A model generated the notes under the pieces. That model saw only the letters and a list, made by a program, of their open reading frames with translations, did not search any database and was not told the DNA's origin. Position numbers and translations under genes: made by a program. A stretch of 64,000 bases of DNA from Candidatus Poribacteria bacterium (GTDB taxonomy: Bacteria; Poribacteria; WGA-4E; WGA-3G): the NCBI GenBank assembly GCA_965205015.1, contig OZ242029.1:5344001-5408000 (forward strand), read 5' to 3'. Shown here one piece after another: positions 1 to 64,000 of the stretch. Numbering within the stretch: position 1 is the stretch's first letter; each line of letters starts with the position of its first letter.

Positions 1-193
1 TACGCAGGTCGGTTGGTACGGTAAGCACTTCCCCACCCAGCTCGGTTATTTCTGCGGCGACTGCGGCGAGTTGTTCGGTACTTCGCGCGGCGATGACAAG
101 CCGTGCGCCTTCAGCGGCATAGGCGATAGCAATGGCTCTGCCAATGCCGCGCCCGCCACCTGTGATAATAGCGACTTTATCTTTCAGTTGCAT
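1..193 (-). CDS. SDR family oxidoreductase, N-terminal part (runs off the window edge)
   Basis: Manual translation from ATG at 193 gives MQLKDKVAIITGGGRGIGRAIAIAYAAEGA, with the TGxxxGIG Rossmann motif. Confidence 0.9.
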   Translation of the reverse strand, partial: MQLKDKVAIITGGGRGIGRAIAIAYAAEGARLVIAARSTEQLAAVAAEITELGGEVLTVPTDLR

Positions 194-248
194 GATTGAT
201 TCCTTCTGTCGATTCTTCAACCCCGTAGGACGGTCATCTCTGTAGAAT

Positions 249-1064
249 TTAGTTTGAGCGGTGCCACATATTCATGAGGCGTGCGAGTTGCCCGCGACTT
301 GCCTTAATTTTCCGCTCTAAATCTTTGGCGAGCGTCGTCAGCAGATCTGTCCCCGTTTTTTTCGCGGTTTCTACCTGTTGTTTCAGTTGATAGGTGCGTC
401 CTGCCTTGAGGCGGTTTATCTCAAACCGCAATTGGCTCGCGGCTCGGTTCAGCCTTCCCAGCTCTGTATGTAATGCTTTTCGTTTCTCAGTGGCTGTTTC
501 TTCAGGGACATGGAGTTCTGTTTCACCGAGGCTTAACCGCTCTAAGGTCTCAATATCTTGTTCGTTATAGGCTCGGTTGATGAGCGGCATCAGTTGTTCT
601 TGTCGTTCCTCTTCCTTGACATCCATAGCCTTGTCTGGATGATACCGTTTGGCGAGTTTACGGTAGAGGTCTTGTAGGTGTTTCGCTTTGGTATCAGGGA
701 GTTTGTTCTCTGGAGGCGTTGGTTCTGATTCATTTACCGCTTCGTAGGCGTCAACACGCGCACGACTTGCCCTGAAACAGGATTCCACCCGCGCTTCTAT
801 CTCTTCTTCACTCACGTTTTCTCGACGCAGTTGCAGGCGGAGGCGGTACTCCTTCATTTCAAGTTCAACTTTGTCAAGTTCGAGGTAGTGTCGGCTAATA
901 TGTGCGTTGTAGCGTCGCTCAAATACGTCAACTTCTGACTTGAGCGTCTCGATTGCTATGGTAAGTTCTTCTACCTGCCTCTGTCTCGCTTCAATAGCCT
1001 CCAAGAGTCGGGCTGTTTCCTTTTCATCGGTGGTATTGACGTGAATTAAGGCAGCAGGTTTCAT
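249..1064 (-). CDS. Coiled-coil protein with an internal J domain (DnaJ-like co-chaperone)
   Basis: LYRKLAKRYHPDK (HPD motif) followed by INRAY, with heptad-rich helices on both sides. Confidence 0.8.
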   Translation of the reverse strand: MKPAALIHVNTTDEKETARLLEAIEARQRQVEELTIAIETLKSEVDVFERRYNAHISRHYLELDKVELEMKEYRLRLQLRRENVSEEEIEARVESCFRASRARVDAYEAVNESEPTPPENKLPDTKAKHLQDLYRKLAKRYHPDKAMDVKEEERQEQLMPLINRAYNEQDIETLERLSLGETELHVPEETATEKRKALHTELGRLNRAASQLRFEINRLKAGRTYQLKQQVETAKKTGTDLLTTLAKDLERKIKASRGQLARLMNMWHRSN

Positions 1065-1190
1065 AGGAATGTCCTATAGAGCTGACAAAGATCGGTTGTG
1101 CAAACGGGACATGGCATGAAGGTGTCCGAGTTTACGAAAATCTATGACCGATGCGCGGCGGGAAACCGCGCCTACGCGTCTATCTGCAAA

Positions 1191-1550
1191 CTACTTTTTC
1201 CGGTAGGTAATACGTCCCCTTGTAAGATCATAAGGGGAGAGTTCTACAGTTACCTTATCGCCCGGCAAAATTTTGATAAAGAATTTGCGCATTCTGCCAG
1301 AGATATGTGCGAGAATCTGGTGCTTGTTTTCTAATTCCACACGGAACATCGCGTTGGGTAACGGTTCCACAACAGTGCCTTCGACCTCTATTTTATCGTT
1401 TTTAGAGGGCGTTTGTTCCGCGTTTTCAGCTTGAGGTTCCGTATCCACGTTGACATCGGCATCTCGTCGTTTTTTAGATTTCGACTTCCGTTTGGGGTTA
1501 GCCGGCCGCCCCTGCCGTCTTCTTGTATTTCCTGAAGGTCTGCGATTCAC
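1191..1550 (-). CDS. infA: Translation initiation factor IF-1 with an N-terminal extension
   Basis: Core [22 protein letters not shown]...AHISGRMR...[33 protein letters not shown] lies upstream of GTG 1550. Confidence 0.95.
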
Positions 1551-1588
1551 TGTATAAATCTCCTTGTTACGGACACCAGGGTCCGCTA

Positions 1589-2380
1589 TTATTCGTCTTC
1601 AAAACTAAAACGTTTGTTTGCTTCAACAACCAGTTCTTGGAAGTAAGACGTAGCGAGTTCCAATTGCGTTTCAGCATCCGCTTTGTCCGTACTCGTTGAA
1701 ACAAGGTCGACCGGCATCGTCTCTCCATCCGCTTTACGGAGGGCAACGTATGCCTTTAGATAAACATCTGGGTAGCGTTCCATCACCTTCTGCATCAGCG
1801 GTGAAACTTCGGCTTCGAACATATTGACGTGAACCCGCGTCGTTGTAATTTCGGCGCGGTAACGTGCTGCGATTAAGGGTTGAATATGCGTTTCAAAAAT
1901 TGCCTTCATTTCGCGGGGTGGCCCCGGCATCATCATGATTGTAGAAGACTTGTGTACCACACTGATGCAAGGGGCCCATCCTGCGGGGTTCTGCAAAACG
2001 ACAGCCGTTTCCGGCACAGTCGCCATTTTTGTCAGTGCTTCGCTGATCACATCGTTTTTAGACATCTCACGGCGTTTCCGATATTCAGCGATAGTTTCTG
2101 CGTTCACCACAGGTTTCATGCCGATGAGTGAAGCGACCACTTCAACAGTCATATCGTCGGGTGTCGGACCGAGTCCGCCTGTCGTGAGAATCAGCGATGT
2201 TTCCCGTTCTATTGCCGAATCCAATGCCTCGGACATCTCCTCGCGGTTATCGCGTAACATTGTGACGCGCCGGAGTTCGCCACCAATCTGAAGGATTTGC
2301 TGTGCAATCCAGTGGGCATTGGTGTCCTGAATCTGCCCAAGTACTAACTCCGTGCCGATCGAAAACAGTTCAATTGCCAC
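1589..2380 (-). CDS. CinA-like protein (molybdopterin-binding/MocF domain, no PncC domain)
   Basis: [34 protein letters not shown] and MPGPPREM motifs. Confidence 0.85.
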
Positions 2381-2394
2381 GCTATTCTCCTTGT

Positions 2395-3435
2395 TTATAG
2401 CACCTGTTTAAGAAACTCAAATGCGCCGACACCGTGGAAGCTATGGCCTGCCTCGAAGACTTCAAGGTCCAATTTGTCTTCAGCCCCGAAGCATTTATAA
2501 ATTGCTTTTGCCTCGTTAACCGCAAAGCGGGTGGCTTCAATCGGAAAGATCGTGTCTTCCGTGCCGGATTCAACGAACATCGCGCGCGGTGCGATCAACC
2601 CGGCGATGTCGTACATTTCTGCATATTGTAACACATTTGGTATATAATTGTCTATACAATGGCTAAGGCTCAGGATACTGTCCCGAAACGTGTTGAAGTA
2701 ACCGCTCACAACAGCCGCCTGAACGCGTTCATCAATTGCAGCAGTGAAAAAAGTGGTTGTGCCACCGCCGGAAATTCCCATCACACCGATGCGGTTCATA
2801 TCGACCTCCCGGCGCGTTGCCAAATAGTCAAGGGCGCGCATAGCATCGTAAACCCGCCAACCGACCATTGTATGCCCTAAAAGTAAGGCGGCACCCGCGC
2901 TCGGTTGACACGAGGAACTCCCGCCACCCTTCTCATGAGCGATAGGATCCCGTCGGTGCCCAAACCCGAATTGCTCAATCGCAAGCACAGTGTACCCGTT
3001 TGCCACACACTGGAGCGCGAAGTCGTTCTGATAGCCGCCATATTCTGCTCGCATGGCACCGTCTTCCTCAATTCCGACGATGTCATCTACGCCGCGCCCG
3101 TGACCCGCTAAACAGAGAATCGTGGGTTTCGGGGTTGAATTCTCGAGCGGTTTCGGAGAAAGGAAATATCCGAAAATATTGGCGTGTGGACGACTCTGAA
3201 ACTGCACCGTCTCGCGGGAGTAGGTTGGGAATTCGCAAGTATCCAGAATTTCTGCTTGTAGGTCGCATGTTTCCTGTGGAAAACCACCAACTAATTCGAT
3301 AAGTTTTGCCCGTAGGTCGCGCTGCCAGGCTTCCGCTTCTGCGATACTCGTCGCCTGAAACGCCAGCTGGCGCGGGGTTTCCGCATATAACTGATGCGAA
3401 AATGCTAATGTATCTCGTTCCTGTTCATAATACAT
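2395..3435 (-). CDS. Alpha/beta hydrolase (dienelactone hydrolase/acetyl esterase-like)
   Basis: GISGGG nucleophile elbow, D in GTEDTIF and H in AGHSF. Start moved to ATG 3435 because of an AAGG RBS. Confidence 0.85.
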   Translation of the reverse strand: MYYEQERDTLAFSHQLYAETPRQLAFQATSIAEAEAWQRDLRAKLIELVGGFPQETCDLQAEILDTCEFPTYSRETVQFQSRPHANIFGYFLSPKPLENSTPKPTILCLAGHGRGVDDIVGIEEDGAMRAEYGGYQNDFALQCVANGYTVLAIEQFGFGHRRDPIAHEKGGGSSSCQPSAGAALLLGHTMVGWRVYDAMRALDYLATRREVDMNRIGVMGISGGGTTTFFTAAIDERVQAAVVSGYFNTFRDSILSLSHCIDNYIPNVLQYAEMYDIAGLIAPRAMFVESGTEDTIFPIEATRFAVNEAKAIYKCFGAEDKLDLEVFEAGHSFHGVGAFEFLKQVL

Positions 3436-3520
3436 TCTTTTAATTTTCCTTGCGGTTCGGTAAGCTAAGTTTGAAAATCTCAACCCCTTATTGACAGCAT
3501 CCCTACAAAGATTTATCGGA

Positions 3521-4783
3521 TTATTCATTCAACAAATTTAAGACCAACCCTGTTGCCATCTTCGGATAGAAGTAGGTGGATTTCTGTGGCATTGTCGAGC
3601 CTGCCATAGCCACATCTAAAACCTGTTCAACGGGGGTCGGGTTCATCAGAAGTGCGACCCGATCTGTACCTTCTTTCACGTGTGCAATGGCATCATCTGC
3701 ATAGGCGGTGTAACTGATGTGTTCCGCCACTGTCTCAATTTGGAATAGATTTTTGATGAGGGTTTCTTGAACAAGCGTTACATCCAATTGGTTAGCCGTC
3801 ATTGAATGTGGAATCAACAACCGGTAAGTATCGTCTGCTGTGTACATGCCAACGGCAGGGGCTTTCCCTCTCATCGTATCTAATTTTGCCATGAGATTCG
3901 ACTGTGTGTCAATTTCATGCACCGCAAACACCTCTATCAGTTTAGCGATAGCGTGTCTGATCTGATCTGCCTTGAGGTTAGACAGGAGTCGATGAATTGC
4001 TAAGACTGCCAAACCCGGTGCTTCCATTCTGACAAGGTTCACCATCATGTAATTGTAACCACTGGAGGCGCCGTCTGAGGTCTTCTGAACCATTTCGTCT
4101 CGAAAGGCGAGAGCGGTTTCATAACGATGATGTCCATCGGCGATCAGGAGCGGTTTTTCTGAGAAGCGTGCCTGAATTTCGCTATTGCGTTCTGCGTCGT
4201 CTAAACACCAGAGGTGGTGCGTACTGCCAAAAGTTTCCGGACAGTCGATCTGGGGTTGATTTTCATCGGTGAAACTATTCATGATCCGTTCAATATCCCC
4301 GGCAGGATCGGCGTAGAGAAGGAAGATCGGGCTGAGATTGGCGTGACATTCCCGCATGAGATTGAGGCGATCCGCCTTCGGTCCGGCGTGTGTTTTTTCG
4401 TGGGGTAGGACCACCCGATTTTCAAAGGGTTCCAGTTTCACGAGGGCTATTAAGGCACGGCGTGTATAGTTTTTCCCATCAGGGGCATTAAAAGACTGAT
4501 CGTAGATGTAATACCGGGGTGTTGCGTCTCGGACGAGGGTGCCGTCTGAAATCCACTGCTGCATGCGTACGGCGGCGCGTGTGTACTGGTTCTCATCGTC
4601 AGTGTCATTCTCTTGCGGTTGGCTTAAGATTAAGCGAATGATATTGGCGGGATGGCGTGCCTCTAAAGCGATCCGTTCATCGGATGTGATGACATCGTAA
4701 GGGGGGGCGATGACGTTCTCAATGCTTTTCACTTGGGTCGCGTTGTAGCGTAAGCCTCGAAACGGAATAACTGTTGTTTCCAT
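3521..4783 (-). CDS. DUF1015 family protein
   Basis: PFRGLRY, APPYDVI, PHEKT, IADGHHRY and MPQKSTYFYPK motifs. Start moved to ATG 4783. Confidence 0.85.
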   Translation of the reverse strand: METTVIPFRGLRYNATQVKSIENVIAPPYDVITSDERIALEARHPANIIRLILSQPQENDTDDENQYTRAAVRMQQWISDGTLVRDATPRYYIYDQSFNAPDGKNYTRRALIALVKLEPFENRVVLPHEKTHAGPKADRLNLMRECHANLSPIFLLYADPAGDIERIMNSFTDENQPQIDCPETFGSTHHLWCLDDAERNSEIQARFSEKPLLIADGHHRYETALAFRDEMVQKTSDGASSGYNYMMVNLVRMEAPGLAVLAIHRLLSNLKADQIRHAIAKLIEVFAVHEIDTQSNLMAKLDTMRGKAPAVGMYTADDTYRLLIPHSMTANQLDVTLVQETLIKNLFQIETVAEHISYTAYADDAIAHVKEGTDRVALLMNPTPVEQVLDVAMAGSTMPQKSTYFYPKMATGLVLNLLNE

Positions 4784-4796
4784 GGAACTCCCTGGG

Positions 4797-5726
4797 TTAA
4801 TCCCATAATCTTGTGCTGAAATAGCGCTCGCCGAGATCATTAAAGACTGTGACGATAACACCTTCCTGCATTTGTTGGGCGACTTTGTAGGCACCGTAGA
4901 GATAGCCACCCGAAGATTGTCCGACGAACCACCCCCGTCGTGCGAGTCGACTGCACATTTCGTGGGCATTTTCAATCGTCGCAGGAATCCGACAATCAAT
5001 CACCGATTCGTCCAAGATTTCTGGAACGATGTCGTCTGGATGTCCGAGCGGTTTAAGGCCTTCAATACCGGGAAACGCCTCTGGTGAAATGGAACAGACT
5101 TGAATGTCTGGGTTATAGTTTTTAAGCCGCCTGCCGACACCCGTGATAGTGCCACCCGTCCCTACACCTGCGACAAAGTGCGTGACTTTCCCACCTGTTT
5201 GGTTCCAAATTTCGACACCTGTTGTTTCATAATGGGCGCGCCAGTTGTTGTCATTTTCGTATTGCGATTTGAAGAAATACCGCTCAGGATCCGATTCGTA
5301 ACGCCGATCAACTTCCCGTAACGCCTCGTCGTAACCGAGAATAGCATCTGTATAGATAACGTCTGCACCGTGTGAGTGAATACGTTTTTTTCGTTCCTCG
5401 CTGGCATTGTCTGGGATCACGAGTTCAACTTTATAGCCGAGTGTGGCACCTATCATGGCGTAGGCGATCCCGGCGTTGCCGGAGCTGGAATCGAGGATAA
5501 CCTTTTCTCGTGTGAGTTCCCCCGATGCAATCGCCTCGGTGAGCATTCTTAGGACAGGTCGGTCTTTGATTGAACCACCGGGGTTGTAGGTTTCCACCTT
5601 CGCGTAGATGTCAACATTCGGCAACTCGTTTGAAAAGAGATCTATTTTGGCGAGCGGTGTCTGTCCGATTATCTGAAGTAGTGGATAGTCTGAAAGATTC
5701 ACCTTTCCAGGCTTTCGCTTGCTCAT
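4797..5726 (-). CDS. PLP-dependent cysteine synthase (CysK/CysM family)
   Basis: NPGGSIKDR PLP lysine, SSGNAG, GVGTGGT and GQSSG motifs. Confidence 0.9.
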   Translation of the reverse strand: MSKRKPGKVNLSDYPLLQIIGQTPLAKIDLFSNELPNVDIYAKVETYNPGGSIKDRPVLRMLTEAIASGELTREKVILDSSSGNAGIAYAMIGATLGYKVELVIPDNASEERKKRIHSHGADVIYTDAILGYDEALREVDRRYESDPERYFFKSQYENDNNWRAHYETTGVEIWNQTGGKVTHFVAGVGTGGTITGVGRRLKNYNPDIQVCSISPEAFPGIEGLKPLGHPDDIVPEILDESVIDCRIPATIENAHEMCSRLARRGWFVGQSSGGYLYGAYKVAQQMQEGVIVTVFNDLGERYFSTRLWD

Positions 5727-6379
5727 GGAGTGTTGTTTATCCTACCTTTGGTGTTTTTTGTAGCGGTTGAAGCTATTTTTAGGCGTTCGTCCAATAAGCG
5801 TTCCATATAGGTCCGTGCGGCATCTCCTGTTAATTGTCCATTGAGGATAGATGATACTTCAAATTCGGCTAACCTCACAGTTGGATTGAGACCGTTCAAC
5901 GGTGGTAGCCAGTCTCGGAACGTATCGAAGAAAGCGCGTTGCGCAGCACGACCGTTGGCATACGGAAAATCCGCTGTACGCCGCCGAAACCGATCCGGTC
6001 CTTTTGCGAGTGCTGCCACGTGATGTTGTTGGCAAAACTGGCGGTATTTCTGCGACTCGTAAGCGAGTGGGATGTTCGCTGGATAAAACCGGAAGGTTTG
6101 CTCTCGATAGTGTGTAAAATGTTGAAGTTCATCAAATTCAAAGATAAAGTGATACGGTTCTGGGAAATAGGCATCGGGGATCAAATAACCGTCAGCTTTT
6201 GCTGTTGTATTTTCCCAGTCCCCTTTTAACTCAGTATAGAGCACCATCACGGCATCGTAATGCTCACCGAAATCTTTGGACCGTGGTTTATTACAGAGCC
6301 AATCAAAGTGGGTGCGGCGTTCTGCGGTTATTCCCAAGACCTCTTCTACCAGTGCGATGATACCAACCTCTAACCGCAT
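5723..6379 (-). CDS. Hypothetical protein with a restriction-endonuclease-like (PD-(D/E)xK/Vsr-like) motif
   Basis: PDAY...FEFDELQHF pattern. The stop overlaps the cysteine synthase start (ATGA). Confidence 0.55.
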   Translation of the reverse strand: MRLEVGIIALVEEVLGITAERRTHFDWLCNKPRSKDFGEHYDAVMVLYTELKGDWENTTAKADGYLIPDAYFPEPYHFIFEFDELQHFTHYREQTFRFYPANIPLAYESQKYRQFCQQHHVAALAKGPDRFRRRTADFPYANGRAAQRAFFDTFRDWLPPLNGLNPTVRLAEFEVSSILNGQLTGDAARTYMERLLDERLKIASTATKNTKGRINNTP

Positions 6380-6402
6380 GCAGATCCCCTCGGTTCCCTT
6401 CT

Positions 6403-6494
6403 GTAGGGGCAGCCCTTGTGGCTGCCCTACGCCTTGTAGCAGCCCTTGTGGCTGTCCTACGCCTTGTAGCAGCCCTACGCCTTGTGGCAGCTCC
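6403..6494 (+). repeat. Tandem array (about 30-bp unit) of a GTAG-initiated REP-like palindrome
   Basis: GTAGGGGCAGCC-CTTGT-GGCTGCCCTAC, followed by two decayed copies of GCAGCCCTTGTGGCTGYCCTACGCCTTGTA. Confidence 0.85.
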
Positions 6495-6510
6495 GTAATT
6501 TATATCAATT

Positions 6511-7317
6511 TTAGACAGGCGCGATGTCGAGATCCTTCAGTGTCTCCCCATTTGTTGCGCTAATTAAACTCGCAAGGTAGTCGCGATCGCGTTGGAGGGC
6601 TTCCAATTTGTTATCACCGTGGACGAACTCTACTTCTAAGTATCCATTGTATCCCGCTGCGCTCAGCGTTTCCACGATTCGGGTGTAATCTACCACACCG
6701 TCTGCGATGGGACATCCTTTCCCGGTTTCGTCAAAATTTTGGGCGTGGACGTTTACGATATGTTCAGCAAGTTTTTCAGCGGCGGTATGTGGTTCGTCGG
6801 CATCCGAACGGGCAAGGGGTTGATAATAAGTTTGCAGTGAAGGCACGCGAACCCCTTCAATCGCCTCCAAGATGCTGGCGACACTGTCGGTGAGATGGTT
6901 ATTGTGCATTTCCAGTCCAAGTCGAATATCTCGGAAATTTGCCCATTGTGCGAGGCTTACCAATCGGAAGAGAATCAGGCGTTTATCAGAAGGCGTGATG
7001 GATTTCGAAGGACCGCCACCAGACCAAATTCTGACGAGATCGGTGCCTAATTCATGCGCGATTTTGAAGGCTTCTTCAAAATGTTGCTGGTGTAGATCCA
7101 TTAACGGTTCTACGTATGAACCGAACGCTGAAATCGACAATCCTTTCCGGTGCGCCATATCCTTGACATTCTTGACGTAATTTTCGTCGTAATCCGCTGG
7201 GAGGTGAGGTGGTTTTCCCCAAATTTCGATGCCATCAAAGCCATAATCCGCCGCTATGTCGATAACCTCTTCCAACGGTTTTTCCTGAAAGGCGATGGTG
7301 CATAAACCTAATTTCAT
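6511..7317 (-). CDS. Sugar phosphate isomerase/epimerase (AP endonuclease 2 TIM barrel)
   Basis: GFDGIEIW, LEMH, VHAQN and GYLEVE motifs. Start at ATG 7317. Confidence 0.85.
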   Translation of the reverse strand: MKLGLCTIAFQEKPLEEVIDIAADYGFDGIEIWGKPPHLPADYDENYVKNVKDMAHRKGLSISAFGSYVEPLMDLHQQHFEEAFKIAHELGTDLVRIWSGGGPSKSITPSDKRLILFRLVSLAQWANFRDIRLGLEMHNNHLTDSVASILEAIEGVRVPSLQTYYQPLARSDADEPHTAAEKLAEHIVNVHAQNFDETGKGCPIADGVVDYTRIVETLSAAGYNGYLEVEFVHGDNKLEALQRDRDYLASLISATNGETLKDLDIAPV

Positions 7318-7467
7318 CGTTTTTCCCCTATATCCTATTGCTGTATAAATTAGGATACCACAGGTATAAACGGATTGCAAGAAAAGTTTTCGATAGTTCC
7401 AGAGACATTCGGTTTTAACCCTATAGGGGTGGCATCTACAACCTTTGACAAAATATTGACACCCCCC

Positions 7468-7496
7468 TTGACACAGTTTAGCAAATCAGTTATACT
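7468..7496 (+). promoter_or_regulatory. sigma70-type promoter for modAB
   Basis: TTGACA(7468)-17 bp-TATACT(7491). Confidence 0.75.
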
Positions 7497-7556
7497 TGTC
7501 AAGTGTTTTTTCGGATTGGAGAGACTCTTAAATTGTGCTACAGGTCGTCAGAGATA

Positions 7557-8336
7557 ATGCAGCGAGGCGTTAAATTTCTCACCGCAATTAGTTTAGTGTT
7601 CACTCTGTTTTCGGGGTGTGCAACAGATAAGCAGAAACCGATCGAGTTAAGTATCTTCGCTGCTATCAGCTTGACGGACGCACTTGGTGAAATTGGGGCA
7701 GCGTTCACAGCGGAAAGTGGAATTAAAATTTTTTACAATTTCGCCGCATCTACGACCTTACAACGCCAACTCGAAAAGGGGGCGACAGCCGATATCTTTA
7801 TCTCTGCAAGTCCGCGCCAAGTCGTTGTCTTAGAAACGAAAGGACTGATTGAAGCCGAGAGTCGCCGTGATGTGTTAACCAATCGGTTAGTGCTTGTCTC
7901 TGATGATACCGAGAAGATTTCTGTAGAAACGCTTGCTAACCTTGCAGCACCTGAGATTTCGAGAATCGCGATTGGGCATCCAAATATAGTGCCTGCTGGC
8001 GCTTACGCGAAAGAAGCCTTGACGCATTTTGGAGTATGGGAGACGTTACGCCCGAAGTTGATTTTCGGTATGGATGTCCGCGCCACGCTTGCGTATGTAA
8101 CCGCCGGAAATGCGGATGTAGCGATTGTGTATAAAACCGACACAACGCTAACCCGACACATAAAAGTGCTTTATCAGTTACCACCTGAAGCATATACGCC
8201 GATCATCTATCCTGCTGTCGTCATGAAGAAGAGTCTCCGAAAACAATTGGCGCGTAGATTTATGACATACCTACATTCAATGGAGAGCGGTGAAATTTTT
8301 GAAAAGCACGGATTCACCTTTCTGGGACCAAAATGA
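7557..8336 (+). CDS. modA: Molybdate ABC transporter substrate-binding lipoprotein
   Basis: Lipobox FSGC, AAISL, FAASTTL, ADIFISAS, VPAGAYA and VYKTD. Confidence 0.92.
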   Translation: MQRGVKFLTAISLVFTLFSGCATDKQKPIELSIFAAISLTDALGEIGAAFTAESGIKIFYNFAASTTLQRQLEKGATADIFISASPRQVVVLETKGLIEAESRRDVLTNRLVLVSDDTEKISVETLANLAAPEISRIAIGHPNIVPAGAYAKEALTHFGVWETLRPKLIFGMDVRATLAYVTAGNADVAIVYKTDTTLTRHIKVLYQLPPEAYTPIIYPAVVMKKSLRKQLARRFMTYLHSMESGEIFEKHGFTFLGPK

Positions 8337-8998
8337 GGATTACCCCCGCCGAAGTTGCTGCCCTCTCTTTATCTATAAAAGTTGCCTTGTTCAGTCTTGT
8401 TATAATGTTGCCACCGGGGTTATGGGTCGGTTGGCTACTGGCAAAACGGACATTTCCAGGGAAGACGTTCCTAAATACGCTGGTGATGTGTCCGTTGGTG
8501 CTACCGCCTATCGTCAGTGGATATTTACTCCTGATTCTATTCGGAAAATACGGATTCATTGGTGGATTTATCTATCAAACTTTCGGCATAGAGATCGTTT
8601 TTTCTCAGTTAGCTGTTATTATTGCCGTCTCGATTATCTCATTTCCACTGTTGGTCCGTGGTATTGTGACAGGAATGGAGTCTGTTCCATTGGAGCTTGA
8701 AAGTGCAGCACGGACGCTTGGCGCCTCGCCATTCAAGGTGTTTTGGACGATAACATTTCCACTCGCACATCGCGGAATTATCGGTGGAACGATCCTCGGT
8801 TTCTCCAAAAGTCTGGGTGAATTTGGTGCCACGATCATGGTGGCAGGAAATATTCCCGGCAAAACCCAAACCATGGCGTTAGCGATTTTCAGTGCTGTAC
8901 ATCTCGGGGAGGATGCCTCTGTCTATCGGTTAGTGTTTATTTCAACCGTTGTTGCTTTCATAGCACTCTGGTTAACGGAACGTTTTACCCTCCGATAG
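8333..8998 (+). CDS. modB: Molybdate ABC transporter permease
   Basis: PLVLPPIVSG, AARTLGA EAA-loop and SLGEFGATIMVAGNIPGKTQT. Confidence 0.95.
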   Translation: MRITPAEVAALSLSIKVALFSLVIMLPPGLWVGWLLAKRTFPGKTFLNTLVMCPLVLPPIVSGYLLLILFGKYGFIGGFIYQTFGIEIVFSQLAVIIAVSIISFPLLVRGIVTGMESVPLELESAARTLGASPFKVFWTITFPLAHRGIIGGTILGFSKSLGEFGATIMVAGNIPGKTQTMALAIFSAVHLGEDASVYRLVFISTVVAFIALWLTERFTLR

Positions 8999-9154
8999 AC
9001 GCGCTTTTTATAGAAGATCCTAAGTGTCAATTTTAGAAAAAACGCGTGCTAAATTGACTGGCTATGGTGCGGCTTGTAACCTCACCGGATATGGTTATGA
9101 AATTAAAGATGATGCTACAAAGTGGCAACTCACATGATATAAAGGGAGAATGAT

Positions 9155-9424
9155 ATGGATTGGGGAATAGGTTTCGTTGTTATTATCGCCGTGGCAGGTG
9201 TGCTACTGGTTTGGTATCTATATCGACGTTCCAAAAATGAAACCACTGAGAATACAGAGGAACCGACAGACAATGCTGACGACGGCTATGAAGATTTGCT
9301 TTTAACAGGTCTAATGCTCGAAGAAATCTATGAGGACGATCAGAATGCATCTGACGATCAGGATGCTGACGGCTATGATAATGGATTCGACGGGGGTTAT
9401 GATGACGGTGGGGGATTAGAGTAA
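9155..9424 (+). CDS. Small single-TM protein with a very acidic Gly/Asp tail
   Basis: AAGGGAG RBS, N-terminal hydrophobic helix and DNGFDGGYDDGGG tail. Confidence 0.7.
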   Translation: MDWGIGFVVIIAVAGVLLVWYLYRRSKNETTENTEEPTDNADDGYEDLLLTGLMLEEIYEDDQNASDDQDADGYDNGFDGGYDDGGGLE

Positions 9425-9435
9425 TAGGGGTTGCT

Positions 9436-10509
9436 ATGACAGAGAGTCCCAGAATCAAACTCGATTTTCGCAAACGCCTCGGTCGTTTCATCTTGGAGGT
9501 CAATTGCACGCTGGAGGCAAAGGTTTCGGCATTTTTAGGCGTGTCTGGAAGCGGTAAAAGCACGCTCCTCAATTGCGTTAGCGGCACGCTGACCCCAGAT
9601 GAAGGCGAAATCGTTTTTGGCGAAGAAGTCCTTTACGCATCCGCCTCAAAAATTAATCTACCGCCTGAAAAACGACGCTTCGGCTATGTTTTTCAAGAGG
9701 GCTATCTATTTCCGCATCTCACCGTTGCCCAGAACATCCGATATGGACAACCGAATTCACGAAAATCCTCAGCCGCGATAGATGTTCTCGAAATCACCGA
9801 ACTGCTTCAGCGGTATCCCAAGGAACTCTCTGGCGGCGAACGTCAACGGGTTGCTGTCGCACGCGCACTCGCCATGGAACCTCGGATGCTGCTGATGGAT
9901 GAGCCACTCGCTGCGCTTGATGACGCCCTAAAAGATCGAATTATACCCTATCTGCGCCACATTAAAGACGCCTTTGAGATACCGATCCTGTATGTTACCC
10001 ACGCCTTTTCCGAGGCGATGGCACTTGCTGACGAAGCCTTCCTGCTCGCCGATGGCGTCATCGTGGCGAGTGGTGAACCCCACCGATTGCTAACTGCCCC
10101 TTCCGCCATGCCCATCGCACAATTGACGGGGGTCGAAAACATTCTATTCCTTTCTGTAACGGCTACGGACAAGGCACGCGGTTTGACTGCATTGGACATC
10201 GGAAGTCAATCTCTTATGATACCTTATGTCGATGTTGAAGTGGGGGAGGTTGTTCCGGTCGCCATCCGTGCTGAGGATATTATTATCTCGCTTGAACCCA
10301 ATATCTCCGTGAGTGCGCGCAACATATTACCCGGAAAAATCCAGGATCTCGATGTCAAAAGCGAACGCACATGGGTATCCATCCTCGTTGAACGGCATCA
10401 CCTCGCCGTGAAAATCACACACGAAGCGCGAGATCAGCTGCAATTGAGAGAAGGCTCAGAGGTCTACTGTGTGATTAAGGCAAGTGCCATCAATCTCCTC
10501 TGGGATTAA
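9436..10509 (+). CDS. modC: Molybdate ABC transporter ATP-binding protein with TOBE domains
   Basis: GVSGSGKS, LSGGERQR, MDEP and the SARN TOBE motif. Confidence 0.93.
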   Translation: MTESPRIKLDFRKRLGRFILEVNCTLEAKVSAFLGVSGSGKSTLLNCVSGTLTPDEGEIVFGEEVLYASASKINLPPEKRRFGYVFQEGYLFPHLTVAQNIRYGQPNSRKSSAAIDVLEITELLQRYPKELSGGERQRVAVARALAMEPRMLLMDEPLAALDDALKDRIIPYLRHIKDAFEIPILYVTHAFSEAMALADEAFLLADGVIVASGEPHRLLTAPSAMPIAQLTGVENILFLSVTATDKARGLTALDIGSQSLMIPYVDVEVGEVVPVAIRAEDIIISLEPNISVSARNILPGKIQDLDVKSERTWVSILVERHHLAVKITHEARDQLQLREGSEVYCVIKASAINLLWD

Positions 10510-10514
10510 TTTCT

Positions 10515-10626
10515 GTAGGAGCGAGTTGTGTGCGCGATGCTGTAGCGTAGGAGACCGTTAGCCTGTGCCTATCGGTGGTTTCTGTAAGAGCGAGTGTTTT
10601 TGACAGGGGTTTCCCGTGCTCGCGAT
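10515..10626 (+). repeat. Cluster of three GTAG/GTAA REP-like elements
   Basis: 10542-10567 matches 40073-40098, and 10584-10625 matches 16841-16884. Confidence 0.75.
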
Positions 10627-10629
10627 TCT

Positions 10630-11271
10630 TTACTTCTGAAGCTGCTCCCAAAGTGCATCCACCTGCCTGTGAAGTGCTTCAAGCGTCCCTTCGTTCTCTA
10701 TAACAACATCCGCATACTTAACTTTCTCCGTGACCGGCATCTGCGAATCAATCCGCGCTTGAACTTCGGATTCCGTAAGCGGTCTTCCCTGCGCAACACT
10801 ACGTTCTAACGTGCGTCTCAGCTGCGTTTCCGCTGATGCCGTCACAACAACAATCAGATCGACGGTATCATAAGCCCCCGCTTCAATGAGGAGCGGGGCA
10901 TCCAGTAGCACGACGCACGTCGGGTCTTCCCTGACGAGGTGGCGTGCCTGTCCCCGTGAGCGTTCAATAATCAACGGATGCAAGATACTGTTCAAACGTT
11001 CCCGGGCGGCTTTATTCTTAAAAACGATGGCTCCCAGTTTCTTCCGACTCACATCCCCGGATGCTTCGAGAATATCCTGCCCAAACGCCTCCGTCAGTTT
11101 ACCAATAACAGGACTATCCGCCTTGAGGAGTTGATGTCCGATTTCATCCGCATTGATCGGGATCGCACCCTTCTCCGCAAGAAGGTCCGAGACGGTCGTT
11201 TTTCCGCAAGCAATCCCGCCTGTAATCCCAACGATGATGCCGCGTGCGCGGTGTGTTGTTGCTGTTTCCAT
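10630..11271 (-). CDS. coaE: Dephospho-CoA kinase
   Basis: GITGGIACGKTTV, LNSILHP, DAPLLIE and RIDSQM motifs. Start at ATG 11271. Confidence 0.95.
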   Translation of the reverse strand: METATTHRARGIIVGITGGIACGKTTVSDLLAEKGAIPINADEIGHQLLKADSPVIGKLTEAFGQDILEASGDVSRKKLGAIVFKNKAARERLNSILHPLIIERSRGQARHLVREDPTCVVLLDAPLLIEAGAYDTVDLIVVVTASAETQLRRTLERSVAQGRPLTESEVQARIDSQMPVTEKVKYADVVIENEGTLEALHRQVDALWEQLQK

Positions 11272-11278
11272 AATCTTG

Positions 11279-11307
11279 AGTCTATACCACGCGGTAAAAT
11301 TTGTCAA
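11279..11307 (-). promoter_or_regulatory. sigma70-type promoter for coaE
   Basis: Minus strand TTGACA-17 bp-TAGACT. Confidence 0.6.
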
Positions 11308-11356
11308 TGCCTCCCCTGTAGGCGGGATCTCCGAATCCCGACGCCTCCAATTTCAA

Positions 11357-11385
11357 TTGACACCCATAACCTTTCCTGCTACGAT
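11357..11385 (+). promoter_or_regulatory. sigma70-type promoter for the SDR gene
   Basis: TTGACA-17 bp-TACGAT. Confidence 0.6.
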
Positions 11386-11426
11386 GTTAACCACTACATC
11401 TATTTCATTCGGAGAGGGAAGATTTC

Positions 11427-12257
11427 ATGGGAAGATTAGAGGGTAAAGTCGCAATCGTAACGGGTGCCGGTAGAGGGCATGCCGAGGCAGTCGCAAGACG
11501 CTTCGCCGAAGAAGGAGCCGCGGTCTCTATCTGTGATGTGATGCCAGTCCAAGAATTAGAAGCAAAAGTCGGTTCAGAAATTAGAGCCGCCGGTGCGGAC
11601 GTCATCTGTTTTGAGACCGATGTTTCAAAAGAGGAGCCCGTCAATGAGATGGTCGCCGCAACCATCGAAAAATTCGGCACCGTCGATATACTCGCCAACG
11701 TCGTCGGCATTGCGGGACCCACGAAGGATGTCTGGGACATGACTTTAAAAGAATGGAGACACACGCTTGAGGTCAACCTCGACTCGCTGTTTATCTGTTC
11801 CAAAGCCGTCCTACCGGAGATGATCCGCAAGGAATACGGGAAAATCATAAACTTCAGTTCTGGAACCGGCAAACAGCCACTTTCGCACAGAGCACCGTAT
11901 GCGACCTCGAAGATGGGAGTCATCGGTTTCACGCGCACACTCGCTGCCGATGTCGGGCGTTACAATATCACCGTCAACGCCATCTGCCCGGGCTGGCATG
12001 TGGAGCGAAGCCTTGAACTTGCAAGGGGCAGGGCTGAATACATGGACAGACCCTTTGATGAAGACGCATTACGGGAGCGTTACCAACAGACAAACCCCAA
12101 AAGCGTTATCGCCGGGAGATGGTGTTCGGATGAAGGCTACAGCGATAAAGGCTCAGGGTCTGAGGATGCTGCGGCATTAGCAGTCTTCCTCGCGTCGGAG
12201 GATTCGGCGAACATGACAGGTCAAGACATCAACACCGGTGGCACGGTGATGTGGTAG
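11427..12257 (+). CDS. SDR family oxidoreductase
   Basis: TGAGRG, the YATSK catalytic motif and NAICPG. Confidence 0.9.
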   Translation: MGRLEGKVAIVTGAGRGHAEAVARRFAEEGAAVSICDVMPVQELEAKVGSEIRAAGADVICFETDVSKEEPVNEMVAATIEKFGTVDILANVVGIAGPTKDVWDMTLKEWRHTLEVNLDSLFICSKAVLPEMIRKEYGKIINFSSGTGKQPLSHRAPYATSKMGVIGFTRTLAADVGRYNITVNAICPGWHVERSLELARGRAEYMDRPFDEDALRERYQQTNPKSVIAGRWCSDEGYSDKGSGSEDAAALAVFLASEDSANMTGQDINTGGTVMW

Positions 12258-12279
12258 TTGTCAGGAGGTAAATTACATT

Positions 12280-12678
12280 ATGAAAATTAGAGTAACCGCC
12301 ATTTTTGTTCAAAATCAGGAAAGTGCGTTAAAATTTTATACTGAAAAATTGGGATTCGTTAAGAAGCGGGACATTCCCTTAGAAAATGGTGACAGATGGC
12401 TTACGGTAGTCGCAAAAGAAGAACAAGACGGGCCTGAACTTTTGTTAGAACCATTATCTGATAACCATGTTGGACCCGCCAAAACGTATCAAAAAGCTGT
12501 ATTTGATGCAGGGCTTCCATATACCCAATTCAGTGTGGAAAACGTTCAGGCAGAATATGAGCGATTAATCAACCTTGGCGTCGAATTCAGTGTAGAGCCT
12601 ACTAAGATAGAAACAACAATTTTTGCTATTTTCAATGATACTTGCGGAAACAATATTCAGATCGTAGAAATTGAGTGA
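12280..12678 (+). CDS. VOC/glyoxalase family protein
   Basis: ALKFYTEKLGF, RWLTV and FNDTCGNNIQI. Confidence 0.9.
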   Translation: MKIRVTAIFVQNQESALKFYTEKLGFVKKRDIPLENGDRWLTVVAKEEQDGPELLLEPLSDNHVGPAKTYQKAVFDAGLPYTQFSVENVQAEYERLINLGVEFSVEPTKIETTIFAIFNDTCGNNIQIVEIE

Positions 12679-12692
12679 GGAAGGTTTAATAA

Positions 12693-13658
12693 ATGAAACA
12701 ACTCACGCAAGCTGCATTTCAGAGAGCAAAGAACTTTATAATGGATCAGGGGAGAGCGTTGGACCAAAGGCGTTTTGAATTCCATTTTGAAAATGAATCC
12801 GCTGATGCCGTCCTTGCCGCGCTATCACCCTATCAAAACGACGACGGTGGCTTTGGGCACAGTCTGGAGCCTGACATCAGAACACCTGCTTCGTCTGCGA
12901 TTGTGACCACGATAGGTTTCCAGATTCTCAGGGAAATTCAGGCACCTGCAAGTCACATAGTGGTACGGAAGGGAATCCAATATCTTATCGACACCTATGA
13001 CGAATTCCAGCAGGTATGGCACATCGTTCCACCTGAAGTGGACGAGGCACCGCACGCCCCTTGGTGGAATTACGAGAGTACTACCGAATCTTTCGGTCAG
13101 TTTCTGGTCAACCCCCGCGCTGAGATTGTCGGATATTTGCACGAATTTAGCGATGGCGTGCCGACGAAATTGTTGAACACATTAACCGCCTCCGTCCTGG
13201 AGCATCTGGAGTCCCTACCCGATGAAATGGAGATGCACGATGTCCTCTGTTGCGTCCGGCTTGCGGAGACAGAGGCGCTGCCGAATACGGACAAGGTCTG
13301 GACGAAACTCGCCCGAGCGGCGACGCAGGGTGTTGCCCGGAATGTGGAGCAGTTGACCGGCTATGTTCTCAAACCGCTGTGGTTAGTACCCTCTCCAGAA
13401 TCACCGTTAGCTCTTGGTCTTAAGGAGGAAGTAGAGATGAACTTGGACTTTGAGATCGAACAGCAGGGTGAGGATGGTTCTTGGTCCCCAAATTTCTCTT
13501 GGGACGATCAATATCCAGAGGCGTGGCAAACAGCGAAAAAAGAGTGGCAATCCAGGATCACGGTCGAGACCCTGAAAACGTTGAAGGATTTCGGTCGCAT
13601 TGCGCAAGAAGTTGAGACAAACGCAGCGAAATCCAATGAAACACGCGATCTATCCTGA
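12693..13658 (+). CDS. Prenyltransferase/squalene-oxidase-repeat (alpha/alpha barrel) protein
   Basis: QNDDGGFGHSLEPD, HAPWW and the QW-like QQGEDGSW motif. Confidence 0.7.
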   Translation: MKQLTQAAFQRAKNFIMDQGRALDQRRFEFHFENESADAVLAALSPYQNDDGGFGHSLEPDIRTPASSAIVTTIGFQILREIQAPASHIVVRKGIQYLIDTYDEFQQVWHIVPPEVDEAPHAPWWNYESTTESFGQFLVNPRAEIVGYLHEFSDGVPTKLLNTLTASVLEHLESLPDEMEMHDVLCCVRLAETEALPNTDKVWTKLARAATQGVARNVEQLTGYVLKPLWLVPSPESPLALGLKEEVEMNLDFEIEQQGEDGSWSPNFSWDDQYPEAWQTAKKEWQSRITVETLKTLKDFGRIAQEVETNAAKSNETRDLS

Positions 13659-13692
13659 GAATCCTTGAATCCTGAAAATCCCGATTCAGACA
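13652..13692 (-). repeat. TGTCTGAATC-led repeat with about 9-bp GGATT periodicity
   Basis: Reverse complement TGTCTGAATCGGGATTTTCAGGATTCAAGGATTCTCAGGAT. Related to 63775 and 63855. Confidence 0.7.
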
Positions 13693-13711
13693 ATTAACCG
13701 AAAATTACCGC

Positions 13712-13740
13712 TTGACATCCTTCCCAATTTCTGATAGAGT
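13712..13740 (+). promoter_or_regulatory. sigma70-type promoter
   Basis: TTGACA-17 bp-TAGAGT, with a TG extension. Confidence 0.55.
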
Positions 13741-13779
13741 AGAGAGTGTGATTTAAAAAATGGAAGGAGCAAAAAATAA

Positions 13780-14817
13780 ATGGCACAAGACACAATTCGA
13801 GTCGGTGTTATCGGTGCGGGTGGCAACACAACCTCACGGCATATTCCCGGACTCCAAGCCATTGATGGCGTTGAGATCGTCGGCGTCTGCAATCGGAGTC
13901 AGGAATCCTCACAACGGGTGGCAGACCAGTTCGGTATCCCGAAGACCTACGGCAATTGGCAGGACGCGATCGCCGATGCGGATACCACTGCGATTGTTAT
14001 TGGAACATGGCCCTATATGCACTGCCGTGCGACAATCGCGGCACTTGAAGCGGATAAGCACGTGATGTGTGAGGCGCGAATGGCGATGAACGCCAGAGAA
14101 GCGCATAAGATGCGAGAGGTATCACGTCAGAAAACACATCTCATCGCGCAGATCGTCCCGTCGCCGATGACGCTGCGAGTCGATAAAACGATAAAGCGCC
14201 TTATCGCCGAAGGGTATATCGGGGATGTGCTGGCTATAGAAGCACGCGCAGGCGGCGCGTTTCTCGACAGCGAGGCACCGCTCCAGTGGCGACAGGATTT
14301 TGACCTCAGCGGGCTTAACATCATGAGCATGGGAATCTGGTATGAGGCGTTGATACGGTGGGTCGGAGAAGCGACGCGGATCATGGCGATGGGCAAAACC
14401 TTTGTCAAGATGCGTCCGGATGCCGACGGCGTGATGCGCGCTGTGCGGATTCCTGAACATATCGATGTCGTTGGGGATCTTGAATGTGGCGCGCAACTTC
14501 ACATACAGGTTTCTAATGTCGCGGGGTTAGCAGGCGCACCGGAGGTTTATGTCTTCGGCAGCAATGGAACTTTTCGTTTTTCTGGGAACCGACTTTACGG
14601 TGGACAGAAAGGCGATACTGAACTCACCGAGATCGATATTCCTGATTCAGAGGCTGGTGGGTGGCGAGTCGAGGAAGAATTTGTCAATGCGATTCGCGGC
14701 GGGGAGATCATCACGCACACCGATTTTGAGACGGGTGTGAAATATATGGAGTTTACGGAGGCAGTCACGCTAAGTATGCAATCGGGGAAAGCAATTACTT
14801 TACCGCTACATATTTAA
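13780..14817 (+). CDS. Gfo/Idh/MocA family oxidoreductase
   Basis: VGVIGAGG, GTWPYMH and KHVMCEARM. Confidence 0.88.
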   Translation: MAQDTIRVGVIGAGGNTTSRHIPGLQAIDGVEIVGVCNRSQESSQRVADQFGIPKTYGNWQDAIADADTTAIVIGTWPYMHCRATIAALEADKHVMCEARMAMNAREAHKMREVSRQKTHLIAQIVPSPMTLRVDKTIKRLIAEGYIGDVLAIEARAGGAFLDSEAPLQWRQDFDLSGLNIMSMGIWYEALIRWVGEATRIMAMGKTFVKMRPDADGVMRAVRIPEHIDVVGDLECGAQLHIQVSNVAGLAGAPEVYVFGSNGTFRFSGNRLYGGQKGDTELTEIDIPDSEAGGWRVEEEFVNAIRGGEIITHTDFETGVKYMEFTEAVTLSMQSGKAITLPLHI

Positions 14818-14868
14818 AAAAGATTGCGGCACAGCGGAGTATACCTACTACCTTGGAAGGAGCGACGT

Positions 14869-15411
14869 TTGACACTCGGAGAGCTTTTTAATCTTTGTCA
14901 GGATATTGAACTGCGGCAAGCGAAACTCTATGCTTCTCTCTCATTACATTTGGGAAGTGTTGACGAACGGATCGCACGATTTTGGGAACAGATGAGCACG
15001 GAAGAGTGGCAGCACTACATTCTCGTGGATTTCGGACGTTCTTTGTGCATTGATACATTTGGAATTGATTCGCCTGTGACGGAGGTATCCGATGTCCCGG
15101 TTCATCAAATTACGGACGCCCTGGATGCACACGAACAGAAGATCGGTAGTGGGGAGATTTCGCTCGATGAAGCCTTTGAGATTGCGATCGCAATTGAGGG
15201 AAGTGAGGCGGATACTATCTATATGTATCTCCTCTCTATCATGAGAAAGGCAATCGAGCAGAGCGATCAACCCTATCTGATCGACCGGATTGTGCAGGTG
15301 GAGAAGGACATGGTGTCACACGTAGATGGGTTGGTCAAGGCGACACAGAGATTTGCGAAGGATAACGACCTGATTCGGAAGGCACATCGTCTAAAAGCAG
15401 AACACGGTTAA
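14869..15411 (+). CDS. Ferritin-like (rubrerythrin-like) protein
   Basis: IE...Y...EEWQH and a second IE...EKDMVSH diiron-type pattern. TTG start after a GAAGGAG RBS. Confidence 0.65.
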   Translation: MTLGELFNLCQDIELRQAKLYASLSLHLGSVDERIARFWEQMSTEEWQHYILVDFGRSLCIDTFGIDSPVTEVSDVPVHQITDALDAHEQKIGSGEISLDEAFEIAIAIEGSEADTIYMYLLSIMRKAIEQSDQPYLIDRIVQVEKDMVSHVDGLVKATQRFAKDNDLIRKAHRLKAEHG

Positions 15412-15451
15412 ACTCTGGGAAAGGTTGTAACCTCGGTGCAATGGATAGGCA

Positions 15452-16408
15452 CTACGAGTGCTGCGCGTTGCACAAGAGGTTCCCTGCTTGCGCACACGCG
15501 ACCTGTTCTAACTGTAAAGTGGTGTGGTTGATACCAAAGTGGGTCTTCAGTTCCGCGTTAATCTGTTCGATGATCTGGTCAGGGGCTAAGGTTGTATTTT
15601 CGTCGACCACAACGTGTGCGCTCAGTGCTGAATAGTTAGAACAGAGCGACCAGGTGTGCATATCGTGGACCTCTTTGACGGGTTCTAAATTGCGGAGATG
15701 TGTCGCAACGGTGTGCGCGTCTGCATTCCGCGGCGAGTTTTCAAGCAAGATATGCACGGCTTCTCTTGTCACGTTCACCGCGCCGAAAAGAATAATCCCA
15801 CCGATAAGGAAACTCAGCAGCGCGTCAATCGGGTGCCATCCTGTCCAGAAGATAATCGCGCCTCCGACAACGACCGCGACTGAGGAGAGGGTATCCCCTA
15901 TCACATGGAGCATCGCACTCCGCACGTTGAGATTGCCGTGCCACTCCTTGTTACTACCACCGTGCAGCTGCCATAAGATGATAAGGTTGCCTACGCATCC
16001 GAGACACGCCACAATAAACATCCCTGTCACTTTTATCTCTGTCGGCGACAGGTACCGTTGGTAGGCTTCGTAGAAAATCCAGCCGGAGATCCCGATAAGC
16101 GACACGCCATTGACAAAAGCCGCAAAGACTTCTGCGCGATGATACCCGTAAGTTCGAGAGGGGGTCGCCGGACGTGTCGAGAGATAAATCGCCAGCCAAC
16201 TAATCAGTAGCGAGAAGACATCCGACATGACATGCACCGCATCGCTTAACAGTGCCAGACTCCCCGACCAGATGCCGCCGATGAGTTCGCCGAGGAAGAC
16301 GCAAAACGTGATAAGCACAGCGAACTTGAATTTCTTCTGGAGATGTGTTTGATGGCTATGTGTATGTCCATCGCCAGGGTCGTGATGGGCGTGACTGTGA
16401 TTGTGCAC
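15452..16408 (-). CDS. Cation diffusion facilitator (CzcD/ZitB-like Zn/Co/Cd exporter)
   Basis: His-rich N-terminus, SLALLSDAVHVMSD, TYGYHRAE, HVIGD and VHDMHTW. GTG start after GGGAG. Confidence 0.92.
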   Translation of the reverse strand: MHNHSHAHHDPGDGHTHSHQTHLQKKFKFAVLITFCVFLGELIGGIWSGSLALLSDAVHVMSDVFSLLISWLAIYLSTRPATPSRTYGYHRAEVFAAFVNGVSLIGISGWIFYEAYQRYLSPTEIKVTGMFIVACLGCVGNLIILWQLHGGSNKEWHGNLNVRSAMLHVIGDTLSSVAVVVGGAIIFWTGWHPIDALLSFLIGGIILFGAVNVTREAVHILLENSPRNADAHTVATHLRNLEPVKEVHDMHTWSLCSNYSALSAHVVVDENTTLAPDQIIEQINAELKTHFGINHTTLQLEQVACAQAGNLLCNAQHS

Positions 16409-16425
16409 AGCGTCTCCCTTTAAAA

Positions 16426-16450
16426 GTAGTAGGCACACGCCGTTGTGCCG
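16426..16450 (+). repeat. REP-like palindrome GGCACA-CGCCGT-TGTGCC (family A)
   Basis: The same core occurs twice at 19427-19490 and once at 62303-62328. Confidence 0.85.
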
Positions 16451-16475
16451 AAACGCTACTATGGTTCGTTTGCTT

Positions 16476-16787
16476 CTAATCGGTGGACGTGCTCTTGGAT
16501 TCGCTACTTGTATCGGTTTTCGTTTCTTTTTTCTCGCCTTTATCCGATGACGTGCTTTTGCCTGATGACTCGCTTTTATCCTTCTTCGCTGATTCTTTAT
16601 AGCCGTCACTTCGGTAGTCTGTAATATAGAATCCGGAGCCTTTGAAAATCAATCCTGCACCTGCTCCGATGAGCCGCTTCACCTGACCACTGCACTCTGG
16701 ACATTCCTCGATTGCGGGAGCGGTAATGCCCTGAAACCGCTCGAATCGGTTGTCGCATGCGAGACACTTATACTCGTATGTGGGCAT
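16476..16787 (-). CDS. FmdB family zinc-ribbon protein
   Basis: MPTYEYKC..C...CPEC...FKGSGFYITDY followed by an S/K-rich tail. Confidence 0.92.
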   Translation of the reverse strand: MPTYEYKCLACDNRFERFQGITAPAIEECPECSGQVKRLIGAGAGLIFKGSGFYITDYRSDGYKESAKKDKSESSGKSTSSDKGEKKETKTDTSSESKSTSTD

Positions 16788-16993
16788 ATAGAGTTATCCC
16801 CCTTTTGGATGTATTTTGCGGACAAAACTTCTTTTTCCATGTAGGAGCGAGTGTTTTTGCTTGGGTATTTCCCCACGCTCGCGACCTCTGACTGTCGGAA
16901 TAAAAAGGTTGTTGATAAAAAGATCGTATTCTGATAAATTTTAATCGTTCCACGTACGAAAGTCAAGCAAATTTTTTCGCATTGGAGTTTTTT

Positions 16994-18352
16994 ATGTTTC
17001 GCCTTCCTATTGATTCTGAGAGTTTCCCGCTCGGCAAGGGACCGATGGTCATGCTCATTCTGTTTCTTGTCTCTACGCTTTTCATCTTCGGGCGTTCCGA
17101 GGAGGCGGGTGAGAAGCTCGAATTCTGGATTTTCGCCAACACGCACTACGAGGAATACCAAGCACGCGTGCCTATCTTTGAGGCGCAGAATCCAGGGGTT
17201 AACGTCCAACTCATCAATTTCGGCGGCACGATGCATGATAAACTCCTCGCTGCAATGTTGTCCAACTTCGGTGCCCCCGATCTCGTTGAGGTTGAGATTA
17301 CATCCATCGGTCGGTTTCTCAAAGGGGCAATTGACGAAGTCGGCTTTGTTGATCTCCGTCCACGTTTGGAGCGTGAAGGGTGGATGGAGAAGTTGGTTGT
17401 GAGTCGGTTCACCCCCTGGTCCTACCGGGGTCGGATTTACGGCATTCCACACGATTTACATCCCGTCGTACTCCTCTACCGAGATGACCTCTTTAAAGCC
17501 GCTGGTGTTGAGATGACAGAGGTTGAGACATGGGATGACTTCATCGCTGCCGGAAAGAAAGCGACACGCGATCTCGATGGTGATGGTAGAATTGACCAGT
17601 ACGCAATCGTGTTAGACCGACGCACGGAGAGCGACTATTTCAGTCTACTCCTCCAACAGGGCGGGGGATTTTTCGACGAAGCGGGCAACGTCATTATCGA
17701 CAGTGAACTTGCGATTGAGACGTTGGAATTTTTCACGGCGTTGTTCAATGAACATAAAATTGCGACCCCGGTGTACGGCACATGGCACGGCGATCCGAGT
17801 AATTTTGCCGCGATGCAGGATGGCAAGATTCTCTCTATTCTCTCACCCGATTGGTACGTCGGTATTCTCAAAAGCCAGGTGCCGCAGATGTCTGGTAAAT
17901 GGAAGGCGATCAGCATGCCGGCGTGGTATCCCGGTGGTAGGCGGACCACGACGCGCGGTGGCACGATGATTGGGATTACGAAGCAGTCCAAAAACCCAGA
18001 TCTCGCATGGGAAGTCCTCAAGTTTACCTATTTTGACAGACCCGGTCTTGTCAACCGATACGAGACGACCCGAATTATTCCGCCGCTTAAATCGGCATGG
18101 GATGCACCTATCTTTAAGGAGCCTGATGTCTACTTGGGGGGACAACCGCTTGGCGAGCTGCTTATCGAACTGGCACCTGATATGCCGCCGCGTTATCAGA
18201 ATCCGTACTGGTCAGAGGGGGCGGATCTGCTCAACGATGCAATTTTCGCGGCTGTCACCGAGAAACAGACACCCAGAGAGGCATTAACCGATTTGGCAGA
18301 GAAGGTCCGAGCACTGATTGCCAAAGACAGGGGTAGATGGGGAGACATGTAG
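16994..18352 (+). CDS. Carbohydrate ABC transporter substrate-binding protein
   Basis: APDL, YGIP, LLYRDDLFKAAG and TWDDF (SBP family 1). N-terminal hydrophobic anchor. Confidence 0.88.
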   Translation: MFRLPIDSESFPLGKGPMVMLILFLVSTLFIFGRSEEAGEKLEFWIFANTHYEEYQARVPIFEAQNPGVNVQLINFGGTMHDKLLAAMLSNFGAPDLVEVEITSIGRFLKGAIDEVGFVDLRPRLEREGWMEKLVVSRFTPWSYRGRIYGIPHDLHPVVLLYRDDLFKAAGVEMTEVETWDDFIAAGKKATRDLDGDGRIDQYAIVLDRRTESDYFSLLLQQGGGFFDEAGNVIIDSELAIETLEFFTALFNEHKIATPVYGTWHGDPSNFAAMQDGKILSILSPDWYVGILKSQVPQMSGKWKAISMPAWYPGGRRTTTRGGTMIGITKQSKNPDLAWEVLKFTYFDRPGLVNRYETTRIIPPLKSAWDAPIFKEPDVYLGGQPLGELLIELAPDMPPRYQNPYWSEGADLLNDAIFAAVTEKQTPREALTDLAEKVRALIAKDRGRWGDM

Positions 18353-18530
18353 TTTCTCAAGCGGCATTTCTTGATAGAACTTTAACCTAAAGTCCTTAGC
18401 ATTGAGACGGCGAAGTATTTAAAAGGTCGTCCAGAGAAGGGAGTTTGAAACGAAGTGGAAAGCGGTTCTCCGGAGAGGAACCTGAAAACCCTAACCTACC
18501 TGACCGAACCGCAAGGTAAAATTAAAAATT

Positions 18531-19430
18531 ATGAGAAGAAAACGCACAACGAACCTGTTTTGGAACCAACAACAGAAAATCGCTCCCTATCTTTTTATCG
18601 CTCCATTTTACCTGCTGTTCGTCATTTTTATGGGCTATCCGCTCATTTCGTCGCTCGTGATGAGCCTTTATGAAATGCGTGGGTTCCAAAGTCGGATATT
18701 TGTTGGCATCGGTAACTTCACGGATCTGTTCCGAGACCCAATCTTCTGGAAATCGCTAAAGAACACTGCCTATTTCGCCGCAGGCACCCTCACCCTCCAA
18801 TTGCCGATTGCCTTATTGTTAGCGATTCTGCTTAACTCCAAGTTTGTCAAGGGGAAGAATGTCCTGCGTCTCGCCTTTTTCGCACCCGTCCTCGTCGCCG
18901 GTGTCTTCGTTGCGATTATTTTCAACCTCGTCTATGATCAACGGGCGGGCTTAGTTAACCAGGAATTCGTTCTCTTTGGCAAAGAGATCGGTTGGCTGAA
19001 TGAGGAGAAGTATGTGATGCCAGCAGTTATCCTCACCGGCGTTTGGCAATGGGCGGGGTTCAATATGATCTATTTTTTGGCGGGGTTACAAGGTATCCGA
19101 CAGGAGTTATATGAAGCGGCAGCGGTCGACGGTGCGAACTGGTGGCAGGCGTTCCTCCATGTCACACTCCCATCTTTGCGACCCGTGATAGCCTTCGTTT
19201 TCGTCGTTTCCATGATAGGCTCGCTCCAACTCTTCGACCTTCCGTTCATTTTAACGAACGGCGGTGAACCCGCGGATGCCGGCTCGACGATCGTCATGTA
19301 TCTCTACAAAAACGGGTTTCAGTTCATGCGTCTCGGCTATGCGGCGACAATCGGATGGGTGCTGTTTTTCATTATTGCGGTTATCTCAATTGTCCAACTG
19401 AAATTGCTCGGTATTTTCCGAGATGAATAG
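18531..19430 (+). CDS. Carbohydrate ABC transporter permease (MalF-like)
   Basis: FVGIGNF and LAGLQGI..ELYEAAAVDGA EAA loop. Confidence 0.92.
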   Translation: MRRKRTTNLFWNQQQKIAPYLFIAPFYLLFVIFMGYPLISSLVMSLYEMRGFQSRIFVGIGNFTDLFRDPIFWKSLKNTAYFAAGTLTLQLPIALLLAILLNSKFVKGKNVLRLAFFAPVLVAGVFVAIIFNLVYDQRAGLVNQEFVLFGKEIGWLNEEKYVMPAVILTGVWQWAGFNMIYFLAGLQGIRQELYEAAAVDGANWWQAFLHVTLPSLRPVIAFVFVVSMIGSLQLFDLPFILTNGGEPADAGSTIVMYLYKNGFQFMRLGYAATIGWVLFFIIAVISIVQLKLLGIFRDE

Positions 19431-19490
19431 GAGTAAGCACACGCCGTTGTGCCGTCAGGATAGGAGTAGGCACACGCCGTTGTGCCGTCA
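19427..19490 (+). repeat. 33-bp tandem direct repeat of REP family A
   Basis: ATAGGAGTARGCACACGCCGTTGTGCCGTCA occurs twice. Confidence 0.88.
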
Positions 19491-19508
19491 ACTCTGGAAG
19501 GAAAAACT

Positions 19509-20216
19509 TTGAAAATACTACCCGCCATCGATCTACGCGGTGGCAAGTGTGTAAATTTAGTGCAGGGTATCGCGTCGCAGGAGACGATCTTCTCGGACGC
19601 ACCTGTGGAAATGGCGTTGCGATGGCAAGCCGAGGGGGCGGAATACTTGCACCTCGTGGATCTGGATGGCGCGTTTCAGGGTGAATCGGCGAACCTCCAC
19701 ATCGTCAGCGAAATCGTAGCTGCGCTTGAGATTCCTGTCCAGCTGGGCGGTGGTATCCGCAGCATGGAGCAATTAAAAGCGGTTCTGGCGTTGGGCGTGG
19801 ATCGCGCCATTTTAGGCACGGTTGCACTCAAACAACCGAGTTTAGTAAAACAGGCGTGTACCGAATACGGCGCGCGTGTCACCGTCGGCATTGACGCCAG
19901 AGATGGAAGGGTCGCCACGGACGGGTGGTTAGAGGTCTCCCAAAAATCTGCTGTCGAATTTGCCGTAGAGTTATCAGACGTCCAAACGCTTATCTACACC
20001 GACATCAAAAGCGATGGCATGCTCAAGGGACCCAATGTTGACGCAACCGCTGATATGATTGATGCCGTATCTGCGGATGTAATTGCTTCGGGTGGGGTCA
20101 CGTCGCTGGCTGACATTAAGGCTTTGAAGCAGATCGGTGCCAGCGGCGCGATTATCGGGCGCGCGCTATATACCGGTGACCTCGCGCTGTCGGATGCGAT
20201 TGCTACCGCGCGTTAG
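19509..20216 (+). CDS. hisA: ProFAR isomerase HisA
   Basis: PAIDLRGGKCV, LHLVDLDGA, QLGGGIRS, YTDIKSDGML and ASGGV. TTG start. Confidence 0.95.
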   Translation: MKILPAIDLRGGKCVNLVQGIASQETIFSDAPVEMALRWQAEGAEYLHLVDLDGAFQGESANLHIVSEIVAALEIPVQLGGGIRSMEQLKAVLALGVDRAILGTVALKQPSLVKQACTEYGARVTVGIDARDGRVATDGWLEVSQKSAVEFAVELSDVQTLIYTDIKSDGMLKGPNVDATADMIDAVSADVIASGGVTSLADIKALKQIGASGAIIGRALYTGDLALSDAIATAR

Positions 20217-20243
20217 AGAAACATAACTTGGGTAGATAGAGTA

Positions 20244-21410
20244 TTAGAGATCACCCACGCCAGTCACAACGCCGAATCCGATTCGCCCCCCCATCTTTTT
20301 TACTTCAAACCGTGTGCCAACCTCCATCACCAAGGGTAGATCAAGCGTAAGAGAGACGTGTGCATAAGTCCCTGGTGTAAAAAGCGAAAGTCCTTGCGGA
20401 AGTTTTAGATGCGCTGGCATGTCGATACCCCATAGATAGATATCAGGTCTGTCGTTTTCGATGAGCGGGATATGTGTCCCGCTCTCTTCGTGTGTCAGCA
20501 GATAGATGAGCGCCGTAAATTCGGAATGTGATTTGACGGTCTTTGGGGCGCAAAGTACCTGTCCAATGGACAGCCAGTCGGGTTCGGATTCGACGCACAC
20601 TTCATCTTCCTGTATGCTGAGAACCCGCGTTTTAATCCTGTCCCCTTTACCCACAATGTCCACTGCTTGTCCGACAGCGAGGTGTCCCTGCACAATATCG
20701 CCACGGACGGATACGCTTTCTTTGGTTTCCTCAGTGATTTCATGGATCGGCATGATAAGCGGTAACCGGGCGGTATCCACAGGCGCAGGCATTGCCCGAT
20801 TCATGGCGAAGATAAGGTCAACAATCGGTTGCCACTGCGTGGAGGTGATACTGTGTCCCTTGTAGGTTAATGCCTTGCCCGCGTCTCCAACGGTTATTGG
20901 GGTGGTCTCTTCATTCCAGCCACACGCGTTCAGAAGTTCTGCCATCTCCTGTTGGCAAATGTCTATGAGTTCATCGTCATTCGGGATACCACCTGTGTTC
21001 AGAAAGGAGAGCACTGTCGGGAGGTGCATCTGGCTGGCAAGACGGAGATGTGCTTCGGAATCAGGTGTGATCCCCTCGACCGCATTTACGATCCAAATCG
21101 CGCCTTGGATTGCAGGCGAACCGCTGACCAGCATTTTGACAACGTCGATGTGTGTCTCGCAATCGATGTGAGTATAAAGTTTACCGCTGGTTTCATACGA
21201 TATTGCGCGGTAGGTGATGCCAACCCCTTCTCGGATGGGGTGACTGGTCGGGGTTTGTGCCTCAAAGTCGCCATCTCCGTTGGTATGGATCGCACCGATT
21301 CTCGCGACAACTTTCGCTATCGCCGTTGTCAACGTTGTTTTGCCGTGTCCATCCGCACCGAGGGTACAGATAGGCAACCTGTTATGTGTATTTTCTTTTC
21401 GCTCTGTCAT
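20244..21410 (-). CDS. Divergent EF-Tu-like three-domain protein (degenerate GTPase)
   Basis: Collinear with EF-Tu over its whole length: GHGKTTLT, GIT, YETSGKLYTHIDC, GQVL, and RFEVKKMGGRIGFGVV at the C-terminus. Confidence 0.85.
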   Translation of the reverse strand: MTERKENTHNRLPICTLGADGHGKTTLTTAIAKVVARIGAIHTNGDGDFEAQTPTSHPIREGVGITYRAISYETSGKLYTHIDCETHIDVVKMLVSGSPAIQGAIWIVNAVEGITPDSEAHLRLASQMHLPTVLSFLNTGGIPNDDELIDICQQEMAELLNACGWNEETTPITVGDAGKALTYKGHSITSTQWQPIVDLIFAMNRAMPAPVDTARLPLIMPIHEITEETKESVSVRGDIVQGHLAVGQAVDIVGKGDRIKTRVLSIQEDEVCVESEPDWLSIGQVLCAPKTVKSHSEFTALIYLLTHEESGTHIPLIENDRPDIYLWGIDMPAHLKLPQGLSLFTPGTYAHVSLTLDLPLVMEVGTRFEVKKMGGRIGFGVVTGVGDL

Positions 21411-21566
21411 CTCTTTTCTCCTGATCGATGTAATTTTTTTTCAATTTCCATTTCATTGTAGCATAAAATCAGGAATTGGGCAATAAAGGAAAAACTTGCC
21501 AAAGGGGCTAATGCGTGTTAGACTATTAACACTTACGGCTTAGTCCAAAACTCCGAAAATAAAAAA

Positions 21567-22073
21567 ATGTCAAACCAAAAAATCTATCAACGTAGCAAAC
21601 TTGCATCCATCCTTCAGCAAGCGAGAGCAGACGGCACCGTTGTTGTCACCACCAACGGTTGTTTTGATGTCCTACATTTGGGGCATCTCCGTTACCTTCA
21701 GGCAGCGCGTCAACTTGGGGATCTGCTCGTAGTAGCAGTTAACAGTGATAGTTCAGTCCGACACCTCAAGGGTGAAAACCGTCCACTCGTTCCTGAAGAG
21801 GAACGCGCGGAGATGCTCGCCGGGTTGGAATGCGTCGATTACGTCGTCATCTTTCCAGAGTTAACACCCATCTCCTTGCTTTCTGAACTCAAACCGAATA
21901 TCCACGTTAAAGGTGGCGACTATCAACTCGAACAACTCATCGAGAGGGAGGTCGTTGAGGCAAATGGTGGTCAGGTGATCGTCGGTTTGAACGTGCCGGG
22001 GAAGTCCACAACCCATCTCATCGAAGTGATATGTGAGCGATATAAAGGCACTGGTGCCGCAGACACGCCGTAG
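21567..22073 (+). CDS. rfaE2: D-glycero-beta-D-manno-heptose 1-phosphate adenylyltransferase (RfaE domain II)
   Basis: TNGCFDVLHLGH, NSDSSV..LKG..RP, KGGDY and STT. Confidence 0.92.
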   Translation: MSNQKIYQRSKLASILQQARADGTVVVTTNGCFDVLHLGHLRYLQAARQLGDLLVVAVNSDSSVRHLKGENRPLVPEEERAEMLAGLECVDYVVIFPELTPISLLSELKPNIHVKGGDYQLEQLIEREVVEANGGQVIVGLNVPGKSTTHLIEVICERYKGTGAADTP

Positions 22074-22123
22074 GGCAATTTTAGAATTAATAATGAGAGC
22101 ACTGAGGAGGCAATCATAACACA

Positions 22124-23494
22124 ATGCAGATAAACGATTCATTACGTCCCGCCGACCTAAAGCCGCAGATTGAGAGACTTTTTGAATGCTCAGGTCAAAA
22201 GATTTTAGCGATAGAAGACACATGGTCCCCCGAAAAAGGAACCCCCGTTTTTACCGTTGCTGGCACCTACACAACGCGCGGCTGGACCGAGTGGACACAA
22301 GGGTTTCAATTCGGCGCCGCGATCCTTCAATTTGATGCCACCGGCGATGCGCAGTTCCTTGAGATCGGTAGACGGAACACGATTGAGAAAATGGCACCCC
22401 ATGTGACACACATCGGTGTCCACGATCACGGTTTCAATAATGTCTCTACCTATGGTAACCTCCGGCGTTTGATGCGTGAGGATGTGATTCCGTGGAACGA
22501 TAGCGAGATGGATTTCTATGAACTCGCACTGAAAGCCTCCGCTGCCGTGCAGGCGAGTCGCTGGACGCGCATTAGTGATGGGACAGGATATATCGCTTCC
22601 TTCAACGGACCGCATTCACTCTTCTCAGACACTATCCGGTCTTTGCGAGCTTTAGGACTTGGGCATACCCTCGGCGCCGTGCTAATGGGTGAGGGGGATG
22701 TCGCTATCAGTCTGCTGGAACGTTTGCTCCAACATTCGCAGGCCACTGCAAACTATAACGTTTATTACGGCGAAGGACGTGATGCATTCGACCTGCGTGG
22801 ACGGGTGGTGCATGAATCTATCTTTAACACGAACGATGGAAACTATCGTTGTCCAAGCACGCAGCAGGGGTATTCACCCTTTACAACGTGGACCCGCGGG
22901 CTGGCATGGATTGTTACGGGGTACGCCGAGCAACTTGAGTTTTTTGACACGCTACCTGCAGATATGCTTGAACCTTACGGTGGATATGAACTGGCGACAG
23001 CACACATGCGCAAAGCCGCGGAAGCCACTGCGGATTTCTATATTGAGAACACAGCACAAGATGGGATTCCGTATTGGGATACCGGTGCGCCCGGTTTAGC
23101 AGAACTCGGCGATTATTTAACAGTCCCCGCGGATCCCTATAACGATCTTGAACCTGTGGATAGTTCCGCCGCGGCGATTGCGGCGCAAGGCTTGATTCGA
23201 TTCGGCAACTATCTCAGAAAGCATGGCGAGTCGGAGGCTGGAGATTCCTATTATCAAGCAGGTTTAACGGTCGCGAAGACGCTCTTCGCTGAACCGTATC
23301 TCTCTGAATCCGATACGCATCAAGGGTTGTTGTTGCATTCGGTATATCACCGTCCGAATGGATGGGATTATGTGCCGGAGGGCAGGAAGATTCCGTGTGG
23401 CGAGGCTTCCATGTGGGGGGATTACCATGCCCGCGAACTCGCAGTCCTCTTATGGCGGGAGATAAACGAAAAGCCGTATTTGACGTTTTTCTAA
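22124..23494 (+). CDS. Glycoside hydrolase family 88-like (unsaturated glucuronyl hydrolase)
   Basis: WTQGF, HDHGF, QGY...TWTRGLAW, DSSAAAIAA and WGDY. Confidence 0.85.
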   Translation: MQINDSLRPADLKPQIERLFECSGQKILAIEDTWSPEKGTPVFTVAGTYTTRGWTEWTQGFQFGAAILQFDATGDAQFLEIGRRNTIEKMAPHVTHIGVHDHGFNNVSTYGNLRRLMREDVIPWNDSEMDFYELALKASAAVQASRWTRISDGTGYIASFNGPHSLFSDTIRSLRALGLGHTLGAVLMGEGDVAISLLERLLQHSQATANYNVYYGEGRDAFDLRGRVVHESIFNTNDGNYRCPSTQQGYSPFTTWTRGLAWIVTGYAEQLEFFDTLPADMLEPYGGYELATAHMRKAAEATADFYIENTAQDGIPYWDTGAPGLAELGDYLTVPADPYNDLEPVDSSAAAIAAQGLIRFGNYLRKHGESEAGDSYYQAGLTVAKTLFAEPYLSESDTHQGLLLHSVYHRPNGWDYVPEGRKIPCGEASMWGDYHARELAVLLWREINEKPYLTFF

Positions 23495-23547
23495 TAATGA
23501 TCTTCCGTTTGTAGTAGGACGATTCATCGCCCGTAGGAGCAACAACA

Positions 23548-24999
23548 ATGAGCAAAATACGAGACACACAGCACTCCAAGGTCGAAATCGCTGTCAAGAA
23601 TTTTGGTCCCATTGCCGAAGCCAACATTGATCTGCGTCCGCTGACGGTGTTTGTTGGTACCAGCAACACAGGGAAAACGTATTTCTCAACACTAGTCTAT
23701 GTACTACATAGTATCTCCGGGGGGTTCGCTCCGTTTCCTTTGCAAAACCTTACTAATGCTTCCTTAGTTTCTGTAGACCGTGAACTTAAGAGAAAGTACT
23801 TTTTTTCAAGGCATCCTGAAGAGAAAGAGGCAATAAGGATACTACTTGAGGCAACACGAAAGGCCCTTGAAAAATTGATAGCAAGTCGTTCTCCATTCAA
23901 GTTTTCGGATCTCCCCGAAGTGTTGCGCAACCACCTACAATCAAATCTCACAAGCCCTGAGGTTATTCGCACTGAGCTCAATCGCTGTTTTGATTTTAAA
24001 TCGCTTTCAGACCTGATACGGTTTACCGATAGTTTCCATTGTAAGATGAAGGTTTCTCTAAAGGTAAGTGCGAAAAATCAAGAATGGTGGAACTTCAATA
24101 TGATAACCACCAAATCAGACCTCGTCGTGGACGGCGCAGTCAATGCTGATTTGGTACTTACGCCTGAAGATGAGGTTTTATGGAATTCAACGCCTAATGA
24201 TGAATTCACTGACTATGCCCCAAATGGTCGAAGAAGGTATTATTTGCCAGCCTCTCGCAGCGGCATCATTCAAAGTCATCGGATCATAGCAAGCTCCCTT
24301 ATGGAGCGAACTATTAGGTCAGGCGGTCCGGAAATTCCGACGCTTTCATCGGTGGTTGTAGATTTCATGAAGCAACTTCCTCTTTACGAGGAAAGTGAAT
24401 CTAATGACACAATACTTGCTATTGCCGACGCGATAGAATCAGAGGTGTTAGCGGGAAAAGTAATCGCAAGACCTTTACTGAGCGGCTATCCGGAGTTTTT
24501 CTATCAACCGCACGGAGCAAAAGCGGAAATTCGCTTAAATCAAACTTCCTCAATGGTATCTGAACTTGCTCCGCTTGTTCTATTTCTGCGAAGTCTTGTT
24601 CATCCTGGGGATACGCTTATCATCGAGGAACCGGAAGCACATCTGCATCCCGGTGCCCAAGCAGACATGGCAGTTATCCTCGCTCGCTTGGTCCGCGCGG
24701 GCGTAAGAGTAATCATAACGACCCATAGCGATTGGCTACTTCAGGAAATCGAAAATCTGGTTCTCGAGGGACTATTAGAGGAAGATACCGATGAACTTGC
24801 AAGTTGGTTGTTACCGAAAGAGGTCGGCGTATGGCATTTCCAAAAGGACGAAGCAGTAAAGGAAATTCCCTTTAAACCCAGAGAAGGCCTCTCTCCAGAG
24901 GATTATGAGGATGTTGCCGAAGGACTTTACAACCGCTCTGTGAATCTCCAACAGAAATTAGAGAAACAGGCAGGTAACAGCGAACGTGAACCTGCATAA
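23548..24999 (+). CDS. ABC/AAA_15-AAA_21-type ATPase
   Basis: NFGPI, Walker A GTSNTGKT, YLPASR, Walker B IIEEPEAHLHP and TTHS. Confidence 0.88.
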   Translation: MSKIRDTQHSKVEIAVKNFGPIAEANIDLRPLTVFVGTSNTGKTYFSTLVYVLHSISGGFAPFPLQNLTNASLVSVDRELKRKYFFSRHPEEKEAIRILLEATRKALEKLIASRSPFKFSDLPEVLRNHLQSNLTSPEVIRTELNRCFDFKSLSDLIRFTDSFHCKMKVSLKVSAKNQEWWNFNMITTKSDLVVDGAVNADLVLTPEDEVLWNSTPNDEFTDYAPNGRRRYYLPASRSGIIQSHRIIASSLMERTIRSGGPEIPTLSSVVVDFMKQLPLYEESESNDTILAIADAIESEVLAGKVIARPLLSGYPEFFYQPHGAKAEIRLNQTSSMVSELAPLVLFLRSLVHPGDTLIIEEPEAHLHPGAQADMAVILARLVRAGVRVIITTHSDWLLQEIENLVLEGLLEEDTDELASWLLPKEVGVWHFQKDEAVKEIPFKPREGLSPEDYEDVAEGLYNRSVNLQQKLEKQAGNSEREPA

Positions 25000-25480
25000 C
25001 GTTCTTGAGGAGGTTCGACAGTGGGTAGGCAATAGAATAGCAACATCCTATATCAAAGAAGGATGTCGTGTCTCTATGGCTAATATACCATCAGCGCGCG
25101 TTGTGTTGGACGTAGATCGTGCGTTTCCAACGGACAGAGCAAGGACAAACCAATGCGATTTTGTTCTCTTCTACATTGACACTACCCAAAACAGACTCGT
25201 CGGGGTTCCAATGGAGCTTAAAAAAGGCAGCGTTAATGCATCAGAAGTGATTGCCCAGTTGCAAGAAGGCGCGCGCATCGTTGATAACCACACGCCACAT
25301 GATGTTGAGATGGATCTTGTTTTTCTTCTGGTCCACGGTGCTGGTATGCATAGAAGTCAGCGAAACCGACTTAGAACTGCCAGAATCAGGTTCCGAGGCA
25401 CAGAATTTCCGATTAATACGGCGCGATGTGGTCACCAAGGAAACTTAGCACAAGCTTTAGCAAAGTCAACGAAACGTTGA
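24986..25480 (+). CDS. Hypothetical protein, possible PD-(D/E)xK nuclease
   Basis: QCDFV...MELK...QL pattern. Overlaps the end of the ATPase. Confidence 0.6.
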   Translation: MNLHNVLEEVRQWVGNRIATSYIKEGCRVSMANIPSARVVLDVDRAFPTDRARTNQCDFVLFYIDTTQNRLVGVPMELKKGSVNASEVIAQLQEGARIVDNHTPHDVEMDLVFLLVHGAGMHRSQRNRLRTARIRFRGTEFPINTARCGHQGNLAQALAKSTKR

Positions 25481-25532
25481 CTTTCTGTATGTGGGAATTG
25501 GATCCACCTGTTTCATTTTCTGGTTTTCTCGA

Positions 25533-26531
25533 TTATCCCTCAACCCGTTCAACCTGTCCGGTTTCCAACGAGCGATTCGCGGCAAGCGTAACGGCAAGCG
25601 ACTTGACAGCATCGGCGTAGGGCGCAATGACCAATCCTTGGTCGTTGGCTTCAACTGCTCTGATGAACTGCTCAACCTGTCGGAAGTAACCCGCCTCCGT
25701 GCCGGTGTAGTCGATCGCCTCACCGCTGATTTGTCCACGCAACCCGAGGTCGAGCGTGAGTTTGAGATAGAAGTCGTCACCGACCAACTCGGCTGCGAAA
25801 TGGTCGTGTGCGCGGGCGACACAGGTGCTGGTGATACTGCCTACCGCGCCACTGTCAAACTGCATATTGCAGACGGTACACTCCTCAAAATCAGCGATCC
25901 CCTCAGAAACCCCCTTGATCCCGTAGGCGTGAACATTTGAGACATCCCCGAGGAAGTAGCGAATGAGGTCGAAAACGTGGGTCGTCTGCTCGACCATCTG
26001 TCCGCGCGAGACCTCATATTTTCCCCACCACGGATGACCTGCACCCATTCTTGTAAGGAACCGTCCGATCCCCATTGTGAGTTGCCGATCGCCGACCAAT
26101 TCCTTTGCTTTCGCTGTAATATCGCTATAGCGCGCCATATAACCGACCTGGTTAATGACGTTGGCGGTAGCAATTGCATCGCGAGCGTATTGCGCGGTTT
26201 CCAAATCCTGTGCGACGGGTTTGGCGACAAAGACCGCTGCGCCAGATGCCGCCGCGTCGGCAACCTGCGTCGTGTGTGCACCGGGTGGGATGCAGATGAA
26301 GACGACATCCGGTTTTTCTTTCTGTAGCATCTCATTGTGGTCGGTATATGCCGTCGCATTTTCTTCATCGGCGATAGATGCGACGCGTTCAGCATTTATA
26401 TCACAGACTGCCGCAATGGGGCGTTCAAGTTGTCCGAGGCTTTGGCGGTAACTTCTGGTGATACCACCAACGCCGATAAAGGTAATTTTCAAATTCTGTT
26501 CATTCACGCGGTTTTTCTCCTTGGTTTCCAA
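25533..26531 (-). CDS. Gfo/Idh/MocA family oxidoreductase
   Basis: FIGVGGI, ICIPPGAH, VAKP and EQTTHVFD. Confidence 0.88.
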   Translation of the reverse strand: METKEKNRVNEQNLKITFIGVGGITRSYRQSLGQLERPIAAVCDINAERVASIADEENATAYTDHNEMLQKEKPDVVFICIPPGAHTTQVADAAASGAAVFVAKPVAQDLETAQYARDAIATANVINQVGYMARYSDITAKAKELVGDRQLTMGIGRFLTRMGAGHPWWGKYEVSRGQMVEQTTHVFDLIRYFLGDVSNVHAYGIKGVSEGIADFEECTVCNMQFDSGAVGSITSTCVARAHDHFAAELVGDDFYLKLTLDLGLRGQISGEAIDYTGTEAGYFRQVEQFIRAVEANDQGLVIAPYADAVKSLAVTLAANRSLETGQVERVEG

Positions 26532-26569
26532 TAAATTGACAGATCAATGCTGAATACTCAGATCAGTTC

Positions 26570-27208
26570 TCAAATCTTATCTCGAAAATAACAGAAACTG
26601 GGTGACGCGTTTTTGTCTACATTCATATGTGGAGTGATTTTCTGTGCCCAAATTGATTTTTCTCTGCCAACTGCTTGTTTGTCTTTCTTTTTTAATGCCC
26701 TTAATCCACCTGTGAATACTGCCTCAGCCAAAAGTTCCCACGTACCACAAATAGAGTCGTTTTTGTAGTTATTTATCACATTATCTTTGGCTTTTGGGTA
26801 GGATGCCTTGATCGCCGGAATATCCCCAAGAAACCACGCTTCACCCTCTTCCACAGCGATACAAAACCGAGTCTCTATTTCAGGATTACACGCATTCAGC
26901 AGATCGAGAAGTTTTTGACGAAATGTTTTCAGACATTTATTGTCTAAATCGCAAACTACGATTAAAACTGTTGAGTGTCTGGCAGGATTGCTGGCATATG
27001 TCTTTCCATAACCTTTAAGCAGTTCGGGCAAACGATCCAGCAAAATGCGATTACGTGCTTCGGTGCGACTCTTGAGGTTTTTAGGAATGCGACCAACTCC
27101 TCGGTAACTAATAACCCTATACGTATGTTTTCTTCCAATAATCTTGGGCATTAAAATATCAAGTGTTTTCTTGCCTGATTGGTCTTCAACAAGTATCTCA
27201 AAGTGCAT
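26570..27208 (-). CDS. DUF4276-like TOPRIM-fold protein
   Basis: ILVEDQS (TOPRIM Glu), VCDLD (DxD), EEGEAWFLGD and NASPSF. Confidence 0.75.
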   Translation of the reverse strand: MHFEILVEDQSGKKTLDILMPKIIGRKHTYRVISYRGVGRIPKNLKSRTEARNRILLDRLPELLKGYGKTYASNPARHSTVLIVVCDLDNKCLKTFRQKLLDLLNACNPEIETRFCIAVEEGEAWFLGDIPAIKASYPKAKDNVINNYKNDSICGTWELLAEAVFTGGLRALKKKDKQAVGREKSIWAQKITPHMNVDKNASPSFCYFRDKI

Positions 27209-28498
27209 TCATGGCCTCGGATCAAGATAATCACTGTACCAGAGTCCGCCTAATGGCAAACCTTCTTCGACGAGGTTGTTAACGAGTGGATCTTCGTTTG
27301 CTCGACGAATTTTGGAGAACCCGTCTTCGCCTTTTTCGAGGATCCAGACCTCTTTCGGGTTTAACGCATCAACAAAATATGGTTGGTGCGTCGTAATAAA
27401 AACTTGCGAACCCCCCTTGTGTCCAGTCGCGTGTTCACGAAATTCGATGGCGAGAGTCTCCAAAAGTTTGTGATATAAGCCGTTTTCCGGTTCCTCAATG
27501 CAAATAAAGGGAGGCGGTGTTGGGTCTTCAAGCATCAGCAGATAGGCGAATACTTTGAGGGTTCCATCGGACATCTGTTGTGCATAAAAAGGATCTTGAA
27601 ATCCTTTGTCGTTGAACTTAAGTAATAGCCTGCCGTCACTGGTTTTTTCAGTGTCAATTTGATCTATTCCAGGTATTTTATCGGCGATTTTTTTTAGAAT
27701 TGTGTGGAAACGCTGAGGGTGTTCGCGCTCCATAAATTGCACAACATTACCAAGGTTGTCGCCGCGGGTATTGAGGTGTTCTTGAGGACCAGCAAGCGGC
27801 AGACTACGTGCTGCATCCGGGGTAAAGTAACTGAGATACCATCCCTCAATGAACCGACGAAAAGCGGAGATTCGAGGATGTTGCTTCAATGCTCCAATTG
27901 TAGCGATACCGAGTTTACGCGGGTCACTCAAATCAATAGTCTCTGTTTCTCCAGATTCCTCTGCTTTTATGGATTCCAGAAATGTCAGAAATGATTGTAA
28001 GTCCTCAATCGCTTCATCAATTTGGTGTCCTGAGTGATCTCCTTTCCATGCCACACCACTACCATTATTCAATATCAGAAAAGAGAAGGGCCACCCACGC
28101 TTCTGCCCCTTTCGTCTTTGTCGAAGACGTTCCCGAAGGACATAAGGACGTCCGAACCCATCTGCTGTAATAGCAATTTGGTATGTAATGGGTCTGGCGT
28201 TTCCGTGTTCTCTGTAGTATATATCAAATTCAATAGGATCTGTCGTTCCGTGAGTCCGCATTTTGTCAATACCGCCTCGCCCTCGTGCGTCGCATGCTTC
28301 TTCAATATTATTGAAGTTGAGAGCATCCGCAAGGAACCCGAAAGCATCAAATAGAGCACTTTTGCCAACGCCATTCTTTCCGATTACTGCTGTCATAGGA
28401 GTAAGTGCTTCTATTTTCTGTTGGTTCCACAAGCGACCGAGCGTCACATCCTTGAGAACCCCGAAATTTCTTACCCTGAAACCTTCTAATCTGGCCAC
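27209..28498 (-). CDS. AAA_21 family ABC-type ATPase
   Basis: GKNGVGKS, MSDGT signature, IEEPENGL and TTHQ. Confidence 0.9.
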   Translation of the reverse strand: MARLEGFRVRNFGVLKDVTLGRLWNQQKIEALTPMTAVIGKNGVGKSALFDAFGFLADALNFNNIEEACDARGRGGIDKMRTHGTTDPIEFDIYYREHGNARPITYQIAITADGFGRPYVLRERLRQRRKGQKRGWPFSFLILNNGSGVAWKGDHSGHQIDEAIEDLQSFLTFLESIKAEESGETETIDLSDPRKLGIATIGALKQHPRISAFRRFIEGWYLSYFTPDAARSLPLAGPQEHLNTRGDNLGNVVQFMEREHPQRFHTILKKIADKIPGIDQIDTEKTSDGRLLLKFNDKGFQDPFYAQQMSDGTLKVFAYLLMLEDPTPPPFICIEEPENGLYHKLLETLAIEFREHATGHKGGSQVFITTHQPYFVDALNPKEVWILEKGEDGFSKIRRANEDPLVNNLVEEGLPLGGLWYSDYLDPRP

Positions 28499-28666
28499 GT
28501 TACGATCTCCATTTTCATTTCTGCGGATATCAAAACAAGTTCTCGGTTATTGTAGCACATCTTGCGTTATTTTGAAAATTGAAATCCTTGGATTATGGCA
28601 TAGGATCGAAGGTCGGACGAGATGTTTCAGTCTGCCTCCACGCTCGGGTTGATTTGAGAATCAGTT

Positions 28667-31600
28667 TTAATCGTCTGCAGGAACTGCAACACTTGACAAT
28701 TCTTCGTCTGAGACGGGACGGAAGCGTGCTTCTGGGTTTTTCAAAACGAGTCTACGAAGGTCCGTTGTGATGGCATATAATCCCGGCATCACGAACAGCG
28801 TCATCAATGTTGCAACGGCGAGTCCGAAAATGATCGTATACGCCATCGGCATCCAGATAGGCGACTTACCACCTAACCCGATTGCCATCGGAATGAGTCC
28901 GAAAATCGTCGTCACCGTGGTGAGAACAATTGGACGCAATCGGAGACTACTGCCTTTCAGAATAGCGTACCACTTGTTATACCCCTTTTCTCGGTATGTG
29001 TTAATGAAGTCGATAAGAACAATTGAATCGTTCACCACAATCCCCGCGAGTGCGACGATACCAAACATCGCGACGATACTCAGCGTCGCATTGGAAAGGA
29101 GGAGGCCAATCATCGCACCGATCATACCGAATGGAACAGCAAACATAATGATAATCGGTTGTATAAACGACCTGAATTGTGCACCCAATACGACATAGAT
29201 GAGCAATAACCCAACAATGAACAACTTCCACAACTCGGAAAAGGATTCTGTAATTTCATCAAAAACCCCTCGAAAATCGAGTTGGTATCCCGGATACAAA
29301 GATTCTATATCAGCAAATGCGCTGATGAGCGATTGATTCACTTTAAAGGCAGTCGTCTTTTCTCTATTTACCGAGGCATAAACCGTAATTGCCCGTTCTC
29401 CCTCGAATCGATGGACATCTGCGTATCCCTTTTTCTCCACGATGTCCGCAACATCCTTGAGTGGAACAATCGCACCGGTGGGTGTTGCGATCAAGAGGTT
29501 ATTAAGTTCAGCAAGATTTGTAAGTGTGTCCTCCTCATATTTGACGATGACATTAATCGCCTCGTCTGCTTCACGATAGGTTGTCGCTTTAGCCCCGTCA
29601 ATCGCTGTCCGAATGGTTTGTGCAACCTGAAACGTCGTTAATCCATATTGATATGCTTTCTCCTGATTCAAGTAGATGTGCAGTTCAGATTTTCCGATGC
29701 TGAAGTCATCTCGGATATCGTAAACGCCATCTATCTGAGATAGAGCTGTCTTAAAAACGCCAGTGAGTTCAATTAGATTCTCAAATCTCGGTCCTTTTAC
29801 TTTGACGCTCACATCTGCTACTTGTGGTGCCCCCCCGTCCTGTGTGACGAAACTCAGCCGCTCAATTCCGCTAATGGTTGTGGTTTTCGTCCGTAGGTCT
29901 GCGATGATCTCATCCACACCACGGGTGCGTTCTTGCTTTGGTGTGAGCTCGACGATTACCTCTCCTAAATTTGAGCCGTAGGTAACACTTCTTCTTACCA
30001 AACCTGACATAAATGTGTGTAAACCGACATTGCTGACGACCGCATCAACTTCAGTTGATGGAAGTCCTTTAGCCATCTCTTCAATTTGGACAATTACTTC
30101 TGTTGTTTCCTGTATTCCGTAGGAAGGCGGCATTTCGGCTTGGACATAAAATTGTGGGAACTCTTCACCAGGGAAGAGTTCCCTGTCAAGAATAAAAAAT
30201 GCCCCGATGCATGCAACCAATCCGAAGAAGAGGACACTCCCTACAAACGCATATCGGTGTCGAATGGTTATTTTCAGGATTCTAACATATCGGTTCCGAA
30301 TTAATTCAAAAAACATGGCAAACCACACGAAAAAGCCGACAATGCGGACACCGAGAGTGAAACCGCTCGGAGACTCGGTTCGGAGATTTTCAAGCCTGCT
30401 GCGTCCTGTGCGAATTTTGGTTCTTCCCCATTCAGCGACGTGTGCTGGTAAAATTACGAAGACTTCAAAAAGAGAGGCTATCAACACCAGAATCGCCATA
30501 ACCGGCACGATCCGCATAAACTGTCCAGTAACACCTGACATAAACATCAACGGTCCAAAAGCACAGATTGTCGTCAAACTTGCCGCTACAACGGGCCAAC
30601 CGACCTCTTCCGCCCCACGAATGGCGGCAACTTTCGGTGATTCGCCTGCCTCAATATGCCGGTAGATGTTCTCTATGACAACGATAGCATCGTCAACAAC
30701 GATTCCAACGACTAAGATAAGCCCAAACAAGGAGACACCGCTGAGTGTATAACCAGTAATGGACATAAACCAAAATGTTGCCATGAACGCCACCGGTATG
30801 CCGAGTGCTGCAAATAGGGCATTCCGCCATCCAATAAAGAGAAGGAGCATTAGCACAACAAGCACCAAACCGAAAAACGCATTTGTTTCAAGAATTCCCA
30901 ATCGTTCTTTGAGAACAACGGAATAGTCATTAACAACCGTCAACTCAGCACCTTCAGGGAGATTCATTCTCCGATTGTCGACTAATTCTCGAAGTTTAGC
31001 AACTAATGCAATTGTGTTTCCTTCAGTCTTCTTTTGCACGCTCAGGCTAATCGAAGGTTGTCCATCAAGTCGCGATAGCGTTCGCACCTCCTCGTAGGTG
31101 TCAGAGATCGTTGCAACATCTTTCAGACGGAGAAGCGTCCCTATCGACTGAACTGTGATGAGAGTTTCGCCAATAGTGTCTAAATCGGTGAATTCTCCCA
31201 TCGTTCGGATCATGAATTCTGTGCCTCCCAGTTCCATTGTGCCGGCGGGGAGATTCAAGTTGTTTGTTCCCAGCGCGGTAATGACCGCTGAAATTGGGAG
31301 TTGATATGCCTTCAATCGATCCGGGTTCACCTCAATCCATATTTCCCTCTCACGGAGACCCGCCATTCGGACAGAGGCGATGTTTTTGATGCCCGAGATT
31401 TCATCTTTGAGATTTTCAGCAATATCCCGCATCTGCGTTTCCGCAATATTTCCACCTACAACAATCGTCAAAATAGGAAAACCAAATGAGATATCAAATT
31501 CTTCGACCCTCGGATCATCTAAAATCTCCTCTGGCAACGCATTTACCTGCTCAACAGCGGTGCGTAGGTTTTCAAGTTCCTTGTCAAAATCCCGGTCGCT

Positions 31601-31897
31601 TATCTCCTCAAAATCGACAAAGATAACAGAACGCCCCTCTGAAGAGTTAGAAAACAATAATTCAACTTTGTTGACGTCCTCCTCAATAGCATCTTCAATA
31701 GGAGCAGTGACAAGCTTTTCAACTTCTTCTGGGGATGCTCCGGGATATAACGTTGTCACAACTGCGCTCTGTACTGAGACTTCTGGGGTGAGTTCCCGCG
31801 GTAGGTTCATCCATGCGTACACCCCAAAAACGATGATTATAATCATCAAGAGATTCGCTAAAACAGGATTGTTTACGGATATTTTGGGGATGGACAT
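28667..31897 (-). CDS. RND efflux transporter permease (AcrB/AcrD/AcrF family), copy 2
   Basis: YPGASPEEVE, GIVVDDAIVVIEN, GIVVNDSIVL and RLRPIVLT. 1076 aa. Confidence 0.95.
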   Translation of the reverse strand: MSIPKISVNNPVLANLLMIIIIVFGVYAWMNLPRELTPEVSVQSAVVTTLYPGASPEEVEKLVTAPIEDAIEEDVNKVELLFSNSSEGRSVIFVDFEEISDRDFDKELENLRTAVEQVNALPEEILDDPRVEEFDISFGFPILTIVVGGNIAETQMRDIAENLKDEISGIKNIASVRMAGLREREIWIEVNPDRLKAYQLPISAVITALGTNNLNLPAGTMELGGTEFMIRTMGEFTDLDTIGETLITVQSIGTLLRLKDVATISDTYEEVRTLSRLDGQPSISLSVQKKTEGNTIALVAKLRELVDNRRMNLPEGAELTVVNDYSVVLKERLGILETNAFFGLVLVVLMLLLFIGWRNALFAALGIPVAFMATFWFMSITGYTLSGVSLFGLILVVGIVVDDAIVVIENIYRHIEAGESPKVAAIRGAEEVGWPVVAASLTTICAFGPLMFMSGVTGQFMRIVPVMAILVLIASLFEVFVILPAHVAEWGRTKIRTGRSRLENLRTESPSGFTLGVRIVGFFVWFAMFFELIRNRYVRILKITIRHRYAFVGSVLFFGLVACIGAFFILDRELFPGEEFPQFYVQAEMPPSYGIQETTEVIVQIEEMAKGLPSTEVDAVVSNVGLHTFMSGLVRRSVTYGSNLGEVIVELTPKQERTRGVDEIIADLRTKTTTISGIERLSFVTQDGGAPQVADVSVKVKGPRFENLIELTGVFKTALSQIDGVYDIRDDFSIGKSELHIYLNQEKAYQYGLTTFQVAQTIRTAIDGAKATTYREADEAINVIVKYEEDTLTNLAELNNLLIATPTGAIVPLKDVADIVEKKGYADVHRFEGERAITVYASVNREKTTAFKVNQSLISAFADIESLYPGYQLDFRGVFDEITESFSELWKLFIVGLLLIYVVLGAQFRSFIQPIIIMFAVPFGMIGAMIGLLLSNATLSIVAMFGIVALAGIVVNDSIVLIDFINTYREKGYNKWYAILKGSSLRLRPIVLTTVTTIFGLIPMAIGLGGKSPIWMPMAYTIIFGLAVATLMTLFVMPGLYAITTDLRRLVLKNPEARFRPVSDEELSSVAVPADD

Positions 31898-32012
31898 CGC
31901 GATTAGATTTGGCTGTGTGAGGTTGGAATTTGGTATTAATCTACAGATATTTTGGCTGTAAAGTCAAAAAGTGTATAAGGCGAGGTCAGCAAACCTCGCC
32001 TTGCCATTCTAA

Positions 32013-35000
32013 TCAATCATCAGCCGGGACAGCGACCCCTAACAAGTCTTCCTCTGAAACGGTTCGGAAGCGTTCTTCCGGATTTCTCAGGACGAGACCT
32101 CGTAGATCTGTTGTGATTGCGTAAAGCGCAGGCATCACAAACAACGTCATCGTGGTTGCGAGCGCGAGCCCGAAGATGATGGTATACGCCATCGGCATCC
32201 AGATCGGCGATTTTCCGCCGAGACCGACTGCCATCGGGATAAGTCCGATAATTGTTGTCAGTGAGGTGAGGATAATCGGACGTAATCGGACATACCCGCC
32301 TTTCAGGATCGCATACCACTTGTTATGACCCCGTTCTCGGTAAGAATTGATAAAGTCAATAAGCACAATTGAATCGTTCACCACAATTCCAGAGAGTGCA
32401 ACGATCCCAAACATCGCAACCATACTCAGCGTCGCATTGGCAAGGAGTAAACCAACCATCGCACCTATCATCCCGAACGGCACAGCGAACATAATGATAA
32501 TCGGTTGTATAAACGATTTAAATTGCGCCCCTAACACAACATAGATTAACAGCAGCCCGACGATGAACAATTTCCACAACTCGGAGAAGGACTCTATAAT
32601 CTCATCGAAAAGTCCTCGAAAATCGAGTTGGTATCCAGGATACAAGGATTCCACGTTCGCGAATGTACCGATGAGTACCTGATTTACCTTAAAGGAGGTC
32701 GTTTTTGCCCTATCTACAGAGGCATAAACTGTAATCGCTCGTTCACCGTCAAAGCGGCGGATATCAGAATAGCCTTTCTCCTCTGTGATATCGGCGACAT
32801 CCTTGAGGGGAACAATCGCACCCGTGGGTGTTGCAATCAATAGATTATTCAGTTCAGAAAGGTTTCCGAGTGTATCTTCTTCGTATTTGACGATGACATC
32901 AATTGCCTCGTCTGCTTCACGATACGTTGTCGCTTTGGCGCCTTCAATAGCAGTACGCACTGTTTGGGCAATCTGAAATGTGGTTAACCCGTACTGGTGT
33001 GCTTTTTCCGGTTTCAGGTAGATACGCAGTTCGGATTTACCTGTGCGAAAGTCGTCTCGAATGTCGTAGACACCCTCCATTTGCGACAGTGACGCTTTAA
33101 GGGTATCACTGAGCGCAATAAGTTGTTCAAATCTCGGTCCCTTTACTTTGACTTCAACGTCTTGTCCTTGTGGGGGGCCGCCTTCTTGTGTGATGAAATT
33201 CAGTTCCTCAATTCCACTAACACCTGTGGTTTTCGTCCGTAGGTCTGCGATGATGTCATCCACCCCTCGCGTGCGTTCCTGTTTGGGTGTCAGTTCAACG
33301 ATAACCTCCCCGAAATTTGAGCCGTAGGTGACACCTTCCATCATCCCTGAAGTCGGCGTGTGTAAACCGATGTTGCTGACGATTGCAGCGACTTCATTTG
33401 ACGGAAGTGTTTTGGCGGCTTCTTCAAGTTGCGCGATGACGGCTGTTGTTTCTTGCATGCCATAGGAGGGCGGCATTTCGGCTTTAACGTAGAATTGTGG
33501 GAAATCTTCACCGGGAAACAGCTCCTTGTCGAGAACGACAAACGCACTAACGCACGCGATTAAGCCGATGCAGAGGACACTCCCTACAAAGGTGTACCGG
33601 TGACGAATCGTTATTTTCAAGATTCTAACATATCGGTTCCGGATCAGGTCAAAAACCGTGCCGAACCACGCGAAAAATCCGATGATATAGGCACTCAGGG
33701 CAAAGGTATTCGGGGCTCGAGTGCGAAGACGATCGAATCTGCTCTGTCCTGTCTGGGTTTTCGTCCTGCCCCACTCCGCAACGTGCGCCGGTAAGATCAC
33801 GAACACTTCAAAGAGTGAAGCCAATAGGACAAGAATCGCCATAATTGGCACGACCCGCATAAACTGACCGGGAACGCCGGACATAAACATTAGCGGACCG
33901 AATGCGCAGATCGTCGTCAAACTGGCGGCTAAGACGGGCCAGCCGACCTCTTCTGCCCCGCGAATCGCTGCAACTTTTGGGGGGTCGCCTCTCTCAATAT
34001 GTCGATAAATGTTTTCTATCACCACGATAGCGTCGTCCACAACAATCCCGACGACTAAAATCAGTCCAAACAGGGACACGCCGCTGAGGGAGTAGCCACC
34101 CACAGACATGAACCAAAACGTCGCCATGAACGCAACCGGTATGCCGAGTGCTGCGAATAGGGCGTTCCGCCAGCCGATAAACAGGAGAAGCATCAATACA
34201 ACAAGTATCAAACCGAAAAACGCGTTTGTTTCTAGAATACCCAGTCGCTCTTTGAGGATCACCGAATAGTCGTTAACGGCTGTCAATTCAGCACCTTCAG
34301 GGAGATCGACGCTCCGTTTTTTAACGAGTTCTCGAAGTTCGGCAACTAACGCAATGGTATTTCCTTCGGTCTTTTTTTGGACACTCAAACTAATGGAGGG
34401 GGCTCCATAGATACGGGATAAGGTCCTCGCTTCTTCATAGGTGTCCGAGACGGTTGCGACATCTTTCAGACGCAGCGGGGTCCCTGTCGGTTGCACAGCG
34501 ATGATGGTCTCGCCAATGGTGTCTGGGTTTGTGAATTCGCCCATTGTCCGCACCATGAACTCCGTGCTACCCAGTTCCATCGTGCCAGCCGGGAGATTCA
34601 AATTACTGGCACCGAGTGCAGTGATGATAGATGCAATGGGAATACGATACGCCTTCAACCGATCTGGGTCCACTTCAATCCATATTTCCCGCTCACGGAG
34701 ACCGGCGATTCGGACGGAGGCAATGTTTTTGATGTCTAAGATTTCGTCCTTGAGGTTTTCGGCAATATCCCGCATCTGCGTTTCCGAAATGCTGCCCCCC
34801 ACAACAATCGTCAACATCGGAAAGCCAGAGGAGATATCCAATTCTTCAACTTTCGGATCGTCCAAAATCTCTGCTGGCAATTCGTTCACCTGCTCTACAG
34901 CCGTGCGGAGGTTCTCGAGTTCCTTGTCGAAATCTCGATCACTCATCTCTTCAAAATCGACGGAGATAACGGATCTGCCTTCCGAAGAGTTAGAGAACAG

Positions 35001-35240
35001 CAGGTTGATTTTGCTGACATTTTCTTCGATAGCGTCTTCAATCGGGGCGGTGACGAGTTTTTCAACTTCTTCCGGCGAAGCCCCCGGATACAGCGTTGTT
35101 ATGGTGGCACTCTGTAATGCGATTTCTGGGGTAAGTTCTCGGGGTAGGTTTATCCATGCATACACCCCGAAAGCGATGATGATAATCATTAGCATATTTG
35201 CTAAGACCGGGTTATTCACGGACATTTTGGGGATAGACAT
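32013..35240 (-). CDS. RND efflux transporter permease (AcrB/AcrD/AcrF family), copy 1
   Basis: Same motifs as copy 2. 1075 aa, and near-identical to the downstream copy over long stretches. Confidence 0.95.
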   Translation of the reverse strand: MSIPKMSVNNPVLANMLMIIIIAFGVYAWINLPRELTPEIALQSATITTLYPGASPEEVEKLVTAPIEDAIEENVSKINLLFSNSSEGRSVISVDFEEMSDRDFDKELENLRTAVEQVNELPAEILDDPKVEELDISSGFPMLTIVVGGSISETQMRDIAENLKDEILDIKNIASVRIAGLREREIWIEVDPDRLKAYRIPIASIITALGASNLNLPAGTMELGSTEFMVRTMGEFTNPDTIGETIIAVQPTGTPLRLKDVATVSDTYEEARTLSRIYGAPSISLSVQKKTEGNTIALVAELRELVKKRSVDLPEGAELTAVNDYSVILKERLGILETNAFFGLILVVLMLLLFIGWRNALFAALGIPVAFMATFWFMSVGGYSLSGVSLFGLILVVGIVVDDAIVVIENIYRHIERGDPPKVAAIRGAEEVGWPVLAASLTTICAFGPLMFMSGVPGQFMRVVPIMAILVLLASLFEVFVILPAHVAEWGRTKTQTGQSRFDRLRTRAPNTFALSAYIIGFFAWFGTVFDLIRNRYVRILKITIRHRYTFVGSVLCIGLIACVSAFVVLDKELFPGEDFPQFYVKAEMPPSYGMQETTAVIAQLEEAAKTLPSNEVAAIVSNIGLHTPTSGMMEGVTYGSNFGEVIVELTPKQERTRGVDDIIADLRTKTTGVSGIEELNFITQEGGPPQGQDVEVKVKGPRFEQLIALSDTLKASLSQMEGVYDIRDDFRTGKSELRIYLKPEKAHQYGLTTFQIAQTVRTAIEGAKATTYREADEAIDVIVKYEEDTLGNLSELNNLLIATPTGAIVPLKDVADITEEKGYSDIRRFDGERAITVYASVDRAKTTSFKVNQVLIGTFANVESLYPGYQLDFRGLFDEIIESFSELWKLFIVGLLLIYVVLGAQFKSFIQPIIIMFAVPFGMIGAMVGLLLANATLSMVAMFGIVALSGIVVNDSIVLIDFINSYRERGHNKWYAILKGGYVRLRPIILTSLTTIIGLIPMAVGLGGKSPIWMPMAYTIIFGLALATTMTLFVMPALYAITTDLRGLVLRNPEERFRTVSEEDLLGVAVPADD

Positions 35241-35404
35241 GGCGGTAATATTTCTCCTTGCTCTTGCTCTTTTGCCCGCTAAGTCGCTTTAAGCGTTTTC
35301 TTTTGATGCTGTTCGATTTTGATTAAGAGGGACTATGGGGCAATACTTACACTGCCCCATTTTGAATCTGTTGGTGTGTTGGGCGGATTTCAGTCCACCC
35401 AAGA

Positions 35405-36142
35405 TTATCGACTCGTTTTAAGGGTGCTCCATGTCGTCGTTAACTTGCCATTTGGAGCAACTTCCAAGGGTTCAATCCCTTCACCTTCAATGGAGAGTGT
35501 ATCGACAAGGAACGTAACTGTTTGACCGCCCCAACTGTTCATAAAACCGATACCGACGCGTTCTACATCGAACTTGTGGTTCCACGTTTTGTTTCCAGAG
35601 AGGGTCCAGTCATCCTTTTCACTTTCGCGGTAGTAGCCTGAAAACAGATCGTCCTCTTTAACGATCTTAAGATGAAGTGGGACATCAAATCCGGTCTGGA
35701 AGTGTCCTTTGTCTTGCCAACCGCCTTGAACCATGCTGCCGATAAGTGTCTTTTGTGGCTGATTGGCTTCGCCACCGAACAACAGACACGCATAGTTCAA
35801 ATCTTCATCACTGTAGAGGAAAATACCGATCCATGAATCAGCGGGTTTATCCGGTTCGGTGGAAAAGATCCCACTCACCGTTATGTTTTTCGCTGCACTT
35901 TTCGGGATTTCCCGTTCAAGCATCGGTTTGTCGGGTGTTGTATGCCCCCAACCCCCTTTCGGATTGGTCATCTGTAGGAAGCCGTCTTTGACTTCAAACG
36001 TCGTAACTTCATCGCGATAATCACGGAACTCCCATCCCTCAACGAGTTCGGTGCCATCAAAGGGATCCGTCCATACACCAGCGGAAACTGCTCCGACAGT
36101 GAAGCACAGTAGGATTCCGCATACGAGAATCATAATTCGCAT
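35405..36142 (-). CDS. Secreted beta-sandwich (ConA-like/DUF1349-like) protein with a GKLTTTW tail
   Basis: AAGGAG RBS before ATG 36142, a signal peptide, and C-terminus VAPNGKLTTTWSTLK. Confidence 0.75.
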   Translation of the reverse strand: MRIMILVCGILLCFTVGAVSAGVWTDPFDGTELVEGWEFRDYRDEVTTFEVKDGFLQMTNPKGGWGHTTPDKPMLEREIPKSAAKNITVSGIFSTEPDKPADSWIGIFLYSDEDLNYACLLFGGEANQPQKTLIGSMVQGGWQDKGHFQTGFDVPLHLKIVKEDDLFSGYYRESEKDDWTLSGNKTWNHKFDVERVGIGFMNSWGGQTVTFLVDTLSIEGEGIEPLEVAPNGKLTTTWSTLKTSR

Positions 36143-36261
36143 GGTAATTCTCCTTTTCATTTCAGACATTATAGCATATAGCCCAAGTTGCCATTTAAAA
36201 GATTTTAGACAGACATACACCATTTTTGATTAAAAATATAACACACTTCCACAATTGCGGG

Positions 36262-37041
36262 CTATCGGTTCGCTTTGAGCGTTGCCCAAGTTGAGGTTAA
36301 TTTGCCTGCTGGTTCAACGTTTAATCCACCGAGTGCTTTTGCTAATCCATGTTCCACAATGATTGTCAGATCGTCTTCACTGAGAACGGTGTTAAAAATG
36401 GCGGCTTCATCGATAATCCCCACGAAGTATGAACCGCCACCCCATTTACCAATTTCAACGGGATTTGGTGTAACAGCCGTTTTTCCGGGACGTGTGCTCA
36501 CCCCCGCTTTTTTGCCATTTACGTACACAACGAGTTGCTCATTTTTCTCGTTGATGTCATAAGTCGCTGCGAAGTGGATCCATTTTTTTTCATCAGGAAC
36601 GTGTGAGGAGGCTCTCGGTTCCCAACTTCCGCCGGGCTTGACAAACGCTGACATTTTATTGCCTTCCTGTGGCGGATCAATCCGCAAGAGATATTCGTTA
36701 CTTTTCGCAATGAGTTGCCGCCACGTGGAAATATCTGTGGCAAAAAACCATGCCATCATGGTGAGTTCTTCACCGAGTTGTAGTTCCGGTGTTGAGTCGA
36801 TGGACACCCACTGGGCGCCATCAAACTCAAGGGCTTTTCCGATCTTTCCATCTTTCCACTTGGCACCGTTAATTGTGCCGTCGTGTCCGAGTCCTGAAGC
36901 GTCTTTGGTTGTTTTACCCGCCCCTTCATCAAAGAGCCACACACCAACGGCTGTTTCAGGATCGATTTCAGCAGAACAGATCTGTGGGAGTGTCGAAGCG
37001 ATTAAACAAACGACGCCTAAAATCAATATCAATTTTCGCAT
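36262..37041 (-). CDS. Secreted LamG-like jellyroll protein with a GKLTSTW tail
   Basis: WLFDEG..., GKIGKALEFDG, WIHFAATYD, YVNG and F.GIIDE. C-terminus VEPAGKLTSTWATLK. Confidence 0.9.
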   Translation of the reverse strand: MRKLILILGVVCLIASTLPQICSAEIDPETAVGVWLFDEGAGKTTKDASGLGHDGTINGAKWKDGKIGKALEFDGAQWVSIDSTPELQLGEELTMMAWFFATDISTWRQLIAKSNEYLLRIDPPQEGNKMSAFVKPGGSWEPRASSHVPDEKKWIHFAATYDINEKNEQLVVYVNGKKAGVSTRPGKTAVTPNPVEIGKWGGGSYFVGIIDEAAIFNTVLSEDDLTIIVEHGLAKALGGLNVEPAGKLTSTWATLKANR

Positions 37042-37256
37042 TTTTGTCTCCTGCACGCATTATATCTCGGAGAAGTTCCTTGATAATCAAATTTTGGTAA
37101 GTTGCATTCAGTCTCATAATTATAACACGCTGTCCGCCGCCATAACAAATGAAAATACTGGAAACATTCGCTAAATTTCTAATTGGACATGCAACCAAAA
37201 TTGTGATACACTAAATACAAACGTAATCAGAAATTGCCATGCAGAAGGAATCGATT

Positions 37257-38690
37257 ATGAACCAGAAAGAACAACTCATTGCTGATCTTACTACACTCCT
37301 TGGGTCTAAAAATGTGCTGACGGATGCGACTGCCCTCTCCGTGTATGAATGCGATGCGGCTCCCTCTTTTAAGGCGATGCCGGATGTCGTTGTCTTCGCA
37401 GATACGGCGCAGCAGGTATCAGATATCGTAAAGTTGGCGAATAAATACAACACCCCATTTATCGCCCGTGGCGGCGGCACCGGCTTGAGTGGCGGAATGC
37501 TCTCCGTGCAAGGTGGGATTATCATTGCCCTCAACCGGATGGACCGTATCTTGGAAGTAGATCTTGAAAATGAACGCGCGGTTGTTGAACCCGGTGTGGT
37601 GAATCTCTTGTTGACACAGGCGGTGCAAAGCCAAGGCTATCACTACGCCCCGGATCCGTCAAGCCAGAAGGCATGCACGATAGGCGGGAACATCGCCGAA
37701 AATTCTGGTGGACCCCATACCTTGAAATACGGTGTTACCTCCGACCATGTGCTTGGATTGGAGGTCGTTTTGCCCGATGGTGAAATTGTTGAATTGGGGG
37801 GAGCGGTCGAGGAAACACCCGGCTACGACCTGCGTGGTGTGATGATCGGTTCGGAAGGCACATTTGGGATTGTAACGAAAGCAATCGTTCGGCTGACCCG
37901 GAATCCGCAGGCGTATCAAACCGTTCTCGCTGTCTTTGAGACGATGGACGATGCGTCTAACGCCGTCTCAACGATTATCGGTGAAGGTATTATTCCGGCT
38001 GCCCTTGAAATGATGGACACGCTCGTCATTCGCGCTTTGGAAGAAGCCTTCCAGTTCGGGTTCCCGCTTGATGCTGAAGCGATTCTGATTGTGGAACTCG
38101 ACGGTATTGAGGCAGGCATGCAGAACCAGACTGATCAGATTCTGGAAATATTCAAACAGCACAACGCACGGGAAGTGGATTACGCCAAAGATGAGGCGGA
38201 GCGACAACAACTTTGGAAGGCGCGAAAAAGCGCGTTTGGTTCATTTGGAAGACTCGCACCGAACTACATTACGCAGGATGGTGTCGTGCCACGGACGACG
38301 CTGCCGAAGGTGCTACGACGGATCTCTGAGATATCCGAGAAATATCAGATTCCCATCGCGAATGTGTTCCACGCCGGTGACGGCAATATTCATCCGATCG
38401 TTCTCTTTAACGAACGAGACGCCGATCAGTGCGAACGTGTAGAGCATGTCAACAAAGAGATCCTGACGGTATGTGCGGAAGTCGGTGGCACAATCACGGG
38501 GGAACACGGCATCGGCGTTGAAAAAATGGATTATATGCCCCTCATTTTCAGTTCTGCCGATATGCAAGTAATGGCGACAGTCAAGAAAGTCTTTAATCCT
38601 ACGGGACTCTGCAATCCCGGAAAGATTTTCCCAACCGCCGAATCCTATGAAAAATTAGGTTTGCAACCCGATGGTTTTCTATATTCATAG
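37257..38690 (+). CDS. glcD: Glycolate oxidase subunit GlcD (FAD-linked oxidase)
   Basis: RGGGTGLSGG, PDPSS, GGNIAENSGG, HAGDGNIHP and GEHGIG. Confidence 0.9.
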   Translation: MNQKEQLIADLTTLLGSKNVLTDATALSVYECDAAPSFKAMPDVVVFADTAQQVSDIVKLANKYNTPFIARGGGTGLSGGMLSVQGGIIIALNRMDRILEVDLENERAVVEPGVVNLLLTQAVQSQGYHYAPDPSSQKACTIGGNIAENSGGPHTLKYGVTSDHVLGLEVVLPDGEIVELGGAVEETPGYDLRGVMIGSEGTFGIVTKAIVRLTRNPQAYQTVLAVFETMDDASNAVSTIIGEGIIPAALEMMDTLVIRALEEAFQFGFPLDAEAILIVELDGIEAGMQNQTDQILEIFKQHNAREVDYAKDEAERQQLWKARKSAFGSFGRLAPNYITQDGVVPRTTLPKVLRRISEISEKYQIPIANVFHAGDGNIHPIVLFNERDADQCERVEHVNKEILTVCAEVGGTITGEHGIGVEKMDYMPLIFSSADMQVMATVKKVFNPTGLCNPGKIFPTAESYEKLGLQPDGFLYS

Positions 38691-38718
38691 TTTAACCGCT
38701 AAGGAGAAATTTATAAAA

Positions 38719-40041
38719 TTGCACGATGAACTTCAGCGTATTGTCGGCGAATCCGGTATCCTTCCTGAGGAACAGATCGCAGCCTACGCTTTTGATGGAT
38801 ATGTGCCGAAGGCAGTCGTTTTACCGACATCCGCCCAAGAGATACAAGAGGTCCTCCAATTTGCGGTAAAACAAAATTTGTCGGTTATGCCCGCGGGGGC
38901 AGGCACGAAACTTGGTATCGGAAATCTGCCACAGAAGGTAGATATCGTCTTGGCAACAACACGCTTAAATAGTGTGGTGGAATATGAACCTGCAGACTTA
39001 ACCGTAACCGTGGAGGCGGGCATCCGCTTAAGGGACCTCCAGACCGAGTTGGCGAAGCATCGTCAGTATTTGGTGTTGAATCCGCCGTATGCAGACCGAT
39101 GTACCATCGGTGGGATTGTAGCAACAAACGCAAGCGGCTCTTTCCGTTTGCGATATGGGACGGCTCGAAATCAGGTGTTGGGGTTGCGGGTTGTTCGGGC
39201 AGACGGCACCGTTGTCAAAAGCGGCGGCAAAGTAGTAAAAAATGTCGCTGGCTATGATCTTAACAAACTCTATATCGGTGCGTTTGGGACACTCGGTATC
39301 ATTACCGAGGTGACCCTCAAGTTATCCCCCATACCCGTCCGGCAAGCGATACTTACTGCAGATTTTCAGAACGTTCAGGAGGCAGTTGACACGGGTTTGG
39401 CGATTGTCGGTTCACAAACACTACCGATGTTTGTAAATCTGTTCGTTAATTCAGATCCAACACGTCGGGGAACCCAAGGACCCACGGATCAAAATCAGTC
39501 GATGTTAGTCGTTGGATTTGGAGGAGACCCTGAGACTGTGGCGTGGCAATTGACGCAGTGCCAAGGAATTATGGAACGAAACAGTGCGGTCGGTGTGACA
39601 ATTGTAGAAGACGAACCCTTACAGCACCTTCAGGAGACTGTTCAGGAATTCTCAGCGGATAACAGAAATGCCGAAATCGTAGGTGCCAAGTTGAACCTGA
39701 AGCGCACCGATCTCGCAGAATTTGCTTCACAAATTAGGGAGGCGGATTGGACGCGTGATGTACAGATGATGGCGTTGCTCGGGAGCGGTGTGTTATATAT
39801 CACTATTCCTGTAGCATCCGACACCGATTACCCATCGCTTGCGGATACGCTAACGCAACTCCGTCAAACCGCAATATCGAACCAGGGAAATCTCGTCATA
39901 GAAGTCGCACCCCCTGAACTCAAACGGCATATCGACGTTTGGGGTTCCGTCGAAGGAACGCTCAGTTTAATGAAACAGATTAAATCGAAATTCGATCCAG
40001 TCGGTTTGTTGAACCCAGGACGGTTTATTTCGAGTATTTAG
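38719..40041 (+). CDS. glcE: Glycolate oxidase subunit GlcE-like FAD-binding protein
   Basis: EYEPADLTVTVEAG, GGKVVKNVAGYDL and KFDP..LNPGR. TTG start after AAGGAG. Confidence 0.88.
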   Translation: MHDELQRIVGESGILPEEQIAAYAFDGYVPKAVVLPTSAQEIQEVLQFAVKQNLSVMPAGAGTKLGIGNLPQKVDIVLATTRLNSVVEYEPADLTVTVEAGIRLRDLQTELAKHRQYLVLNPPYADRCTIGGIVATNASGSFRLRYGTARNQVLGLRVVRADGTVVKSGGKVVKNVAGYDLNKLYIGAFGTLGIITEVTLKLSPIPVRQAILTADFQNVQEAVDTGLAIVGSQTLPMFVNLFVNSDPTRRGTQGPTDQNQSMLVVGFGGDPETVAWQLTQCQGIMERNSAVGVTIVEDEPLQHLQETVQEFSADNRNAEIVGAKLNLKRTDLAEFASQIREADWTRDVQMMALLGSGVLYITIPVASDTDYPSLADTLTQLRQTAISNQGNLVIEVAPPELKRHIDVWGSVEGTLSLMKQIKSKFDPVGLLNPGRFISSI

Positions 40042-40199
40042 TTTTTATAGGACTTACGCATTCCTCTCTTTTGTAGCATAGGAAACCGTTAGCCTGTGTC
40101 AAGAGGGGGACTGCTGATTGCTTCTTTACTGACTGCCGAGAGCCATTCCTCTAACTGCTAAAAACTGACTGCCGACCGCTAATAAAAAGGGGACGTAAT

Positions 40200-41855
40200 A
40201 TGCAGGAAAAAAGATGGCGAATTCTGTGGATTGATAACCAGATAGCTGATGTAGAGCAATCTGACGGGCACCTTAAGAATCAACATTCTGAAAAACAGAC
40301 CCATATAACATCCGGGCCCTACATCCACTTTCTAAAGTATCGAGGATACGACATTTCTTTAACACACACTATTGCTGAAGGCATTGCGCTGCTGCAAGAT
40401 GAAGCGTATCACGCCCTCCTGTTGGATTATAACGGTGCGACGCGAGAGGGGAATCTGCTTTCGTCCATTCGGCATGTGGATGCGCATATTCCTATTATTC
40501 TCCTAACACGCGAGGGTGGACAGGAAGTGCTGCAGCAAGCAAGTCTTTACGGTGTTGACACTGTTTTTATAGGGAGAGCAGACGATCAGGATGAAACTTC
40601 GTCTCGGCAGTTAGAGACATCGCTCGCTTTTGTACTTGAAAAGCAGACGAACCGAGAAGGATATATACCACAGGCTTACGCGCAGCACTTTAACAAAGCA
40701 CAAATATCGGGTGACACTACACCCGGACGCGATGCCACCGACGATTGGCGGACATGGATCGATACTTATGTGCGTCTCGTTGAATGGGATTTGCGACTGG
40801 ATACACTTCATAACGTTGATGAAATTAAATCCATTCATGAGATGGAGAAACGGGAGGCAAATGCTGCATTCGCTGACTATATTCAAGCCAATTATCACAA
40901 GTGGCTTGTGGGTGAAGCATCGCCTGCTTTGTCTGTGGATGTTGTTTACAAATATGTGATTCCTGAGGTTCAGGCGGGAAAGCAGGTCCTGTTTGTTGTT
41001 ATGGATTGTATGCGATTGGACCACTGGTTGAAGATTGAACCCTTGCTGTACCCCCTGTTTAATATAACCACAGATTACTACTATTCCATTCTGCCAACGG
41101 CGACCCGTTATGCAAGGAACGCTATTTTTAGCGGGTTGTTTCCGCTTGAATTTGCTGAACGACACCCCGACCTCTACGCAGAACCCGATACAGCGCACAC
41201 GAGTATCAACCGTTATGAGAAAGAACTGATGCGCTTACAACTTGAGCGGCACGGCATACTTCTCAAGCCGCCTCTCCATTACTTCAAGATTTTTGATACA
41301 CGCGGCGAAATTCAATATCTACACTGGCTGAACGTTACGGATAGAATTAGTTTGACAGCACTTGTTGTTGATTTCCTTGATATGCTGACACATACGCGGC
41401 ATGAGGTGAACTTACTACAGCAGCTTGTGCCAGATGAAGCGGCGTTTCGAACGCTCGCGCAAACATGGTTTCAACATTCACATCTTTATAGAATATTCAG
41501 GATTGCCGCTGCACGCGGTATGACAGTCGTCTTAACGTCTGATCACGGTTCGCTCCTTTGTCAAAATGCAGCGAAGGTGTCCAGTCAAGCTGAACTCACG
41601 ACGGGACTTCGATTTAAAGAGGGGAAGAACATCTCGTGTTTACCTGAAGCCGGGTGGGTCATAAAGGAACCAGGCGCGTATCGCTTACCGGGTGAAGAAG
41701 CACGAAAAAGTTATGTGCTCGCAAAAGAGGACTACTACTTCGTTTATGAAAGACAATTCGATGTCTATAAAGAAATATTTCAAGGCAGTTTCCAACACGG
41801 TGGTGTTTCACTTGAGGAGATGATTTTGCCTTGTGTTGTGCTGGAACCGAGGTAA
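40200..41855 (+). CDS. PorX-like atypical receiver plus PglZ (alkaline phosphatase superfamily) protein
   Basis: N-terminal receiver-like region, then MDCMRLD, LPTATRYARNAIFSG, DMLTH, TSDHG and FQHGGVSLEEM. Confidence 0.85.
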   Translation: MQEKRWRILWIDNQIADVEQSDGHLKNQHSEKQTHITSGPYIHFLKYRGYDISLTHTIAEGIALLQDEAYHALLLDYNGATREGNLLSSIRHVDAHIPIILLTREGGQEVLQQASLYGVDTVFIGRADDQDETSSRQLETSLAFVLEKQTNREGYIPQAYAQHFNKAQISGDTTPGRDATDDWRTWIDTYVRLVEWDLRLDTLHNVDEIKSIHEMEKREANAAFADYIQANYHKWLVGEASPALSVDVVYKYVIPEVQAGKQVLFVVMDCMRLDHWLKIEPLLYPLFNITTDYYYSILPTATRYARNAIFSGLFPLEFAERHPDLYAEPDTAHTSINRYEKELMRLQLERHGILLKPPLHYFKIFDTRGEIQYLHWLNVTDRISLTALVVDFLDMLTHTRHEVNLLQQLVPDEAAFRTLAQTWFQHSHLYRIFRIAAARGMTVVLTSDHGSLLCQNAAKVSSQAELTTGLRFKEGKNISCLPEAGWVIKEPGAYRLPGEEARKSYVLAKEDYYFVYERQFDVYKEIFQGSFQHGGVSLEEMILPCVVLEPR

Positions 41856-41872
41856 TTGAGGAGAATTAACCG

Positions 41873-43723
41873 ATGTTGGAAATCATCAGACTTCGTAAAT
41901 ATTTACCCTGTTGCCTATTCGTGCTTGTCATAACGATAGCACCTACGCCTATACAAGCGCAGCTGGCAGATTTCGGATTTGGTGAAAAGCCGCCTGTTGA
42001 AAAACTCTCAGCAAAGGGGTATCTCTCACTTGACAAGGTCCAACCGGGTAGCCAATTCCAAATTGCTGTCGTCGTTGAGATTGCCGAAGGGTGGCATGTC
42101 AACGCCAATCCAGCGGGTGAAGGATTGATCGCCACTGAGGTCGTTTTCCCCGATACGCCGCATCTGACTTTCGGTGAAGTCGTATATCCCAAGGGTGAGG
42201 TCTTGGCACTCGGTTCAATAGGAGAAGCACCCGTCTATCACGATACCATTACGATTGCGGTCCAAGCCGATTTAAGTCAAACCACTCCGCTCGCGCCTAT
42301 GATGTTGGATTTGGAACTCACATATCAGGCGTGTAACGATGAGCAGTGTCTATTACCCGAAGTGCTCGCGCTTGAGGTCCCTATTGAAGTTGTGGGGATT
42401 GAGGACACCATTCAGCGGGTGAATGAAGCGATTTTCGCCAATGTCGAATTCGGTACCCCGCCGAGCGATGGGGCGGACGAAGGGAGCCTCGCACGGGCAC
42501 TCTCGGGGGGACGGGTCTGGCTCGCATTAATACTTGTGTTTGCAGGCGGAATCTTGACCAGTTTGACCCCTTGTGTTTACCCACTCATACCGATCACCGT
42601 TTCCATCTTTGGTGCCAATGAATCTGCTGGTTTTCTGAAGTCTTTTCTGCTCTCCGTTGTGTATGTGCTCGGAATCGTTGTGACCTATTCAATTTTAGGT
42701 GTAGCGGTTGCTTCGACAGGAGCAGTTTTCGGGCAGATAATGGCGAACCCATGGGTCGTCGGTTTCATCAGTCTCATTCTTGTGACCTTGGGATTGTCTA
42801 TGTTCGGTGTTTTTGAGATTCGGTTACCGTATGCGGTGCAGAACCGTCTTAACACCGTTGGGGGTACCGGGTTTGCAGGCGCGTTCGCTATGGGAACAGT
42901 CGCCGGTGTTATTGCCGCACCTTGCACGGGACCGGCGTTAGCCGTCGTGCTAACTTATATCGCAACGACGGGAAGTCTCTTCCTCGGATTCTGGCTCATG
43001 TTCACCTACGCCCTCGGCATGGGACTCCTCTTTATCGGTATTGGTACGTTCTCCGGGTTGCTTTCCGCACTCCCACGTTCCGGTGGATGGATGTATGTTT
43101 TGGAAAACGTCTTCGGTATTGCCATTATTACGATGGCACTCTACTTTCTCAAAGATGTGTTTCCACTGTTGCAGGATTTTCTACAGAACACGCCACGATT
43201 TTTCGCTGTTGCCGGGGGTTTCGTGCTCGTTGGGATATGGCTCGGCAAGTTAACCCAACGTTTCAGCGGTATCTCTCCACGGATGCAATTCCAAAAGGCG
43301 TGTGGTCTTTTGCTGGCGGTATTGGGTGCCTATATGTTTGTTGGAGGGATCCAACAACCGGCCGGACCCCACTTGGATTGGGTTTACGACGAATCCGAAG
43401 GATTTGAAATCGCCAAGCGCGAAGACAAACTCGTCATGCTTGACTTTTATGCCTCTTGGTGTGCCGCGTGTAAAGAGCTCGATCATAAGACGTATGCCGA
43501 TCCCGCGGTTGCTGCAAAACTCGATGATTATGTGAATGTTAAACTCGACTTCACCCGCAGCTCCGAAACGACGCAGGCACTGACTGAGAAATATCAGATT
43601 CCCGGATTACCGGTCGTCATTTTCATGGATGCTGATGGAACGGTTCTCAAACGATTCACCGGATTTGTTGGTCCGGAGGAGATGCTTGGCATTCTTAATG
43701 CCATTGAAAAACGCCCACTGTAG
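41873..43723 (+). CDS. dsbD: Protein-disulfide reductase DsbD
   Basis: YQACNDEQC, LTPCVYP, APCTGP and thioredoxin WCAAC. Confidence 0.92.
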   Translation: MLEIIRLRKYLPCCLFVLVITIAPTPIQAQLADFGFGEKPPVEKLSAKGYLSLDKVQPGSQFQIAVVVEIAEGWHVNANPAGEGLIATEVVFPDTPHLTFGEVVYPKGEVLALGSIGEAPVYHDTITIAVQADLSQTTPLAPMMLDLELTYQACNDEQCLLPEVLALEVPIEVVGIEDTIQRVNEAIFANVEFGTPPSDGADEGSLARALSGGRVWLALILVFAGGILTSLTPCVYPLIPITVSIFGANESAGFLKSFLLSVVYVLGIVVTYSILGVAVASTGAVFGQIMANPWVVGFISLILVTLGLSMFGVFEIRLPYAVQNRLNTVGGTGFAGAFAMGTVAGVIAAPCTGPALAVVLTYIATTGSLFLGFWLMFTYALGMGLLFIGIGTFSGLLSALPRSGGWMYVLENVFGIAIITMALYFLKDVFPLLQDFLQNTPRFFAVAGGFVLVGIWLGKLTQRFSGISPRMQFQKACGLLLAVLGAYMFVGGIQQPAGPHLDWVYDESEGFEIAKREDKLVMLDFYASWCAACKELDHKTYADPAVAAKLDDYVNVKLDFTRSSETTQALTEKYQIPGLPVVIFMDADGTVLKRFTGFVGPEEMLGILNAIEKRPL

Positions 43724-43796
43724 GGCTTCGTTTTGAGGGTCCACCGAAGCGACCGTCCTATTATCTTATCCCTTGGGACAGCATACAGGAGTAAAT

Positions 43797-44903
43797 ATGT
43801 CCTTTAATGCAAAATCCTTAGTCTCCTTACGGAGTTGGCTTTTTTATGCAGAAGTGGTGGCAGTCATCGGTTTTGTCGGACTTGCATTTTTCTATATTCG
43901 ACGGGGTACAGCGGGACCCGAATCCCCACCGCTGTCACAGGTAGAGGCTTTCATTCAGCAGGCAGATATCCTCTATGAGAAACAGGATCTCGCCGATGCT
44001 GCCCTTTACTATTGGCAGGCATTACGAGCGTTGGAAACGGAGGATAAAGTCCAGGATATCCGCATAAACGGCAGCCTCCAGACGGGGGCGGAAGTTCGTT
44101 TACGTGCCAATCTCCGCATTGCGGAGATCTATTCACAGAGTAATTGGTTGAAAGATGCGAAGGCGCGTTTGGAATATGCGGCACGCATTCAACCTGAACA
44201 TGCCGGAGTCCGTCTCTTACGCGGCAAACTGTTTCGTGATGAAGGGTTGCTCGCGGAAGCCACCGAAGAATTCCTTGCTGTGCTCAAAAGCACCCCAAAC
44301 AATGCTGAAGCACACTATCTCCTCGGTGTGCTCTATCAGGGGAGTAAGCAGTTTGAACAAGCCGCTAAACACTATGGAAAAGCAATTGAAAACGATCCGG
44401 AGCTGCTAAGCATCCCTTCTGAAAAAGCCCCTATCGGTATCTTGGCTCGCCTTCAGTTGTCGAGAACGTATGCCAGAATGCTACAGAATTATCAGTTCCT
44501 TGATAGGGAATTCACCGAAGAAGATTTGGCTGAGGTTACGCGCTTGGAATCGGCGTCGATTGCTCTCTTGGAGCAGGCGCATGAAAAGATGCCTGAAATG
44601 AACGAGGTTGTTGACGATCTCGTTCGTCTGCTCTTTTCCCGCGCCTCTGCGCTTGAGCGAGAGGATATCGAAACGCGTCAGTATGTGGATGCGCTACAGG
44701 TTTATGAGAGGATTGTCGAGCTTGATCCCGAGGAAGTTCGGGCGTGGGAACGGATGGGTGAAATTTATGCGAGTTTCCTGGGTGATAAAGAAGCTGCTTT
44801 GGAAGTGTACCGCAAGGTGTATGCAATTGAGCCGCACCCGACTGTTTTAGCAAATGTCAAATCGCTGGAGGAGGATGTCGCCGCTGAAATGGAAAGCCGA
44901 TGA
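43797..44903 (+). CDS. Membrane-anchored TPR protein
   Basis: N-terminal TM helix and repeated TPR patterns such as AEAHYLLGVLY...A..HY.KAIE.DP. Confidence 0.85.
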   Translation: MSFNAKSLVSLRSWLFYAEVVAVIGFVGLAFFYIRRGTAGPESPPLSQVEAFIQQADILYEKQDLADAALYYWQALRALETEDKVQDIRINGSLQTGAEVRLRANLRIAEIYSQSNWLKDAKARLEYAARIQPEHAGVRLLRGKLFRDEGLLAEATEEFLAVLKSTPNNAEAHYLLGVLYQGSKQFEQAAKHYGKAIENDPELLSIPSEKAPIGILARLQLSRTYARMLQNYQFLDREFTEEDLAEVTRLESASIALLEQAHEKMPEMNEVVDDLVRLLFSRASALEREDIETRQYVDALQVYERIVELDPEEVRAWERMGEIYASFLGDKEAALEVYRKVYAIEPHPTVLANVKSLEEDVAAEMESR

Positions 44904-44966
44904 GAGGATTTGAACCTCCGACCTACTGATTACGAATCAGTTGCTCTTCCACTGAGCTACACCGGC
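44895..44966 (-). tRNA. tRNA-Thr (CGT)
   Basis: GCCGGTGTAGCTCAGTGG...ACTGA-TTCGTAA-TCAGT...GGTTCAAATCC...CATCGGCT. No CCA is encoded. Confidence 0.95.
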
Positions 44967-44995
44967 TTAGCAAATTATTGTGATTAGAAAGGGAG

Positions 44996-45068
<73 letters not shown>

Positions 45069-45080
45069 GTTAGGTATATA

Positions 45081-45109
45081 ATAATACCATTAAACGGGTG
45101 GGATGTCAA
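45081..45109 (-). promoter_or_regulatory. sigma70 promoter for the tRNA-Phe/tRNA-Thr pair
   Basis: Minus strand TTGACA-17 bp-TATTAT, just upstream of tRNA-Phe. Confidence 0.8.
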
Positions 45110-45233
45110 GTTTTTTTGGAAAAAAGATTATTTCTTTCGATACGTCTGCGCGCACGAACGAAAGGCGCGGAATAACACCTATCTCTATGCTGTAGGGTGA
45201 TGTTTTCGGACCTCGAAACTACGAAATTCGGCT

Positions 45234-46337
45234 TTAGGATTCCAAACGCATCGGCATTACAAGACAGATGTGATTCTCCTCACCGAGCGGTTTAAAGACG
45301 ATAGGCTCTACTTCACTTCTAAATTCTATTGCGATAGATTCCGTCTCAATGTGTCCCAAAGTTCCTATCAACAAGCGGGCATCGATGCCAATCCGTATGC
45401 GTCCAGTGCCGGATTCTACAGGAACGGGCTCGTATGCCTCCCCTAATTCCGGCGTCTTCGCCGAAATCTGGACCTGCTCAGTATTGATTTCCAAAGCGAT
45501 CGCATAGTTCTTCGGATTCGATAGCAACGCAACACGCCGGGTCGCATGCAGCATCTGTTCTTTAGAGACCGCGACGCTGCCTTCCTCAGATTCAGGGATG
45601 ATCTTCTGGTATGGCGGATAATCCCCTTCTACGAGTCGGGTCGTTAAAGTGGCATTCTCATCAGCAAAGAGAATCTGATTTTCAAAAATTGAGATCTGCA
45701 CTGTGTCAGATTCAGCGAAAGTACGAGCGATCTCTTTAACGGCTTTGAGTGGGACGATGAACCCTTTTAGGTTCTCCGACGACGTGAGCGGTTCACAGCG
45801 TGCGAGGGCGAGCCATCTCATATCAGTTGCGACGACTTCCGTTTTATCTGGGAGGAAATTAAAGTAGAGTCCATTTAGGAAGTAGCGAACATCCTCCGTT
45901 GCGGCGGCGAATTCAGTTTTGTGGAGTAGAGCCCGCAGAATATCTCCGTCGATAGTTAATGAGTCTCCGTCAACAGAAGGCAATTGTGGGAATTCTTCGT
46001 CTGGAAGTCCTATGATTTTATAAACGCCGTCCCCACAAGTGAGTTCAACCCGGTCATTCACTGTTGTTGCGAAGTGTATCGGCTTGTCTTCGGGCAATTC
46101 TTTGACGATGTCTGCCAACTTTTTGGCAGAGACAGTGATTGCTCCGTCTTCTTGAATGGCGCCTTCCACTTTCATCTTAATCCCGACCTCCAGATCTGTG
46201 GCGATACATTCAATTTTTCCATCTGCGGCTTGGATAAGAACGTTTGAAAGGATCGGTAGAGTCGTGCGTCCGCTCGCTACGCCTTGTAGCACTTGCAGAG
46301 AATGCAAGAGATCATGTTTTTCAAAGGTTAATTCCAT
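45234..46337 (-). CDS. dnaN: DNA polymerase III beta sliding clamp
   Basis: TTLPILSNVL, ATDLE, EEFP, RYFLNG, RLVEGDYP and LVMPMR. Confidence 0.95.
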   Translation of the reverse strand: MELTFEKHDLLHSLQVLQGVASGRTTLPILSNVLIQAADGKIECIATDLEVGIKMKVEGAIQEDGAITVSAKKLADIVKELPEDKPIHFATTVNDRVELTCGDGVYKIIGLPDEEFPQLPSVDGDSLTIDGDILRALLHKTEFAAATEDVRYFLNGLYFNFLPDKTEVVATDMRWLALARCEPLTSSENLKGFIVPLKAVKEIARTFAESDTVQISIFENQILFADENATLTTRLVEGDYPPYQKIIPESEEGSVAVSKEQMLHATRRVALLSNPKNYAIALEINTEQVQISAKTPELGEAYEPVPVESGTGRIRIGIDARLLIGTLGHIETESIAIEFRSEVEPIVFKPLGEENHICLVMPMRLES

Positions 46338-46366
46338 TTCCGGTTCTCCTTACAAGCATTTTTACA

Positions 46367-46395
46367 ATTTTACCAAAAAAACGCGTTAAAGTCAA
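46367..46395 (-). promoter_or_regulatory. sigma70 promoter for dnaN
   Basis: Minus strand TTGACT-17 bp-TAAAAT. Confidence 0.7.
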
Positions 46396-46440
46396 GCACT
46401 TTTTCAACTTATGTTAAGTAATTTCGACGATGCCGATAAT

Positions 46441-48180
46441 TTAGGTGCCTGCTTGCATGCCCGCGAACTGTTTCTGGAATAGGTCGTGATATACACCGTC
46501 TCGGTGAATCAGTTCGACATGTGTACCGGTTTCAACGAGTTTGCCCTCTTTGAGAACGAGGATTTTATCGGCATCTAAAATGGTTGAGAGCCGGTGTGCG
46601 ATGACGAAACTGGTGCGTCCTTTCATGAGACGTGTGAGAGCCTCTTGGACGAGCGTCTCGGATGCTGCATCCAGAGATGATGTCGCCTCATCGAGAATGA
46701 GGATTTTGGGGTCTCTAATAAGCACGCGCGCAATAGCGATCCGTTGCTGTTCACCGCCAGAGAGTCGAACACCGCGCTCGCCGACTTTGGTCTCATACTG
46801 TTCTGGGAAATTCATGATGAAGTCGTGTGCGTTTGCTAACTTTGCGGCGGCGACGACTTGCTCGTGTGTTACTGCTTCTGGATCTTCCGCACCCAGACGG
46901 ATATTGTAGGCGATGCTCTCAGCGAACAGGTACGGATCTTGAAAAACGATACCGATATGGGCACGTAGAGACTGGATTTGCATCTCTTTGGTAGGAGTCG
47001 TGTCTATCAAAATGCTGCCGTGCTGCGGGTCATAGAAGCGCGGAATTAAGCTAATCAGGGTGCTTTTACCTGCACCACTCGGACCAACTAAGGCAACTGT
47101 CTCACCGGGTTCCGCTTGAAAGTTCATTTCTTGTAAAATGGGTTCTGCTTCGTTATACCCAAAGGAGACGTTCGTGAATTGAACACGTCCGTCGATATGT
47201 TCTATTCGTGTTCCTTCTTGCGATTCTTCTTCGTGCTCATCGAAGAACGCAAAAATACGTCGAGCGGCGACCAGGATCGACGGTATTCCGAGGTGGAGTT
47301 TTACGAGTTGTGACACAGGCGCGTGTACATTGCCAAAATAGTGTATGATAACAAGCAGTTCACCGATGGTGATCGTATCGCGTAGGACATAACCGCCGCC
47401 TATCAGAAATATGAGACCTTGGGCTAACCAGAAGAGGATGATGGTGAACCCGCCGCCTGTCTGTTGGATGAGTCCGTGTCTAATACCGATGGAGATGAGT
47501 CGTTCAATAAACCGGCGTAGGTTCTTTAAATCATAAAATTCTTTTCCTAATCCTTTGAGTTCGCGCGAGCCGGCAATGCTTTCCTGGAGTTTGCTTGACA
47601 GGCGTGCGTTCTGTTCTTGGATGTCCGCACCCATTCGACTGAGCGGTTTATCCAAAACGGCGGGAATGATCATGTTTACGGCGACGAGGAGGAGGGAGAG
47701 AAGACATAACTGATAGTTGATGTATGTGATAATACCGAGTGTCACAATGAGCATAATACCGTTTATGATATAATCACCCGCAAATAGATTAAATCCTTGC
47801 ACCGCTTTTGGCGTGTCGGATGTGAAGGTCGCCATAACTTTTCCAGTCTGGTGCGTGTCGTAAAATTTGAATCCCAATTTGCGTAAGTGGTGGTAGGCTT
47901 CGAGTTGAATGTCTTTCGATCCATTCTCCGAAACCTGCGCTGGGAAGTAAGCGGCGCCAAATCGGAAGAAATACATACCGACTGCTGTCAACGCATAGAA
48001 TCCGCAGGTAGGCAGCAGGAGTTCAGCGTTTTTCGCGATAAAGACATCGTCGATCAGAATCTTCCGAAGCCAGGGCCAAATGAGACTACAGCCTGAATTG
48101 CCCAGTGCGCAGAAGATAAAGAGCAGTTGGAAGTGCCAATACGGTTTTAAATACGACAACAATCGCAGCACGTCTTTCAT
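46441..48180 (-). CDS. ABC exporter (TMD+NBD fusion, MsbA/ABCB-like), copy 2
   Basis: Multi-TM N-terminus, GPSGAGKS, LSGGEQQR, LDEATS and AHR. Confidence 0.93.
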   Translation of the reverse strand: MKDVLRLLSYLKPYWHFQLLFIFCALGNSGCSLIWPWLRKILIDDVFIAKNAELLLPTCGFYALTAVGMYFFRFGAAYFPAQVSENGSKDIQLEAYHHLRKLGFKFYDTHQTGKVMATFTSDTPKAVQGFNLFAGDYIINGIMLIVTLGIITYINYQLCLLSLLLVAVNMIIPAVLDKPLSRMGADIQEQNARLSSKLQESIAGSRELKGLGKEFYDLKNLRRFIERLISIGIRHGLIQQTGGGFTIILFWLAQGLIFLIGGGYVLRDTITIGELLVIIHYFGNVHAPVSQLVKLHLGIPSILVAARRIFAFFDEHEEESQEGTRIEHIDGRVQFTNVSFGYNEAEPILQEMNFQAEPGETVALVGPSGAGKSTLISLIPRFYDPQHGSILIDTTPTKEMQIQSLRAHIGIVFQDPYLFAESIAYNIRLGAEDPEAVTHEQVVAAAKLANAHDFIMNFPEQYETKVGERGVRLSGGEQQRIAIARVLIRDPKILILDEATSSLDAASETLVQEALTRLMKGRTSFVIAHRLSTILDADKILVLKEGKLVETGTHVELIHRDGVYHDLFQKQFAGMQAGT

Positions 48181-48181
48181 G

Positions 48182-49915
48182 TTAGGCCCCTTCTTGCATC
48201 CCTGCGAACTGTTTCAGGAATAGATCGTGATATACACCGTTACGCTGAATCAACGCAGCATGCGTGCCGGATTCAACGAGTTCTCCATCGCTGAGTACGA
48301 GAATCTTGTCAGCGTTCAAGATCGTTGAGAGTCGGTGTGCGATGACGAAACTGGTGCGTCCTCGCATGAGGCGTATGAGTGCCTCTTGAACGAGTGCCTC
48401 AGATTCGGCATCCAGAGACGAAGTTGCCTCATCGAGAATAAGGATTTTGGGGTCTCTGATAAGCACGCGCGCAATGGCAATGCGTTGCTGTTCGCCACCC
48501 GATAATTGAACCCCACGCTCACCGACTTCGCTCTCATATTGCTCAGGGAAATTCATGATGAAGTCGTGTGCGTTTGCTAATTTTGCCGCGGCGACGACCT
48601 GCTCGTGTGTTACTGCTTCCGGGTCTTCCGCACCCAGACGAATATTATAAGCGATGCTCTCAGCGAATAGATATGGGTCTTGAAAAACGATGCCGATATG
48701 GGAGCGCAACGACTGGATTTGAATCTGTTTGATGGGTGTGGTGTCGATGAGAATATTGCCGTGTTGGGGTTCGTAGAAGCGCGGAATTAGGCTCACCAAG
48801 GTGCTTTTGCCAGCACCACTGGGTCCAACGATGGCAACTGTTTCGCCGGGTTCGGCTTGAAAACGAATCCGTTTCAAAACGGGTTGTGCATCGCTATATT
48901 CAAAGGAGACATCAGAGAATTGAACGCCGCCCTCAATGTGCGTGATGGGTGTACCGTCTCGAGATTCTTGCTCGTGTTCGTCAAAGAACGCGAAGATCCG
49001 ACGGGCGGCCGCCATGACGGATGGAATGCTGAGATGAAGGGTCACGAGAAAGTGCACAGGACGCTGCAGCGCATTGAACCACATGACTACCGCAAAGAGT
49101 TCTCCCACGGTCATAGCGTCTCGTAGAACATACCCACCTCCCACCAGAAGCACCAGCGCATCGCTGAGCCACCAGATGACTAAGATATCGCCTACCTTTT
49201 GGATCTTTACCTGTTTGATACGGATTGTCACAAGTTGCTTCAGGAAGTGATGGATGTTTTTTAAATCGTAAAGTTCTTTCCCCAATCCCTTGAGTTCTCG
49301 AGAACCGGCAATGCTTTCCTGTAGGTTGCTTGACAGCACAGCGTTCTGTTCTTGGACTTCCTCCCCTATTCGATTGAGGGATTTGTTTAAAAGGATTGGC
49401 ATCGAGACAGTCACGCCGACGAGGAGCAGTGAGAGAAGGCATAACTGCCAACTAACACTCATGACGACAGGGATGGTGATAATAAGCAGGATGATGTTTG
49501 TCGGATAGTCGCTGGCAAATATCTGAAACCCCTCTATCGCCTTTGGCGTGTCTGACGTGAACAGTGCCATGACCTTACCGGTCTGCTGTGTATCATAAAA
49601 TTTGAAGCCTAATCTACGGAGGTGATGATAGGCGGCGAGTTGGATGTCTTTCGCGGCATTTTGTGAAACCTTTATAGGGAAGTAAGCGAACCCCAGTGAA
49701 AAGAGATACATGCCGAATGCTACCAGCATCCAGAGTCCGCACGTAGGCAACAGTTTGTCGGCATCTTTCGCGAGAAAGACATCGTCAATCAGAATCTTTT
49801 CAATCCAGGGGAGGACGATAAACCCACCAAAGTAGCCGAGTTGACAAAGAATGTAAAATCCTTGGAAATACCAATACGGTTTTATGTATGACAGGAGCCG
49901 CAGAACATCTTTCAA
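48182..49915 (-). CDS. ABC exporter (TMD+NBD fusion), copy 1
   Basis: Same motifs as copy 2. Both copies begin MKDVLRLLSY. Confidence 0.93.
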   Translation of the reverse strand: MKDVLRLLSYIKPYWYFQGFYILCQLGYFGGFIVLPWIEKILIDDVFLAKDADKLLPTCGLWMLVAFGMYLFSLGFAYFPIKVSQNAAKDIQLAAYHHLRRLGFKFYDTQQTGKVMALFTSDTPKAIEGFQIFASDYPTNIILLIITIPVVMSVSWQLCLLSLLLVGVTVSMPILLNKSLNRIGEEVQEQNAVLSSNLQESIAGSRELKGLGKELYDLKNIHHFLKQLVTIRIKQVKIQKVGDILVIWWLSDALVLLVGGGYVLRDAMTVGELFAVVMWFNALQRPVHFLVTLHLSIPSVMAAARRIFAFFDEHEQESRDGTPITHIEGGVQFSDVSFEYSDAQPVLKRIRFQAEPGETVAIVGPSGAGKSTLVSLIPRFYEPQHGNILIDTTPIKQIQIQSLRSHIGIVFQDPYLFAESIAYNIRLGAEDPEAVTHEQVVAAAKLANAHDFIMNFPEQYESEVGERGVQLSGGEQQRIAIARVLIRDPKILILDEATSSLDAESEALVQEALIRLMRGRTSFVIAHRLSTILNADKILVLSDGELVESGTHAALIQRNGVYHDLFLKQFAGMQEGA

Positions 49916-49946
49916 TTCATCTTCCCTTGCGAATTGGGATCTGATT

Positions 49947-52900
49947 CTATTCTAAAATATTTTCAATGCTTAGGGGGCGAGTCATCTTCTGATTTTCGGC
50001 TTCCAATTTCTCACGGCTTGCGACGACGCAAATTGAGGCTTTATCCTTATTTTCCTCCAGCGTTTGAAGCAGGGCACGTTTCACCTCTGTGGGGGTTGCG
50101 CGTCGGAGTTGGGCATATCTTTCTTCGAGCCCTTCATGTGTCTGCCCTGTGAGGTGATGCGTAAGTGCATCGGTTGAGGCTTGACCGGGTCGAATTGTTT
50201 TTTGGTAATCTGTCGCTGTCGCGATGATTGCCCTGTCGATGTCTGCCTGCGTCCATTCTACCTGTTTGATATAATCAGCAGTTCGTTCAAAGACGTTGAG
50301 GGTACGTGCGATGTGCGGATCAGCGCATGATCCTTGGTACAGACAGGCATCAAGCGGATCATACGCGAAGCATGGTAGGTAAGCATTGCCCTTAAGACGA
50401 ACTTCGGTCATAATGTAGCCAAGCCATAAGATCTGTGCCCCGATGCTCAGAAAGGCTGAATCTGGATGTGAGTAGTGCGGTGCCGGTATTGCATATGTAC
50501 AATTGGCTATCTGCATAGGAACCGCCAACCCTTCGCGTGGTGGAGTGTCGAAAGGTTTAAAACCCATTGATGCTGGAGTTATCGGTTCATTACGCATGTC
50601 GCCAATCCATGCAGCGAACTTTTTCTCAAGACTCCCAAAAGCTGCGTCAGAACCGGTAAAGCTGGCAGTCACGCGACCGCGCACTAACAGAAAATCGCGA
50701 ATCTGTTCGATGTAAGCGCAAAGTTCCTCATGAGATTCATCAAAACGGTTGAGCAACGTTTCACTCGTGCGTAGCTGCGGAAGTCCAAAAACAATTTCCG
50801 ATAGATAGGCTTGTGGCGAAAACCCGCGGGCGGCATGATAGGTTGCCGAAGCCAAGCCATAAGGAAACCGCGGTTTATTCATCAGGGTTGTGCGACATTC
50901 TGTTACTGCTTGGTTAAGTACATCGCGAAGTCGTCCAGTATTACGCGGATTCACAGCAAAAATCAGGTCGTGCAAGACATCTAAGGCATCCCCCATTTTA
51001 CCGTCAAGTACTTTAAGTTGAAACTGCATGTTACACAACGTTCGCCCCGTATCGAGTGCGTGTGTGCTAAAGTTAGGGGCGCATTCTAATCCACCGGTAG
51101 CTGCTGCGGTACGCTGCGCCATCTTCGCGTAATCTATACTGCCAGCACCGAGTTTGTGGATAGCATCGGTGTATCTGGGCAGATACTGCCAAAGGTGTTG
51201 CGGCAATCCTTGCAGATCAAAATTTAGGGTAAGATAGTTCACACCGTTGGAAAAGACATTGCTTCGGAGTAGAGGGCGTCCGCTAACCGTTTCAACACTT
51301 GTGGAAATATGCAGCGATTTCTCAGGCAGATCAGCGACGCGCAGTTGCGGCAACTTTGCTAAATCCTCGGATGAATTGGGTTGTTCGTTGAGACGTTCAA
51401 GTTCAGCGGCATCGGCAGCAATGTCTATCATCTGTTCATCGGTGAGTTGTGAGCGGATCGATTTCAGACGTGCGTTTTCATTCGCATTAAGACGCGCCTG
51501 CATACCCGGATCGGGAGAGAGAACAGTTGTCAAACGGTGTTGGTTGTTAAGGAGTTTCTCACGAATTAGCTTATTGAAAATGCGCGGATTTTGCTCCCAG
51601 CGTTGGCGGATAACAGATAGGACTGATCCCATCTTTAAAAAGAGGGTCGGCTCCTTTTCATATATCCACGTGTTTATGACACGCGCCATCATCTGAAACG
51701 GAAATCTCGGCGTAACTTCCTGATAATCATAAGTGATTTGCTGGAACGCAGCGTTCACTGTTTCCGTGTCAATTTCTGTGTCTGCAATTTGAGCCAATGT
51801 ATTAACAACCAATTCTGTGAAAGCCTCAATACGATCTGCTTCACTTCCGGTTAAGCCGATGTGAAAGGTACTGTGCGGACCTATAGTATTAACTCCGGGG
51901 CGCATGAGAAACCTATTATCAAATAAGTCGGTTCCGAGTTTTGAATCAATAATCGACTTACGGAGCGGGGATCCCTCGTTCCCGATCAGAATCAGACTCA
52001 AAATTCGACACAAGACAACATCTTCAGGGTCCGTTGCGTCACCAATAAGCCAGTTGAGCATGAGGTATGTCTTCTCAGCCGTCGATTCATCTGCACCAAT
52101 CAGATAGGTATCATGCCCTGTCCGTGGGGTTTTCCACTTTGAAGGATGTGTAATTTCTGGTCGGAGGGGGTGTAGAAACCCGTTTGTCTCAGTCTTTGGC
52201 ATAGCCGCCAGTTTATCGGCAAGAAACGTGAGATAATCACTTGTTGGAATATTGCCGTAGCAGAAGAAGTAACAGTTCTTGGGATGAAAGTAGGTTTGGT
52301 GATAGGACTTAAATTGTTCATAAGTTAGGTCGGGCATAACCAGTGAGTTCCCACCACTATCAAGGGCATAGCAAGTGTCAGGCAGAAGTCCGCCAGTCAC
52401 GACAGAATACGAGTGGTATTCTGGGTCAGACAAGCCGCTTTTTTGTTCATTATAGACAATCCCATTTATTTTTAAATCTCGTGTGGGTTGCTCCGGATCT
52501 ACAGGTTCAAGATGGTGTCCTTCACGTTTGAAAGTATCCTCTGTCAACAGTGGATAAAAAATAGAATCAAAGTAGACTGCTGCAAGATTAAACAGGTCCT
52601 TTTTGACGTTGCTTGAGGCATAGTAAAAGGCATGGTCGAACCAGTTCATGGCGTTCGCATCGTCAAAGGTGGCGAGGCTCATCTTGATCATCTCAAAGAA
52701 CACCTCTTTTACTGGAAAATTTCGAGATCCTGCCATTACGGAATGCTCAAGGATATGTTGTAGCCCTGTATCGTCGAGTGTTGGGGTTATCGGACTGATC
52801 GAGAACCAGTTTTTGGTGTCATCTGTATAGAGATGCAAGAGTCGTGCACCGCTATGTGGATGCAAGAGTTCTATCGCTACTGCCCGCAACTCGTCAATGG

Positions 52901-53024
52901 GTGTGACGGCTTTCACTTCAAAACCGTGAAGATGTTGCCCTGGGGAAAGGTTAACGGGTGGATGTTGAGAATCTGTTCTGTTTTGTGGAGATGTATTGGG
53001 TGCATTATTCTGTTCTGAATGCAT
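49947..53024 (-). CDS. M16C metallopeptidase (presequence protease/PreP-like, insulinase family)
   Basis: HILEH inverted zinc motif, FKREG, GIVYNE third ligand, SGG, and EVRLKGNAY. Confidence 0.9.
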   Translation of the reverse strand: MHSEQNNAPNTSPQNRTDSQHPPVNLSPGQHLHGFEVKAVTPIDELRAVAIELLHPHSGARLLHLYTDDTKNWFSISPITPTLDDTGLQHILEHSVMAGSRNFPVKEVFFEMIKMSLATFDDANAMNWFDHAFYYASSNVKKDLFNLAAVYFDSIFYPLLTEDTFKREGHHLEPVDPEQPTRDLKINGIVYNEQKSGLSDPEYHSYSVVTGGLLPDTCYALDSGGNSLVMPDLTYEQFKSYHQTYFHPKNCYFFCYGNIPTSDYLTFLADKLAAMPKTETNGFLHPLRPEITHPSKWKTPRTGHDTYLIGADESTAEKTYLMLNWLIGDATDPEDVVLCRILSLILIGNEGSPLRKSIIDSKLGTDLFDNRFLMRPGVNTIGPHSTFHIGLTGSEADRIEAFTELVVNTLAQIADTEIDTETVNAAFQQITYDYQEVTPRFPFQMMARVINTWIYEKEPTLFLKMGSVLSVIRQRWEQNPRIFNKLIREKLLNNQHRLTTVLSPDPGMQARLNANENARLKSIRSQLTDEQMIDIAADAAELERLNEQPNSSEDLAKLPQLRVADLPEKSLHISTSVETVSGRPLLRSNVFSNGVNYLTLNFDLQGLPQHLWQYLPRYTDAIHKLGAGSIDYAKMAQRTAAATGGLECAPNFSTHALDTGRTLCNMQFQLKVLDGKMGDALDVLHDLIFAVNPRNTGRLRDVLNQAVTECRTTLMNKPRFPYGLASATYHAARGFSPQAYLSEIVFGLPQLRTSETLLNRFDESHEELCAYIEQIRDFLLVRGRVTASFTGSDAAFGSLEKKFAAWIGDMRNEPITPASMGFKPFDTPPREGLAVPMQIANCTYAIPAPHYSHPDSAFLSIGAQILWLGYIMTEVRLKGNAYLPCFAYDPLDACLYQGSCADPHIARTLNVFERTADYIKQVEWTQADIDRAIIATATDYQKTIRPGQASTDALTHHLTGQTHEGLEERYAQLRRATPTEVKRALLQTLEENKDKASICVVASREKLEAENQKMTRPLSIENILE

Positions 53025-53063
53025 TCTAACCTCTATCCTTTCGTGTTGCTATAACGTGAATGA

Positions 53064-53168
53064 GACTTCGGTCTGAAAGGAGAACAGTCTCCCACAGACC
53101 GAAGTCGACCGGAAACAGTCGTATTTCAATCAAACATATTCTTGACCGAGAAAGCTCTATTTCCGGTC
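53064..53168 (-). other. Two abutting long hairpins in the 5' leader of the peptidase operon (candidate cis-regulatory RNA)
   Basis: GACTTCGGTCTG/CAGACCGAAGTC is a perfect 12-bp inverted repeat (53064-53106). GACCGGAAAYAG arms span 53107-53168. Confidence 0.6.
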
Positions 53169-53230
53169 CCTCTATGCGCGTATTGTTACTACAAACGAGT
53201 CCCTAAAAGGTTGCCTATTTCCATATACTA

Positions 53231-53247
53231 CGCAATATTTATGCCAA
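53231..53247 (-). promoter_or_regulatory. sigma54 (-24/-12) promoter
   Basis: Minus strand TTGGCAT-AAATA-TTGCG matches TGGCAC-N5-TTGC. Confidence 0.8.
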
Positions 53248-53265
53248 CGGTAATTGCTTGAAATA

Positions 53266-53343
53266 GCGGAAATTTCCGCGGATTGTCTGCCAAATTGGCT
53301 ACAATCTTAAAAGGGTGGCAATTTCATAGGTCAATTTGACCTA
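53266..53343. promoter_or_regulatory. Palindromic candidate upstream activator (bEBP) sites
   Basis: GCGGAAATTTCCGC (53266-79), GATTGTCTGCCAAATTGGCTACAATC (53281-306) and TAGGTCAATTTGACCTA (53327-43). Confidence 0.55.
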
Positions 53344-53438
53344 CTATCATCCTTTCTCTTTCTTGTTAGTGACGCGGTTTAGAGCCGAAAAGGGTGCATG
53401 ATTTTGTAAAAAATCGCAAAAAGTGGAAGATCGTGTTT

Positions 53439-54464
53439 TTATTCCTGCCAGATACCGATTTCGCGATAGAAACGGATGGCACCCGGGTGAAAAGACGTGC
53501 CTGTATCTTTGACGACATTTTTCGGATTAATGGCTTTGCCGGCACCGTGCCGTTTCACGACTTCCGCCCGATGCGTATACACGGTCTTCGTGAACTCGTA
53601 GACGATGTTTTCATCTGCGTTTTCAGCGGTGATGAGGTGCATCGCGCCTACGTTCATACTGGCAAACGGCTCCGTCTGTCCTTTGTAGGTATTCGCGGGA
53701 ATAGTTATTGCATTAAAGAAAGGGTAATCTGCGAAGAGGGACTGTTTCGCTGCGTCGTCGAATGGAATGAAGAAGATGTCTTGAGACGTACTGGCTTGCG
53801 TAGCGGCTGGTGTTGGGACCGCACCGCCGACGAATGCAGCGGCAGCGGAACCATCCGCTAACAAATCTACCGCCCCGATATAAGTGCTATTGATCGGTGT
53901 GAAATCGTCGTAGGTGATACCGTGTGCTGCCAGTATCGGTTTAAGGAAGTACTCGAAGCCTGCCCCTGCTGGACCCACAACAATCCGTTTACCGGCGAAG
54001 TCTCGAATGCTACGAACACCGGAGGACTGGGGTGTAAGGAACAGTCCAACATTGGGCGCAAGCGTCATGACGGTTTGGATGGTGTGTTCGGTTGCCCAGG
54101 CACCTTCGCCGCGCACGGCAAAATAAGAAATTGCGGCGTTAGCGAGCGCGAATTCCAGTTCACCGTTCACGATGCGTCGGATGTTTTCCTGTGTGCCTTT
54201 CGTGGCTTCGGCGGTCACTTCCCAGTTCGCTTCTGAGACGTTACCGTCAACGACCTCGGCGATTGCCGAACCGACGACGAAGAACGCACCACCTGCAGGG
54301 GCGGTGCCGATACTGATATAGCGGCGTTTTGTGGAATTATCGTTCACTAACTGGGCAGGTGTATCGCCCTTTTCATTTTCGGCAGCCTTTTGTTTTGCAG
54401 TATTGTCGCACCCGATGGCGAGTATAACGCAGATGATTGACAGATAGGACAGTATTAATTTCAT
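53439..54464 (-). CDS. TAXI family TRAP transporter solute-binding lipoprotein
   Basis: Lipobox AIGC, IGTAPAGG, ATKGTQEN and FHPGAIRFYRE. Confidence 0.9.
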   Translation of the reverse strand: MKLILSYLSIICVILAIGCDNTAKQKAAENEKGDTPAQLVNDNSTKRRYISIGTAPAGGAFFVVGSAIAEVVDGNVSEANWEVTAEATKGTQENIRRIVNGELEFALANAAISYFAVRGEGAWATEHTIQTVMTLAPNVGLFLTPQSSGVRSIRDFAGKRIVVGPAGAGFEYFLKPILAAHGITYDDFTPINSTYIGAVDLLADGSAAAAFVGGAVPTPAATQASTSQDIFFIPFDDAAKQSLFADYPFFNAITIPANTYKGQTEPFASMNVGAMHLITAENADENIVYEFTKTVYTHRAEVVKRHGAGKAINPKNVVKDTGTSFHPGAIRFYREIGIWQE

Positions 54465-54519
54465 GAGAGTCTCCTATAGATTATGGTTGCTTCGGGCTTA
54501 TAAGCCTTTCGATTCCATA

Positions 54520-55782
54520 TTAATTCAGCGGCATTTCAGGTGGAAATGGGCACATTTCTGCCATTGCTGGGAAGATGTGCGTTACATCTTTCCTAAACAC
54601 ATCTCCACTCAAGATGTCAACGATGCCTCCCTGATGCTCTGGGTATTCTGACAGGAACCGCGCGAAACTGAATTCCTTTGTATAAAAAGCGTAGACGAGT
54701 TTCCGAAATGCCTCCATCCCCTTTACAAATTCGGGTCCAAAACTTCCAAGTTGCGTTTCGGAGAAGTCATTTTTATCGAACGCTTCGATGATAACATCCG
54801 CTGCCATCTCACCAGATTTGAGTGCAAGAAACAGTCCTGTCGAATAAACGGGATCCAAGAATCCGAATGCGTCGCCTACGAGCACCCAGTTGTTGCCCGC
54901 GATACGACTCGCACGGTAGGAGAAATCTTTCGTGGTTTGGATGGGAAAAAGTTGCTTCGCGCCTTTGAGCCGTTGTTGCAATGGCGTGCACTTCGTGAGC
55001 TCTTCGGTAAAAATTTTTTCGACATTGAGTTTGCCCTCGGTATCCCTTCGATGCTGAAGGAGGTAGTCCAACTCACCCACAACCCCGATGCTCGTGCGGT
55101 TATAAGGGAGCGGAATCGACCAGAACCAAGAATCCTTCGCTTCGGTGTGTAGGATAAGCGTCGCGCCTTCATCAATGCCTTCGTCTCTATGTCCACCTTC
55201 GTAATGTGTAAAGAGCGATGCCATTTTCAGGTTCGGTTCTATCGTATTCAGATTCAGCTGCCTTCCGATGAGGGACCGCTGTCCGGTAGAATCAACAATG
55301 ACGGTGGCGTTAAGGGTTTCACGGGTGCCATCTATACCCTGCGTAACGACACCTGTTGCCGTATCTCTTGCAAAGAGGACTTCTCGCACACCGAGTCCCC
55401 TGCGGATTTCTACACCTTTCTCTTTCGCATTGTCCAAGAGCATCTCGTCGAATTCACTCCGTAAGACCTGCCATGTAACAGCACTTTCATGCGGGTTGGT
55501 TTGAAAGAAGTAGAACGGCGTGGAGGCTTTACCGGAGCGTGAATAGAACTGTACACTGTACTTCTGAGGGAAATGGCTCGTCCGTAGTTTTTCGAGCATA
55601 CCGAGTCGCTTGAAGGTCCAATACGTGGCGGGGATCAACGATTCCCCGATTTTGAATTTCGGTTCAGCTTCCCGTTCAAGAAGCAGCACGCGATACCCTT
55701 GTTCCGCGACGAGCGTTGCCACAGTGCTGCCGGCGGGTCCGCCCCCGATAACGATGGTGTCGTAGGTGTGATGTCTGTTCAT
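54520..55782 (-). CDS. Flavin-dependent halogenase-like FAD oxidoreductase
   Basis: GGGPAG, IGESL, F..K, WFWSIP (WxWxIP) and GDAFGFLDPVYSTG. Confidence 0.8.
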   Translation of the reverse strand: MNRHHTYDTIVIGGGPAGSTVATLVAEQGYRVLLLEREAEPKFKIGESLIPATYWTFKRLGMLEKLRTSHFPQKYSVQFYSRSGKASTPFYFFQTNPHESAVTWQVLRSEFDEMLLDNAKEKGVEIRRGLGVREVLFARDTATGVVTQGIDGTRETLNATVIVDSTGQRSLIGRQLNLNTIEPNLKMASLFTHYEGGHRDEGIDEGATLILHTEAKDSWFWSIPLPYNRTSIGVVGELDYLLQHRRDTEGKLNVEKIFTEELTKCTPLQQRLKGAKQLFPIQTTKDFSYRASRIAGNNWVLVGDAFGFLDPVYSTGLFLALKSGEMAADVIIEAFDKNDFSETQLGSFGPEFVKGMEAFRKLVYAFYTKEFSFARFLSEYPEHQGGIVDILSGDVFRKDVTHIFPAMAEMCPFPPEMPLN

Positions 55783-55892
55783 CTGTACGTTTTCAATGGG
55801 AGATATTCTGTTCTGTCTTAAGATCGCCGCAGTCAATCCACAGCTTCTTCATTTAATGATAGCTTCTTGATTATTTGTGATTCTTCCGACAA

Positions 55893-56162
55893 TCATTGTG
55901 TTGGTGCCGAGATCTTAAAGCCGATCCGGTAAGCAGCCGGAAACCCGATCCGTAAACCGTAAACAGTCGCATCCGGGTGCTTGGCAAGAAGGTTGTCTGT
56001 AGCTACCAAATCCTCATCAGCAATCGCATAATCCCCTGTTTTGATGTCAATTGCCAAGAATTTTCCTTTGTGCATGGATTCAACTTTGTTACGTATGTTT
56101 TGCTGATAAAGTGCTTCGCCGCGGGCAGCAATAGTTTCAGAGGTGTTATCAGGGTATGACAT
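55893..56162 (-). CDS. Small hypothetical protein (DUF5678-like)
   Basis: GEALY...GKFLAIDIKTGDY...HPDA...RIG. AGGAG RBS. Confidence 0.7.
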   Translation of the reverse strand: MSYPDNTSETIAARGEALYQQNIRNKVESMHKGKFLAIDIKTGDYAIADEDLVATDNLLAKHPDATVYGLRIGFPAAYRIGFKISAPTQ

Positions 56163-56411
56163 CGTAATTCTCCTAACATTTGGGAGTCAGATTGTTTCTG
56201 CTGGAAGAGGCAAGTCACAATTACATAGCGCACCTATTGACAGAATTTCCTTACAACAATTGTAACATAAGGTTGCAGCACGCGTCAACTGTGGCGCGAA
56301 GGTGGATCCTGTGTTAATTTACCAAAGACTCGGCAGAAAGCACCCTTGCTTTAGCTGGGTGATGAATGCCGCCCTCTTGGATTAGACCCAAGCGTGATGT
56401 CTAAAAAACAT

Positions 56412-56440
56412 TTGACTTTGGTAGTGAATTGTGGTATAAT
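56412..56440 (+). promoter_or_regulatory. Strong sigma70 promoter inside the IS left end, driving tnpB
   Basis: TTGACT-17 bp-TATAAT with a TG extension. Confidence 0.8.
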
Positions 56441-56531
56441 ATTGTCATACATTGTGGCGGTGGAGACTACCTCTCGCTTGAGAGTGCCACCGCACCGATT
56501 AGTCTCGGTATCACAATGTAAAGGAAAGACA

Positions 56532-57692
56532 ATGTATACCACCACCACAATAAAACACCGTAGAACGGATTTTCTCGATTCCCTTGCCCGTGAGTCGGGG
56601 CGTTGCTATTCCAAAGTTGTCTCGCTTGTGAGAAAAACACATGCAAATAAGGACCTGTGGCTTTCTAAAGGCGGCGTTCAAAAATATCTACGTCACCGCG
56701 GGTATGCACTGCATTCCCAAAGTATCCAAGCGTGTGCGGATTCCTATTTTGATGCACTAAATTCGTATTTTCAGGTTCGCAAGGTCAATCCCGATGCGAA
56801 ACCTCCAAAGCGAACGCCAAAGCATTTCAAAGTCCGTTGGAAGTCCACTGCGATTCGTCATAAAGACGGAAAACTTATACTCTCTAATGGGCGTGGACGT
56901 GACCCGATTGTATTAGAAATAGAAGAAATAGAAACAAAACCTCGCTATGTAGAAATGTATTTTCGCCGCGGTTGCTACTATTTCGCGATTGTTGATAAAA
57001 TAGACGTACCACCAAAACAAGAGACAGGTATAGCAGTAGCAGTGGATATGGGCGAGATACACCCGATTGTCTCTCACGATGGCGAAAAAACCCTCATCTA
57101 TAATGGGCGGCTCCTGCGATCTATCGTTCAATATCGAAACAAAGTCAACGCGAATTTCCAAGCCAGTATGAGTCGGTGCCGGAAGCGTTCAAAACGCTGG
57201 TATCAACTTCTGAAGGCAAAACGCCGAACACTTGATAAAATTAACGCACAACTCAAGGATGCCGAACACAAAATCACATCACGCTTTATATCCGACTGCG
57301 AAAAGGCGAAGGCGGATACGATAGTGATTGGAGACCTAAAAGGCATTCGCGACCGCGCAAAGTTTGGCAAAAAGTCTAATCAGAAGATTCACTAGTGGGC
57401 ATTCTCTCGGATAGCAGAGAAAATCTGCTACAAAGCGGAGATGGCAGGTATTCACGTAATGTTTGAATCCGAAGCGTATACCTCACAGACCTGCCCCAAG
57501 TGTGCGAACCGAAAGAAACCTACAAACCGAAACTATCACTGCAAACACTGCGGTTTGAAGTATCACCGCGACGGTGTCGGTGCTATCAATCTATGGTCAA
57601 AAGTATCAGGATATTTGTTGTATCCTGTAGTCGGGGAACTGGCAGCCCCCTTAGGTGTCAAATTTCATTGGCATCTAAGTCGCTCTGGGTAA
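56532..57692 (+). pseudogene. tnpB: TnpB RNA-guided endonuclease with one in-frame TAG at 57393-57395
   Basis: AVDMG (RuvC-I), IVIGDL, KIH*WAF in frame with EAYTSQTCPKC..CKHC and HRDGVGAINL (RuvC-III). Confidence 0.9.
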
Positions 57693-57772
57693 CCAGAGAA
57701 TTGTCCTATAAGGAACAAAGGAATCCCCCGTGCTTTAGCTGGGGGAGGATGTCAACTATGTGTTTCTATATG
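57605..57772 (+). ncRNA. Putative omegaRNA/reRNA scaffold plus flank-derived guide
   Basis: Successive hairpins CAGGATA/TATCCTG, TTAGGTGTCAA/TTGGCATCTAA, CTCTGG-GTAA-CCAGAG and the right-end hairpin. Boundaries are approximate. Confidence 0.65.
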
Positions 57773-57985
57773 TGCTCGAAGCACCTTATTTATTTCCGCG
57801 TGATAATCTTGTCCTTGTTTTTTGAACCATTCCAAAATTTCATGTTCAATCTGAAGATAATTTTCAGGAACAATCCGCTGAGCATTTTCCCAAAAATCAT
57901 CATCAAGTTCGGGGATATCTGACGTATCAATCGAGTCCTCAGGAAGGCTCTCAATTTCAGAGAGCCGTGTTTTTGAAAACCTCAT
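57752..57985 (-). CDS. brnA: BrnA-like antitoxin
   Basis: IDTSDIPELDDDFW...ILEWFK..G.DY...IN.VLR. Confidence 0.85.
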   Translation of the reverse strand: MRFSKTRLSEIESLPEDSIDTSDIPELDDDFWENAQRIVPENYLQIEHEILEWFKKQGQDYHAEINKVLRAHIETHS

Positions 57986-58259
57986 GATATTTTCTCCTTT
58001 CCTTGGATGTTGCTTTTCTGGCAGAAATAATTCGTGTCTGATTGCCTCGGTTGGTGTGACAAACTACCAACACTACCCCGTCTCCAAGGGGCCCAATGGT
58101 AATCTCTCTAATCTCTTCTTGACCTTTTTCATCGTAATAATCTCTGGGATCGACTCTTGTGAAGTGTACACTTTCAAAAATAAGCACTGCTTCTTCAAAA
58201 CGAATCCCATGCTTTTTGAAGTTCACTCGGTTTTTGTGTTCGTCCCAGCTAAATTCCAT
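57957..58259 (-). CDS. brnT: BrnT family toxin
   Basis: FSWDEHKNRVNFKKHGIRFEEA...RIISARKAT. Confidence 0.92.
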   Translation of the reverse strand: MEFSWDEHKNRVNFKKHGIRFEEAVLIFESVHFTRVDPRDYYDEKGQEEIREITIGPLGDGVVLVVCHTNRGNQTRIISARKATSKERRKYHEVFKNTAL

Positions 58260-58431
58260 AATGCTAGCTTGGCTTATTTATACGGTGTTAATATCATCAT
58301 AATACAATATTATAACACAACTCAAAGGATTACATAAGTCCTAATTGATTAACAAAGAGTGGGGGTATAATCTCAATTCATTGCGTCCCAACGCTCAATG
58401 GGTTGTGCGACTACTAACCGAGGCGTGTTTT

Positions 58432-59682
58432 TCATGAGGTCCGCTCATCCGTAAATCGGTTTGATTTAAGCTCCGACCTCGGTAGCGTTCCGAGTGGGAC
58501 TGACTTCACGACGGCGCGCAAACCTAACTCGTCTCGGATCGCAGCAGCTACGAGCGTAGCGGTTTCAGCAGGATTTGGATGCGTAGATTCAATCTGGATT
58601 TCGAGTTCGTCAAGCGTGCCTGTTCCGTAGATGCGTGCCGCGAACTCGCGGACATCCGAAAACTTGAGGATGATGTTTTCGAGTGTCGCAGGATACACGT
58701 TCAGGCCGCGAATGATAACGGCTTTGTCCAATCGTCCGATAACGCCGCCGTCAAGAACACGACTCGCCCGACCGCATTCACACAGTGCTGGTTTGAGCTT
58801 GACGTAGTCTCCCGTCCGGTAACGGATGACGGGCATGCCAACGCGTCCTAAATTTGTTATGACTAACTCGCCCGCGTCCGCGGGATTTCCAGTTTCTGGA
58901 TCGAGGACTTCACAGATAAACTCGTCTTCGTTGAGATGGACACCCGCCTGCGGTTCGCACATAACACCCCAAGCACCGACTTCCGTTGCGCCGGCATGAT
59001 CGTAGGCACGCGCCCCCCAACGGCTCTCAATACGGTGTTTCGTAGCGGGTAGACTCGCCCCAGGTTCACCGGCATGGATTGTCACCCGAATTGAGGATTC
59101 TTCAGATAGATTGATGCCATCCTGTTCTGCGACTTCAGCGAGCCGCAGCGCATACGTCGGTGTCGCAATTAGGACTGTCACGTCGTTGCTGAGAATGGCG
59201 CGTATCCGCTGGTCGGAGGTCATGCCTCCGTTTGGGATTATGAGTGCTCCGAGTTGCTGTGCACCGTGATAGGCACTCCAGAAACCGATAAACGGACCGA
59301 ACGAAAAGGCGATCATGAGTCGGTCCGCTGAAGTTACGCCAGCAGCGCGATAGATTTCGCCCCAGCATTTTCCCCACCAATCCCACGATTCCGCTGTATC
59401 TAACCATCGCAGGGGTGAACCTGTTGTGCCTGAGGTGCGGTGGAGACAGGTATATCGCTCCAACGGAAAGGTGAGATTTGTGCCGTAAGGGGGATGCGAT
59501 ACTTGATCGGTGCTGAGTTCTTCCTTTGTGGTAAACGGGAGCTGCTGGTAATCTGCGAATGATTGTACGTCGTTTGGATGCGTGACCCCAGCTTCGGTGA
59601 GTTTTTGCCGATAGAAGGCGTTGGTATCCAACACGGGAGCAAGCATCTCGCGGAGGCGGTATAATTGTGTGTCTGTATCCAT
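58432..59682 (-). CDS. Phenylacetate-CoA ligase (PaaK)-like AMP-forming enzyme
   Basis: LPFTTK, TSGTTG, AGEPG, GATE, RYRTGD and GLNVYP. Confidence 0.88.
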   Translation of the reverse strand: MDTDTQLYRLREMLAPVLDTNAFYRQKLTEAGVTHPNDVQSFADYQQLPFTTKEELSTDQVSHPPYGTNLTFPLERYTCLHRTSGTTGSPLRWLDTAESWDWWGKCWGEIYRAAGVTSADRLMIAFSFGPFIGFWSAYHGAQQLGALIIPNGGMTSDQRIRAILSNDVTVLIATPTYALRLAEVAEQDGINLSEESSIRVTIHAGEPGASLPATKHRIESRWGARAYDHAGATEVGAWGVMCEPQAGVHLNEDEFICEVLDPETGNPADAGELVITNLGRVGMPVIRYRTGDYVKLKPALCECGRASRVLDGGVIGRLDKAVIIRGLNVYPATLENIILKFSDVREFAARIYGTGTLDELEIQIESTHPNPAETATLVAAAIRDELGLRAVVKSVPLGTLPRSELKSNRFTDERTS

Positions 59683-59771
59683 GTTAATAGGTTTATAGTG
59701 AATTTGAAAAATAAATAGACACCTTGTAGGGGCAGGTCTTGTACCTGCTCGCCAATACTGCCTCTGGTGGT

Positions 59772-61112
59772 TTAGGTATATCGCGTGTTCTGATATTCGG
59801 GGGCATAGAACGCCGGGAGCAGGCTATCGACTTGGAGCAATCCGCGTTGCGTCAGTTGAATCTCGTCCGATGCGGCGTTGACCCGCAACATGCCGTCGTT
59901 TTGAAGTTTTTCGTAGGGTTCGGCAAAAGTATTGAGGATGTCTGCGTCGAACTTCGCTTTGAAATAGGAAGGTCTGATCTTTCCGAGTTTGAGTTGCAGG
60001 ATCATTTCCCGCGTCAACCGTTCCGTTTCCGTCGGTTTCAGTGCCCGATAGACTGGGATCCTATCTTCCTCAAGGTGGTTGAGGTAGTCTCCCCACGAAG
60101 GGGCGTTTTGGAAGTGAATCCCGCTGAGGTGTGAGAAGGAGGCGACACCTGTCCCTATCATATCGCTCCCCTGCCATACGGCATCGCGATAGACAAACTG
60201 GCACTGCTTATCTTTCTTGAGTACCGTATACGCGCTGGATTGTGCGTAACCGGCTTGCGTAAACTGTTCAAAGGCGTATTGATGCCATTCGCGTTTCAGT
60301 TTCCAGTCTGCCACGGGTAGTGTATCGCCGCCGAGAATGTCTTTAGAATAAACGGTATTGAACGGCAATTCCAGCTGATAGACGGTAATACTGTCCGGAT
60401 CAAGTTCAATGGTCTTTTTGACGGTTTCTCGCCAACTCTCCCACGTTTCACCTATCATGCCTGAGATGAGGTCGATGTTGACCTGATCGAACGCCAGCGT
60501 CTTTATCCAGGGGACGATGCGATACACCTCTTTGGAAAGGTGTGCTCTGCCGTTTTCGGCGAGGATCTCGTCGTTGAGATTCTCAACACCGAGGCTCAGT
60601 CGCGTTACACCGATCCCTTTGATCGCCTCTACTTTCTTTTCCGTCAAGGTACCGGGTTCACATTCAAAAGCGACCTCTTCAGCGGCATCCCACGGCATGA
60701 CCCGTTTTACGCTGTCAACGAGAGCCGTTAGGTGTTTGACGCTGATATAGGAGGGGGTCCCGCCGCCGAAATAGACGAATTTCAGGGGTCTCCCTGTGAT
60801 TGCGGGTTGTGCGCTGTAAAGTTCGACCTCTTTCGCGAGCGCGTTCAGATACGTGTCGATTTCCGAGCTGTTTTTATCGGTATAGACGCGGAAATAGCAG
60901 AATTTGCACCGTTTACGACAGAAAGGGATGTGGAGGTATAAGCCGAGTGTAGCATCTGGGCGCGGTTGTTCCCTGAGCACTCGTCGCACTTCTGGGACAT
61001 CGGACTCGCCCCATACAGAATACGGTGGGTAGTTGGAGACGAAAACGCTTCCGACGGTGGTGTCTTTTGAGTCTATACCTGCTGTCGCAGGTTCCGGTTT
61101 TGTTTCAGGCAT
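59772..61112 (-). CDS. HemN-like (class C) radical SAM protein
   Basis: YLHIPFCRKRCKFC, YFGGGTPS, RLSLGV and NIDLISG. Confidence 0.9.
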   Translation of the reverse strand: MPETKPEPATAGIDSKDTTVGSVFVSNYPPYSVWGESDVPEVRRVLREQPRPDATLGLYLHIPFCRKRCKFCYFRVYTDKNSSEIDTYLNALAKEVELYSAQPAITGRPLKFVYFGGGTPSYISVKHLTALVDSVKRVMPWDAAEEVAFECEPGTLTEKKVEAIKGIGVTRLSLGVENLNDEILAENGRAHLSKEVYRIVPWIKTLAFDQVNIDLISGMIGETWESWRETVKKTIELDPDSITVYQLELPFNTVYSKDILGGDTLPVADWKLKREWHQYAFEQFTQAGYAQSSAYTVLKKDKQCQFVYRDAVWQGSDMIGTGVASFSHLSGIHFQNAPSWGDYLNHLEEDRIPVYRALKPTETERLTREMILQLKLGKIRPSYFKAKFDADILNTFAEPYEKLQNDGMLRVNAASDEIQLTQRGLLQVDSLLPAFYAPEYQNTRYT

Positions 61113-61197
61113 TATTTTAAGCTCCTCTGATTCTTAGTCAAATTCACAATCGAATAAGTTCACATTATTATAACATGAAACGGTAAATCGCGCCAAT

Positions 61198-62391
61198 TCA
61201 CCCAAAGCAGTAGAGGATTCCATCCTCGGTTCCGATGTAGATTCTGCCATTGGAGACACTGGGTGAGGCGACGATGGATGAACCCGTTGCGAATTCCCAC
61301 ACCGATTCCCCAGTCGTAATATCTAAAGCGATAAACAATCCCCGGGTTGTCCCCACAAAGGCACGCCTCCCGACAATGACGGCGGAAGACTCAATACGAG
61401 ATTTAGCGGTATACGTCCATAGCGACTCACCCGTCGCCTGTGAAAGCGCATGCACCATCTTATCGCGTCCTCCGATAATAACGCTGTCTTCCGTGAGGGC
61501 GGCGGAAGCAAAGAATGGGAATCTGCGTTTCGGATGCCGATACCGCCAAACAATTTCCCCAGTGTCTAAGGCAACCGCCAATATTTCGGTGCCATACGTG
61601 CCACAATAGACCCGATCTTGCGAAATCGCTGGACTCGCACCGACATACGCACCGAGATTTACCTGTTGCGTCTGTGTACCGTCGTCAATATTAATGACGC
61701 GAAGGTAACTGTCGCATCCGGTAACAATCGCGAAGTTCTCTGCCTTTTCGGAATCGCTTGCGACTTGCGTCCAGACGCCAGGGGTGCCGTGGACGTAGCC
61801 TTCAGTCTCTAATTTCCAGACCTGTTTTCCGTTCTCTCGGTTCAGACAGTAGAGGAATCCGTCATACGAGCCGAAAAGCACGCGGTCGCCAATGATGTTT
61901 GCCGATGATATGATTTCACCTTCCGTCGTGAACTGCCATTTCGCTTCTTGGGTGTTGATGTCCACCGCATGGAAAATCCCATCTCCATCACCGAAATAGA
62001 CGACGCCGTCGTGAATAGAGGGAGAGGCTTTGATCTGTGCCCCTGCTTGATACGTCCACCTTTGTTCGCCGGTTTGTGCCTCGATTGCGTAGAGAGTTCC
62101 ATCTAATGCACCAACATACACGCTGCCATCGACGACTGCAGCGGTGGATTCAATCATATCTCCTGCCTGAAAAGTCCAAAGCAATTGCGGATTTTCGGGG
62201 AGTTGGGAATCTGTGACACCCGTGAGTTGCGGGTTACCACGGAAACTTGCCCAGTTACCAAAAGATACATGTGAGGCGAGGAGCAATAGGAAAATTAGAA
62301 AAGTAGCAGGCACACGCCGTTGTGCCGTCGCTTTTAACTGGAAAGAGTTAGGATTGTCCTTGGGCGGTCGTATTTTAGTATACTTGTTCAT
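61198..62391 (-). CDS. PQQ-binding-like beta-propeller (BamB-like) secreted protein
   Basis: W.SFRGN, followed by repeated W..(T/A)....(S)SP/SSA blades. Confidence 0.88.
   Translation of the reverse strand: MNKYTKIRPPKDNPNSFQLKATAQRRVPATFLIFLLLLASHVSFGNWASFRGNPQLTGVTDSQLPENPQLLWTFQAGDMIESTAAVVDGSVYVGALDGTLYAIEAQTGEQRWTYQAGAQIKASPSIHDGVVYFGDGDGIFHAVDINTQEAKWQFTTEGEIISSANIIGDRVLFGSYDGFLYCLNRENGKQVWKLETEGYVHGTPGVWTQVASDSEKAENFAIVTGCDSYLRVINIDDGTQTQQVNLGAYVGASPAISQDRVYCGTYGTEILAVALDTGEIVWRYRHPKRRFPFFASAALTEDSVIIGGRDKMVHALSQATGESLWTYTAKSRIESSAVIVGRRAFVGTTRGLFIALDITTGESVWEFATGSSIVASPSVSNGRIYIGTEDGILYCFG
62303..62328 (+). repeat. REP family A copy inside the 5' part of the PQQ-propeller ORF
   Basis: GTAGCAGGCACACGCCGTTGTGCCGT. 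Confidence 0.8.
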
Positions 62392-63529
62392 AAAGTTTCA
62401 TAAAGTCTCTAATGTTGAGAGGACGCGGGTTAAACTGTGCTGTCCACTGTGTCGCCGCTTCCTCTGCCAATGTCGGTATATCTGCTGTTCCTATTGTGTG
62501 TTGGATGAGGTGATCCCGAAGTCTATTTGGCAAATTGCCGATCTGTTTTAGGGCTGTAATTCTGTCCGCTAAGTCTCCATCCGGATACAGTTCACGATAG
62601 GCGTCTCCTGCGACAGTACTATTGAATCGGATGACGTGCGGTAACAACAATGCGACGGCGACGCCGTGGGTAACCTCGTATCTCGCTGTCAAAGGGTTGG
62701 CGCAGGCGTGCGCGGCACCGAGCATCGAGTTTTCAATTGCCAGCCCGGCGAGGTAAGCACCAAACAACATTTTGCTTCGGGCGGTAGCGTTTTTGGGGTC
62801 AAGGCATGCCGCAAAATGCGTGTTCAACAATTCCCATGCGTGTTGTGCGAACATTCGAGACATCGGGTTGTGTCGGGTTGAGACGTAACTTTCAACAGCG
62901 TGTGCAATGGCGTCTATACCGGTGATTGCGGCGACGCGTCTCGGCAAGGTTTTCGTAAGTGTGGCATCCAAAATTACAGTCCCGAATCGTGCTTTTTTAT
63001 CGCCACACGCCATTTTGATATGTGTATCCGCCTGTGCGATGAGGGCATAGGACTGCGCTTCGCTGCCTGTGCCGATCGTGGTCGGGATACCGACAGAGGG
63101 GAGCATCGGTTGTGTTGCTCTGTTTGTACCCCAGTAGTCCTCCATCTTTCCACCGTTTGTGAGCAGAAAGTTTACGCCTTTCGCACAATCCATTGAACTG
63201 CCGCCGCCGAGTCCGATGATGATATCTATCGGCGCGTTGATTTTCGCAACTGCAAGCGCGGCGTCAACGTCTTTTGTCGTTGGGTTGGACGTGACATCAG
63301 CAAAAACATAGGTGGCGATCCTTTCGCTTTGCAGTGCTGAGACGGCGCTTGCGAGGATGCCTGCCTTTTCGATACCGGTGTCTGTCACAATAAGGACGCG
63401 ACTCCCACCGCGTTCGCGGGTCAGCGCACCGAGTCTCTCGATTGTGTTATTACCGAAGATGACCTGTTGGTTCAGTTCGCAGTCGAAAGTTTCCATCTTT
63501 TCAACTATGGCCTCCGATTCGCTCTCCAC
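62375..63529 (-). CDS. Iron-containing alcohol dehydrogenase
   Basis: GGGSSMDCAK, PTTIGTGSE, DAIAHAVE, GAAHA and HGVAV. The start could instead be ATG 63496. Confidence 0.92.
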   Translation of the reverse strand: MESESEAIVEKMETFDCELNQQVIFGNNTIERLGALTRERGGSRVLIVTDTGIEKAGILASAVSALQSERIATYVFADVTSNPTTKDVDAALAVAKINAPIDIIIGLGGGSSMDCAKGVNFLLTNGGKMEDYWGTNRATQPMLPSVGIPTTIGTGSEAQSYALIAQADTHIKMACGDKKARFGTVILDATLTKTLPRRVAAITGIDAIAHAVESYVSTRHNPMSRMFAQHAWELLNTHFAACLDPKNATARSKMLFGAYLAGLAIENSMLGAAHACANPLTARYEVTHGVAVALLLPHVIRFNSTVAGDAYRELYPDGDLADRITALKQIGNLPNRLRDHLIQHTIGTADIPTLAEEAATQWTAQFNPRPLNIRDFMKLYEQVY

Positions 63530-63609
63530 TCCGTGACGAGCGGGTTTTTAGTTAATTCGTGACTGGGTTAGAACCCATGTAATGGAGAGCAGTCCAAGGG
63601 ATCATAGAT

Positions 63610-63633
63610 AAAAAAACCTCGCTTTTCTGAGGC
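63610..63633 (-). terminator. Intrinsic-terminator-like hairpin in the leader of the Fe-ADH operon
   Basis: Minus strand GCCTC-AGAAAAGC-GAGGT followed by a T run. Confidence 0.45.
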
Positions 63634-63774
63634 ATGCCAGCGCGGTATTACCTCGTAACAAGCTCCTATAACAGGATACCAGAATTTAAGAGGGAAAATC
63701 AAGGGAAAGGTAAATTGTCTCAGTAGCGAGGTTTTATGAGGGGTAAGAGGTGATTGGATGGTATTGGTGTTAAT

Positions 63775-63908
63775 TGTCTGAATCGCGGATTACATGGATC
63801 GCGCAGATTTCGCGGATTGAAAGCGTCTGGCATTGGGGAATGGAGCTGGATATCTGTCAGAATCGCGGATTATCGCGGAGGACGCGAATTGCACAGATTA
63901 CACGGATT
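63775..63908 (+). repeat. Two copies of a TGTCWGAATCGCGGATT-led repeat with about 9-bp periodicity
   Basis: 63775 TGTCTGAATCGCGGATTACATGGATCGCGCAGATTTCGCGGATT and 63855 TGTCAGAATCGCGGATTATCGCGGA...CACAGATTACACGGATT. Confidence 0.75.
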
Positions 63909-64000
63909 CTGTTGCGTTAGGGTAGGTGGCTTCCACCACCGGTTTGCGACCAGAAATCTTCGGCAACTTGTTGATGGTTCTGATGCAGCCAAAGATGAAT

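Follow-up and report, generated by a model that had tools for sequence, protein, structure and literature searches.

A phylum-wide EF-Tu-derived protein family of Poribacteria with a degenerate nucleotide site and a collapsed aminoacyl pocket

Results

The gene and its surroundings

The window analysed here, a 64,000-nucleotide stretch of a Candidatus Poribacteria genome (contig OZ242029.1), carries a gene for a paralogue of elongation factor EF-Tu (Table 1). The uninterrupted EF-Tu-like frame of 388 aa described in an earlier sequence-only reading is real and its coordinates were exact; the coding strand is the minus strand, and the plus-strand frame at 20244-21410 contains many stops. The ribosome-binding site reported for it was also found, as AGGAG 8 nt upstream of the ATG. 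The promoter-like site farther upstream is a consensus match only (9 of 12 positions), and both of its hexamers align in nearly all of the 33 loci compared, including those that are 64-69% identical; locus L030 does not align at the hexamers. A terminator scan at the gene detected no terminator, and an Rfam search of positions 19000-23000 (E ≤ 1) returned zero matches. The whole window holds two tRNAs only.

Table 1. Features of the EF-Tu-like paralogue and its upstream region (positions in the window; residues of protein P0001).
Feature	Position	Strand	Remarks
Promoter-like site, sigma-70-like	21455..21483	minus	TTGCCC, 17 nt, TG-n-TACAAT (extended -10)
RBS AGGAG	21418..21422	minus	8 nt before ATG; kept in upstream alignment of 33 loci
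EF-Tu-like paralogue CDS (protein P0001)	20244..21410	minus	388 aa + stop, ATG start
G domain (Pfam GTP_EFTU)	20865..21374	minus	residues 13-182; AF2 model
G1/P-loop GADGHGKT	21336..21359	minus	residues 18-25; fits GxxxxGK[ST]; pattern in 48/49
Switch-I equivalent	21207..21293	minus	residues 40-68; remodelled; pLDDT below 50
G3/switch II DCETH	21150..21164	minus	residues 83-87; DxxG Gly replaced by Thr
G4 NTGG (for NKxD)	20988..20999	minus	residues 138-141
Helix D equivalent	20931..20981	minus	residues 144-160, DDELIDICQQEMAELL
G5 GDAG (for GSAL)	20877..20888	minus	residues 175-178
Domain II equivalent	20541..20768	minus	residues about 215-290; unrecognised by Pfam GTP_EFTU_D2
14-residue deletion site, aminoacyl/A76-pocket hairpin	20583..20627	minus	residues about 262-276, VLSIQEDEVCVESE
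Domain III (Pfam GTP_EFTU_D3)	20256..20540	minus	residues 291-385; THIPL, LW, KKM family motifs

As claimed before, the gene stands alone outside any ribosomal operon: its downstream neighbour is hisA (convergent), and its upstream neighbour encodes a heptose-1-phosphate adenylyltransferase (rfaE domain II, divergent). ABC transporter genes also occur in the window around it, and there is no canonical tuf within the window. The chromosomal position of the paralogue is fixed within clades, and the synteny with hisA and rfaE-II is confined to the clade of the window. When 12 loci from deep lineages were compared with the window, no neighbouring gene was conserved, the paralogue alone being common to all. 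The neighbours in the deep lineages are unrelated enzymes (enolase-like, HAD, NamZ, DUF3500, ADH, M20 peptidase, RmuC, PhyH and hisD), with hisD adjoining the paralogue in one clade only, from which nothing was inferred. An operon partner was rejected on these grounds.

The metabolic and envelope genes around the paralogue, together with the varied enzymes in the deep lineages, would suit a recruitment of the EF-Tu fold outside translation, for instance as a metabolic regulator or as a chaperone-like or cytoskeleton-associated protein with a partner unrelated to the ribosome. CysN, which regulates sulfate activation, is a familiar relative with such a job. We consider this explanation unlikely. 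The neighbours are not conserved in the deep lineages, so that they do not imply a pathway, and the surface evidence given below points elsewhere.

Relationship to EF-Tu and predicted fold

The resemblance of the paralogue to EF-Tu far exceeds chance. NCBIfam EF-Tu models match it over the full length with 213-219 bits, PDB chains of EF-Tu match it over the full length and all three domains (1.8e-58 to 1e-44), and Pfam recognises GTP_EFTU (3.7e-19) and GTP_EFTU_D3 (1.8e-12), with no match to GTP_EFTU_D2 at E ≤ 0.1. Against the EF-Tu equivalog model TIGR00485 it scores 213.1 bits, below the cut-off of 522.4; in comparison, the canonical tufs from related genomes reach 718-727 bits. The scores against SelB (TIGR00475, 33.5 bits, cut-off 242) and CysN/NodQ (TIGR02034, 22.1 bits, cut-off 336) are lower still, and the PADLOC-DB 2.0 models gave 0 families at E ≤ 0.01. 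Thus, judged by the cut-offs for EF-Tu, SelB and CysN and by PADLOC, no characterised GTPase family already owns this protein.

The paralogue is 30-32% identical to the tuf products of the same genomes. In 63 family-conserved columns the residue is that of the tuf consensus, with many core Gly and Pro among them. In 44 other columns, conserved to at least 90% in the family, the residue differs from the tuf consensus; three new Trp and two new Cys belong here, and among these columns H313 equals H319 of E. coli. The paralogue is also less acidic than tuf (pI 5.0-5.3 versus 4.5-4.7). Both the family-specific columns, with their new Trp and Cys, and the lower acidity are consistent with a job outside translation.

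The AF2 model of the window protein has a pLDDT of 74.8 and matches EF-Tu in Foldseek with an E value of 2e-35. Its TM score is 0.80-0.85 against GDP-bound or open forms of EF-Tu and 0.52 against the aurodox form 1ha3, which we take to be GTP-like, and the open conformation of such AF2 models may be a bias of the method. A search of the ESM Atlas with the homologue P0029 returned nothing more specific than EF-Tu/EF1A look-alike clusters, a giant-virus cluster, noted as a lead only, being among them.

G domain and nucleotide site

The motifs were compared by aligning the paralogue with tufA from E. coli and with five tufs from Poribacteria, and family counts refer to 49 members. The change of the P-loop from GHVDHGKT to GADGHGKT, noticed previously, was confirmed; the pattern GxxxxGKT is still satisfied, so the P-loop itself is intact, and, judging from its sequence, the window protein may still be able to bind a nucleotide. 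The alteration of switch II (DCPGH to DCETH, with loss of the DxxG glycine), of G4 (NKxD to NTGG) and of G5 (GSAL to GDAG) was equally evident in the translation and in the alignment. Across the family, the position of G83 holds Gly in one member and Ser or Thr in 45 of the 49; N135 is Asn in 48/49, with a complete NKxD in a single member; and S173 is replaced throughout (Asp in 47, Asn in 2). The catalytic His, said to be kept, is indeed present in the window protein; as a family trait the statement did not hold, since only 40/49 members have it and the other nine, close relatives of the window gene included, carry Y, S, A, D or Q in place of His84. D80 is well kept in most lineages. The switch-I equivalent has its own conserved motif, Q-x-P-x-x-H-x-I, and evolves under a dN/dS of 0.076, with Ser/Thr occupying the place of the switch-I Thr.

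Since the P-loop, D80, N135 and a Ser/Thr at G83 are well kept, nucleotide binding apparently still matters in most lineages. In EF-Tu, H84 and H118 flank the pocket into which EF-Ts inserts a Phe. The residues aligned with both vary within the family, which argues against classical EF-Ts-catalysed exchange. A pseudo-GTPase keeps the fold of a G domain, but its G motifs are degenerate and it no longer binds the nucleotide and/or hydrolyses it; the window protein has the fold, and its G3, G4 and G5 are degenerate.

The same conservation could be read differently, namely as that of a working carrier that now uses ATP or accepts any NTP, in which the Asp at S173 replaces the base contacts of the lost D138, and which brings a non-aminoacylated cargo to the ribosome (deacylated tRNA, a tRNA-like RNA or a protein mimic of tRNA). 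The retention of the P-loop (48/49), of His84 (40/49) and of N135 (48/49), the nearly uniform Asp at S173 (47/49), the Ser/Thr in switch I and the constraint on that segment would all suit such a carrier. On the other hand, His84 is replaced in 9/49 members and the DxxG Gly is gone in 48/49, and this explanation has, in our estimate, only about the same small chance as a job outside translation.

Aminoacyl pocket, domain III and helix D

The reported collapse of the aminoacyl segment in domain II was borne out as a 14-residue gap relative to the tufs aligned above, the exact placement of which is ambiguous; other lineages have variable inserts at this hairpin. Roles of E. coli EF-Tu residues used here come from general knowledge. 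The residues aligned with H66, E215, D216, F218, E259 and N273 of E. coli, presumably those of the aminoacyl/A76 pocket, are all replaced or deleted. Moreover, the residues aligned with R288 and Q329, which we take to be tRNA-backbone contacts, have become I/V/P and D/E, respectively. This change tells against a carrier. On the side that faces the tRNA, domain III is remodelled yet invariant, with H319 and a basic residue at R377 kept, which would suit a carrier. That EF-Tu can bring a protein to ribosomes is known for Balon, going by the titles of the PDB entries 8rdw and 8v9l. Proteins with the eRF1_3 domain (PF03465) were found in 0/5 genomes, which speaks against a carrier; the test is weak because Balon may escape the model.

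Helix D is the sole outward-facing EF-Tu surface that stays invariant. Its residues E144, L145 and E152 (E. coli numbering) do not vary across the family, and L148 is replaced by Ile or Met; this conservation could be partly structural. In EF-Tu, helix D is the contact site of EF-Ts and L7/L12, and the exchange L148A lowers ribosome association five-fold, as stated in the accessible parts of two papers (PMC9825190, PMC5770553). An invariant docking site for the translation apparatus speaks against a role away from the ribosome.

Poribacteria inhabit dense sponge communities, a way of life in which a decoy or guard, that is, an EF-Tu mimic that intercepts toxins or phage proteins directed at EF-Tu or making use of it, might pay. 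Interbacterial toxins do bind or modify EF-Tu, as the titles of PDB entries with Tse6 and CdiA indicate, and Tre-Tu ADP-ribosylates D21 of EF-Tu while docking on helix D, according to the part of the report available (PMC9825190); the paralogue has Gly at D21 and retains helix D. Nevertheless, such a function is highly improbable. With about 30% identity to tuf and most surfaces altered, the protein would be a poor mimic, and its locus is fixed within clades, present in almost every member of the phylum's crown and vertically inherited, which differs from the patchy occurrence of defence genes. No PADLOC family matched it, and the 22 pattern matches in viral contigs included 0 relatives of the paralogue.

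Distribution and selection

Orthologues exist, as the sequence-only reading had asked to be verified, at 32 genome-contig loci and, by a scan of the phylum, in 137/150 Poribacteria genomes; the genomes lacking the paralogue are the most distant ones by EF-Ts identity. The family forms a single clade with support of 100/100. Its restriction to Poribacteria is judged from the available source names and the phylum scan. One locus of the metagenome scan (L104) was left out as a canonical EF-Tu caught by chance. In five related complete genomes, a canonical tuf is found elsewhere in the genome in 5/5, and SelB and a single EF-Ts also coexist with the paralogue in 5/5; the separate SelB scores 338-349 bits.

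The reading frame is intact in 32/32 genome loci. The median dN/dS is 0.090 (355 usable of 528 pairs), with values of 0.076-0.098 by domain. In 10 shared genome pairs, tuf had 0.03-0.08 and the paralogue 0.08-0.14. A value of about 0.09 is not near 1, hence the gene is no decaying pseudogene. The degenerate G3, G4 and G5 and the score under the EF-Tu cut-off might, by themselves, have suggested that the ORF is fortuitous or a tuf pseudogene in decay. This explanation is refuted by the intact frames, the low dN/dS and the presence in 137/150 genomes, leaving it practically no probability; the conserved promoter-like site and RBS, and a fold predicted with fair confidence, also tell against it.

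In one subclade (L056 and P0204-P0206) the P-loop is entirely lost, and D80 and N135 are also gone. This subclade is under purifying selection, with a dN/dS of 0.186 (58 synonymous and 39 nonsynonymous differences). Pfam recognises neither P0205 nor P0206, and the cluster of P0206 counts 141 members. The predicted structure of P0206 (pLDDT 82.4, pTM 0.82) has open forms of EF-Tu as its top structural matches (E 2e-29). Since relatives without a P-loop stay under selection, a GTP/GDP cycle is presumably not what the conserved function relies on, which strengthens the reading of a degenerate site with a job other than elongation. The persistence of a subclade lacking P-loop, D80 and N135 also weighs against the carrier.

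Discussion

It can hardly be doubted that the paralogue belongs to a functional, vertically inherited, Poribacteria-wide family derived from bacterial EF-Tu, which evolves slowly after a long burst of change (dN 1.4-3.2 times that of tuf). With the pocket dismantled, the DxxG Gly and the NKxD Asp gone and the His dispensable, the protein has probably ceased to work in elongation. The general interpretation put forward earlier, in which an EF-Tu descendant has a nucleotide site that is altered or degenerate and serves a purpose other than elongation, is thereby supported, and none of the three findings named there as able to overturn it was obtained.

As a whole, the best explanation, to which we give a probability of roughly 0.5, is an EF-Tu-derived binding module that has left elongation. 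More tentatively, the module would stay EF-Tu-shaped, in an open, GDP-like arrangement, and dock through family-invariant surfaces. The candidate surfaces are helix D, the YETSG hairpin, two domain II loops (GDRIKT and EPxW) and, in domain III, the remodelled side that faces the tRNA (THIPL, LW, KKM). In most lineages, including that of the window, the intact P-loop probably still retains a nucleotide, with relaxed specificity for the base, or a phosphate, which would serve as a structural cofactor and not as a switch. The likeliest partners would be EF-Ts or the bL12 stalk, so that the protein would regulate the translation-factor cycle or compete in it. A bolder version, for which we see perhaps a modest chance at best, is that this phylum-specific, GDP-like derivative docks on the bL12 stalk or EF-Ts by helix D and so throttles the supply of elongation factor. 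If true, this would be a previously unknown bacterial control of translation rate or of dormancy entry in slow-growing symbionts, and the repeated independent erosion (NKxD to NKxE to NTxx; loss of the P-loop) would show a core GTPase turning into a pseudo-GTPase.

Few proteins are as conserved and as well studied as EF-Tu, and here a phylum retains a second, deeply rewired copy, with a graded series of nucleotide-site loss that ends in members invisible to Pfam. Should the partner be the translation apparatus, a new regulatory layer of bacterial translation would be added; should it lie outside translation, the family would clearly exemplify how a core factor of translation is put to another use. 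The proteins are small and look soluble, and E. coli could serve for their expression, so that the family lends itself to studying which surfaces of EF-Tu can function in the absence of the GTP switch. Moreover, hundreds of entries labelled 'hypothetical', 'GTP-binding protein' or 'elongation factor Tu' gain an annotation.

Comparison with known systems

The literature search yielded no description of the poribacterial family; supplements, such as the subfamily tables of PMC4342817, could bear on this. In the available part of a proteome preprint (10.64898/2026.10.20.760564) the paralogue is not separated from EF-Tu.

With canonical EF-Tu the paralogue shares the three-domain architecture, the P-loop GxxxxGKT, D80, N135 and the acidic/hydrophobic pattern of helix D. 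It differs in having no DxxG, NKxD, SAL or aminoacyl pocket and in being monocistronic and away from fusA. Duplicates of bacterial tuf are nearly identical, as far as the accessible text states (PMC1780047). The only distinct bacterial EF-Tu-like subfamily named in the accessible part of a 2015 survey of translational GTPases is actEF-Tu, the members of which are described there as condition-specific translation factors (PMC4342817). Like actEF-Tu and the Streptomyces Tuf3 type, the poribacterial protein is an EF-Tu-like paralogue clearly set apart from tuf, with which it does not undergo gene conversion. In contrast to actEF-Tu, here judged by its description, it belongs to another phylum and is devoid of the GTPase and aminoacyl-pocket determinants.

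SelB and CysN/NodQ resemble the paralogue in combining an EF-Tu-like G domain and beta-barrel domains with specialised, non-canonical roles. Both SelB and CysN retain NKxD. SelB (TIGR00475) has about 600 aa with a winged-helix, SECIS-binding C-terminal extension, which the paralogue, with its 388 aa, does not possess.

A parallel in working mode is eukaryotic. Ski7 uses a translation-factor fold as a non-cycling adaptor. Snu114 likewise uses such a fold as a binding scaffold, its GTPase cycle being degenerate or unused, according to the consulted portion of the source (PMC7192624). These proteins descend from the eEF1A or EF-G lineages and have the exosome/Ski complex and the spliceosome as partners, so that their likeness to the poribacterial paralogue is one of working mode, not of family membership.

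Gene structure and selection

The sequence-only reading had described an EF-Tu-like ORF with a ribosome-binding site; its span, its length and the site (AGGAG, 8 nt 5' of the ATG) stand, and its strand is given here as minus, the plus-strand frame across it being closed. Every motif quoted there was also found in the translation and alignment of the protein. Both promoter hexamers and the ribosome-binding site align in nearly all of 33 compared loci, including those only 64-69% identical, with one locus (L030) failing to align at the promoter. In the window clade, the paralogue is divergent from rfaE domain II and convergent with hisA; no neighbouring gene is common to paralogue loci of the deep lineages compared, and the gene looks monocistronic. 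In one deep clade, the converging gene is hisD (locus L081 9488-10792, genome G044), while at the remaining deep loci no his gene lies within about 8 kb of the paralogue. The his genes beside it are probably a coincidence.

Features of the window discussed in the text
Feature	Position	Strand	Remark
EF-Tu-like ORF	20244..21410	-	ATG start, 388 aa
Sigma-70-like site TTGCCC-17-TGnTACAAT	21483..21455	-	match to consensus only
257-aa ORF	16679-17452	-	no family match
Solute-binding-protein ORF	16982-18352	+	listed start opposite the 257-aa ORF
hisA	19482-20216		converges on the paralogue
456-aa ORF	22124-23494	+	no Pfam, NCBIfam or PADLOC match
Two-gene insert	23548-25480	+	483-aa ATPase and overlapping 164-aa ORF
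tRNA-Thr(CGT), tRNA-Phe(GAA)	44894-45068	-	tandem; only RNA genes found within the window

A homologue search with the window protein gave 333 matches, the best 120 of which, 385-398 aa in length, all have identities of 80-96%; the few named entries among these 120 read 'Candidatus Poribacteria bacterium'. In genome contigs, 32 loci were found, all in poribacterial MAGs and 64-90% identical; at every one of them the ORF is intact, opens with ATG and spans 385-388 aa. The median dN/dS was 0.090 (range 0.056-0.317; Nei-Gojobori, 355 of 528 pairs, counted at 0.05<dS<1.5), and separate values for each of the three domains and for the switch-I equivalent lay at 0.076-0.098. The gene had been read as intact rather than decaying, and these results bear that out: with all 32 ORFs intact and such a median, the chance of a pseudogene is negligible. 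Across ten pairs from five genomes, dN/dS was 0.03-0.08 for tuf vs 0.08-0.14 for the paralogue, whose dN was 1.4-3.2 times that of tuf. The probability of a functional, EF-Tu-derived family spanning Poribacteria is put at roughly 0.95.

Family resemblance and fold

Pfam recognized GTP_EFTU (3.7e-19) and GTP_EFTU_D3 (1.8e-12) in the window protein and, at E<=0.1, no domain 2 of EF-Tu. The EF-Tu models of NCBIfam aligned end to end at 213-219 bits vs cut-offs of 449-522, followed by far weaker matches to EF-1alpha (44.9 and 33.9 bits, two models), SelB (33.5) and CysN (22); on the last two scores, SelB and CysN identities were rejected. EF-Tu chains in the PDB matched over their full length (1.8e-58 to 1e-44). 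The AF2 model (25-row paralogue alignment A1; pLDDT 74.8, pTM 0.66), with low confidence only at residues 1-9 and the switch-I equivalent 40-68, had EF-Tu as its top Foldseek match (E 2e-35). Its TM was 0.80-0.85 to GDP/open-form entries vs 0.52 to 1ha3, the aurodox-bound, GTP-like form.

Nucleotide site and aminoacyl pocket

Motifs were counted over 49 members (the window protein with 32 close and 16 deep loci), a set in which the close clade is over-represented. G1 fits GxxxxGK[ST] in 48 of them. The DxxG glycine is kept in one, with Ser or Thr at its position in 45, and His84 (E. coli numbering) in 40, the others having Y, S, A, D or Q. In G4, N135 is kept in 48 members, K136 in 8, D138 in 7 and the full NKxD in one (genome G056, NKAD); the motif reads NK[AST]E, NQ[ST]E, N[IV]HN or NTxx depending on the clade. 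S173 is Asp in 47/49 and Asn in the other two. The nucleotide site thus erodes repeatedly within the family. That the protein is a carrier with altered nucleotide specificity seems unlikely.

A 14-residue deletion in the window protein removes the hairpin that carries N273 and L277 in E. coli, and other clades have low-complexity inserts in its place. The largest of these (locus L061, genome G141) runs to about 60 residues, has a high content of Pro, Ser and Gly, and lies exactly at the former aminoacyl hairpin. H66, E215, D216, F218 and E259 are replaced throughout the family; together with N273 and L277, these are the residues that the EF-Tu structural literature assigns to the aminoacyl pocket and hairpin. 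The deleted-hairpin site is now a tolerated insertion point. A further low-complexity insert, of about 17 residues, stands ahead of the G5 strand in locus L059 (genome G111).

In genome G147 (locus L056), G---EKSN is found where the P-loop would be. Two relatives, P0205 and P0206, are 48-49% identical to this protein and also without N135; D80 is lost in P0205 and kept in P0206, and neither has a Pfam family at E<=0.1. Between two genes of the G147 type from metagenome contigs, 58 synonymous and 39 nonsynonymous differences were counted (dN/dS 0.186). The predicted fold of P0206 (pLDDT 82.4, pTM 0.82) best matches EF-Tu open forms (E 2e-29, TM 0.70-0.76). Its cluster has 141 members, the single named one being a poribacterial 'hypothetical protein', and it exemplifies a 'dark' family, one with an origin that can be seen only via intermediates. 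Because motif loss, selection and an EF-Tu fold coincide in this lineage, the conserved job of the family appears to need no nucleotide there. More probably than not, the protein no longer takes part in the elongation cycle and has a function independent of a GTP switch. A role outside translation is improbable, about as much as an altered carrier.

Distribution and coexistence with normal translation factors

When 150 genomes of the phylum were searched with a 20-paralogue profile (A2), 147 had a match at E<=1e-20. The best match reached E<=1.1e-83 and at least 282 bits in 137 genomes, was only tuf-grade (1e-40 to 1e-54) in ten, and was absent in three; the listed canonical tufs reach at most 243.5 bits. 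EF-Ts was found in all 150 genomes, and its identity to that of G001 served as a rough proxy for genome distance. By this measure, the paralogue occurs in 0/10 genomes at 62% or less, in 4/6 at 64-68% and in 133/134 at 69% or more, where the sole genome lacking it (G094) is highly fragmented. In a maximum-likelihood tree of 36 rows (30 paralogues, five poribacterial tufs and E. coli tufA, with 23 near-identical paralogues of the window clade left out), all paralogues fall into a single clade (100/100). Its stem measures 1.28+1.28 substitutions per site, and the tree gives no resolution at its base. From this distribution and the single long-stemmed clade, it follows that the family had a single origin, either inside the phylum crown or at its base, and changed fast, then more slowly.

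The 64-kb window holds no canonical tuf, for which the sequence-only reading had suggested looking elsewhere; each of five related complete genomes (G001-G005) has one, at 718-727 bits and adjoining an EF-G-like match. Four of the five have one paralogue at 188-211 bits, the match in G002 being split in two pieces (149.8 and 67.6 bits), and identity between the paralogue and the tuf of these genomes is 30-32%. One longer EF-Tu-model match per genome (about 115 bits) is SelB (338-349 bits) in all five. EF-Ts is single and of a short 197-aa type (L088-L092) with TDFV kept; rpsB adjoins it in at least one genome (L088). The canonical EF-Tu (L033-L037) is very acidic, with a net charge of about -30 to -36 and a pI of 4.5-4.7 vs 5.0-5.3 for the paralogue.

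Invariant surfaces and a proposed mechanism

Over 24 diverse rows, P-loop-less ones included, 37 columns are invariant. They include YETSG (beta2-beta3 hairpin), K89 and, in helix D, E144, L145 and E152, the motif W-x-PIVDLI, VG-x-GDRI-x-T and E-x-x-W of domain II, and H-x-P, D, LW and K-K-M of domain III. Of the columns at least 90% conserved across a set of 20 rows, 63 agree with the tuf consensus and 44 differ from it; H313, one of the 44, equals E. coli H319. H84 and H118, which flank the EF-Ts Phe pocket of EF-Tu, both vary within the family, and the L148 position of helix D is Ile or Met. According to PMC9825190 and PMC5770553, EF-Ts and the C-terminal domain of L7/L12 both dock on helix D of EF-Tu, and ribosome association drops five-fold in the L148A mutant.

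A tentative mechanism is that the family protein stays in the open form and acts as a binding module, which would dock through helix D and the remodelled faces of domains II and III, with EF-Ts or the bL12 stalk as the likeliest partner. Against it, most lineages preserve the P-loop well, helix D may owe part of its conservation to a structural role, and the open form predicted by AF2 may reflect method bias. That the protein acts as a decoy is very doubtful, far more so than docking as an open-form module.

Other features of the window

The first gene of the two-gene insert encodes an AAA_15/AAA_21 ATPase with best PADLOC matches to PD-T4-4_A (2.8e-36), PDC-M47A (1e-31) and NsnB; the second matches PDC-M47B weakly (0.002). 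Seven loci (L006, L008, L013, L020, L021, L025, L031) lack the pair between the conserved flanks; where found, it is 39-71% identical vs 85-96% for the flanking genes, and it looks like a variable defence islet. The 456-aa ORF shows 91-96% identity across the 27 related loci carrying it, a higher conservation than that of the EF-Tu-like gene two genes off, and is missing from L022, L026, L027, L029 and L030. The 257-aa ORF is 41-74% identical in related loci; probably either one start of this overlapping pair is wrong or the minus-strand ORF is no gene.

For the homologue P0029, the nearest feature-space cluster in the ESM Atlas (score 0.96; 77 members) is labelled 'GTP binding translation elongation factor family'. 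It is 95% viral (Nucleocytoviricota), with GTP_EFTU_D3 in only 34% of members and no D2 listed, and may be another degenerate EF-Tu/EF1A-like lineage, noted as a lead only.

Comparison with known systems

The literature searched, including that on Poribacteria and elongation factor Tu, yielded no description of the family. A 2015 survey of translational GTPases (PMC4342817) names actEF-Tu as its one clearly separate EF-Tu-like subfamily in bacteria. Multiple tuf copies are nearly identical, according to PMC1780047. By structure and sequence, the window protein is a putative pseudo-GTPase. It departs from the canonical EF-Tu equivalog in score, G3, G4, G5 and the aminoacyl pocket and is therefore not filed as EF-Tu.
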